A stretch of 44,797 nucleotides of DNA from Sulfurimonadaceae bacterium (lineage in GTDB: Bacteria; Campylobacterota; Campylobacteria; Campylobacterales; Sulfurimonadaceae), in the NCBI GenBank assembly GCA_041548245.1, contig JBFESZ010000003.1, forward strand, positions 1 through 44,797. The letters run 5' to 3'. Position numbers and translations under genes: made by a program. Under the pieces are notes generated by a model, which did not search any database, was not told the origin of the DNA, and saw only the letters and a list, made by a program, of their open reading frames with translations. Of the stretch, positions 1-44,797 are shown in pieces (position 1 is the stretch's first letter; each line of letters begins with the position of its first letter).

Positions 1-1346
1 GTAAAACTAAAAGAAAGGGTGTGTCTCTCTTTGGCAGGGTAGAAGTACATCACTGCGATGACTTTGAAGTAGTAATAGATCGAGACGAAGGCAGCCAAGA
101 TTCCCAGTAGGGCTAACCAGCTCAAGCCCGATTCAATTGCCGAGGTAAAGATGTAAAATTTACCTAAAAAACCGATGGTGGAAGGAAAACCGGCAAAGGA
201 GAGCATAAAGATTGACATCATAGCAGCAAGCAGAGGGTGTTGATGGGCAAAACCTTTTAACTCTTCATAGGTTGTACGTTCTGTATCCCATTTCCTGATA
301 TAAGAGAGTATGCCAAAGGCACCGACAGCCCCCAGAAAGTAAGCGATAAGATAAAAGATAATGGCAGGTGAAGAAGAGCTGCTTTCTGGTCCAGTTGATG
401 CCAGTGCAATCAGTAAGTATCCACTGTGGACAATGGATGAAGCGGCCAGCATCCTTTTGATATTTTGTTGTGCCAATGTAAGTAACGATCCGCCAATAAT
501 CGTGATGACGGCTATCACAATCAATAGCGGCTTAAAGGTATCGGCTAATGTCTGATAGTCTACCAAATACAGACGCAGTGCAATCGAAAAGATCGCAATT
601 TTGAATGTCCCGGCCATGAAGGCTGTGATAGGAAGCGAAGCACCGTCGTATACGTCCAGTGTCCAGGCTTGAAAAGGAACGGCAGAGATTTTGAACATCA
701 CGGTGATCATCATCAACATGCCGCCAACTGTGATCATATCGTAATGTTCATGTAGTTCGATGTAGTTTTTGATATCGCCTAGATGAGTTGAGCCGACCTG
801 GGCATAGACAAAGGCAATACCCAAAAGAAAAAATGCACCTGAGAAAGAGCCTAAAAGAAGATATTTGAATAAGGCTTCAGATGATCTGAGATTGTAACGG
901 TTAAGCCCAACAAGTATATAGACTGCTACAGATGCTGACTCCAGGGCAATAAAGGCCGTCATGAGTTCATTGGCCATGGACAGAAGCATCATAGAGAACA
1001 GGGCAAAAAGGATTAAAGCAAAAGACTCGGGCATAAAGAACTTTGTCGCCTGCATAAAGGCACGTCCTGAAGCAATCATCAAGAAGGCACCGATAAGAAA
1101 GAGCAGATTGAACAAGGATGCAAAACTATCAAAGCGGAGCATATGGTTGAAAATTTCGGCATGGACATTGAGACTAAAGAGCTCTCCAAGGTAGCTTGTC
1201 TGAAAGATAAGAGCAAATATGATGATCGCCATGGTGATATAGGAGAGCACAAAATTACTTAAACGTGTGAAAGCAGCAATCAGCATCATTGCGACAGCAC
1301 CAAGGCCTATAATAAGTAAAGAGATGGTGATATCACTATTTAACAT
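1..1346 (-). CDS. nuoN: NADH-quinone oxidoreductase subunit N (3' end truncated by window edge; absent from ORF track)
   Basis: ATG at 1346 with AGGAG upstream, overlapping the nuoM end; hydrophobic translation MLNSDITISLLIIG...FIALESAS...SSEALFKYLLLGS...FKISAVPFQAWTLDVYDGA...KRMLAASSIVHSGY...SFAGFPSTIGFLGKF. Confidence 0.95.
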   Translation of the reverse strand, partial: MLNSDITISLLIIGLGAVAMMLIAAFTRLSNFVLSYITMAIIIFALIFQTSYLGELFSLNVHAEIFNHMLRFDSFASLFNLLFLIGAFLMIASGRAFMQATKFFMPESFALILFALFSMMLLSMANELMTAFIALESASVAVYILVGLNRYNLRSSEALFKYLLLGSFSGAFFLLGIAFVYAQVGSTHLGDIKNYIELHEHYDMITVGGMLMMITVMFKISAVPFQAWTLDVYDGASLPITAFMAGTFKIAIFSIALRLYLVDYQTLADTFKPLLIVIAVITIIGGSLLTLAQQNIKRMLAASSIVHSGYLLIALASTGPESSSSSPAIIFYLIAYFLGAVGAFGILSYIRKWDTERTTYEELKGFAHQHPLLAAMMSIFMLSFAGFPSTIGFLGKFYIFTSAIESGLSWLALLGILAAFVSIYYYFKVIAVMYFYPAKERHTLSFSF

Positions 1347-2802
1347 GTCGTTTCTCCTGATAAGTATGCTTTTGGGCTGTGGGCTTTATCTTGTCAATAA
1401 AAAAAGAAGGGAAGATACCCATAGCCAAGATAAGCAGTGCCATAGGAAGGAGCGAAAGGAGCTCATAACTCCTCAGTTCGGAGAATGTTTTGAGTTTTTT
1501 GGGTCCGTAAAGAACTTTTTGCATGACATGAAAGACAAACATAATCGCAATCAGTAGGGTCGTGGCAGCGAGAAATCCATATATGATATCGGATTTGAAG
1601 GCACCAATAATGAGTAAAAGTTCAGAGACAAAACCGCCGGTCAAAGGAATGCCTACGATACTCAGTGCGAAAAAGGCGAAAAAGGCACTAAAAATAGGCG
1701 CTTGATAGACGATTCCACCTAAGGCATCGATATGGAGGTTCTGAGTACGTTTATAGACCATACCAAGCATCATAAAGAGTGCTGCAGAACTTAATGCATG
1801 AGAGGCTATCATATAAAAAGCACCGATATGGGCGTAGGTGTTAAAAGCAAATATTCCCATGACGATCAATGAGAGATGTGAAGCCGAAGAGTAGGCAAAG
1901 AGTTTTTTCAGTTCACTCTGTTTGATGGCTGCGATACCAAAGTATATCATTCCAAATAGTCCAAGGCTGATAAAGAAGTCTGCTATTTCAACGGCCAGCG
2001 TCTCAAAGAGTGTCAAAACAAATCGCCAGATCGCATAGACACCCAGTTTCGCCATCAAAGCTGACATGACGACAATCGCCCCGATAGGGGCGGCTGCATA
2101 GGACTGAGGCAGCCAGGTATGAAAAGGGAAGAGAGGGATCTTGATGCTAAAAGCAAAGATGAAGGCGACAAACAGAAGAAGTGTCGTACTTCTGTTTAAA
2201 TGCAGTGTCTGTAGGTCATTAAGCGAGAAGCTCCAGACCTGATATTCTTGAAAATTAGAATGACCAAGGTATAAGATGGCCATCAACATCAACAGTGATC
2301 CGAAGATAGTGTACATCGTGAATTTCATGCTCATGAAATTCTTATTCTCACGTCCGAAAAGACCGACCATAAAAAAGACAGGTAGGAGCATCGTCTCCCA
2401 AAAGAGGTAAAATAGAATGAGATCAAGTGCGAGTGCGGCACCGGTAAGTCCTCCATGTGCAATGAGAAGGTTTAGCCAGTACCCTTTCTTGTTTAGGTGC
2501 CAAAAAGAGAGATAAAGAAGAGGCATAATCAGATTGGTCATCATCACGATGATCACGGATATACCGTCTATGCCAATATGATATGAGATGCCATAAGCTT
2601 TTATCCACTCATGATCTTCAACAAACTGCATACCTTGGGTGGTCTCAAAATGTGTATACATCCAGATACTTAACATCATGGTGATGAGGGTCACGATAAA
2701 ACTTGCATACCGGATCATCTTTACATTCAAAGGAAGAAGGTATAAGAAAACAGCGGATAGAATAGGAAAGAATATAAGCAAAGTGAGTATGTTGTTTTCC
2801 AT
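1336..2802 (-). CDS. nuoM: NADH-quinone oxidoreductase subunit M
   Basis: GIDGIS, FYLFWE, IKIPLFPFHTWLP and AYSSASH antiporter-like subunit motifs; operon position. Confidence 0.96.
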   Translation of the reverse strand: MENNILTLLIFFPILSAVFLYLLPLNVKMIRYASFIVTLITMMLSIWMYTHFETTQGMQFVEDHEWIKAYGISYHIGIDGISVIIVMMTNLIMPLLYLSFWHLNKKGYWLNLLIAHGGLTGAALALDLILFYLFWETMLLPVFFMVGLFGRENKNFMSMKFTMYTIFGSLLMLMAILYLGHSNFQEYQVWSFSLNDLQTLHLNRSTTLLLFVAFIFAFSIKIPLFPFHTWLPQSYAAAPIGAIVVMSALMAKLGVYAIWRFVLTLFETLAVEIADFFISLGLFGMIYFGIAAIKQSELKKLFAYSSASHLSLIVMGIFAFNTYAHIGAFYMIASHALSSAALFMMLGMVYKRTQNLHIDALGGIVYQAPIFSAFFAFFALSIVGIPLTGGFVSELLLIIGAFKSDIIYGFLAATTLLIAIMFVFHVMQKVLYGPKKLKTFSELRSYELLSLLPMALLILAMGIFPSFFIDKIKPTAQKHTYQEKRHVK

Positions 2803-2804
2803 GC

Positions 2805-4685
2805 TTAGCCTTGAATACCTAAATAGATAAAGATAGAGACGATGCCGATACCCATGTACAGGGCATAGTAGCGGGCATTTCCATTTTGAACATAATCGCT
2901 GTAGTAGGAGAGCCTCTGGTAGGATGAGGCAATCTTGTGAATGAGACGATCAATGAGTTGTTCATCAAGAAAAACGATCAGTCGGCTTAGAAATCCGATT
3001 GGTCTGACAAACATCATAGTATAGCTCTTATCAATGTAGAACCTGTTTTTGATCCATCTTTCAACCACACCAAAGCTTGGATCGTCTGAACTGTTTTTAT
3101 AGTGAATAAAGGCCATAAGAATTCCCAGGAGTGAAGAAGAGATATTGACCAATAGCAATACCGTCTCATCAGAATGTGAAAGGTAGTGACGAATGTCAGG
3201 AAGGTTTAGCCAAATGGAGAAGTTCTCATTTCCGCCAAATAAAACAGGAAGATTGATAAAACCGCTCAAAAGGATGCCCAAGGCGAGTATAAAAAGTGTA
3301 AGCTTGATAAGCTGATTTTGAGAAGGCACTGCGTGTTCATGTTTCGCAGGTGCAATAAAGACGATAAGCAGGAGCCTGAACATATAGTAGCCTGTCAGTG
3401 CAGCAGTGACAAGAGAAACGGCATAGATATCGAAATGGCCACTTGCAAACAGATGGTTGATTATCGCGTCTTTTGAGAAGAAACCGCTAAAAGGCGGAAT
3501 CCCGCAGATAGCCAATGTCGCAAGGAGCATGATGGCAAACAAAAAAGGCATTGTGGATTTCAAGGCACCCATCTTTTTGATGTTTTGTTCATGATGCAGT
3601 GCCAAGATGATAGCACCTGCTCCCATGAATAGAAGTGCTTTGAAAAAGGCATGGGTGAAGACATGGAAGATACCATATGAGTATGCTCCCAGTCCTACTG
3701 CCATGAACATATAACCCAGTTGTGACATCGTTGAATAGGCAAGGATCTTTTTGATGTCATCCTGGCGCAAGGCGATCAGAGCGGCAAGTAGGGCAGAAAA
3801 AGAACCGATATAGGCAATAAAAAGACCGACCTCTTCACTGAGCGCATATAAAAAGTGGAACCTTGCTATCATGTAGACCCCAGCTGTAACCATCGTCGCC
3901 GCGTGGATCAAAGCTGACACCGGTGTCGGTCCGGCCATGGCATCGGGTAGCCAGACATAAAGTGGAATCTGCGCTGATTTCCCCATGGCTCCTATGAATA
4001 GAAGAACAGAGATTAATGAAATGAGCGAAGAGGGGATAAGATGGATATTGGCTTCGAGTGAAGCAAAGTCAAGACCCCTGTCTCCTAGATAGATGATTAA
4101 AAGAGAGAGTCCCGATATAAAACCGAAGTCACCGATACGGTTGAGGATAAAAGCCTTGTTGCCGGCTTGCACATTTTGTTCATCGCCAAAGTAATAGCTG
4201 ATTAGCAGGTAGGAGCATAGGCCTACACCCTCCCAGCCGATAAATAGCATGAAAGGGTTATCGGCAAGTATCAGTAAGAACATCGCTGCCATGAAAAGAT
4301 TAAACCATGCAAAGAAACGGGGGTAAGAGGGATCGTTATCCATATATGCATGAGCATAAAGATGGATGATGAATCCGACAGAGCTGACAAAGCTAAGCAT
4401 GGCAGCGCTGAGCGGATCAAGGAGTAGCGAGGCGTTTATGACAACTCCTTCGATATCCAACCAGGTGAAGATACTGTAGTAGAGATAAGTCTCACTGTTC
4501 AAAAGGGTATATATGAGTGAGATGGAACAGATCAGGCTAAGCAGCGGTCCACCCAGGCCAAGTAGCGGATAGATATTCGTGGCGATATCATCATTATATT
4601 TATTGTATAGGCTCAGAAACATAAGGGCTGCAGAAGAGAAAGCGACAGAGGCAATCACCCAGACAAGTAGTGAAGACTCAATCAT
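2805..4685 (-). CDS. nuoL: NADH-quinone oxidoreductase subunit L
   Basis: GWEGVGLCSYLLI, GKSAQIPLYVWLPDAMAGPTPVSALIHAATMV, HAFFKALLF. Confidence 0.97.
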   Translation of the reverse strand: MIESSLLVWVIASVAFSSAALMFLSLYNKYNDDIATNIYPLLGLGGPLLSLICSISLIYTLLNSETYLYYSIFTWLDIEGVVINASLLLDPLSAAMLSFVSSVGFIIHLYAHAYMDNDPSYPRFFAWFNLFMAAMFLLILADNPFMLFIGWEGVGLCSYLLISYYFGDEQNVQAGNKAFILNRIGDFGFISGLSLLIIYLGDRGLDFASLEANIHLIPSSLISLISVLLFIGAMGKSAQIPLYVWLPDAMAGPTPVSALIHAATMVTAGVYMIARFHFLYALSEEVGLFIAYIGSFSALLAALIALRQDDIKKILAYSTMSQLGYMFMAVGLGAYSYGIFHVFTHAFFKALLFMGAGAIILALHHEQNIKKMGALKSTMPFLFAIMLLATLAICGIPPFSGFFSKDAIINHLFASGHFDIYAVSLVTAALTGYYMFRLLLIVFIAPAKHEHAVPSQNQLIKLTLFILALGILLSGFINLPVLFGGNENFSIWLNLPDIRHYLSHSDETVLLLVNISSSLLGILMAFIHYKNSSDDPSFGVVERWIKNRFYIDKSYTMMFVRPIGFLSRLIVFLDEQLIDRLIHKIASSYQRLSYYSDYVQNGNARYYALYMGIGIVSIFIYLGIQG

Positions 4686-4995
4686 TATGTTTCTCCTGTT
4701 TTAAAAGATCAAAAAAGTTGGCATCAAGAGTGCGTGCATTTTTAAAGAGCATCACAAACAGTGCTAAAAAGATGGACGCTTCTACCGCAGCAATAGCAAT
4801 AATCATGATGGCCATGACCTGAGCATTCAAGTCTTCAAAATGATTTGACAAAGCGACAAGGATAAGGTTGACGGCATTAAGCATCAGTTCAATGGACATG
4901 TACATAACAAATATATTTCTACGGCTGATGACCCCGATAATGCCGATTGAGAAAAGCAGTATGGCCAGAATAATAAAATGACCGATATCAATCAC
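4678..4995 (-). CDS. nuoK: NADH-quinone oxidoreductase subunit K
   Basis: MSIELMLNAVN and AAVEAS motifs; start moved to GTG at 4995 behind an AAGGAG RBS. Confidence 0.93.
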   Translation of the reverse strand: MIDIGHFIILAILLFSIGIIGVISRRNIFVMYMSIELMLNAVNLILVALSNHFEDLNAQVMAIMIIAIAAVEASIFLALFVMLFKNARTLDANFFDLLKQEKHND

Positions 4996-5491
4996 GGCTC
5001 TTCTCCTTCTTAGCCAAGATGACAACTCCGATAAGCGCGACAAGAAGAAGTATGGAGATCATCTCAAAGGGGAACACCCAATCTGTATACAGCTTCATAC
5101 CAATCTCTTTTATCGAACCGAAATCATTAGGGCGCAGGCTTTTGAATCTCATTTGGTTGACAATGCTAATGAGGTAGAAGGTAAAGGGAGCAATAAGAAG
5201 AGTCGTAGCCAATATCCATCTTCTTTTATAGGGTTCATCAGGAAGGTTCTCTTCTTTGATGTTCAAAAACATGATGATAAACAAGAAGAGTGCGACAACG
5301 GCTCCTGCATAGATAATGATCTGAACCAGGAAGAGAAAACTTCCGCCTAGAAGAGCAAAGAGACCTGCAATACTTAAAAGGGTGACGATTAGGCTCAAAG
5401 CAGAGTTGATGGGTTGACGAAAATAGATCATGCCAACCGCACTGACTAATGTGGCAAAAGCCAAGACAAAAAAGATAATATTACTGAGCAA
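4988..5491 (-). CDS. nuoJ: NADH-quinone oxidoreductase subunit J
   Basis: QIIIYAGAVVALFLFIIMFL and PFEMISILLLVA; start moved to TTG at 5491 behind AAGGAG (the ORF-track extension overlaps nuoI). Confidence 0.93.
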   Translation of the reverse strand: MLSNIIFFVLAFATLVSAVGMIYFRQPINSALSLIVTLLSIAGLFALLGGSFLFLVQIIIYAGAVVALFLFIIMFLNIKEENLPDEPYKRRWILATTLLIAPFTFYLISIVNQMRFKSLRPNDFGSIKEIGMKLYTDWVFPFEMISILLLVALIGVVILAKKEKSRD

Positions 5492-5996
5492 GGCTGTTCT
5501 CCTTTCCAAAGGCACCCCGGTTTTGAAGAAGCCTCTCTTTGTTGATGACAAAGTCTTTACGTTCCATGGCAACAATAGAGAAGATGCCCGTATCCATACG
5601 GATCGCATCACAGGGACAGGCTTCAACACAGTAGCCGCAAAAGATGCACTCCAGAAGATCAATATCAAAACGCGCAGGCTGCTTCTCATCAACATCATCG
5701 AGTCGTTCCTCTGCCTCGATAAAGATGCAGTTTGAAGGACAGGCGGTTGCGCACATAAAACATGCGACACAACGAACAGTCCCATCGTCGCGTTTGGTAA
5801 GCCGGTGTAGACCGCGATAACGTTCAGTGATGTCTTCGGGCTGTTCTTCGGGGTACTGGCAGGTTGGGATGCAGGTGGTATTGTTGAGATTGGCTTTAAA
5901 ATGTTTCAGAGTGAGCTTCATACCGGTAAAGACAGACCAGATATAGCTTTTCTCTTTGAATGAATTTCCGTAACGTGGAACGACTTTTACACCCAT
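5481..5996 (-). CDS. nuoI: NADH-quinone oxidoreductase subunit I (2x[4Fe-4S])
   Basis: CVACFMCATACP and CIFCGYCVEACP; QYPEE...RYRGLH. Confidence 0.97.
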   Translation of the reverse strand: MGVKVVPRYGNSFKEKSYIWSVFTGMKLTLKHFKANLNNTTCIPTCQYPEEQPEDITERYRGLHRLTKRDDGTVRCVACFMCATACPSNCIFIEAEERLDDVDEKQPARFDIDLLECIFCGYCVEACPCDAIRMDTGIFSIVAMERKDFVINKERLLQNRGAFGKENSLAQ

Positions 5997-5997
5997 C

Positions 5998-7257
5998 TCA
6001 CACTCCTACAACGATTATTGCGGAGATGAAGATGTTGAACAGGGCCAAGGGAAGAAGTATCTTCCAACCAAGATGCTGCGTCTGGTCATACCTGAATCTT
6101 GGCAAGGTCCATCGTACCCATACAAAGATAAAGTTCATCACAAAGAGTTTGATGGTAAAACTAAGGATCTGCAATATCATCACGGTTAAAGCACTCTGTT
6201 GAGTGTTGAGTCCAGAATAAATCAGATAAAGGATAAGCGTCTCAATTCCAATAACAAAAAAAGTGATAAAAAAGGTGGCATACTTGGTCTCCAATCGGTG
6301 CGAAGGTGTACAGCTGTTATTGCGTTGCATCCATCTGATAAAGCTAAAGGCTATTATGGGAATCACAACCATAAGTCCGATAAGAATTGGGGTGAGGTTT
6401 CCATGCATGTTGTGGGTATTGAGCCAAGGGATCTGATAACCACCGAAAAACATGGTGACGATCAATGCGCTTGAAGCACTCATTGCAATGTACTCTCCCA
6501 TAAAGAAGAGTGCAAACTTCATAGCTGAGTATTCGGTGTGATAACCGGCAACAATCTCGCTTTCCCCTTCAGCAGCATCAAAGGGTGCTCGGTTGGTTTC
6601 AGCAAAGGCAGTGACGATAAAGATAAGGGCAGCAAGAGGCTGCATCACTATGCCCCATGCTGGAATAAACCCAAAGAGAAGTTCACCCTGCTGTCGGACC
6701 ATCTCATTTAGTGATATGCTTCCGTAGGTAATCAGCATGGAAACGACAGCCAGACCCATGGCTATTTCATAGGATATCACCTGTGAGGATGCCCGCAGAG
6801 CCCCCAAGATAGAGTACTTGTTGTGACTGGACCATCCGGCGATGATAATTCCGTAGACACCAAGACTGGTAAAGGCGAGGATCCATAATACTCCGAGTTC
6901 AACAGGTAGTGCCTGTATATGATAGGTGTAATGATCAAGGGTGATGTTATCTGCATAGGGAATGACCATAAAACATAAAAATGATGCGCCAAAGACAATG
7001 GATGGGGCCAAAATATAATAAAAGGTATGTTTGATATGCAGAGGATAGAACTCCTCCTTGAAAAGAAGTTTGAGCATATCAGCAATAGGTTGGATCAGGC
7101 CGCCTATGCGTATACCTTTGATATTACATCGATTTGGGCCCAAACGGTTCTGAATTAGTGCAGCCACACGCCTTTCGAGCCATACAAGCATCGGGATCGC
7201 TGCAACGGAGAACATAAGTGTCAAGACAATAGGAAAGAGGACCATAAAAGTATGCAC
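5998..7257 (-). CDS. nuoH: NADH-quinone oxidoreductase subunit H (long form)
   Basis: ERRVAALIQNRLGPN, QPIADMLKL, AETNRAPFD, GYHTEYS, PRFRYDQ; GTG start. Confidence 0.96.
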   Translation of the reverse strand: MHTFMVLFPIVLTLMFSVAAIPMLVWLERRVAALIQNRLGPNRCNIKGIRIGGLIQPIADMLKLLFKEEFYPLHIKHTFYYILAPSIVFGASFLCFMVIPYADNITLDHYTYHIQALPVELGVLWILAFTSLGVYGIIIAGWSSHNKYSILGALRASSQVISYEIAMGLAVVSMLITYGSISLNEMVRQQGELLFGFIPAWGIVMQPLAALIFIVTAFAETNRAPFDAAEGESEIVAGYHTEYSAMKFALFFMGEYIAMSASSALIVTMFFGGYQIPWLNTHNMHGNLTPILIGLMVVIPIIAFSFIRWMQRNNSCTPSHRLETKYATFFITFFVIGIETLILYLIYSGLNTQQSALTVMILQILSFTIKLFVMNFIFVWVRWTLPRFRYDQTQHLGWKILLPLALFNIFISAIIVVGV

Positions 7258-8768
7258 TAGAGCCGTCTCCCTTCTTCAGGTATAGCATCGTAGGAAAAAC
7301 CAAATTCATCTGAGAGCTTCTCATCCCATATGGCCTGAGGTGTTCCGGGTGTTGCATTGATTTGATGCAAGATTTGAAGAATACTCTTGCGTTCATTGCA
7401 TAGACCGGCTTCAAACCTCTGGATAATCCCATCTTCATTGATCAGTGTTCCCTCCTGTTCACTGTAAGAGGAAACGGGAATAAGAAGTTCATGGTTCTTA
7501 CAGTTTTCGAAACTGTGTGATATAAGATGTATCTGTGTCTTGTTGAGCATCATCTTCATCACCTCAGGAGTGTTTTGACACAAGAACTTATGTTGAAAGT
7601 TGATAACAACATGGGTTCTGTTTAGGGCTTCATTCAGTGCTTCCGGGCTGGTCTCAATCCCCAGTCTTTTAACGGCTTTCAAATTGGCTGCTCTGTCTTG
7701 TGAACGCAGCCATTCATCACCAAAATCCATGTCTACAAAGGGTTCGTGGTAGGCATTGAGTTCAAGTCCGAAGCGTTGGGCCAAAGCATGGATGGCATAA
7801 AGCTCTTCTGTTGACAAGGAAGGAGATGCAATTAAAAGAGGCCTTTCATCATGCAGATAACGAAGTAGGTAAGAGAGTGCGACATCTTCAGCGATGCAGC
7901 GCTGATGATAGACGAAATCGTCGAGTCGTTGGGTGTTCTCTTCTTTGTATGAAAGTCTGCCTTCATCGCAGATAAAATGACCATTTACCTGCTGGTTGAT
8001 ACGGGGGCGAAACCGGTAGATAGTATCAGATCTATACTTTTCCTGGTTGTGGTCGATAAAGATGTTGCACCCCTTGGCGCAACCGTGACAGATACCCTTG
8101 CTCGAATGCATGAACCAGACTCTTTGACGGAAACGGAAGTCTTTTGAGGTCAAAGCCCCTACCGGACAGAGGTCGATAATATTCATGGCATAAGGAGTCT
8201 GCATCTGTTGACCCGGAAGAGTGGAAACACGGGCATCATTCCCCCGTCCGATGATGGCAAGTTCATTTGTCTTTGTGATCTCTTGCGTAAAACGGGTACA
8301 GCGTGCACATAGGACACAGCGTTCCTGATCGAGGATAATGTTCTTACCGATGTCGAGTCTCTTCTCTTTAAGTTTCTTTTCCTCTTTTGGACGGCGGGAT
8401 TCGTTAAGACCAAACTGCATGTAGTAGTCTTGAAGTTTGCACTCGCCCGCCTGATCACAGATGGGGCAATCCACAGGATGGGAGAGCAGTTCAAGTTCCA
8501 AGATGGAGCGTTTGACCTTATTGATGTTCTCATCGTTGGTATAGACAACCATGTCTTTTTTGATGAGGGTGTCACAGGCGATCTGAGGACGTTTCTCTCC
8601 GACGATACCGACCATACACATACGGCAGTTCCCATCAGGTCCTAAGGCGTCATGGTAGCAAAAATGCGGGACATCGATGCCGTTTCTTAGTAAGACAGAA
8701 AGTAAAAGTTCGCCTTCTTGAGCCTGTATCATCTGACCGTCAACAATGAAACTGATTGTATCAGGCAT
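7257..8768 (-). CDS. nuoG: NADH-quinone oxidoreductase subunit G (short, 503 aa)
   Basis: PHFCYH..GNCRMC (N1b), HPVDCPICDQAGEC (N5), CVLCARC..CPVGAL (N4), CHGCAKGC..CDEGR (N7-like). Confidence 0.94.
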   Translation of the reverse strand: MPDTISFIVDGQMIQAQEGELLLSVLLRNGIDVPHFCYHDALGPDGNCRMCMVGIVGEKRPQIACDTLIKKDMVVYTNDENINKVKRSILELELLSHPVDCPICDQAGECKLQDYYMQFGLNESRRPKEEKKLKEKRLDIGKNIILDQERCVLCARCTRFTQEITKTNELAIIGRGNDARVSTLPGQQMQTPYAMNIIDLCPVGALTSKDFRFRQRVWFMHSSKGICHGCAKGCNIFIDHNQEKYRSDTIYRFRPRINQQVNGHFICDEGRLSYKEENTQRLDDFVYHQRCIAEDVALSYLLRYLHDERPLLIASPSLSTEELYAIHALAQRFGLELNAYHEPFVDMDFGDEWLRSQDRAANLKAVKRLGIETSPEALNEALNRTHVVINFQHKFLCQNTPEVMKMMLNKTQIHLISHSFENCKNHELLIPVSSYSEQEGTLINEDGIIQRFEAGLCNERKSILQILHQINATPGTPQAIWDEKLSDEFGFSYDAIPEEGRRL

Positions 8769-10026
8769 AAGTCACTCCTTGACTTTTTTCAATATAGGCT
8801 TCAAATTCATCTCTGAAACGTACGATGAAACCTTCAATAACCATAGCTACAGCAGGAGCAAAGACACAGATCGTCTTTCCGTTCATCGTCTTCGCAATAT
8901 CATTGAGAAGTTCGATATCGTCTCTTTTGGCTTTATAGCCGAGCATGTTGGAAATAATACCATCTACCCAGGCTGTCCCCTCTCTGCAGGGAGTACACTG
9001 GCCACAGGACTCATGGTGATAAAAGCTTAGAAGGTTTTTAAGAGCCGAGACCATACAGGTGTCCTCATCCATAACAATCATGCCCCCTGTACCCAGAGAT
9101 GAACCAATAGCACGCATGGACTCGTAGTCGAGTCTTGCTTCTTTGACCTCTTTTGCAGAGAGTACCGGCGTTGAAGCCCCTCCAGGAATAACAGCTTTGA
9201 GTTTTTTGCCATTTTTGACCCCTCCACCTATTCTATCGATAAACTCTTGCATCGACTCGCCAAAAGCCATTTCGTAAATACCCGGATTGTTGATATGGCC
9301 GCTCAGACCAAAAAGCAGAGTGCCGGGACTCTTTTCTGTCCCAAAAGCTCGGTAGGCTGAGGCCCCGTTGTTGATAATAAAGGGTACTGTCGCAATTGTC
9401 TCCACATTGTTCACCAGTGTCGGATTACCGAAAAAGTACTCTGGAGAGGGCACATGAGGCTTGAGCCGTGGATGACCACGGTTTCCTTCCAAAGATTCGA
9501 GCAATGCTGATTTCTCGCCACAGATATAGGCACCTGCACCACGGTGTACTGTGATATCCACACGGTAGTCGAAGCCTTTTACTCTATGGCCAAGAAGTCC
9601 CTCTTCGTAGGCCTCATCAATGGCCTTGTTCAAACGGTCAGCGAAGAACTTGTACTCGCCGCGGATATAGATATAGGCATCATGTGCTCCGATGGCGTAG
9701 CAGCTTAAGATGACACCTTCGATAAGAAGGTGGGGGTCATACTGAAGGATCTGTCTGTCTTTAAAGGTTCCCGGTTCGCTCTCGTCAGCATTGACAACAA
9801 GGTAGGATGTCTCTTCTTCCCGCGAGACAAGGCACCATTTGGGACCTGTAGGAGCACCTCCGCCCCCTTTGCCGCGCAACCCACTTTTTTCGATCTCGCT
9901 CTCTATGGCATAGGCAGGTTTTTTGAAGGCTTCATCCAGACTCTCATAGGCACCATGTCGCTTGGCAACTTGAAGCATATAAGCATTTTCAATATCAAAC
10001 CTTTGACTGACAATCCTTGTTATCAT
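8761..10026 (-). CDS. nuoF: Complex I flavoprotein subunit F with a variant nucleotide-binding pocket
   Basis: SGLRGKGGGG, NADESEPGTFKD, GAGAYICGE, NNVET, ESCGQCTPCREG and TIC (FMN and N3 ligands). Confidence 0.96.
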   Translation of the reverse strand: MITRIVSQRFDIENAYMLQVAKRHGAYESLDEAFKKPAYAIESEIEKSGLRGKGGGGAPTGPKWCLVSREEETSYLVVNADESEPGTFKDRQILQYDPHLLIEGVILSCYAIGAHDAYIYIRGEYKFFADRLNKAIDEAYEEGLLGHRVKGFDYRVDITVHRGAGAYICGEKSALLESLEGNRGHPRLKPHVPSPEYFFGNPTLVNNVETIATVPFIINNGASAYRAFGTEKSPGTLLFGLSGHINNPGIYEMAFGESMQEFIDRIGGGVKNGKKLKAVIPGGASTPVLSAKEVKEARLDYESMRAIGSSLGTGGMIVMDEDTCMVSALKNLLSFYHHESCGQCTPCREGTAWVDGIISNMLGYKAKRDDIELLNDIAKTMNGKTICVFAPAVAMVIEGFIVRFRDEFEAYIEKSQGVTYA

Positions 10027-10493
10027 GATAAGAACCTTCTAAGCAGTGCTTTTGTCGACTCAGGCGTAAGGTTTTCATAATACTCTTCATTCAAACAGAG
10101 CATAGGCGCTCCTCCGCAGGCGCCCAGGCACTCGACTTCACTAAGTTTAAAAAGCTCTGTACTTTCACCCACTTTGATGCCCAACTCATCCTCAATGGAT
10201 TTTAGAATATCAGCCTTACCGCAAAGTTCGCAGGAAAGGGTTTTGCAGACTTGAATATGATACTTGGCAACAGGTTCAAGATGGAACATTGTGTAAAAAG
10301 TAGCGACACCGTACAGATGTGCTTGCGGGACTTCAAGTCTCTTTGCCAGGTAAGCCATCGCCTCAGAGGAGATATATCCCTGCTGATACTGCACCATCCA
10401 GAGTGAAGGCAGAACCAGGGATTTTTTCTCGGGATAACGCGGTAGAAGATTTTGAAACTGTGCTTCATGCTCTTCATTGAAGACAAAACTCAT
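10023..10493 (-). CDS. nuoE: NADH-quinone oxidoreductase subunit E ([2Fe-2S])
   Basis: VATFYTMF, CKTLSC, ECLGACGGAP. Confidence 0.96.
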   Translation of the reverse strand: MSFVFNEEHEAQFQNLLPRYPEKKSLVLPSLWMVQYQQGYISSEAMAYLAKRLEVPQAHLYGVATFYTMFHLEPVAKYHIQVCKTLSCELCGKADILKSIEDELGIKVGESTELFKLSEVECLGACGGAPMLCLNEEYYENLTPESTKALLRRFLS

Positions 10494-12187
10494 CTATCCA
10501 TCTCCCCAGCGATGATATTGATGCTTCCTAGATTCAAGATGGCATCAGAGAGCATACTTCCTTCTACCATCGTACTGTAGGCGCTCATTGCCGAAAAGCT
10601 AGGTGCTTTTACCTTGACTTTGTGTGGATATCCACTTCCATTGGAGACGATGAAAAAACCAAGTTCGCCATTGGTCGCTTCAATGGAACTGTAATATTCC
10701 TGTGCAGGGACCTTGACCCCTTCATAGATCAGTTTGAACTGATTCATGGTCCCCTCAATACTTCCATAGACACTCTCTTTTTTGGGAAGAACAACGGATG
10801 GCTCATCTGCACAGATAGGCCCGTCGGGTATATTGCCAAGCAGCTGCTTCATGATGCGAAGGCTTTGTCTGATCTCTTCGAATCTGACCATGACCCTATC
10901 ATAAATATCGCCAACTGATCCTATGGCCACATCGAAGTCGAGTTGATCATAGAAATAGTAAGGGGTGTTGACACGCATATCGAAATTAACGCCTGAAGCC
11001 CTTAGGTTTGGCCCGCATAGCCCAAGTTTTATAGCCTGATCTGCTGAGACACTGCATATATTCTGTGTTCTATCGTGAAAGATGCGGTTATGCTCAACCA
11101 GGCTCAAGGCATCGGTGACACCATCTTCGATCTCTTTCATAATGATACGCAAATCGGCTTCGTAGCCTTCATAGAGGTCATAGCTCATCCCTCCTATACG
11201 CATATAAGAGTTGGTCAGTCTTGCCCCTGTGAGTTTAGAGAAGAAGGTATAGGCCGATTCTCTTGGGTTATACAAGTACCAGTAGTTCGTCAATGCTCCC
11301 ATATCTACCAGTTGGGCAGCAAGGCAGACGAGATGATTGATGATACGTGAGAGTTCCATAATCAGTACACGTACCATGATCGCCCTATCAGGCAGGGTGA
11401 TACCCAGCATCTCTTCAACCGTCTTTGCAAAAGCAATATTATTCGTCGTAGCTGAGCAGTAGTCGAGTCTGTCTGTATAGGGAATGATCTGGTTGTAGGT
11501 ATGATTTTCACAACTTTTTTCAAAGCCTCTGTGAAGATACCCAATCTCGGATACATTAGCAATGATCGTCTCTCCATCCATGGCGCAGAAGTTTCGGATT
11601 GTTCCGTGTGTAGCAGGGTGAGAAGGCCCTATGTTGATAAACATCAGGTCCCTGGAAGAGTCTGTAAAACTGCCATCTTGTTGTTTGGAGATCAGCCCTT
11701 TTTCAAAAAGCTTTTCATTCATTTGTGGCATCAAGTCCTGCGCTTGTGTACAGAACTGTCCTTTGGTTGTCGGATAATCTCGTCTGAGAGGATGTCCTTT
11801 AAACTGCCAATGGTTCAAAATACGTTGCAGGTTAGGGTGCCCCTCAAAGTTGATGCCATATTGATCATAACATTCACGCTCAAGCCAGTCTGCAGATGGA
11901 TAAATCGAAGTGACACTTGCACATTTCTCTTGCGAGAGATAGGCCTTTAATAGGATAAACTCTTTGAACTCCCGATCACGGATAATATAAACAAGAGCAA
12001 AACGAGAAGGATGGAAACCTGGATAATCAAGATAATCTACAACAGTAATGTCCAGAAGCATTGTCCCGCCTGATTCATAGGCACGCTTAACACTCTCATA
12101 AATCTGGTTCTCATCGACAAGAAGGGTGTTTGACTTTTCATTGAATTTGGCATCGGGGTAGTTTTTACGAAGGAGGTTAAGCATCAT
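10490..12187 (-). CDS. nuoCD: Fused NADH-quinone oxidoreductase subunit C/D
   Basis: NuoC part ([27 protein letters not shown]) in frame with NuoD part ([28 protein letters not shown]); start placed at ATG 12187 (12184 also possible) behind AGGA. Confidence 0.95.
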
Positions 12188-12686
12188 CGAGCTTTCCTGA
12201 GAACTCTTCTTTTCTCTCTTTGGAGAGAGAATCATGTTTAAGCTCTTTTTGGACCATCATGATAGCATCGAGGAGGGATTCTGGACGTGGTGGGCAACCA
12301 GCGACGTAGACATCAACAGGAATGATTTCATCAATGCCTTGGAGGGTAGTGTAGTTGTCGTAGAACCCACCGGAACAGGCACAAGCCCCCATGGAGACCA
12401 CCCATCTTGGTTCGGGCATTTGATCATAGATCTGCTTAAGTATGGGAGCTTGTTTGTAAGAAATTGTGCCTGCAACGATCAAAAGGTCCGCCTGTCGGGG
12501 CGAAAAACGTACGACTTCCGCGCCGAAGCGAGAAATATCATACTTACTTGCGGCTGTACTCATAAACTCGATTGCACAGCAGGCCGTACCAAAGACAAAA
12601 GGCCATAAAGAAGATTCTCTGGCCCAGTTGACGACATCATCAACCCGTGTTGTGATAACAGCGTCTCCCAAAAGCGCTACTCCCAT
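12177..12686 (-). CDS. nuoB: NADH-quinone oxidoreductase subunit B
   Basis: [30 protein letters not shown]. Confidence 0.97.
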
Positions 12687-13039
12687 TTTAGCGCTCCTTT
12701 TTTGTAGATGTACATCAAGCCGGCAAGTAGCAAGCCCATAAAGCTAAACATCTCGATAAGACCAAAAAAGCCAAGTTCGCGTACATTGACTGCCCATGGG
12801 AACATAAAGAGAGTCTCTACATCAAAAAGGATGAAAATGATGGCGACGAGATAGTATTTGATGTTAAAGCGTTCAAAGCTGTCTTTAACAGTAAGTCTGA
12901 TCCCGCTTTCATAGACTTCATTTTTGGCTTTGCCTTCACTCTTTATACGGCCCAATTTCCGTGTCATATGAATCATGAAAGGGATGAATATGAGCAGGAA
13001 GAGAATTGTACCGGATGAGAGGACCAAATCTGTATTCAT
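12677..13039 (-). CDS. nuoA: NADH-quinone oxidoreductase subunit A
   Basis: [29 protein letters not shown]. Confidence 0.96.
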
Positions 13040-13149
13040 ATTATCACCAAAAATTATAGTTTATAGACATATCTTAGTCTTCGAATAGTTAATATTGGTT
13101 TAAAGCAGTGTATTACAAGAGGAAGCTTATGCGGAGGTATGAAGGGTCT

Positions 13150-14079
13150 CTAGGGAATATATATTTTGTCCTGCATCTCCTGATATTCGCATAGGGCACT
13201 GCTTTCGAGAGTTATGCCGCCACCACTTTTATAGACAAGCCCTTGAGCACTCTTTTCAATAAAACGGATCATGACTGCAGAGTCAAAGCTCTCCCCGTCG
13301 AAATAACCGAATACGCCGCTGAAGTATCCACGTTCATACCCTTCGACCTCTTGAATGATCTCAAGCGTTCTTTTTTTTGGGGTACCACTGATACTTCCAG
13401 CGGGCAGAAGGGTCTGAATGATTTCTCCCAGTCTGCTCGGCCAGTCCGATTCAAGGGTCCCTTCGATTTCCGAACTGACTTGAAGAAGCTCTTTATCACC
13501 GGCTTTTATTTTGTCAATGTAGCGGAAACGATTTACTTTGACATGTTTTGACACCATTGAGAGATCATTCCTAAGTAGATCAACGACCATTACATGTTCA
13601 GCCATCTCTTTTGCATTGGCCAGTATTTTGGCCCGGGCATCATCAATTGAAGCATCTATAGTGCCTTTCATAGGAAAGGTATAGATACGATTTCCTTTTA
13701 TCTGAACAAAGCGTTCTGGTGAAAAACAGACAAATCTGTCCTGAACCCGAAGTTTGAAAGCAGCGTTGGCACAATCATAGATCTCTTTTAAAGAGAGTGG
13801 AGTATCTACAGGTGTCTGGCAGGTATAGTTCAAAAGGTAGGTTTCACCGGATCTTATTTTTTCAAGAATGGCATCAAAGCCTTGTTTATAGGCAGTGAAC
13901 TCTTGGGGATGCGCAATGAGTCGACACCTGTGTTGTCTGTACTCTTTTGAATCAATAAGGAACTCAATATCAGCCTCTTTTAGCTCATCTAAGGTGTATA
14001 CATTGGTTTGGGTGGCATCAAAATTGGTATAAAAAAGAAAAGGAGTTTTGCTTGCAGCAAGAGAACTAAGGCGCTTCAT
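13150..14079 (-). CDS. pabB: Aminodeoxychorismate synthase component I (short PabB)
   Basis: SPERF, PMKGT, KEMAEHVMVVDLLRND, PAGSISGTPK, SAVMIR, SGGGIT chorismate-binding motifs. Confidence 0.85.
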   Translation of the reverse strand: MKRLSSLAASKTPFLFYTNFDATQTNVYTLDELKEADIEFLIDSKEYRQHRCRLIAHPQEFTAYKQGFDAILEKIRSGETYLLNYTCQTPVDTPLSLKEIYDCANAAFKLRVQDRFVCFSPERFVQIKGNRIYTFPMKGTIDASIDDARAKILANAKEMAEHVMVVDLLRNDLSMVSKHVKVNRFRYIDKIKAGDKELLQVSSEIEGTLESDWPSRLGEIIQTLLPAGSISGTPKKRTLEIIQEVEGYERGYFSGVFGYFDGESFDSAVMIRFIEKSAQGLVYKSGGGITLESSALCEYQEMQDKIYIP

Positions 14080-14080
14080 T

Positions 14081-14953
14081 TCATCCTAAGATAAGTTTCT
14101 TTAAGACTGCCATACGTACGAAGACGCCATTTTCAACCTGTTTGAGGACCTTACATCGGTTATCGGCCAACATCTCGTCATCGATGTCGATATTTCTATG
14201 TACCGGTCCGGGATGTAAGAGAATAATATCTCTGTCCCCAATCAACTCTTTGGTGATGCAGAAATCGCTGGCATAATCTTTTAAAGAAGCATATGTCGGA
14301 TGCTCATGACGCTCTGTCTGTGTACGCAGACTCATGATTACATCGACTTCATCGATGATCTCTTCTAAGTGATGGGTATGACGAAGTGATGTCGGTGGCA
14401 GGAAGTGAGGAGGTGTTACCAAAATAATTTCCATCCCTGCCCGGGTAAGGAGTTCGATGTTGCTGTTGGCAACTCTCGAATTTTTGATATCGCCGACGAT
14501 TGCTATCTTTTTCCCTTTGACATCTCCAAAATGCTCTTTCATAGTAAACAGATCAAGCAGAGCCTGTGTAGGATGGGCATGTGCACCGTCGCCGGCATTG
14601 ATAATAGGTGCTTTGGTGTGTTGTGAAAGAATCTTGGGTACACCGGCATTAGCATGGCGGACGATGATCGCATTTGGGCCCATAGCATCGAGGTTCATCG
14701 CGGTGTCTGTAAGTGTCTCGCCTTTTGCCGTTGAACTCTTGGCCACATCAAGATGGACTATCTGCGCTCCAAGACGCTTTGCTGCAATCTCAAAAGAAGA
14801 GCGAGTACGTGTCGAGTTTTCAAAAAAGAGGGTGATAATGATCTTGTCTTGTAGGAGCGGGACGACATGACCCTCTTTGAAACGTACAGCATCAGCATAG
14901 AGCTCTTGAATCTCTTCAAGTGTCAAATCATGTGTTTTAATCAGATGCTGCAT
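14081..14953 (-). CDS. pyrB: Aspartate carbamoyltransferase catalytic subunit
   Basis: [36 protein letters not shown]. Confidence 0.97.
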
Positions 14954-14976
14954 CAGTTCCCCTTTTGTTTGTGAAA

Positions 14977-15603
14977 TTATAGCTTATTTGCAATCTCTTT
15001 AATGTCGTTTTGCAAGCTTAAAAACTTTTTTTTGTAAAAAGGTGCTGTAACTTGTTCAAAACTATCTCTGTCTGCATAAAGGTTGATGGCCCATGTATAG
15101 GGTATCTTTTTACTTTCAAGTAGAAAGCGGCTAAGTAGGGTGTCATTGATGGAACCTAAACGACTAGGGCAAATAAGCAGGACTGAAGTGTTGAAAAAAG
15201 AGATGAAGTCAACCATATACAGATCCTCTTCAACCGGGACCATAAGACCGCCTGCACCTTCAATCAGAACCACATCACAATATTTCTCGATCTGCTCAAG
15301 TCTGCTTTGGATGTAATTCAGATCGATTTTCTGATCTCCTTTGGCTACATAGGGGGCAGCCGGAAGTCTGAACTGATAGGGGACGATGGTGTCAAGTTTC
15401 AAGCTGGCAAGTTCAGGGTTGAGCCTCTTAGCCAGCTCAAACAGTTTTTTTCCATCAAGAGGCTCATTCTCAACACCTGTTTCTATGGGTTTGAATACAC
15501 CTACTTTAAAGCCTTGAGACGCAAACTCCTCTAAAAGCAAAGAAGTTGCATAGGTCTTTCCTATATCTGTGTTGGTGGCGGTGATAAAGATACGTTTACT
15601 CAT
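14977..15603 (-). CDS. bioD: Dethiobiotin synthetase
   Basis: [30 protein letters not shown] at 15603 preferred over TTG at 15609. Confidence 0.95.
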
Positions 15604-15618
15604 GTTCAATTCTTTGGA

Positions 15619-15636
15619 TATAATTGCGTTATTATA
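15619..15636. promoter_or_regulatory. Overlapping divergent -10 boxes for bioD and the PLP enzyme gene
   Basis: TATAAT on + at 15619-15624 and on - at 15631-15636 within a 58-bp intergenic gap. Confidence 0.55.
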
Positions 15637-15661
15637 ACCTTAGAATGGAAAAAGCAACATT

Positions 15662-16900
15662 ATGGAAAGATTTGAAGAGTATTCAACGTATTTTGTACAA
15701 GAGATCGGTTCAAAAGAAGGGGCTGTCTCACCGTCAATCACACAGTCTGCATCATTTGGCTATGGTGACAGTGAGACAGGCGAAGGAATCTTTGACGGTT
15801 CCGTAAAAAAACCGCTTTATTCGCGTGTGGGAAACCCCACAACAGCAAAACTTGAGAATATACTGGCAAAGATGGACGGCGGTATTGGTGCTGTCTGTAC
15901 AAGTTCCGGGATGGGCGCGACAACGTTGGCCTGTATGTCTATTGTTTCAGCCGGTGATGAGATTATAAGTGTAGGAGGACTTTTTGGCGGGACCTATGCA
16001 CTTTTCACTGAGACGCTTTCTCGTTTTGGTGTATCGACGAAGTTTTTTGATGTTGACGAATTCGAGGCAATTGAAGCAGCGATCACGCCGCACACGAAGA
16101 TTATCTATTTAGAGTCTGTTGGGAACCCGAATATGCGTCTTCCTGATATTAAAGCATTATCAGCTATCGCTACCAAACATGGGGTTGTATTGATGGTGGA
16201 TAATACGATCACACCGATGAGCGTAAAACCATTTGAACTTGGTGCGGATATCGCTGTCTATTCCACAACAAAGATTATTTCTGGAAATGCCTCTGTGCTT
16301 GGTGGGGCAGCAGTATTCCGTGCTATTGATGTTGAGGGAGATGACAAGTTCAAGACAGAGCGCTACAAGGACATTCATAAGTTTATCAACAAGATGGGTG
16401 CGATGGCACTTATCCCTAATGCGAAGAAGCGTGCAATGCGTGATTTTGGTATGAGTGCCTCTGCCTTTTCATCTTACTTGACGATGCTTGGAATGGAGAC
16501 ACTTCCTCTACGTATGGACAGAGTGGTCAGCAGTGTTGAAAAAGTAGCTATTGCTTTAGACAAAGCAGGATTTGATATCAATCACCCATGCCTGCCTAAA
16601 CACCCTCATCATGAGCGTTATAAGAGTGATTTTTCCCTGGGTTGTGGGACACTCCTTACTATCGATATGGGCACTAAGGAAAAGGCTTTTTCTTTCTTAG
16701 ATAGAACAAAACTGCCAATCATCACGGCTAACATCGGTGACAGCCGAACGCTTGCACTGCATATGGCTTCTACGATATACAGTGATTTTGATGATGAACA
16801 GAAGAAGTTTCTAGGTATTACTCCTGGTCTTATCCGTGTCTCCATTGGCCTGGAAAATCCGCAAGACATCATTGACGACTTTATTCAGGCTAATGCCTGA
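15662..16900 (+). CDS. Cys/Met metabolism PLP-dependent enzyme (O-acetyl/O-succinylhomoserine sulfhydrylase-like)
   Basis: YSRVGNPT, SSGMGA, LFGGT, VDNT, STTK (PLP lysine), ANIGDSR, RVSIGLE. Confidence 0.85.
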   Translation: MERFEEYSTYFVQEIGSKEGAVSPSITQSASFGYGDSETGEGIFDGSVKKPLYSRVGNPTTAKLENILAKMDGGIGAVCTSSGMGATTLACMSIVSAGDEIISVGGLFGGTYALFTETLSRFGVSTKFFDVDEFEAIEAAITPHTKIIYLESVGNPNMRLPDIKALSAIATKHGVVLMVDNTITPMSVKPFELGADIAVYSTTKIISGNASVLGGAAVFRAIDVEGDDKFKTERYKDIHKFINKMGAMALIPNAKKRAMRDFGMSASAFSSYLTMLGMETLPLRMDRVVSSVEKVAIALDKAGFDINHPCLPKHPHHERYKSDFSLGCGTLLTIDMGTKEKAFSFLDRTKLPIITANIGDSRTLALHMASTIYSDFDDEQKKFLGITPGLIRVSIGLENPQDIIDDFIQANA

Positions 16901-17031
16901 TCAAGTCTGAACCGCATTCAGCGCTTAGGCATTAATTCTTTGCTTTAAGCAAATCTACATACAAGACTCGATAAATTACAGAACAATATTATATATAAAA
17001 AATTTACATGTTTTCACGAAGGAGTCCCTCT

Positions 17032-17331
17032 TTGGCGACTAAAAAATCATTAGAATTTGATGACGATTTGGCTCTTAAAGAGCCTGAACGTTATAAAGTT
17101 TTATTGTTGAATGACGATTACTCCTCTATGGACTTTGTAATTGATATCTTGATGACTATTTTTCATAAATCATATGCAGAATCTGAAAGGATCATGTTGG
17201 AAGTACACAAAAACAACCGGGGGTTGTGTGGAGTGTATTCTTATGAGATCGCTGAGACAAAAGTCGCGCAAGTGACAAAGATTGCCAGAGAACAGGGCTT
17301 CCCGCTTAAAGCGATAATGGAGGAAGAGTGA
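17032..17331 (+). CDS. clpS: ATP-dependent Clp protease adaptor ClpS
   Basis: YKVLLLNDDY, MLEVH, EIAETK, FPL; TTG at 17032 lies 7 nt after AGGAG. Confidence 0.95.
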   Translation: MATKKSLEFDDDLALKEPERYKVLLLNDDYSSMDFVIDILMTIFHKSYAESERIMLEVHKNNRGLCGVYSYEIAETKVAQVTKIAREQGFPLKAIMEEE

Positions 17332-19514
17332 TGATTAGTAATGAACTTAATTCTGTTTTTCAAAAAGCTTTGACCTATGCCAAGGATCAACGCCATGAAT
17401 ATTTAACAATCGAACATGTTTTCTTTGCCTTACTCAGTTCAGACGAAGGTGTACGTATATTGAAAGAGTGTGGCGCTGACATTCATGCACTGCGTGAAGG
17501 TGTTGCCAAATACTTGAGTCAAAACATGGAACCACTTCCAGAGGAGATTGACCAGGAGCCATTTGAGACGGTTGCCCTTTCTCGCATGATTGATCAGATG
17601 ATACGTCATATCCAGTCGGCGCAAAAAGAGAATGCAAATGTTGGTGATCTTCTCGCGGCGCTTTTTGAAGAGAAACACTCGTATGCGGCTGTTCTTTTGG
17701 AACAACAGGATATTTCGCGTGTGGATGTCTTGGAGGTGATTTCACATCAGGATATCGACACTGAAAACGGCGAGACGTCCGATGAGAGCTTTTTATCGAA
17801 ATATGCGGTAGATCTTCTCGCACAGGCCAGAGCAGATAAAATCGATCCGGTAATCGGGCGAAGTACGGAAATTGAGCGCGTGGTTCAGACGCTATGCAGA
17901 CGTAAGAAGAACAATCCTCTTTTTGTCGGAGAACCTGGTGTCGGTAAGACAGCCATTGCTGAAGGTCTGGCCTTACGTATCGTTAATGAAGATGTGCCGG
18001 ACATGCTCAAAAATTCATCTCTGTTCGCCCTTGATTTGGGTGCGATGCTTGCAGGAACGAAATATAGGGGAGATTTTGAAAAACGCCTTAAAGGCGTGAT
18101 GGATGAGATTAAGCTCAAACCAAATGCGATTTTGTTCATTGACGAGATTCATACCCTTATCGGTGCGGGTGCAGTCAACGGTGGAAGTATGGATGCCTCA
18201 AATCAGCTCAAACCGGCGTTGGCTTCAGGTGCGATGAAATGTATGGGTGCTACGACCTATGCCGAGTATAGGAACGTTTTTGAAAAAGACAGAGCGCTTT
18301 CACGCCGTTTTGCTAAGATCGATATTGACGAGCCATCCATGGAGGATTCTTTTTTGATCCTCAAAGGACTGAAGCCTAAATATGAAGAACACCATAAGGT
18401 GAAATATACAGAAAAAGCACTTCGTTCTGCTGTTGAATTGTCAAAGAAGTATATCACCAATAGGTTCTTACCTGATGTGGCGATTGATCTTATCGATGAA
18501 GCCGGAGCCTCATTTCATCTTCAAAAGAAAAAACGCTCGACAGTGACACCTCATGATATTGAGAATATTATTTCAAAGATGACAGGTGTTCCAAGCTCAC
18601 GAATCAGTGATGATGATACCGAGAAACTCAAAACACTTGAAGCTGATATCAAAGCGAAAGTTATCGGACAAGACAGGGCAGTGGAGTTGGTCTCTCAAGC
18701 GATCAAGCGTTCGCGTGCCGGACTTAATCCACCGGATCGTCCGATTGCATCCTTCCTTTTTGCGGGGCCTACCGGTGTTGGTAAGACAGAGTTGGCAAAG
18801 AGTTTAGCTGATGTGTTGGGTGTGCACTTTGAACGATTTGATATGAGTGAGTATATGGAAAAACATGCACTCAGTCGTCTGGTGGGAGCACCTCCGGGTT
18901 ATGTGGGATATGAGCAAGGCGGGCTATTGACTGAGGCAGCACGTAAACACCCTTATATGATCTTGTTGTTGGACGAGATCGAAAAAGCCCATCCTGATCT
19001 GATCAATATACTGTTGCAGGTGATGGACCACGCCTCATTAACAGACAACAATGGTTATACGGCTGGATTTAAAAATGTCGTACTGATCATGACATCCAAC
19101 GTTGGTGCGACATCACGTGCGGTCATGGGATTTAACTCTGATGAAGACCTTTCACGTAATGAGGCTTTGAAAGACTTCTTCACGCCAGAGTTTAGAAACC
19201 GTCTGGATGCAGTAGTCGAGTTTTCTCCATTGAGTATTGAAGTGGTTGAAGGGATCGTTGACAAATTTATTGCAGAACTTAATGAGCAGCTCAAAGCGAA
19301 GAAGATATCGGTTATCTTGACAGCTCAAGCGAAACGATACTTTGCGGATAAAGGCTATGATAAGGCAATGGGTGCGAGACCGTTGAACAGATTGATTCAA
19401 GATGAATTGAAAAATCCGCTGACAGACAAGCTTCTTTTTGATGAACTTAAAGGTGAGATAGAGGTTGATGTAAAAGAGGGAAAAATCATTTTAAATGAGA
19501 CAGCACCGGCTTGA
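17331..19514 (+). CDS. clpA: ATP-dependent Clp protease ATP-binding subunit ClpA
   Basis: Two AAA+ modules (GEPGVGKT, GPTGVGKT), no ClpB middle domain, MGF ClpP-docking loop, TGATG overlap with clpS. Confidence 0.96.
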   Translation: MISNELNSVFQKALTYAKDQRHEYLTIEHVFFALLSSDEGVRILKECGADIHALREGVAKYLSQNMEPLPEEIDQEPFETVALSRMIDQMIRHIQSAQKENANVGDLLAALFEEKHSYAAVLLEQQDISRVDVLEVISHQDIDTENGETSDESFLSKYAVDLLAQARADKIDPVIGRSTEIERVVQTLCRRKKNNPLFVGEPGVGKTAIAEGLALRIVNEDVPDMLKNSSLFALDLGAMLAGTKYRGDFEKRLKGVMDEIKLKPNAILFIDEIHTLIGAGAVNGGSMDASNQLKPALASGAMKCMGATTYAEYRNVFEKDRALSRRFAKIDIDEPSMEDSFLILKGLKPKYEEHHKVKYTEKALRSAVELSKKYITNRFLPDVAIDLIDEAGASFHLQKKKRSTVTPHDIENIISKMTGVPSSRISDDDTEKLKTLEADIKAKVIGQDRAVELVSQAIKRSRAGLNPPDRPIASFLFAGPTGVGKTELAKSLADVLGVHFERFDMSEYMEKHALSRLVGAPPGYVGYEQGGLLTEAARKHPYMILLLDEIEKAHPDLINILLQVMDHASLTDNNGYTAGFKNVVLIMTSNVGATSRAVMGFNSDEDLSRNEALKDFFTPEFRNRLDAVVEFSPLSIEVVEGIVDKFIAELNEQLKAKKISVILTAQAKRYFADKGYDKAMGARPLNRLIQDELKNPLTDKLLFDELKGEIEVDVKEGKIILNETAPA

Positions 19515-20179
19515 TACGAATACCCTCTATTGAGAAGGAACTCACTTTTCCTGACATTGAGACAGCCACCCCCGATGGTTTATTGGCATACGGGGGTGAC
19601 TTAAGCCCGCAACGTCTTCTTTTAGCCTATAGAAGCGGTATTTTCCCTTGGTACAACAGTGATGACCCGATTCTATGGTGGTCTCCAGATCCACGTTTTG
19701 TCCTTTTCCTCGATGAGTTTAAGCTGCGCAAATCCCTCAAGAAACGTATGAAGCATTTTGAGATCAGATACAACACGGCTTTTTCCGAAGTTATGAAAGC
19801 GTGTGGGAGCATTTCTAGAGAGGGACAGCAGGGCTCATGGATCATTCCCGAGATGATCGAAGCCTATAGGATTTTACATGAGATGGGATATGCCCACAGT
19901 GTGGAAGCCTGGCAGGACGGTAGGCTTGTCGGCGGATTATATGGACTTATGATTGGTAAGATGTTCTTTGGAGAGTCTATGTTCTCTAGAGTCAGGGATG
20001 CATCCAAAGTTGCCTTTGTACATCTGATAGAAAAACTCAAAGCAGGTGGCTGTACGATTATTGATTGTCAGATTCCATCGGAACATTTAAGAAGTCTTGG
20101 TGCGCGAGAGATATCGCGTAAAGAGTTCATAAAATGTTTACATCAAAGCATAGATGACACGTATGACCTTTCTTCATGA
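19511..20179 (+). CDS. aat: Leucyl/phenylalanyl-tRNA--protein transferase
   Basis: GLLAYGGDL, GIFPW, WWSPDPR, AHSVEAW, FFGESMFS, DCQ; TTG start overlaps the clpA stop. Confidence 0.95.
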   Translation: MIRIPSIEKELTFPDIETATPDGLLAYGGDLSPQRLLLAYRSGIFPWYNSDDPILWWSPDPRFVLFLDEFKLRKSLKKRMKHFEIRYNTAFSEVMKACGSISREGQQGSWIIPEMIEAYRILHEMGYAHSVEAWQDGRLVGGLYGLMIGKMFFGESMFSRVRDASKVAFVHLIEKLKAGGCTIIDCQIPSEHLRSLGAREISRKEFIKCLHQSIDDTYDLSS

Positions 20180-20322
20180 TTTTTTATTTGATAAGGTCCG
20201 TCTATATTGTAGATTAGACAAAATAATGATTCTCTTTTTTGGTAGAAATTACAGATATAATTAGCTAGCTTTAAGGTTAAAGACTTTAAACTGACTCTAT
20301 CTTAAATTGTACGGAGAGATGA

Positions 20323-20790
20323 ATGAAAAAACTTATCGTAAGTATCGCTGCAGTTGCAGCATTGAGCTCAGCTTTAATCGCTGGTCCTTTTGATGATCAA
20401 TCAGCAGGCCGCAATAGCCAAACAGGATGTGGACTTGGTTCAATCATTATCGCGAACGGTGATTCTGCTGTAATGTTGGCACTTCAAGCAACTACAAACG
20501 GAACTTCAGGTAACCAGACTTTTGGTATCACTTCAGGAACTTCTGGATGTAAAAAAACTAAGTTCGTTATGAATGAGCGTGCGGAAGAGTTTGTTGCTTC
20601 TAATATGGATCAGCTTGCAAAAGAGATCGCGGTAGGTCATGGTGAATCAGTTGATACACTTGCAGAGCTTCTTGCTGTAGAAGACAAAGAGGTATTCGCT
20701 TCTGCGCTTCAAGCCAATTACAACAGCATCTATACATCTCAAAACGTAGAGATGGCTGACGTTCTAGACAACATTTCTACAACAATGTAA
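20323..20790 (+). CDS. Secreted DUF3015-family protein
   Basis: Sec signal peptide (MKKLIV...ALIA), GCGLGS...ATTNGTSGNQTFGITSGTSGC signature, C-terminal LAKEIAVGHGE.LAELL; GGAG RBS. Confidence 0.85.
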   Translation: MKKLIVSIAAVAALSSALIAGPFDDQSAGRNSQTGCGLGSIIIANGDSAVMLALQATTNGTSGNQTFGITSGTSGCKKTKFVMNERAEEFVASNMDQLAKEIAVGHGESVDTLAELLAVEDKEVFASALQANYNSIYTSQNVEMADVLDNISTTM

Positions 20791-20796
20791 TCATTG

Positions 20797-20829
20797 ACTA
20801 GGCGGACTTTCCGCTTAGTACTTCATTTA
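20797..20829 (+). terminator. Hairpin or leaky terminator between the DUF3015 and DUF4105 genes
   Basis: ACTAGGCGGA-CTT-TCCGCTTAGT (10 bp, one G-U pair) followed by a weak U-tract. Confidence 0.65.
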
Positions 20830-20854
20830 ATACTCCTATTCACAAGGCACTACC

Positions 20855-22666
20855 ATCATACGCTTTATCATATTAACACTCCTGCTTATTGCATCTCTTT
20901 ATGCAAATACAGATGAGTATATTGCACTGGCAAAAGAAAAAAATCTTTCGGATTCACCCTATTGGCATATTTTACTGCATATGCCCGAGAATGAAAGTGA
21001 GATAGATGACAAAGCTTTTTTTCTTTCGCCTCATGGGATGGAGAATGCCCAAGCTGAACTTGAAGCGACAATAAGGGCCTTGGTCAATGAAGATCTTTTG
21101 GATGATAATGCGACAGCCTGCCGTTTTCCCGCACGCAAATGGTGGTTAAGTAAAGAGTTGGGAATGACGGACCTGCCAAAGGTCGAGTGTAAGGAGTTTG
21201 ACAGCTTGCTTGAAAGAGTGGACCCTCAAGCGGTGAGTCTCATCTTTCCATCAGCTTATATCAACTCGCCTGCATCGATGTTTGGGCATACCTTTCTTCG
21301 CATTGACTCATCCTATAATTCCAAAATGCTCTCTTATGCCATCAATTATGCGGCCAATGCCGACTCTTCGACAGAGAATGGGATGGTCTTTGCCATCAAG
21401 GGACTCTTTGGCGGATATTATGGGAACTATTCACTATTGCCTTATTATGAGAAGATCAAGGAGTACCGAGACACGGAAGAACGTGATATGTGGGAGTATG
21501 ATCTCAATCTTGATCAGGAAGAGATACGGCAGATGATGCGCCATATCTGGGAGATACATAATACCTACTCCTGGTATTACTTTTTTACCGAGAACTGTTC
21601 ATACAACATGCTTTGGCTGATCGAGGCTGCAAGACCAAGTGTGAAGTTACGTGAATACTTTAATTACCAAGTCCTTCCACCGGAGACTATTCATGTGTGT
21701 GTGGCTGAAGGCCTTGTGAAAAAACGTCACTATCGGCCCGCTAGGCGCAGCAAACTTTTAGCGTATGAATCCTATCTGCATGAGAGTGATTTTGATGATG
21801 TTTTTACTTTGGCTAGAGCAGAGCTCTCACCGAAGGATTTCTTAAGCAAGAATGAGAAATCCCTCCAGACACAGCGTTATATTCTTGAAGCCTCATCAGA
21901 GTTCATTGAGTATGATTTTTTGGCCGGAGACATCAATGCCAGCGTATATAGACAGAGGTTGCATTCGATACTTGGCGCACGTGCAGGGCTGGGAAAAGGT
22001 AAGAATATTGAGATTCCTATCCCTGTTGACCCGATGGAAGGGCATCGTGCTTTACGCCTTAGAGCTGAAGCAGGTATCCGGGACAGCGAAGGAATAGGAT
22101 TTATTGGCGTACGGCCTGCAAACCATGATATTAAAGACATCGATGTCGGGTTTTTACGTGGAACTCAGATAGAATTTTTTGACCTGCTCTTCTCTTATGG
22201 AAAAGATGATTTTAATGTCGAAAAAGCGACCCTTATCAATATTGTCTCCCTGGCACCCAGGAGTGAGTTCTTCAAGCCCTTGTCGTGGCGCTTAAACACA
22301 GGATGGGATAGAAGCTATTTGAGCAAGAGTACAAAATTCACTTCCAATGCTTCAGGAGGTTTGAGCTGGGGTAGTGAATGGGGATATGTCTATCTTCTGG
22401 CCGATGCACTTTTTTATACGGATAGAAGTCTGACAGCAGGTCTGGGGGGAATAGCAGGTGCGGTCATCTATGGAGGTGAGTCATTTAAAATAAACATGGA
22501 AGCTACACAGCGAATTTATGACACGGGACGAGAACAGTTCCTCTTTGGCGCATCTACACATTATAAAAGTTCACAAAACACAGCATTGTCAATCTCTTAT
22601 GAGTATATAGAAAAAGATCTAAACAATTGGGACACTTTCAAACTTACTTTCGATTACTTTTTTTAA
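20855..22666 (+). CDS. DUF4105 (Lnb N-terminal-like, Cys/His papain-like) domain protein with probable C-terminal outer-membrane beta-barrel
   Basis: SMFGHTFLRID and YYFFTENCSY motifs; amphipathic beta-strand C-terminus ending KLTFDYFF; frame open upstream of ATG 20981, encoding a signal peptide; start at ATC 20855 is inferred. Confidence 0.75.
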   Translation: MIRFIILTLLLIASLYANTDEYIALAKEKNLSDSPYWHILLHMPENESEIDDKAFFLSPHGMENAQAELEATIRALVNEDLLDDNATACRFPARKWWLSKELGMTDLPKVECKEFDSLLERVDPQAVSLIFPSAYINSPASMFGHTFLRIDSSYNSKMLSYAINYAANADSSTENGMVFAIKGLFGGYYGNYSLLPYYEKIKEYRDTEERDMWEYDLNLDQEEIRQMMRHIWEIHNTYSWYYFFTENCSYNMLWLIEAARPSVKLREYFNYQVLPPETIHVCVAEGLVKKRHYRPARRSKLLAYESYLHESDFDDVFTLARAELSPKDFLSKNEKSLQTQRYILEASSEFIEYDFLAGDINASVYRQRLHSILGARAGLGKGKNIEIPIPVDPMEGHRALRLRAEAGIRDSEGIGFIGVRPANHDIKDIDVGFLRGTQIEFFDLLFSYGKDDFNVEKATLINIVSLAPRSEFFKPLSWRLNTGWDRSYLSKSTKFTSNASGGLSWGSEWGYVYLLADALFYTDRSLTAGLGGIAGAVIYGGESFKINMEATQRIYDTGREQFLFGASTHYKSSQNTALSISYEYIEKDLNNWDTFKLTFDYFF

Positions 22667-22700
22667 TGGGTCAATTAAAATTTTTTAAATTTATTTGGGC

Positions 22701-22706
22701 TATAAT
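22701..22706 (+). promoter_or_regulatory. -10 box upstream of tal
   Basis: TATAAT preceded by T/A tracts typical of Campylobacterota RpoD promoters. Confidence 0.55.
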
Positions 22707-22732
22707 GTAAGCAATAATAACGAAGGCACGAA

Positions 22733-23713
22733 ATGTACATTGCAGATATAAACTTTTCGCTTTGGGCTGATTTCATTGAGAGAGATTACCTTGATGGAGA
22801 GTTTAAAGAACTTATAAATAAAAAGATAATTAATGGCGCTACGAGTAATCCTGCGATTTTTAAGAACGCTATTTTGACCTCACCGGCATATCAAGAACAG
22901 CTTTCGGGTTTGAGTGGCAGTGCAAAGGAAAAATATGAGGCCTTGGCGATTGCAGACATACAAAAAGCAGCGGATATACTCAAGCCTCTATATGAAAGCG
23001 GAGATGACGGTTTTGTAAGTATAGAAGTTGATCCAAATTTGTGTGATGATGCGCAAGGAACAATCGCTGAAGGTGAACGTCTTTATAAGACGATTGGTAG
23101 AGAAAACGTGATGATCAAAGTACCTGCAACAGAGGCGGGTTTCAAAGCAATGGAAGAACTGAGCGCTCAAGGTATTCATGTAAATGCGACGTTGATATTT
23201 TCTCTGACTGACGCGATCTCTTGTGCAAGGGCTTTTTCTAAAGGTGCTGCACGTGCAAACAAAAGAGCCTACAGTGTTATCTCTGTTTTTGTAAGTCGTG
23301 TGGACAGATTGCTTGATGGGAAGATGAAAGATGCCGGTCTTCTCCCTGGAAAACTGGGTATTTACAACGCGGCACGTATTTATAACGTGATTTCAACGAT
23401 GAATGTCCCTCAATGTCGCGTACTGTTTGCCAGTACAGGTGTTAAGGGAGATGAATATATTCCATCCTATTACGTGGATGAACTGATTGGTGCAAATACG
23501 ATTAATACCGCGCCTATAGAGACGATCCACGCTTTTGTCGCGAATGGAAGTCAGAGTGAAAAGCTTCCTTTGAACGAAGAGGAGATCAATGTTCATCTAG
23601 GCAATCTAGAACAAGCAGGGATTGACCTGGAAGCCGCACTGAAGGAACTGAAGGCAGATGGTTTGCTTGCCTTTAAAGAAGCGTTTTCTGAAATCTTGAA
23701 AGAATTGGAGTAA
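22733..23713 (+). CDS. tal: Transaldolase
   Basis: GATSNPAIF, FVSIEVDP, MIKVPAT (Schiff-base Lys), NATLIFS, SVFVSR, LFASTG. Confidence 0.95.
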   Translation: MYIADINFSLWADFIERDYLDGEFKELINKKIINGATSNPAIFKNAILTSPAYQEQLSGLSGSAKEKYEALAIADIQKAADILKPLYESGDDGFVSIEVDPNLCDDAQGTIAEGERLYKTIGRENVMIKVPATEAGFKAMEELSAQGIHVNATLIFSLTDAISCARAFSKGAARANKRAYSVISVFVSRVDRLLDGKMKDAGLLPGKLGIYNAARIYNVISTMNVPQCRVLFASTGVKGDEYIPSYYVDELIGANTINTAPIETIHAFVANGSQSEKLPLNEEEINVHLGNLEQAGIDLEAALKELKADGLLAFKEAFSEILKELE

Positions 23714-23715
23714 TT

Positions 23716-24939
23716 ATGTCTCAGCAAGTACCTGAAAGACGTGTAGCACAAGCTGCAAACGTTGAACAGTTGACCTTTGAAACTTTAAAGAAGATTCGTG
23801 CGTATCTTCAGCGAATGATTGATGCCGGAGGATCGGATTTGCATATTAAGGCAAACTCTGTTGTCCGTGCACGTATCAATGGTGATATCATTCCACTTTC
23901 AGGAGAGATTCTTTCTAAAGAGGATGCACTGACTTTTTCAAAGGAACTATTACGTGGCCGTTTCAATGAATTCGTTAAGAACAAGGAACTGGATTTAGTT
24001 TATCCCTATGATGAAAAGACGCGTTTTCGTGTAAATATCTTTTTTCAGATGGACGGGGTTTCAGCGGTATTCAGGGTCATCCCTGTAAAAATTCTCTCTA
24101 TTGAAGACCTTCAGCTTCCTGTCGTCGTACGCAAGTTCACAGAAGTAGAACGTGGTCTTGTTCTTGTTACCGGGGTAACAGGTTCTGGTAAATCAACAAC
24201 ACTTGCAGCGATTATCAATGAGATCAACTGGAAAAAGCGTAAACATATTATGACGATTGAAGACCCGATCGAGTTTGTCCATAAAGACAGAAAGTGTATT
24301 GTCAACCAACGTAGTATAGGCCAGGATACACATAACTTCTCGTCTGCTCTTCGTGCAGCGCTTCGTCAGGATCCCGATATTATTCTTGTCGGGGAGATGC
24401 GGGACCTAGAGACAATTGAGATTGCCTTACATGCGGCAGACACTGGTCACCTGGTCTTCTCGACGCTTCACACACTTGATGCAAAAGAGACGATTAATCG
24501 TATTATTTCGATGTTCCCTGGTGAGGAACAAAATCGTGTCCGTTTGACATTATCATCTGTTATTCAAGGTATAGTCTCTCAGCGTCTTATCCCTACACTT
24601 GATGGCAAACGTACGGCAGCGGTAGAGGTGTTGGTCAGAACCCCGCGTATAGAGCAGCTCATTATGGAAGGCCGAGATGTCGAGATCAAGGACGCGATTG
24701 AAGAGGGGAAAGATATTTATGGTTCACAAAGTTTTGACCAGGGTATTTTAGACCTTTTCCTTTCAAAAAGAATTTCCAAAGAAGATGCTTTTACCTATGC
24801 TACATCGGCCAGTGATTTGAAATTGAGAATGGAGGGGCTTGCTTCTGCTGTTACGGCAAAAGCTCCACAAGATGGTGAAGAAGAGGAGAAAGAAGAGAGG
24901 GTATTTGATGAAGATGAGATATTCTCAATCAAAGAGTAG
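23716..24939 (+). CDS. pilT: PilT/PilU-family type IV pilus retraction ATPase
   Basis: SDLHI, GVTGSGKSTT, TIEDPIE, ALRQDPDIILVGEMRD, TGHLVFSTLH. Confidence 0.88.
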   Translation: MSQQVPERRVAQAANVEQLTFETLKKIRAYLQRMIDAGGSDLHIKANSVVRARINGDIIPLSGEILSKEDALTFSKELLRGRFNEFVKNKELDLVYPYDEKTRFRVNIFFQMDGVSAVFRVIPVKILSIEDLQLPVVVRKFTEVERGLVLVTGVTGSGKSTTLAAIINEINWKKRKHIMTIEDPIEFVHKDRKCIVNQRSIGQDTHNFSSALRAALRQDPDIILVGEMRDLETIEIALHAADTGHLVFSTLHTLDAKETINRIISMFPGEEQNRVRLTLSSVIQGIVSQRLIPTLDGKRTAAVEVLVRTPRIEQLIMEGRDVEIKDAIEEGKDIYGSQSFDQGILDLFLSKRISKEDAFTYATSASDLKLRMEGLASAVTAKAPQDGEEEEKEERVFDEDEIFSIKE

Positions 24940-25030
24940 TACTATGATACAAAACACTCCTTGTTCCGAAGTTTTAAGCTAATAAAACAGATTCTTTTTA
25001 AGATTAATCTCATTTTAAAAAGAAGTACAC

Positions 25031-25043
25031 TATAATTCGCCAC
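25031..25043 (+). promoter_or_regulatory. -10 box with GC-rich discriminator upstream of rplY
   Basis: TATAAT followed by TCGCCAC. Confidence 0.6.
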
Positions 25044-25063
25044 ATTTTTTTAAAGGAAACAAC

Positions 25064-25600
25064 ATGCTAGAAGGCATTATTAGAGAGAGTATTGGTAAGA
25101 AGAGCGCTAAAGCACTTCGCCGAGATGGTTATCTTGTTGCTAACATCTACGGAAAAGGCTTAGAGAATATCGATGCTGCATTTAAGGCAAACGAGTATAT
25201 TCGTACTGTTAAAAAGAAAGAGACAGTGGCTTTCCCAGTAAAAGTAGGTGATAAAGAGTTGAATGTTGTTGTTCAAGCTTATCAAAGTCATCCACTGACT
25301 GGTGATCTTGTGCACGTAGACCTTATGGTAGCACAACCTGGTATTGAGACTAAATATATGGTTCCGGTTAATCCAATTGGTGATCCTATCGGTCTTAAGA
25401 ACAAAGGACTTTTACACGTTGCTAAAAAACGTCTTGCAGTAAAAGCTAAAGTTGAAGATCTTCCAGCTAGTATTGATGTGAATGTTGCACCTCTTGATCT
25501 TGGCGATTCTGTATTGATCCGTGATTTAGAAGCACCAGCAAATGTAAAATTCTTAGATGCAGACCGTGTGTCTGTACTAAGTGTTATCAAAGCGAAGTAA
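25064..25600 (+). CDS. rplY: 50S ribosomal protein L25/Ctc
   Basis: [30 protein letters not shown]; precedes pth. Confidence 0.95.
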
Positions 25601-25617
25601 TTATCGCTTTGAACCTC

Positions 25618-25649
25618 AAGGGTGCATTAGGCACTCTTTTCTCCTCTTT
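25618..25649 (+). terminator. Intrinsic terminator after rplY
   Basis: AAGGGTGC-ATTAG-GCACTCTT followed by a pyrimidine/T tract. Confidence 0.65.
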
Positions 25650-25671
25650 GTATTCCAAGGATAAAAAACAG

Positions 25672-26238
25672 ATGACACTAATCGTAGGTTTAGGAAATCC
25701 TGGCAATGAATACGCAACTACACGACACAATATTGGTTTTATGGTTATTGACGAATTGCTTAGACGCAATGCGCATCAGGATGTTTCAAAAAGCTCATTC
25801 CAGGGCGAGGTATTTAAATCCAAGAACAGCATATTTTTAAAACCAATGACCTATATGAACTTATCAGGTAAAAGTATTTTAAAGGTAAAAAATTTTTACA
25901 AGATCAATAAGGTCATTGTGATTCATGATGACCTCGATCTTCCTTTCGGTGCTTTGCGATTTAAACTGGGTGGAGGACATGGAGGTCATAACGGGTTAAA
26001 GTCAACCGATGCTATGATTACTAAAGAATACATTCGGGTACGAATGGGTATAGGTCGGCCAGCAAATAAGGGGGAAGTCTCTTCTTTTGTGTTATCATCT
26101 TTTTCACAAGAAGAACAGCCTTATTTAGAAAAATGGATCAGTAAGGCAGCCGATGCCATTGAAGAGATGAGTATCGGGGATTGGGAGAAAGTGGCTTCAT
26201 TACACTCTATTAAGAAGTTGAACATCCAAAACAAATAG
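25672..26238 (+). CDS. pth: Peptidyl-tRNA hydrolase
   Basis: LIVGLGNPG, TRHNIGF, TYMNLSG, HDDLD, GGHNG; start at ATG 25672 behind AAGGA. Confidence 0.96.
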   Translation: MTLIVGLGNPGNEYATTRHNIGFMVIDELLRRNAHQDVSKSSFQGEVFKSKNSIFLKPMTYMNLSGKSILKVKNFYKINKVIVIHDDLDLPFGALRFKLGGGHGGHNGLKSTDAMITKEYIRVRMGIGRPANKGEVSSFVLSSFSQEEQPYLEKWISKAADAIEEMSIGDWEKVASLHSIKKLNIQNK

Positions 26239-26268
26239 ATCATCGTATCCATTCGAAGGGAAAAGTAA

Positions 26269-27336
26269 ATGTTGGCATTTAAAAACATATCTTTGCTTTA
26301 TCTGAAATATGTTCTGATTATTGTTTCAGCCTTGGTTCTTTTCTTTGTCGGTTTTGATGTCATGGATAATATGGGTGGTCTTCCCGATTCGGCTAACCTC
26401 AAACTTTTATATGCTCTTTTTCGTTCTTACTACGCACTGGATGTATTATTCCCTATCTCATTGATTTTTGCGATGATTGCAGCAAAGATTGCCTTGATAC
26501 GTTCAAATGCTTTGGTGGCTTACTATTCATTGGGATATTCCAAAGCAGATATTTTACGTCCCTTCTCACTTATTGCCACTTTCTTGACTCTTGTCTTTAT
26601 TCTTTTACATTTTTATGCTCCTTTTGCGAAGGGAAAAGAGTACTCGAACAACATATATGCCAATAAAATCAATGGTACGCCAACTGAAGACCTGTTTTTT
26701 ACCTATGAAGATTATTATGTCTATTTTAAAGAGTTGCATCCGCTTCAGCAAAGAGCAAAGGATATACGTGTATTCAAACTTGAAAAAAATGATCTGCGTG
26801 AGGTGATTGTCTCTGAAGAAGCACGATATATTGATGATTATTGGGTATTACAGAAGGCCCATAAACTTGTTAAACCTCATAATGTTGGCTTGAAAAGTGA
26901 GGGGATAGTTGTTTCAGAAGAGGAAAACCTTAGACTGTTAAAAGACTTTAGACCTGAGATCCTCGACCAGGTCTATGAGGGTAGCTCCACATATACTATC
27001 ATGGATGCATTTGATGCGATGAAACTTTTGGATGAGCAGAACATCAATACAGATAAAGTCAAAAGTGTTTTGTACAAGACAATTATTTATCCTTTCTTTG
27101 TTCCTTTTGTTGTGATAATTATCTTCTTTTTCGTACCAATCAGCCCACGTTTTTTGAATGTGACACTTTTTAGTTTTGGGGCTTTATTGATTACTTTGCT
27201 GATTTGGGGGATATTCTATACACTGATTCAACTCTCAAATGCACAGACAATATCAGGTGAACTGGGGATTGTCTTACCGGTTATCTTATTGGGACTTAGT
27301 AGTGTCTTGGTGTGGTATAAAAAAGGCACGGCTTAA
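26269..27336 (+). CDS. LptF/LptG-family LPS export permease
   Basis: Three N-terminal and three C-terminal TM segments around a periplasmic beta-rich domain; RSNAL.A..SLG.S coupling helix; position between pth and lysA. Confidence 0.8.
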   Translation: MLAFKNISLLYLKYVLIIVSALVLFFVGFDVMDNMGGLPDSANLKLLYALFRSYYALDVLFPISLIFAMIAAKIALIRSNALVAYYSLGYSKADILRPFSLIATFLTLVFILLHFYAPFAKGKEYSNNIYANKINGTPTEDLFFTYEDYYVYFKELHPLQQRAKDIRVFKLEKNDLREVIVSEEARYIDDYWVLQKAHKLVKPHNVGLKSEGIVVSEEENLRLLKDFRPEILDQVYEGSSTYTIMDAFDAMKLLDEQNINTDKVKSVLYKTIIYPFFVPFVVIIIFFFVPISPRFLNVTLFSFGALLITLLIWGIFYTLIQLSNAQTISGELGIVLPVILLGLSSVLVWYKKGTA

Positions 27337-27428
27337 CTCACATAAGTATAAGCTCTTTTTCGCTAGAATCGCGTCAATATATATAAGGGTGGCGATGCAT
27401 CTGTACACACCCAGGATAAAGGGCAAGA

Positions 27429-28634
27429 ATGATTAACTTTTCTGAGTTGGCTGAAAAATACCAAACCCCATTGTATGTGTATGATTTCGATATGATCACA
27501 CAACAGTATCAGGCTTTGAAAGAGGCTTTTCGTGCACGAAAGGCAATCTTGGCATATGCAGTAAAGTCTAATTCAAACCTGAGTGTCGTTCAGCATTTGG
27601 CAAAGCTGGGTGCTGGAGCAGATTGTGTCTCAATTGGTGAAGTCAGAAGAGCATTGACAGCCGGAATACCTAAGTACAAGATCATATTTTCGGGTGTAGG
27701 AAAACAAGACCATGAGATCCAAGAAGCGTTGGAGTCTGACATCTTGTTCATCAACCTAGAGAGCGAAGCTGAACTTGAACGTGTAGAGACGATCGCTAAA
27801 GAGTTGGGTATCCAAGCACGTATTTCGATTCGAGTCAATCCAAATATCGATCCAAAAACACATCCATATATTTCAACAGGTCTTCATGGGAACAAATTCG
27901 GTGTAGAAATCAATGCAGCCAAGCGTATGTACCTTAAGGCGAAGAACTCAGAACATCTAGATCCGGTTGGTATTCATTTTCATATCGGTTCTCAGTTGAC
28001 TGAGCTTGAGCCAATTCGTGAAGCAGCAGAGATTGTAGCGGACCTTGTTCGTTCACTTCAAGCGGTGGATATCAACTTGAAATTTTTTGATGTCGGTGGT
28101 GGTTTAGGTGTTACCTACGATGACGAGGTGACGATTGATCCCAAAGAGTATGCTCAGGCTATTTTAGGAACGATGACAGGTCTTGATATGACGATTATGT
28201 GTGAACCGGGTCGTTTTATAACAGCCAATGCAGGGTATTTTTTGACACGTGTCCTGTATGAGAAGCAAAATGACGAAAAGCGTTTTGTTGTAGTAGATGG
28301 TGCAATGAACGATCTTATCCGTCCAAGTTTGTATTCAGCGTATCACAAGATAGAAGCTGTTGAGAATGAAGGTGAGTTGAGTCCAGCTGATATTGTTGGT
28401 CCGGTCTGTGAAAGCGGGGATTTTTTTGCAAAAGACAGGTTGTTGCCGAAGTTCAAGCATAATGATTTGATACTGGTTCACAGTGCAGGTGCGTATGGTT
28501 TTGGAATGGGAAGCAATTATAATACACGCGGCCGTTCAGCTGAAGTCGCTGTAGAAGACGGAACAGATAGATTGATCCGCCGTCGTGAAGCCTTTGAAGA
28601 TCTGATTGCCTTAGAAAAAGAGTTTCTTAACTAA
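27429..28634 (+). CDS. lysA: Diaminopimelate decarboxylase
   Basis: YAVKSN, HFHIGSQ, DVGGG, CEPGR, GPVCESGD. Confidence 0.97.
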   Translation: MINFSELAEKYQTPLYVYDFDMITQQYQALKEAFRARKAILAYAVKSNSNLSVVQHLAKLGAGADCVSIGEVRRALTAGIPKYKIIFSGVGKQDHEIQEALESDILFINLESEAELERVETIAKELGIQARISIRVNPNIDPKTHPYISTGLHGNKFGVEINAAKRMYLKAKNSEHLDPVGIHFHIGSQLTELEPIREAAEIVADLVRSLQAVDINLKFFDVGGGLGVTYDDEVTIDPKEYAQAILGTMTGLDMTIMCEPGRFITANAGYFLTRVLYEKQNDEKRFVVVDGAMNDLIRPSLYSAYHKIEAVENEGELSPADIVGPVCESGDFFAKDRLLPKFKHNDLILVHSAGAYGFGMGSNYNTRGRSAEVAVEDGTDRLIRRREAFEDLIALEKEFLN

Positions 28635-28718
28635 GACTGCCAATAAACACTGCTTAATATGCTAATATTATGATTAAAATATTCAGCACATTAGCTATCA
28701 AAAAATCTAGGAAAATGT

Positions 28719-29819
28719 ATGACAAGCGTTACAAGTCTTAAAACATTGGCTCAATGTCGTGATGCTATTGATACTATTGACGATGAGTTGTTGGAACTTC
28801 TCAATCGTCGTATGCAAGTTGTTGAGCGTGTAGGTAAGATCAAAAATGATTCAGGAGGGACGATTTATAGGCCTGAACGAGAGCATGAGATCATTGACCG
28901 CTTGACCTTAAAGAGTATTAATGATGGCGGTATCTTGAACAAAGAGGCAATTGAAGCTCTGTTCTTGGAGATTTTCGCAATTTCACGAAACCTTGAGTTG
29001 CCTGAAAAGATTGCTTATCTTGGACCTGAAGGAAGTTTTACACATCAGGCAGCAGAGAGCCGTTTTGGCGCGATGAGCGATTATCTTCCACTTAAGTCTA
29101 TCCATGCAGTCTTTAATGCATTGCAGACAAAAAGAGCCAAGTTTGGTGTTGTACCCATTGAGAACTCCAGAGATGGTGCAGTGGGTGAGACATTGGATCT
29201 GTTGGCAAAGTCCAATTATAAGATTGTTGCTGAACTTTATATGCCGATACACCTTTCCTTTGCAACATCCGCCCGTCATCTGAAAGATGTCAAGCGCATC
29301 TATTCCAAGGATAAAGGCTTTGGACAGTGTCGTGACTTTTTAATCGAACATGAACTTCAGGATGTGGAACAGATTCCGGTTGAGTCTACCGCTAAAGCTG
29401 CCAAACTGGCAGCTTTAGACCCGGAGGCTGCTGCTATATGTTCGCATATTGCAGCCAAACTTTATGATGTTCCAAATATGTTTGAAAATATTGAAGACGT
29501 CGATAGCAATACGACGCGTTTTGTCATATTGAGCAATTTTGAAAATGCTCAACATGAGTCATCGAAGACCTCTATTCTGGTTCGTTTAAAGGATGGAAAT
29601 GAGGCAGGTGCTTTGGCACACTTTTTGGCCGATTTTGACAAGGCTCATATCAACTTGTCCAAAATCGAGTCGCGTCCATCAAAAGAGGGAGATGGGTTTG
29701 GATATTGGTTCTATATAGATTTTTATGGGCATATCAGAGACGAAAGACTGGCCCCGATTTTAAAAGAAAGAGCAGATGAGATAACTTGGTTGGGCTCATA
29801 CGTTAGAGGTGATATATGA
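28719..29819 (+). CDS. pheA: Chorismate mutase/prephenate dehydratase
   Basis: N-terminal CM domain ([13 protein letters not shown]), [21 protein letters not shown] domain IESRP. Confidence 0.96.
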
Positions 29820-30916
29820 ATTTTAATGAAGAGTTAGAAGGTATTAAGACATATGAAGCGGGCAAGCCGATTGAACTTGTTGTGCGTGAGTATGGTGTAG
29901 AGACAAAGGATATTGTCAAACTGGCAAGTAATGAGAACCCTTACGGTACGTCTCCTAAGGTGACTCAGGCGGTAAAAGATATCGCGCATAAGATGTTTTT
30001 GTATCCCGATGATTCGATGTATGCCTTAAAAGAGGAATTGGCAAAAAAGTTTGGTGTAGACAAAGACGAAGTTGTTATCGGAGCCGGTTCAGATCAAGTG
30101 ATTGAGTTTGCCGTGCATGCAAAACTTAATGCATCTGCAAAGGTTTTAATGAACTCCATTACCTTTGCCATGTATGAAATTTATGCACGTCATGTTGGAG
30201 CTGAAGTCATCAGAACATCTTCACGCGAGCATGATCTGCAAGAGTTTTATCAACTCTATTTAGAACATAAACCGGAGATGATCTTTATCTGTACACCAAA
30301 CAATCCTACCGGGGATGCGATTAATACATCAGATCTCAAAGCGTTTCTTGCAAAGATCGATAAAGAGACTTTAGTCGTTGTGGATGGTGCGTATATGGAG
30401 TATGCCGCGTTTAAGGATGAAAGCAAAGCGGTTTCAGCCAAAGAATTGATCGGTGAGTTTTCCAATGTGCTTTATTTGGGAACTTTTTCAAAGGCTTATG
30501 GACTTGGCGGTATGCGTACAGGCTACGGGATTGCTAATAAGGATATCATCAAGGCCCTGTATAAACTTCGACCGCCTTTCAATATTACGACGCTTTCTCT
30601 TGAGGCGGCAACAGTTGCACTCTCGGATCAGACGTTTGTTGATTCATCTATAGAAAAGAATTTCGAACAGATGAAACGCTATGAAAGCTTCGCAGCTGAG
30701 CAGAATATAGAAATTATAGAATCTTATACCAATTTTGTAACGCTTTGTCTGAATGAGAAGCAAAACTCAAGCGATATTTCATTATCTTTGTTAAAAAAAG
30801 GTATGATTGTTAGAGATTTAAAAGGGTATAATCTCAATGCAATCCGTGTGACTATAGGGACGGATAAAGAGAATACCAGATTCTTTGAGCTCTTCAAAGA
30901 AGTAGTAAACAACTAG
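29816..30916 (+). CDS. hisC: Histidinol-phosphate aminotransferase
   Basis: [30 protein letters not shown]. Confidence 0.93.
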
Positions 30917-30923
30917 GGTATAA

Positions 30924-32663
30924 ATGGATTTAAAAGCACTCGTATCGCAACTTGTTGGACTCTATGATAAGCTTAACAAAAGCCAAAAATTAGTCGTTGC
31001 CGCTACGATTGTAGGTGTTGTCACTTTTTTACTCTTTCTTGTCGTTTATACGACAAAAGGTGCATCAAGAGGCAATTACAAGGTCTTGTTTGACTCGCTT
31101 TCTGCATCAGATGCCGCTTTGGTGATCGAGCAGCTCGAAAAAGATAACATCCCTTATAAAATTCCTCGTGAAAATGTGATTGAAGTACCCAAAGATGTGG
31201 TCTATAAAGAGCGTATAGCTATTGCTGCCCTGGGCCTTCCTCGAGAGAGCAGTGTCGGTTTTGAGCTGTTTGATACTCAGGAGTTTGGTGCAACGAGCTT
31301 TGATCAAAACGTTAAGTTTTTACGTGCCCTTGAAGGTGAGTTGTCCCGCACTGTACAAAGTTTAGGGCCGGTTGAGACAGCTAATGTTAATCTGGCTCTT
31401 CCTAAAGAGTCACTGTTTGTCTCAGAGCAGGTCGCACCGACAGCATCAGTGGTGGTCTCGATTTATGATGGACGTGTCCTTAGCCCCAAACAGATAAGAG
31501 GGATTAAAAACCTTGTGGCTTCAGCCGTGCCAAAGATGAGTTCGGAAAATGTCTCTTTGATTAACTCAGAGGGAGAGGAACTTGGCGGTGAGAATGACAC
31601 ATCGGTTCTTGGTGAACTTTCAGGGATGCAGCTTAAATACAAAAACCGTGAAGAGAAGAAACGTGAAGATAAAATTGTTAACGTACTTGCACCCTTCATC
31701 GGAGGGACAAACAGAGTCGTAGCCAAAGTGACTATCGAGTATGATTTTTCTCAAAAATCTTCTACATCAGAGACTTATGACCCTGAATCTGTCGTTCGTT
31801 CGGAACAGACTATTGAAGAGAAAAGAGAAGGTGCCTCGCCTAAAGAGATTGGAGGTGTTCCGGGAGCGGTAAGTAATATCGGTCCGGTAGAGGGACTGGA
31901 GTCTCAAGGTAAGAGTGAGCAATATGAAAAATCAAATGTTTCCACAAACTATGAGATATCCAAGACCATCTCAAGTACCAAAGGTGAGTTTGCGACGATT
32001 AAACGTGTGACGGCAGCCGTTGTTGTGGATGGAAAGTATCAGGCAAAACTTGATACTGAAGGCAATCCGACGGATGAACTTGAGTATGTTAACAGGGAAG
32101 AGAGTGAGCTTGAAGCAATATCTTCACTGGTCAAACAAGCGATCGGTGCCAATGAAGGACGCGGTGACCTTGTTACAGTAAGAAACTTTCAGTTTGAAGG
32201 TATTAAGGCTGAAGGGAAAGGGGTCAGTGTCAAGGTTGGCGATTTTTATACGGCTTACTTAAGTCCTTTCTCTGAGCTTTTCAAACTTGTTCTTGTGGGT
32301 CTTATTCTCTTCCTGGTTTACAAGAAGCTTATTACACCGTTTGCAGAGCGAATGCTTGAGTTCTCCAAGGAAGAGGACGAGATGGAGCGCCCTGTGCTCG
32401 AAATTGATGAAGAGGAAGAAGAAGACCTTGTCGAACGTGTTCAACAGATGCGTAAGAGAGTGGAAGACCAACTTGGCGTGGGTGAAAACTTTAATGAGGA
32501 TGAGCTTAAATACGATGTCCTTATAGAGAAAGTAAGAACAATTGCGGAAGAACGTCCTGATGAGCTCTCTTCGCTTTTACAGGCCCTGATCGATGAAGAG
32601 ATAGGTGAAGATACGAGTAGTTTAGCACAGAAGATGGCAGCTGCAGCTGCAGGAAGGGGATAA
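30924..32663 (+). CDS. fliF: Flagellar MS-ring protein FliF
   Basis: GFELFD, RALEGELSRT, PTASV, GGVPGAVSN; two TM segments. Confidence 0.96.
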   Translation: MDLKALVSQLVGLYDKLNKSQKLVVAATIVGVVTFLLFLVVYTTKGASRGNYKVLFDSLSASDAALVIEQLEKDNIPYKIPRENVIEVPKDVVYKERIAIAALGLPRESSVGFELFDTQEFGATSFDQNVKFLRALEGELSRTVQSLGPVETANVNLALPKESLFVSEQVAPTASVVVSIYDGRVLSPKQIRGIKNLVASAVPKMSSENVSLINSEGEELGGENDTSVLGELSGMQLKYKNREEKKREDKIVNVLAPFIGGTNRVVAKVTIEYDFSQKSSTSETYDPESVVRSEQTIEEKREGASPKEIGGVPGAVSNIGPVEGLESQGKSEQYEKSNVSTNYEISKTISSTKGEFATIKRVTAAVVVDGKYQAKLDTEGNPTDELEYVNREESELEAISSLVKQAIGANEGRGDLVTVRNFQFEGIKAEGKGVSVKVGDFYTAYLSPFSELFKLVLVGLILFLVYKKLITPFAERMLEFSKEEDEMERPVLEIDEEEEEDLVERVQQMRKRVEDQLGVGENFNEDELKYDVLIEKVRTIAEERPDELSSLLQALIDEEIGEDTSSLAQKMAAAAAGRG

Positions 32664-32664
32664 G

Positions 32665-33690
32665 ATGCAACTTTCACCAGCACAGCAGGCAAGATTTGAT
32701 GAGATGAGCATGGGAGAGAAAATCTCTGTATTGCTCTTGCAGCTGGGAGAAGAGATAACAGCATCAGTCTTTTCTCATTTGAGTGTAGAAGCAATTACAG
32801 AGATTTCGAAATATATAGCTGCTTCCAAGTCAATTGACAAGGCAATAGCGACAGCTGTATTGGAAGAGTTTTATGCAATTTTTCAATCGAATCAATATAT
32901 TTCAAGCGGAGGTTTGGAGTATGCAAGAGAGATTCTTTATAAGGCACTTGGGCAGGAAGAAGCAAAAAAAGTCCTTGACAGGCTTTCAAAGAGTTTGCAA
33001 AGTTCGCAGAACTTTGCTTACCTCTCCAAAATAAAACCACAGCAACTTGCCGACTTTATCGTCAATGAGCATCCGCAAACCATAGCGCTTATTTTAGCGC
33101 ATATGGATTCAACAGCTGCAGCAGAGACTTTGAGTTATTTTTCAGATGATCTTCGTGCAGAAATTGCAATGCGTATGGCAAAGCTGGGGGATATATCGCC
33201 TTCTGTTATCAAACGTGTTTCAGCTGTATTGGAATCAAAACTTGAGTCTCTCGCCTCCTACAAGGTCGAGGTGGGTGGACCGCGTGCGGTGGCAGATATT
33301 TTCAACCGTCTTGGAGCTAAGGCATCTAAGGGAACACTTTCTCATATCGAGCAGATAGACGAGCAGCTTGCATCTTCTATTAAAGAGATGATGTTTACTT
33401 TTGATGATATCGTCACACTTGACAACAATGGTGTTCGCGAGATATTGAAAGCAGTGGACAAGAAAGAGCTTATGCTTGCATTGAAGTCTTCTCCTGAAGA
33501 GCTTAAAGAGAAATTCTTTTCAAATATGTCAGAGCGTGCGCGCCTGGCTTTTGAAGAAGAGATGCAGTTCCTCGGTGCGGTCAAAGTTAAAGATGTCGAG
33601 ACCTCTCAACGTAAGATTGTAGAAGCTGTTCAACAGTTGGCGGAACAGGGTGTGCTGCAAGTTGGTGAAACGGAAGAGATGATTGAATAA
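32665..33690 (+). CDS. fliG: Flagellar motor switch protein FliG
   Basis: GGLEYA, EHPQTIA, MFTFDD, NMSERA. Confidence 0.97.
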   Translation: MQLSPAQQARFDEMSMGEKISVLLLQLGEEITASVFSHLSVEAITEISKYIAASKSIDKAIATAVLEEFYAIFQSNQYISSGGLEYAREILYKALGQEEAKKVLDRLSKSLQSSQNFAYLSKIKPQQLADFIVNEHPQTIALILAHMDSTAAAETLSYFSDDLRAEIAMRMAKLGDISPSVIKRVSAVLESKLESLASYKVEVGGPRAVADIFNRLGAKASKGTLSHIEQIDEQLASSIKEMMFTFDDIVTLDNNGVREILKAVDKKELMLALKSSPEELKEKFFSNMSERARLAFEEEMQFLGAVKVKDVETSQRKIVEAVQQLAEQGVLQVGETEEMIE

Positions 33691-34499
33691 TGGAAACTGT
33701 AATCCAGAAAGAAGCGACCAGCGGTCACATCATTAACAAATACAACTTTAAAGTTCTCCCTTCTAATACGAGCGGTTCTATAGAAGGCTCCAGAAAAGAT
33801 GACGAGTTTGTTCCCGCATCCAAGTTGGCTGACGCACGAAGTGAAGAGGTTGGCCCTGTCGAGGATAATGGATCAGGCGATGTTCTTTCTAAGTCATCAA
33901 AAGATGAGTTAATAGAGTCTCTTTTAAAAAAGACAGATGAAATGTCATCAAATTTTATAAAGATGCAGATGAAGCTTGAGTCCAAGGAAGAAGAGTATAG
34001 ACAAGCCCTTGAAAAAGCAAGAGCAGAAGCCTTTGAAGAAGGAAAAACTGCTGGTGTAAAAGAGGCACAAGAGCAGATTCAGTCTGAACATAGTGACTTA
34101 ATGAAACAGTTTGCTGCTTCTGTCGAGACCTTGGATCACAGTACAAAAGAGTTTGCATTGTCGATAGAAGGTATTCAGGAAGAGTTGATCCATGCAGCGG
34201 TTGACATTGCCAAAGAGGTTATTCTGGTAGAGACATCAGCGCGTGGAAATGAAATTGCTACTCAATTGGCCAAAGAGCTTATCGCTGAGATAAAAATGTC
34301 ATCAGAAGTGACGATTAAGGTTAATCCTAATGATAAAGTTGCCATAGAGCAGAGCCTGGGAACACTTGAAAATGTTAAAATTATATCTGATAATGCCGTC
34401 AGTAAGGGCGGGGTGATCATTTTAAGTGATGCCGGAAATATAGACGGTGATATCATGAAGCGGTACGAGCGTGTTAAAAGCGCAGCCTTAGGAAAATAA
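33690..34499 (+). CDS. fliH: Flagellar assembly protein FliH
   Basis: AFEEGKTAG repeat, KVNPND, GGVII..GNIDG; follows fliG. Confidence 0.92.
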   Translation: METVIQKEATSGHIINKYNFKVLPSNTSGSIEGSRKDDEFVPASKLADARSEEVGPVEDNGSGDVLSKSSKDELIESLLKKTDEMSSNFIKMQMKLESKEEEYRQALEKARAEAFEEGKTAGVKEAQEQIQSEHSDLMKQFAASVETLDHSTKEFALSIEGIQEELIHAAVDIAKEVILVETSARGNEIATQLAKELIAEIKMSSEVTIKVNPNDKVAIEQSLGTLENVKIISDNAVSKGGVIILSDAGNIDGDIMKRYERVKSAALGK

Positions 34500-34516
34500 A
34501 TTTTTAAAAGTTATTA

Positions 34517-36340
34517 ATGAAAAATATAAAAGATATGAATGCGCAAGAGCGTGAAGAGCTCTGTAAAGATATACGAGAACGGATTTTAGAAGTAGTAAGT
34601 AAAAATGGTGGGCATCTGAGTTCCACTTTGGGCGCGACTGAACTGATTGTGGCCATGCATGCAGTGTTTGATATTGAAAAAGACCCATTTATTTTCGACG
34701 TCTCGCATCAGGCTTATGCCCATAAGCTTATTACAGGACGTTGGGAAGCGTTTGAAACACTACGTCAGTTTGATGGTTTATGCGGGTATACCAAACCAAG
34801 TGAAAGCGATGCGGATTATTATGTAGCTGGACACAGCTCTACTTCAATATCACTTGCTGTCGGCGCAGCCAAGGCATTTGCTTTGACAGGTGAAGATAAG
34901 GTGCCTGTCGTTATGATAGGTGACGGATCAATGTCTGCAGGCATGGCATATGAAGCGCTCAATGAATTAGGTGAGCGAAAGTATCCTATAGTCATTATTC
35001 TTAATGACAATGAGATGAGTATCGCAAAACCAATAGGAGCTATTTCCAAACACCTCTCTCAAGCAATGGCAGGCCCTTTTTACCAAAAGTTAAAAGCCAA
35101 GACAGAAAAGATACTTGAGCACTTTCCAGATGGTGCTACCTATCTGGCAAAACGTTTTGAAGAGAGTTTTAAACTGATTACTCCAGGACTGATATTTGAA
35201 GAGATGGGTCTTGAATATATTGGTCCGATTGACGGCCATGATACCAACTCGATTATCGAGACACTCACCATTGCAAAACAGCTTAGAAAACCTGTTATAG
35301 TCCATGCTCAAACCTTAAAAGGAAAGGGGTATGAACTCGCAGAAGGTCATCATGAACACTGGCATGGTGTCTCTCCATTTGACATTTCTGATGGGAAAGC
35401 CAGCAAAAAATCTTCAGGCAAAACGGCTACTAAGATTTATACAGAGAAGCTCTTAGAACTGTCACGTGCAGATGAAAAAATTGTTGGCGTTACAGCGGCA
35501 ATGCCAAGCGGAACAGGTCTTCGTGAGCTTTTAGACGAGTTTCCAGAGCGTTTTTGGGATGTTGGGATTGCCGAGCAGCATGCTGTGACATCGATGGGAC
35601 CATTGGCAAAAGAGGGGTTTAAGCCCTTTTGTACGATCTATTCTACTTTTTTGCAACGTGGTTATGATCAGGTTATTCACGATATCTGTCTGATGGATCT
35701 GCCTGTTGTCTTTGCGTTGGATAGAGCTGGGATAGTTGGAGAAGACGGGGAGACACATCAGGGTGTTTTTGATATCTCATTTTTACGTGCCATTCCTAAT
35801 ATGACGATTTTTGCTCCGCGAAATGAAAAGACGATGCATGCTGCAATGGACTTCGCCCATACCTTCAAGAGTCCATGTGCTCTGCGTTATCCTCGCGGCT
35901 CTTTTTTAGATGATGATAATGATGAAGTGATCCCTTATGAGTTGGCAAAAGCACAGATGCTTCAAGAGAGCTCAGGAGATATTTTGTTTATTGGATACGG
36001 CAATGGTGTTGGACGAGCCAAGCAGACGGCAGGGTTGTTGGATGAAGAGATCGCTATTATGGATCTTCGTTTTGTCAAACCTTTGGATGAGGATATGTTA
36101 CGCCAGTGTGCCAAGCAGTATACTCACTGGTATGTCTTCTCTGATTCAGCCAAGATGGGGGGTGTCGGCTCAGCTATCTTAGAGTTTCTTGCTGAAGAGG
36201 GGATCATAGGTATACGTCTGAAGAGCTTTGAATACGAAGATGCATTTATTACTCATGGTAATACAAGGCTTGTTGAAGAGTCACTGGGACTGCTTCCAGA
36301 TCAGTTGGCAGAAAAGGTTAAAGCATTTTATTCGAAATGA
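34517..36340 (+). CDS. dxs: 1-deoxy-D-xylulose-5-phosphate synthase
   Basis: GGHLSS, DVSHQAY, GDGSM..LNDN (TPP binding), IAEQH, DRAG, GETHQG. Confidence 0.97.
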   Translation: MKNIKDMNAQEREELCKDIRERILEVVSKNGGHLSSTLGATELIVAMHAVFDIEKDPFIFDVSHQAYAHKLITGRWEAFETLRQFDGLCGYTKPSESDADYYVAGHSSTSISLAVGAAKAFALTGEDKVPVVMIGDGSMSAGMAYEALNELGERKYPIVIILNDNEMSIAKPIGAISKHLSQAMAGPFYQKLKAKTEKILEHFPDGATYLAKRFEESFKLITPGLIFEEMGLEYIGPIDGHDTNSIIETLTIAKQLRKPVIVHAQTLKGKGYELAEGHHEHWHGVSPFDISDGKASKKSSGKTATKIYTEKLLELSRADEKIVGVTAAMPSGTGLRELLDEFPERFWDVGIAEQHAVTSMGPLAKEGFKPFCTIYSTFLQRGYDQVIHDICLMDLPVVFALDRAGIVGEDGETHQGVFDISFLRAIPNMTIFAPRNEKTMHAAMDFAHTFKSPCALRYPRGSFLDDDNDEVIPYELAKAQMLQESSGDILFIGYGNGVGRAKQTAGLLDEEIAIMDLRFVKPLDEDMLRQCAKQYTHWYVFSDSAKMGGVGSAILEFLAEEGIIGIRLKSFEYEDAFITHGNTRLVEESLGLLPDQLAEKVKAFYSK

Positions 36341-36416
36341 TCTTTTCAATTCATATGTGAAATAAGAAGTCGTACAATAGTTTTTTGTTATTAACGAAAA
36401 AGAGGAAAAGATAAAG

Positions 36417-36442
36417 TTATAAAAGGGAAATCCCTTTTATAA
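36417..36442. terminator. Bidirectional intrinsic terminator between convergent dxs and ahpC
   Basis: TTATAAAAGGG-AAAT-CCCTTTTATAA perfect 11-bp inverted repeat. Confidence 0.75.
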
Positions 36443-36455
36443 GAAGAAGGGGACC

Positions 36456-37052
36456 TTACAGGTCAGCTTCGTGCTTGCCAAGGTACTCAGCAACACCTTC
36501 AGTTGTAGGTTTCATACCTTCGTCACCTTTGTTCCAGCCTGCAGCACATACTTCACCATGCTCGTTAGTGAAAAGCATAGCGTCAACCATACGTAGCATC
36601 TCATCGATGTTACGTCCAAGTGGTAGGTCATTGATAACAGCGTGGCGGATCGTTCCGTCTTTATCGATTAGGAATGAGCCGCGTAGAGCAACACCACCGT
36701 CAAGAAGTACGTCATATGCTTTAGAAATCTCTTTTGTAAGGTCAGCTACTAGTGGGTATTTAACTTGACCGATACCACCTTGGTTTACCGGCGTGTTTTT
36801 CCATGCAAAGTGAGAGAACTGTGAGTCAACAGAAACACCGATTACATTGATACCACGTGCTTGGAACTCAGCAAGACGGTGATCAAATGCGATGATCTCA
36901 GATGGACATACGAAAGTAAAGTCTAGTGGGTAGAAGTATAAAACTGTACCGTTTTCACCAAAGTTTTCATATAGGTTGAAGTTGTCAACGATTTCATTGT
37001 TACCAAGAACTGTTGTCGCTGTAAAGTCTGGAGCTTTTTTAGTTACTAGCAT
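36456..37052 (-). CDS. ahpC: 2-Cys peroxiredoxin (AhpC/Prx1)
   Basis: FYPLDFTFVCPSE, ALRGSF, GRN, HGEVC. Confidence 0.96.
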   Translation of the reverse strand: MLVTKKAPDFTATTVLGNNEIVDNFNLYENFGENGTVLYFYPLDFTFVCPSEIIAFDHRLAEFQARGINVIGVSVDSQFSHFAWKNTPVNQGGIGQVKYPLVADLTKEISKAYDVLLDGGVALRGSFLIDKDGTIRHAVINDLPLGRNIDEMLRMVDAMLFTNEHGEVCAAGWNKGDEGMKPTTEGVAEYLGKHEADL

Positions 37053-37085
37053 TGAGCTATCCTTAAATTGATTTTTTGTTCTGCG

Positions 37086-37094
37086 ATTTTAACA
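37086..37094 (-). promoter_or_regulatory. Extended -10 promoter of ahpC
   Basis: TGTTAAAAT (TGn-TAAAAT) on the minus strand, 33 nt upstream of the ATG. Confidence 0.6.
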
Positions 37095-37225
37095 CAAAAA
37101 ACTAAAGTTTATATCACAAAGAAATATAGGTGATTAAATTTAGAATATATTAAAGAAGTTCGAAAAGCCCACTATAATTGGGTTTCGCTATAATTCCAGT
37201 ATTAATTGAGACAAAGGACTTATCG

Positions 37226-38389
37226 ATGACAAAAGAGTATTTATTTACTTCCGAGTCTGTAACGGAAGGACATCCGGATAAGATGGCAGATCAGATCTCT
37301 GATGCGATTTTAGACTATATTATTGAACGTGACCCGGATGCGCGTGTGGCATGTGAGACAATGGTCTCTAATGGATTCTGTATGATCTCTGGTGAGATGA
37401 AGACGACGACTTATGCGCCGATTCAAGATATAGCAAGAAATGTGATCCGTGAGATCGGATATACCGATGCAACTTATGGGTTTGATTACAGGGCAGCTGC
37501 TGTGCTTAATGGTCTTGGAGAGCAGTCCCCGGATATCAACCAAGGTGTTGATTTGGCTGATGGAGAGATAGGAGCAGGGGATCAAGGTTTGATGTTCGGG
37601 TATGCTTGTAATGAGACAAAGGTACTGATGCCGCTTCCAATATACTTGGCGCATCAACTTACCCAGCGATTGGCTTGTGTACGAAAAGACGGGATTATCT
37701 CCTATTTAAGACCGGATGGAAAAGCTCAAGTAACGGTCAAATATGTAAATGGGAAACCGGTAGGTGTCGATACGGTCGTTGTTTCAACACAACATGCACC
37801 AGATGTCCCACAAGCACAATTAAGAGAGGATGTAATTGAAGAGGTTATCAAAGCGGTGATTCCCAAGGCATTGTTGAATGATGATGTGAAGTATCATATC
37901 AATCCGACAGGCAAGTTTGTCATTGGAGGACCACAAGGTGATGCAGGTTTGACCGGGCGCAAGATAATAGTGGATACTTACGGCGGTTCTTGTCCGCATG
38001 GTGGAGGGGCTTTTTCAGGGAAAGATCCTACGAAGGTAGACCGTTCGGCTGCTTATGCAGCCCGCTATATTGCCAAGAATCTTGTCGCTTCAGGTGCTTG
38101 TGAAAGAGCCACTATACAGATATCTTATGCCATTGGGATAGTGCAGCCTGTCTCTATTATGGTAAATACACATGGGACGGCCAAGGTTGAGGAAGAGAAG
38201 ATTGAAGCATGTGTAAAAGCTCTATTTGATCTAAGTCCCAAAGGAATTATCAAATCATTAAACCTTTTACGACCGATTTATCGCAGAACGGCTTCATATG
38301 GGCATTTTGGCCGTGAAGAGGAGTTGTTCACATGGGAAAAAACAGATAGAGTAGATGAGATAAAAAGTTACTTAGGACTCAAAGGCTAA
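37226..38389 (+). CDS. metK: S-adenosylmethionine synthetase
   Basis: [31 protein letters not shown] at 37226 behind AAGGA. Confidence 0.98.
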
Positions 38390-38467
38390 AAAATAAGCAC
38401 TAATTTTTGCAATATTTAAAAAAAATTCGATATAGTAGCGTTAACATTTTAATTAAGGAGAAATGAT

Positions 38468-38827
38468 ATGGCAGTAATTATTAATGACACATGTATTAAC
38501 TGTGGTGCTTGTATCGACGAATGTCCAGTTGAGGCGATCGTTGACGAAGATGATAACCCAACGGGTGAGGAACTTTACTACGTTTATCCAGATAAATGTG
38601 TAGAGTGTGTTGACCATCATGATGAGCCAGCTTGTGCTACAGCTTGTCCAACTGAGGGTTGTATTACTTGGGACATGCCATTTACGGCTGATCACAAAGA
38701 TTTCTTTAGCGGAAGCAACTATGTTGGTGGTGAAAACTATGTAATCAACGATGCTGATGCAGAAATGCCATTCCGTAGCGACATCTCTGATGATGTTCGT
38801 AAAAACCGCGGGAACGTAGTAGACTAA
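38468..38827 (+). CDS. fdxA: 2x[4Fe-4S] ferredoxin (FdxA/YfhL-like)
   Basis: CINCGACIDECP and CVECVDHHDEPACATACP; AAGGAG RBS; upstream of ndk as in Campylobacter. Confidence 0.9.
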   Translation: MAVIINDTCINCGACIDECPVEAIVDEDDNPTGEELYYVYPDKCVECVDHHDEPACATACPTEGCITWDMPFTADHKDFFSGSNYVGGENYVINDADAEMPFRSDISDDVRKNRGNVVD

Positions 38828-38846
38828 TCTACTCTTTCTTGTTACT

Positions 38847-38887
38847 TGAAATCCCAATTATGGGGTTTCACTTTCTTCCTTTTTTTT
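38847..38887 (+). terminator. Intrinsic terminator after the ferredoxin gene
   Basis: TGAAATCCCA-ATTA-TGGGGTTTCA followed by CTTTCTTCCTTTTTTTT. Confidence 0.75.
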
Positions 38888-38926
38888 AAACTTTCAAAAT
38901 TAAACACAAATCAATCATTATTAGGG

Positions 38927-38937
38927 TATAATCGCGG
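38927..38937 (+). promoter_or_regulatory. -10 box with GC-rich discriminator for the ndk-yceD-rpmF-plsX-fabH operon
   Basis: TATAAT followed by CGCGG. Confidence 0.6.
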
Positions 38938-38965
38938 TTCTATTTTTTACTTTAGGAGTCATTTG

Positions 38966-39379
38966 ATGGAACAGACACTATCAATCATTAAGCCTGACGC
39001 AGTCGCTAAAGGTGTTATCGGTAAAATCATCGACCGTTTTGAATCTAACGGTTTACGTATTGCTGCAGCTAAAAAGTTACAACTTTCACAAGCTGATGCA
39101 GAGGCATTCTATGCAGTTCACTCTGAGCGCCCTTTTTTCAAAGACCTTGTTGAGTTTATGATCTCTGGTCCTGTTGTTGCAATGGTGCTTGAAGGTGAAG
39201 GTGCAATGGCTAAAAACCGTGAGCTTATGGGTGCAACTAACCCTCAAGAAGCTGAGCCAGGTACAATCCGTGCTGACTTTGCTGACAGTATTGATGCGAA
39301 CGCTGTTCACGGATCTGACTCTTTAGAAAATGCAGCAAACGAGATTAAATTCTTTTTCTCAGACAGAGAAATCGTTTAA
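38966..39379 (+). CDS. ndk: Nucleoside diphosphate kinase
   Basis: [27 protein letters not shown] at 38966 behind AGGAG. Confidence 0.97.
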
Positions 39380-39382
39380 TTC

Positions 39383-39736
39383 ATGAAAATCGACTTTGTT
39401 AAGGTCGGTTCAGAGGCCATTCCTTTTGAAATTTCAAAAGAGAAGCTAAATTTTTGTGGAACATTGAAGAAATTCAGTCGTTCTTTGATAGAATTAGAGG
39501 CTAAAATTACAGGAGAGGTATTAATCCCCTGTGATATTTGCGCTGAAGAGTTCATAAATACTCTTGATGAGAGCGTAAAATTCTATCTTTCAGATGGGAT
39601 TTACAAAGACAATAACGAACATGAATATGACGTTGTTGAGACAGAGAATTCAAAGATTGATCTAGATGAGATATTAGATTCTGAAATTGAACTGTATAAA
39701 AGCAGCTATTTTTGTTGCGAAAATTGTCAAAACTAA
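39383..39736 (+). CDS. yceD: YceD/DUF177-family protein
   Basis: CDIC and CCENC Cys motifs, IDLDE; conserved position upstream of rpmF. Confidence 0.75.
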   Translation: MKIDFVKVGSEAIPFEISKEKLNFCGTLKKFSRSLIELEAKITGEVLIPCDICAEEFINTLDESVKFYLSDGIYKDNNEHEYDVVETENSKIDLDEILDSEIELYKSSYFCCENCQN

Positions 39737-39755
39737 ATTATAAGGAGAAAACAGC

Positions 39756-39905
39756 ATGGCAGTACCTAAGAGAAGAGTCTCTAAGACTCGTGGCGCAAAG
39801 CGTCGTACACACTACAAAGTTGCATTGGCTCGTCCAGTTAAAGATAAAGATGGAACGTGGAAACTACCACACCATGTTAACCCTACGACAGGTGAGTATA
39901 AATAG
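39756..39905 (+). CDS. rpmF: 50S ribosomal protein L32 (49 aa; absent from ORF track)
   Basis: [49 protein letters not shown] with AAGGAG RBS. Confidence 0.96.
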
Positions 39906-39908
39906 TTA

Positions 39909-40904
39909 ATGGTAAAAATTGCTATTGATGCAATGGGTGGGGACTTCGGTCCTGAACCAATTGTTAAAGGGACGATTGAAGCACTTAAAGAGAAGAAGTT
40001 TGAAGCTATTCTTGTTGGAAACAAAGATGAGATTTTATCTTTATTACCTAAAGGCTATAAAGATAAGGTTTCTATTGTAGAGGCATCTGACGTTATCAGC
40101 ATGAGTGATGCGGCGACAGATGCGCTTAAGCGTAAAGAGAGTTCTGTATATAAGGCAGTTGAGCTTGTACGTAACAATGAAGCAGACGGTATTGTATCAG
40201 CTGGACACAGTGGTGCAACGATGACCGTAGCAACGATGCGTTTGGGGCGTCTTAAAGGTGTTTCAAGACCTGCACTAGTAACATTAATGCCGGCAAAATC
40301 GGATACACGTACCGTACTTTTAGATGTCGGGGCAAATGTGGACTGCAAGCCAGAACATTTGCGCGAGTTCGCTGTAATGGGTGATTATTATGCTCGCGAC
40401 ATGCTTCGTATTTCCCAGCCGAGTATTGGTCTTCTTGCCAACGGTGAAGAGGAGAGCAAAGGCAATGAAGTGACCAAACAAGCCTTTAAACTTTTGAAAG
40501 ACTATGAAGGTTTTAAAGGGAATGTTGAAGGTGGTGATATTTTCAACGGATCAACAGATGTAGTGGTGTGTGACGGCTTCATCGGTAACTTGGTATTGAA
40601 GACCTCAGAAGGCGTTGCGAGTACAATATCGTTTTTTATTAAAGATTATATTCGAAAATCGCCGATTGCAATCACCGGGGCACTCTTGATGAAACGAGTG
40701 TTCAAACTTCTAAAAAAAGAGATTGACTATGCTGAGATCGGTGGTGCTCCTCTAATTGGTATTAAAGGGTGTGCTATTGTTTCGCACGGAAAATCAAATC
40801 CTAAAGCAATAAAAAATGCAATCTTTCAAGCGATAAGATATGTCGATACGGGTGTTAACGAACATATCGAAGCACGTTTGGAAGAATTGAAAAAAAAGGA
40901 CTAA
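39909..40904 (+). CDS. plsX: Phosphate acyltransferase PlsX
   Basis: [41 protein letters not shown]. Confidence 0.96.
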
Positions 40905-40905
40905 A

Positions 40906-41895
40906 ATGTATGCAGCTTTCCGCTCAATAGGTGCTTACGTACCGGAGAAAGTGTTGACCAATGACGACCTCGCACAGATGGTCGATACAACAGATGAGTG
41001 GATCACAAAGCGTACAGGTATCAAAGAACGTCGTATTGCTGCAAAAGATGAGACAACATCCGATATGGCTGTTAAGGCTGCTGAAAAAGCAATAGAGCGT
41101 TCTGGCCTTAAAAAATCTGATATTGATATGATTGTCGTTGCAACGATCTCTCCTGATTATTTCAATATGCCTTCTACAGCCACTGTTGTTGCTCATAAGA
41201 TGGGGCTTGACAAAGTGACGGCCTTTGATATCTCTGCAGCATGTACAGGTTTTATCTACGTACTTTCTATTGCTAAAGCCTTTATTGAATCGGGGATGAA
41301 AAAGAATGTTCTGATTATAGGTGCAGAAAAAATGTCGGCTATTACCGACTACAATGATCGCGGAACATGTATCCTTTTTGGTGATGGGGCCGGTGCAGCG
41401 ATTATCTCCGCAACAGAAGAGAAAGAAGATGCGATTATTGATCTTCATACAGCTTCTGATGGAAGTCTGGGTGATTTTTTAATGACGCCAGCGGGTGGAA
41501 CAGGAAACCCACATCAAGCGGAATTGAAAGCAGAAGCTTCATTTATTCAGATGAAGGGAAACGAGACGTTTAAAATTGCCGTACGTACATTGACGAACGA
41601 TGTTGTAGACATCCTTCAAAATAATGATATTGCTGCAGGTGAGATCACACACTTTATCCCGCATCAGGCTAACTATCGTATTATCAAAGCGGTAGGGGAT
41701 GCACTGAAACTTGAGGACGAGCAAGTCGTTCTGACAGTACATAAGTATGGAAACACTTCAGGTGCTTCGATACCAATGGCCATAAATGACCTTTATGAAG
41801 AAGGAAACCTCAAAGCGGGTGACTTGATGTTACTTGATGCTTTTGGAGGCGGATTGACTTGGGGTTCTGCACTTCTACCATTCGCAGGAAAGTAA
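40906..41895 (+). CDS. fabH: 3-oxoacyl-ACP synthase III
   Basis: [36 protein letters not shown]. Confidence 0.97.
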
Positions 41896-42023
41896 TTCAA
41901 GCGTAACATAAATTTTTTATACTATTAGGATGAAACCGATTCTAAATAGAATAAAGCAGACTTTGTTTAAAAATAATACATACTTTTTTCTGTATCCATA
42001 CGAAAAAATGATAGTATGTCAGT

Positions 42024-42530
42024 ATGACAAAGGTTAAATCTTTCTTTTTTATCTTTTTTGTTTTACTGATTAACTCATCAGTGGCAAATGAGCCACTAAT
42101 CAGTAAAAAGAAAGCGCCACTCTCTGTTGCATTACCACTTTTAAAAAGCATAGATCATTATGCTATTGTCATTGGTAATGGTCCAACACACATGTATGCT
42201 TTTATTGACCCTGTTTGTCCTCGTTCACGTGAATTTGTTGAGATGATTATTGAAAATGAAAAAATGCAAAAGAGATATACGTATCATTTTTTTTATTATG
42301 AACTCAAACGTTTTCATTCGAAAGGGTTGATCGGAACGATCTATACCAATAATGATCCTTTCTCGACGATGTTAGAGGTTATGCTCAGGAAGCATGAGGT
42401 TGAGCCAATAAAAACACTTCCTCCAAAGGTTATAACTCAGATGAATAATATATCCAAAGTCGCAGAACAGTTAGATATTGATAAACGTCCCTATCTTTTT
42501 GTAGTCAAGCTGAAAAAAGGAGATGAGTAA
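42024..42530 (+). CDS. Exported thioredoxin-fold protein (DsbC/DsbG-like) with CxxS motif
   Basis: Signal peptide; IVIGNG..YAFIDPVCPRS resembles the DsbC/G F(T/S)DPxCPYC motif; KRPYLFV at the cis-Pro loop position. Confidence 0.6.
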   Translation: MTKVKSFFFIFFVLLINSSVANEPLISKKKAPLSVALPLLKSIDHYAIVIGNGPTHMYAFIDPVCPRSREFVEMIIENEKMQKRYTYHFFYYELKRFHSKGLIGTIYTNNDPFSTMLEVMLRKHEVEPIKTLPPKVITQMNNISKVAEQLDIDKRPYLFVVKLKKGDE

Positions 42531-44632
42531 TGTATTATGACACACCCTCCGTTGGAAAATATATCAGTTTTTTAACCAGTAATCGAACTTATGTTATGTT
42601 AGTAAGTGTGATTCTCGCTGTATTTTCCTTTATTTTCATTGATCCCAACCTTTTTAGTTCAGATGAACGTGTATGGCTACAAGACTCTGTAGAACTCAAA
42701 CGTACACAAAGTAAAGATCTGCAGTCGCAACATGTCACAAAAATTATTTTGCATACTTCCAGTGTTGATGCCGAGGGTATTAAAGTCTTTAAAGAACTTG
42801 AAAAGAGTCTATGTGGTATTAAAGATGTTTCGTATGTCTCTTCACTATTATCACAAAAGCACTTTTACAATGATAGACATGAGAAGGGGTCTGAGTTACT
42901 TAAGGTGATTGAGACAGATGTATTAAGCGATGAAGAACTCGCTGTTTTTATTCAAACATTCTCTAATGTATATACCAGTTTTGTGGATATTGAGAAAAAG
43001 AGATTTATATTATATATCTTTACCAAAGAGAGCTTTGATCTGGGCGAGTTAAAGAGCAGATTCAATATCGATGTTGAACAGATAAGCAGCGAGGATGACA
43101 AATGGGAGTATCTCATTTTTTCAATTCTCTCCCTCTTTGTTATTGCTATCTTGTTTAAATTAATATTCAAATCCTTTGCAGCATCCATCACGGCTGTGAG
43201 TATTGTAGGCCTGACACTGCTATTTTCTATTGCTTCTGTTCAGATATTAATGCCAGATGTGACTATTCATATAGCAATGTCTTTGATCATGGTGAGTATC
43301 TCTTTGCTTGATTATCTCTATTTTTATTATAGATGGCATGCCTCGCAATACAATTCTGACCAAACGCATGCATTAATGAAGTCTCTGGACCGAAATCTTA
43401 AACCTGCATTTTGGACAACGACGATCACGGTAGTCGGTTTGGCACCATTGCTTTTAATTGATTCCAATGTAATCAATGTGCTGTGTTTAAGTGCAATATT
43501 CGCATCGATGATCGCTTATCTGTTAAATATTACTCTACTGCCCGCAATGCTGAGCCTGTTTCATGTCAAACATCCTAAAGTCAGTTATGGGCGCTATTGT
43601 TATTATTTTGCGAATAAAGAGTTACATTATAAACGCAATTATCTATATGTCTTTGTTTTTATCTCTGTGATAGTCATTGCCTTTGTCGGATATACATTTT
43701 TAAATGACGCTAATCGGTTTATTTCAAACAACAATTCTCACAATGCGATAAGTTTTGAGGTCTTATATGAGGATCTGGACACGTCAATGATTGAAGATTT
43801 GTACAGATTGGAAAACCTGTTACAAAGAGAGTTTGAGAGTATCGAGAACATTGAGTCCTTATCAACAACAGTGGATAAGCTTTTAGATATCAAACAGTCC
43901 CATCTTCCTATAGAGGATAGCTCATTGCAAGAAGCCCTCTTCTTTATTCAGATGTATGGGCTTGATGAAAGACTGATAAAAGAACAGAGTCTGCCTATAA
44001 CAATTATGCTCAGTGCAGATTCAAAAGAAAAAGCGGATATTATTAAATGGCTAAGTACATATGATCAACTGCAGTTGTACTTTAATGATGTCGATACACT
44101 TGTTTCTATGGTAAAAATGCAAAATTCACAAGTGCTGCTTTTCACAGTTTTAACGGCGGTTTTAATCATTGCATTCTTTATGGGCTTAATCTTTAGAAAT
44201 CTTTATATGGTAATAGTCGCGTTTTTGGCAAGCACAATTCCTATGGCGTGGTTCTCTTTTGCGATGTATATGTTAAATCTTCCATTTACACTTGAAGTTT
44301 TGATCGCAATGATAATAGCCCTGGGATTGGCTTCGGATGCGACAATACATTTCGCGTATAAATATTGGAGAGCACGTTTTTATGGACGTACAAAGAAACA
44401 CAGTCTAGAGATTGTCTTCTTTTATGGAGCTGTACCTGTTATTATAGGAAGTTTAGTATTGGCAGTGACTTTTTATGGACTTTCATTTTCCAATGCGATG
44501 ACACTACAATTAATAGGACAATACTCAGCAGTATTGATTTTAATGTCATTGGCAGTAGATTTGTTTATATTGCCGATATTATTACTGGTTGTCGATAAAT
44601 ATTTACAAAAAGGCCTGAAACAAGGGGAATGA
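42530..44632 (+). CDS. MMPL/RND-superfamily 12-TM transporter
   Basis: Two repeats of TM, periplasmic domain and five TMs; SISLLDY and GLASDATIH TM4/TM10 Asp motifs; TAATG overlap with the upstream gene. Confidence 0.75.
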   Translation: MYYDTPSVGKYISFLTSNRTYVMLVSVILAVFSFIFIDPNLFSSDERVWLQDSVELKRTQSKDLQSQHVTKIILHTSSVDAEGIKVFKELEKSLCGIKDVSYVSSLLSQKHFYNDRHEKGSELLKVIETDVLSDEELAVFIQTFSNVYTSFVDIEKKRFILYIFTKESFDLGELKSRFNIDVEQISSEDDKWEYLIFSILSLFVIAILFKLIFKSFAASITAVSIVGLTLLFSIASVQILMPDVTIHIAMSLIMVSISLLDYLYFYYRWHASQYNSDQTHALMKSLDRNLKPAFWTTTITVVGLAPLLLIDSNVINVLCLSAIFASMIAYLLNITLLPAMLSLFHVKHPKVSYGRYCYYFANKELHYKRNYLYVFVFISVIVIAFVGYTFLNDANRFISNNNSHNAISFEVLYEDLDTSMIEDLYRLENLLQREFESIENIESLSTTVDKLLDIKQSHLPIEDSSLQEALFFIQMYGLDERLIKEQSLPITIMLSADSKEKADIIKWLSTYDQLQLYFNDVDTLVSMVKMQNSQVLLFTVLTAVLIIAFFMGLIFRNLYMVIVAFLASTIPMAWFSFAMYMLNLPFTLEVLIAMIIALGLASDATIHFAYKYWRARFYGRTKKHSLEIVFFYGAVPVIIGSLVLAVTFYGLSFSNAMTLQLIGQYSAVLILMSLAVDLFILPILLLVVDKYLQKGLKQGE

Positions 44633-44729
44633 GATAGAACTTGGCTGAATAAAAATAAGTCAAGCTAATAATAAGTGATAATTAAGATAAAAAAACTCGA
44701 ACAAATTACAAAATTCTTTCAAAAAACTA

Positions 44730-44768
44730 TTGACAATGGGGTGAGATTTTTCTATAATTCCCGTCCAC
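44730..44768 (+). promoter_or_regulatory. Consensus sigma70 promoter, probably of an rRNA/tRNA operon beyond the window
   Basis: TTGACA (44730-44735), 17-bp spacer, TATAAT (44753-44758), GC-rich discriminator TCCCGTCC, upstream A-tracts. Confidence 0.8.
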
Positions 44769-44797
44769 AAACGAAGAGACCTAGAGTTTAGGTCAAA

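Follow-up and report, generated by a model that had tools for sequence, protein, structure and literature searches.

A Lys-bearing NuoF clade in Campylobacterota with a rebuilt nucleotide pocket: a candidate NADPH-accepting complex I

Complex I is, by textbook account, specific for NADH, and the engineers of E. coli NuoF E183 variants reportedly described an energy-converting NADPH:quinone oxidoreductase as an activity without a natural counterpart. In NuoF and Nqo1, Glu183/185 is reported to bind the adenosine ribose, and Phe70, Phe78 and Phe205 to stack the adenine (PMC4694087, PMC11677225). According to PMC10671435, E. coli complex I in which Gln or His replaces this Glu has a higher affinity for NADPH; each variant carries one laboratory-made change, and the replacements named there are Gln and His. 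The same source describes variants (E259K/R/G/Q and L279R) of R. capsulatus FdsB, a NuoF homolog. FdsB E259 and L279 are spaced from the conserved Lys just as E185 and F205 are (17 and 20 residues). Before the E259K change, FdsB is reported to have a kcat/KM of 29,708 with NAD+ and no detectable activity with NADP+, while E259K gives 81 and 68, respectively, so that NAD+ efficiency is about 366-fold down and discrimination between the two is abolished; with a KM of 4–5 mM, the variant is poor with both cofactors (PMC10671435). A single change alone is therefore not enough for a good NADPH enzyme. L279R, which lies at the Phe205 site, is reported to gain NADP+ activity too (PMC10671435).

HydB of the NADP+-dependent HydABC complex (PMC10021017) is a natural NADP+-using NuoF fold, in which the Glu is absent and a basic residue occupies the Phe205 site. 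In T. kivui HydB (8a6t_B), the two sites hold Ser320 and Arg340, the latter named as a nucleotide contact in the same source. HydB belongs to a soluble electron-bifurcating hydrogenase, not to complex I. Within the phylum Campylobacterota, the epsilon-type complex I (C. jejuni NuoX/Y, flavodoxin-driven; S. denitrificans type, with a GltD/NfnB-like subunit) is without NuoE and NuoF, in contrast to the operon studied here, which has true NuoE and NuoF. This operon lies at one end of the window (the whole 44,797-nt stretch of DNA that was analysed), with the following features:

3–13039, minus strand: operon nuoA-B-CD(fused)-E-F-G-H-I-J-K-L-M-N, assigned by Pfam; nuoN extends past the window end
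10023–10493, minus strand: nuoE (P0002), 156 aa, thioredoxin-like [2Fe-2S] protein; PF01257 (E 4e-50), TIGR01958 (161 bits, cut-off 142)
8761–10026, minus strand: nuoF (P0001), 421 aa, complex I flavoprotein subunit with FMN and the N3 [4Fe-4S] cluster
7257–8768, minus strand: nuoG, short form (P0003), 503 aa; Pfam Fer2_4, NADH-G_4Fe-4S_3 and Fer4_Nqo3

The Pfam assignments give the nuoA–N order and bear out an earlier sequence-only reading that the operon is intact; nuoF adjoins nuoE and nuoG within it, and the gene order and NuoCD fusion are common to three related genomes. NuoF carries the Pfam domains PF01512 (E 3e-44), PF10589 (E 4e-26) and SLBB_2. It scores 483 bits against NCBIfam NF010120, above the cut-off of 389, while TIGR01959 (531 bits, cut-off 559) and NF008436 (359 bits, cut-off 749) fall below theirs. 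The top PDB match is P. denitrificans 8qby_F (E 3.8e-124), and the AF2 model (pLDDT 90.8) aligns with complex I NuoF chains at a TM of 0.93–0.95. Identity to canonical NuoF/Nqo1/NDUFV1 (8qby_F, T. thermophilus 2fug_1/3i9v_1 and E. coli) is 42–48% over the full length, and domains, FMN motifs, N3 cysteines, operon position and fold are shared. The operon partners are unlike the canonical ones in that NuoG is short and NuoH is long. The short NuoG keeps the N-terminal Fe-S domains and is missing most of the C-terminal molybdopterin-like domain, the TIGR01973 match being confined to positions 2–330 of 606; its orthologs are 457–535 aa long.

The span singled out by the sequence-only reading (9440–9885) corresponds to NuoF residues 48–196, and it includes the pocket motifs listed here; the retained cluster ligands, given last, lie outside it:

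9829–9873, minus strand: GKGGGGAPTGPKWCL, glycine-rich loop, NuoF residues 52–66
9769–9792, minus strand: NADESEPG, FMN/nicotinamide-side motif, retained, NuoF residues 79–86
9502–9528, minus strand: YICGEKSAL, NuoF residues 167–175, with the Lys172 codon AAA at 9511–9513
9448–9465, minus strand: LKPHVP, counterpart of the canonical K-P-P-F-P loop, NuoF residues 188–193
8866–9006, minus strand: N3 cluster cysteines C341, C344, C347 and C387 of NuoF, retained

The three altered motifs and the AAA codon were found as that reading had described them. A phmmer alignment with T. thermophilus Nqo1 (2fug_1) is gap-free across the pocket motifs and, with numbering counted from it, equates A58 with F70, K63 with K75, L66 with F78, K172 with E185, K189 with K202 and V192 with F205. 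BLASTP alignment with E. coli K-12 NuoF, also ungapped, places E183 opposite K172, so the Lys does stand at the E183/E185 position. In GKGGGGAPTGPKWCL, where the canonical GRGGAGF has become GKGGGGA, the changes are R-to-K53, A-to-G56, Phe70-to-Ala58 and Phe78-to-Leu66, with Lys63 retained. In YICGEKSAL, Ser173 replaces Thr beside Lys172, and in LKPHVP (K-P-H-V-P for K-P-P-F-P) the changes are Pro-to-His191 and Phe205-to-Val192, with Lys189 retained. Each of the four residues that the literature assigns to adenosine binding is changed, and the NADH-type adenosine pocket (Glu plus aromatics at the Phe70 and Phe205 sites) is absent from the window protein, with K172, A58 and V192 in its place. 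A loss of all three Phe had been proposed, and this holds for the F70 and F205 sites. The F78 site is uninformative: as a clade marker, Phe78-to-Leu is not diagnostic in these alignments because E. coli NuoF and 4 of the 48 canonical sequences also have Leu. As in HydB, the E185 site lacks an acidic residue; the Phe205 site holds neither Arg nor His but Val192, with His191 adjoining. The window NuoF stands at the weak end of its clade (Val192, Pro193, Cys65), with Lys172 and His191 as its only new basic residues.

The pocket was compared across 173 clade and 48 canonical sequences. The Glu site is K in 172 and R in one of the clade sequences, versus E in 48/48 canonical ones, and K53 and G56 are found in all 173. 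Position 58 is aromatic in 0/173 clade versus 47/48 canonical sequences, and position 192 in 2/173 versus 46/48. A K, R or H lies somewhere in 191–193 in 170/173 clade sequences and in none of the 48 canonical ones; counting K and R only, the clade figures are 136/173 for this stretch and 48/173 for position 192 itself. Nine columns are fixed differently in the two sets, six of them in the two pocket motifs, and net charge over five pocket positions runs from 0 to +4 in the clade versus −3 to 0 in the canonical set. Nearly all changes fixed in the clade fall in its adenosine sub-pocket, which has lost aromatics and gained about three positive charges. His185 is newly conserved in 163/173 clade sequences and His191 in 109/173, which points to rebuilding of the pocket rather than decay, and the sequence-level results together support a selected rebuilding. 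A pocket that has given up the usual mode of pyridine-dinucleotide binding, either degenerate or serving another donor (a protein partner or another nicotinamide compound), would be in keeping with the change of all four named adenosine-binding residues. This is very improbable, given that Lys63, Lys189, Tyr167, Glu84, NNVET and the FMN motifs are kept in 172–173 of the 173 sequences, that the changed positions show strong conservation of their own, and that the model is confident across the pocket blocks (pLDDT 73–89). The retention of the FMN/nicotinamide-side motifs and N3 cysteines, which the sequence-only reading had noted, extends across the clade, with N79, D81, E82, E84, G86 and all four cysteines invariant or nearly so.

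Among the 120 nearest database proteins, the Glu site is K in 119 and R in one. It is K or R in 54/54 orthologs in a sample of 401 Campylobacterota genomes and in 54/54 hits of a further homolog search. Lys or Arg was found there in none of 130 distant representatives with a motif matched by the search pattern; these came from a set of 150 (20 without a match, none listed above 55% identity, the clade itself absent) that serves as an outgroup count only. A locus search of genome contigs gave 79 distant NuoF/HydB loci and one clade member; of this outgroup sample, nine loci were dropped because no frame passed the ORF filter. The Lys-bearing proteins form a single monophyletic branch (SH-aLRT 100), so that the CGEK(S/T)/GKGGGG(A/G) signature defines one clade, and the substitutions are present throughout it rather than confined to this assembly. 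Its sister position is an open fork in the tree. Assembly error or decay is ruled out by the conservation across the clade.

Public names on identical proteins include Aliarcobacter, Sulfurospirillum and the Campylobacter hyointestinalis group, and starting a homolog search with the deepest member of the clade gave no intermediates and no names outside Campylobacterota. In S. multivorans, the operon of this kind is SMUL_0508-0520, one of two complex I operons. No earlier description of the substitution was found in the main texts of the literature searched. The nearest canonical relatives are mostly metagenomic proteins, with two Fornicata eukaryote entries.

On balance, and with modest confidence, we favour the reading that the clade NuoF serves a working 13-gene complex I as its flavoprotein and accepts NADPH, probably alongside NADH. 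The FMN and nicotinamide sites and the Fe-S wiring are ordinary, and the adenosine sub-pocket has been rebuilt. The Glu that otherwise hydrogen-bonds the adenosine ribose and repels a 2′-phosphate is replaced clade-wide by Lys, and extra His, Lys and Arg residues occur along the K-P-x-x-x loop and at the K-W-x position. The 2′-phosphate of NADPH may then be accepted through salt bridges instead of aromatic stacking, with NADPH oxidised at an efficiency comparable to or better than that of NADH. The result would be a proton-pumping dual NAD(P)H:menaquinone oxidoreductase, through which NADPH from NADP-type isocitrate dehydrogenase (and malic enzyme) could be fed directly into the quinone pool, with NADH still taken where it is made. 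The suggestion of NADPH use draws on analogy with the two engineered homologs and natural HydB. Compared with the E183 variants, the change here is natural, clade-wide and joined by several other pocket changes. The FdsB variants differ as laboratory mutants of a soluble enzyme, with millimolar KM and, as described in PMC10671435, no compensating changes, and HydB differs in having Ser rather than Lys at the Glu site and in keeping the Phe70-equivalent (Phe205 in HydB numbering).

A more specific claim can be put forward tentatively, namely that Campylobacterota, among them cultured Aliarcobacter, Sulfurospirillum and the Campylobacter fetus/hyointestinalis group, have a naturally occurring proton-pumping complex I with a preference for NADPH. 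The preference would come from Glu-to-Lys plus loss of the adenine-stacking aromatics, in contrast to the Ser/Gly/Ala plus Arg/His of NADP-dependent hydrogenase and Nfn-type relatives. Lys is also able to hydrogen-bond ribose hydroxyls, a counterpoint to an NADPH reading.

Outside the clade, 195 other family members were inspected. The Glu is kept in 167, and in 163 of these it is accompanied by an aromatic at the Phe205 site, while a non-acidic residue is paired with Arg or His at that site in 26/27. This pairing could serve as a cofactor-prediction rule for NuoF-like subunits of hydrogenases and formate dehydrogenases. It also bears on the possibility that NADH is still the preferred, physiological substrate and NADPH a poor one, the pocket having been remodelled for another way of binding NADH, such as a looser hold on the adenosine that speeds NAD+ release or lowers ROS. 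Every nicotinamide and FMN contact is kept, the Phe78 site is Leu in E. coli too, and the S. multivorans and A. butzleri operon is called a 'standard' or 'canonical' NADH enzyme (PMC4585668, PMC6682613), all of which would suit such a mode. We nevertheless regard it as rather unlikely: loss of the Glu outside the clade is coupled to Arg/His, as in NADP+-dependent HydB; the corresponding E-to-K change in FdsB costs most of the NAD+ efficiency and removes discrimination (PMC10671435); and about three added positive charges are hard to explain for NADH.

The genomes supply evidence on both sides of the same question. In two complete Aliarcobacter genomes (G009, G033), the Lys-bearing complex I is the only complex I found, and both also have a 550-aa pyruvate-dehydrogenase-type E2, as do 17 of the 21 Arcobacteraceae genomes with this NuoF. 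With a sole complex I beside such an E2, NADH oxidation is probably needed, and the Lys-bearing complex I has probably kept NADH use in some Aliarcobacter. No NDH-2-like gene was found in G009 or G065 with an E. coli Ndh protein query, which was used since the Pfam NDH2_C profile missed the E. coli control, and a search for NqrA gave sub-threshold matches only. Against NADH as the main substrate, a 2-oxoacid dehydrogenase E2 was found in 19 of the 54 genomes with a Lys-bearing NuoF and not in the other 35. The link is not tight either way, as 33 genomes have the E2 but not this NuoF. S. multivorans proteomics is reported to have barely detected the 'standard' complex I (PMC4585668), and no assay of any clade member's enzyme was found in the literature searched. 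The specificity switch of the sequence-only reading stands as far as a selected rebuilding of the pocket is concerned. A strictly non-NADH enzyme is unlikely in those Aliarcobacter with a sole complex I, and dual NAD(P)H use, with the NADPH part argued by analogy, fits better than an NADPH-only switch.

On the side of NADPH supply, a search for PntB (of the PntAB transhydrogenase) came up empty in the window's genome (95.95% complete) and in five Arcobacteraceae genomes, and a monomeric isocitrate dehydrogenase is present in 5/5 clade genomes tested. The NADP-type His/Arg/Arg (criteria of PMC13147460) are kept in the isocitrate dehydrogenase of the window's genome and of G009; in that of C. 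hyointestinalis, the NADP-type His is replaced by Ile. In the cell, the NADP+/NADPH couple lies about 100 mV below NAD+/NADH (PMC13147460), and NADPH oxidation by this complex, if true, would gain that extra driving force towards low-potential menaquinone as a thermodynamic rationale. Campylobacterota energy metabolism would then be modelled differently, with a TCA cycle yielding NADPH and no transhydrogenase found in the genomes tested, and NADPH-coupled bioenergetic engineering would have an evolved template. The claim is open to direct testing in species that are in culture and genetically tractable.

The family to which the window's genome belongs is one of sulfur-oxidising autotrophs, and the nearest named proteins to its NuoF are from Sulfurimonas and Sulfuricurvum MAGs. 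The enzyme might run mainly in reverse, with PMF-driven reduction of NADP+ by menaquinol providing NADPH for the reductive TCA cycle and biosynthesis in chemolithoautotrophs. The PntB result and the NADP-type isocitrate dehydrogenase of this genome would agree with such a role, and for S. denitrificans, reverse electron flow through complex I has been proposed as the source of NAD(P)H (bioRxiv 10.1101/717884). It is nonetheless improbable as the main function: the clade is equally conserved in heterotrophs and host-associated species (C. hyointestinalis group, Aliarcobacter), the more negative NADP+/NADPH couple makes the reverse reaction harder (PMC13147460), and only 2 of the 35 sampled genomes of the window's own family carry the Lys-bearing NuoF, which is thus not a core autotrophy gene. 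In addition, a second operon of the window's genome (contig C43) encodes an epsilon-type complex I, the type already proposed for that role, with two NuoG. Forward, dual NAD(P)H oxidation by the Lys-bearing enzyme, if true, would offer an explanation for genomes that keep two different complex I operons. The epsilon-type complex I of the window's genome includes a 678-aa NuoF-C-terminus/GltD-like NAD(P)H flavoprotein, which could itself already serve NADPH, a further counterpoint.

The nuoF gene that carries the finding lies in a minus-strand operon that is otherwise intact, as had been described from the sequence alone: Pfam assigns nuoA through nuoN in order, with NuoCD fused.

The nuo operon of the window and the motifs of NuoF
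13039 down to the window start, minus strand: operon nuoA-B-CD(fused)-E-F-G-H-I-J-K-L-M-N (Pfam)
8761–10026, minus strand: nuoF, 421 aa, carrying the finding
7257–8768: nuoG, 503 aa, most of the C-terminal molybdopterin-like domain missing
5998–7257: nuoH, encoding a long NuoH, Pfam match split over two stretches
4988–5785: longest ORF of nuoJ, 265 aa, overlapping nuoI (5481–5996) by ~300 bases
NuoF residues 52–66: GKGGGGAPTGPKWCL
NuoF residues 79–86: NADESEPG
NuoF residues 167–175: YICGEKSAL, with the Lys172 codon (AAA) at 9511–9513
NuoF residues 188–193: LKPHVP

The protein has the Nuo51 FMN, SLBB and N3 iron-sulfur domains (Pfam), and is encoded by the sole PF01512 gene of the genome (one copy; genome 95.95% complete). 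Its closest solved structures are NuoF chains of complex I (top 8qby_F, E 3.8e-124), and an AlphaFold2 model built from an alignment of 49 sequences has a mean pLDDT of 90.8 and TM scores of 0.93–0.95 against such chains.

The motifs in the translated gene are those given by the sequence-only reading, and phmmer aligned them without gaps to Nqo1 of Thermus thermophilus (A58 = Phe70, K63 = Lys75, L66 = Phe78, K172 = Glu185, K189 = Lys202, V192 = Phe205). BLASTP against E. coli K-12 NuoF (annotated genome) pairs K172 with Glu183, which places the lysine where it had been proposed to lie. In T. thermophilus, the adenine is stacked by Phe70, Phe78 and Phe205, while Glu185 holds the adenosine ribose (PMC4694087, PMC11677225). 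All three Phe are replaced, as proposed, but the change at Phe78 is within normal variation: E. coli NuoF itself has Leu there.

The pocket signature defines a clade of Campylobacterota NuoF. Orthologs occur in 54 of 401 genomes sampled evenly across the phylum (window's own counted; 55–100% identity), and all 54 carry CGEK(S/T)A and GKGGGG(A/G). Among the 120 nearest proteins in a database of 5.8 billion (63–100% identity, window's own counted), the Glu site is Lys in 119 and Arg in one, and a second search, started from the clade member that branches deepest, brought in 54 further proteins, every one with Lys. Of 150 distant cluster representatives (≤55% identity), 130 had a motif matching the pattern; Lys or Arg was found in none of these and Glu in 118. 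A maximum-likelihood tree, built from an alignment still containing the few trait columns, places the 35 clade members included on a single branch within canonical NuoF (SH-aLRT 100), the other tips being 48 canonical stand-alone NuoF and nine HydB/HoxF-type outgroups. Two NuoF labelled as from Fornicata, which are eukaryotes (P0167, P0244; Chilomastix, Dysnectes), share a weakly resolved group with the clade and keep the canonical Glu. Exact-sequence matches are named Campylobacter hyointestinalis, C. lanienae, C. iguaniorum, C. vicugnae, Arcobacter porcinus/Aliarcobacter cryaerophilus, Malaciobacter mytili, Sulfurospirillum, Sulfurovum and Sulfuricurvum; other named matches include Hydrogenimonas, Sulfurimonas and Thiomicrolovo. 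The observation is thus confirmed, and extends to a large clade with cultured members. A full-text literature search, with supplements and several key older papers outside its reach, returned no mention of the Glu-site substitution or of such a complex I linked naturally to NADPH.

A comparison of 173 distinct clade sequences with 48 canonical sequences shows fixed differences in only nine columns, and six of these lie in two pocket motifs: Arg to Lys53, Ala to Gly56, Phe to Ala/Gly58 and Phe to Leu66 in the glycine-rich loop, and Glu to Lys172 and Thr to Ser173 in the CGE motif. The canonical loop K-P-P-F-P has become K-P-(H/K/Q)-x-(K/P). An aromatic residue occupies the Phe70 site in 0/173 clade but 47/48 canonical sequences, and the Phe205 site in 2/173 against 46/48, whereas Lys or Arg occurs within positions 191–193 in 136/173 against 0/48. 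Net charge over five pocket positions is 0 to +4 in the clade and −3 to 0 in canonical proteins. On the nicotinamide/FMN side, Lys63, Glu84, Tyr167, Glu171, Lys189 and NNVET are retained in 172–173 of the 173 sequences, and the clade also conserves new His residues at positions 185 and 191. The pocket has been rebuilt under selection, with no decay.

Related systems were used to judge the cofactor. In FdsB, the NuoF homolog of Rhodobacter capsulatus formate dehydrogenase, Glu259/Lys276/Leu279 have the spacing of Glu185/Lys202/Phe205. For the wild type, a kcat/KM of 29,708 min−1 mM−1 is reported with NAD+, while activity with NADP+ was below detection; E259K gives 81 with NAD+ and 68 with NADP+ (min−1 mM−1), and L279R also gains NADP+ activity (PMC10671435). 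The same source cites raised NADPH affinity in E. coli complex I when the equivalent Glu is changed to Gln or His. HydB of the NADP+-using HydABC of Thermoanaerobacter kivui (PMC10021017) carries Ser320 in place of the Glu and, at the Phe205 site, Arg340 (8a6t_B), the latter listed as a nucleotide contact in the Figure 4 legend of that paper. In 195 family members outside the clade for which both sites are aligned (NuoF/HydB/HoxF relatives, in which kin are not independent), a Glu at E185 is accompanied by Phe, Tyr or Trp at F205 in 163/167, and a non-acidic residue by Arg or His in 26/27, the latter state occurring in at least three separate groups. The clade shows a third state, with Lys, nearby basic residues and no aromatic, the Phe70 aromatic also being gone. 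The two-state pairing of the other family members may help to predict from sequence whether NAD or NADP is used.

Thirteen Campylobacterota genomes (L142–L156), several from the window's family, encode NuoE-like/NuoF fusions of 449–563 aa (FVCGEATAL ... KPPHLSD), in which the Glu site reads Ala (or Gly/Thr) and the Phe205 site His. Their sequences suggest diaphorase subunits of NADP-linked hydrogenases or dehydrogenases.

Since the FdsB mutants, the natural NADP+ enzyme HydB and the family-wide pairing all point to NADPH, we lean, by analogy, towards a clade enzyme that would accept NADPH, probably using both NADH and NADPH, and run forward. That it prefers NADH is rather unlikely in the light of these comparisons, although reviews and a proteomics paper call the operon a canonical or standard NADH enzyme (PMC6682613, PMC4585668), and in two complete Aliarcobacter genomes the sole complex I is of the clade type, beside a pyruvate-dehydrogenase-type E2. 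The NADH made there needs oxidation somewhere, which favours dual use over NADPH alone. A search with E. coli Ndh recovered an NDH-2-like gene from three of five Arcobacteraceae genomes and none from the other two (G009, G065). Across the phylum sample, E2 is present in 19 of the 54 genomes with the clade enzyme and absent from 35, so the link to NADH-producing complexes is not tight. In Sulfurospirillum multivorans, the complex I of this operon was reported as barely detected under the conditions used (PMC4585668). Some other function altogether would be very surprising.

Clade operons share further features. NuoG is short (457–535 aa in three relatives), again with little of the C-terminal molybdopterin-like domain, and NuoH is unusually long (419–427 aa), its Pfam match likewise divided in two, alongside the NuoCD fusion (L158, L159, L160). 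The nuoJ orthologs are 164–173 aa and the Pfam match in the window's ORF begins at residue 115; the real start is probably near 5480–5500. An Aliarcobacter-type genome (G009, L158) has a citrate synthase gene (7434–8720; PF00285, E 7.5e-129) between nuoF and nuoG, and in a Sulfurospirillum-type genome (G338, L160) the operon is in two divergent halves, nuoABCDEF and nuoGHIJKLMN.

The window's genome carries a second, epsilon-type nuo operon (contig C43, L007, 2479–15505), of the type discussed for Sulfurimonas denitrificans (bioRxiv 10.1101/717884). It begins with nuoA-B-C-D and, after a short gap, encodes a 678-aa protein that joins a NuoF C-terminal Fe-S domain to a GltD/NfnB-like NAD(P)H flavoprotein; two NuoG, of 750 and 829 aa, and then nuoH onward follow. 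No PntB transhydrogenase subunit was found in this genome (95.95% complete) or in five Arcobacteraceae genomes. All five clade genomes tested have a monomeric isocitrate dehydrogenase, in which, on a residue-number mapping that is partly our presumption, the NADP-type His/Arg/Arg are kept in the window's genome and G009, and C. hyointestinalis has Ile at the His site. These three residues are the published criterion for the NADP-type enzyme (PMC13147460). A mainly reverse role for the clade complex, in NADP+ reduction, seems improbable; cellular potentials are given as about −380 mV for NADP+/NADPH and −280 mV for NAD+/NADH (PMC13147460), and NADPH would thus offer more driving force towards menaquinone.
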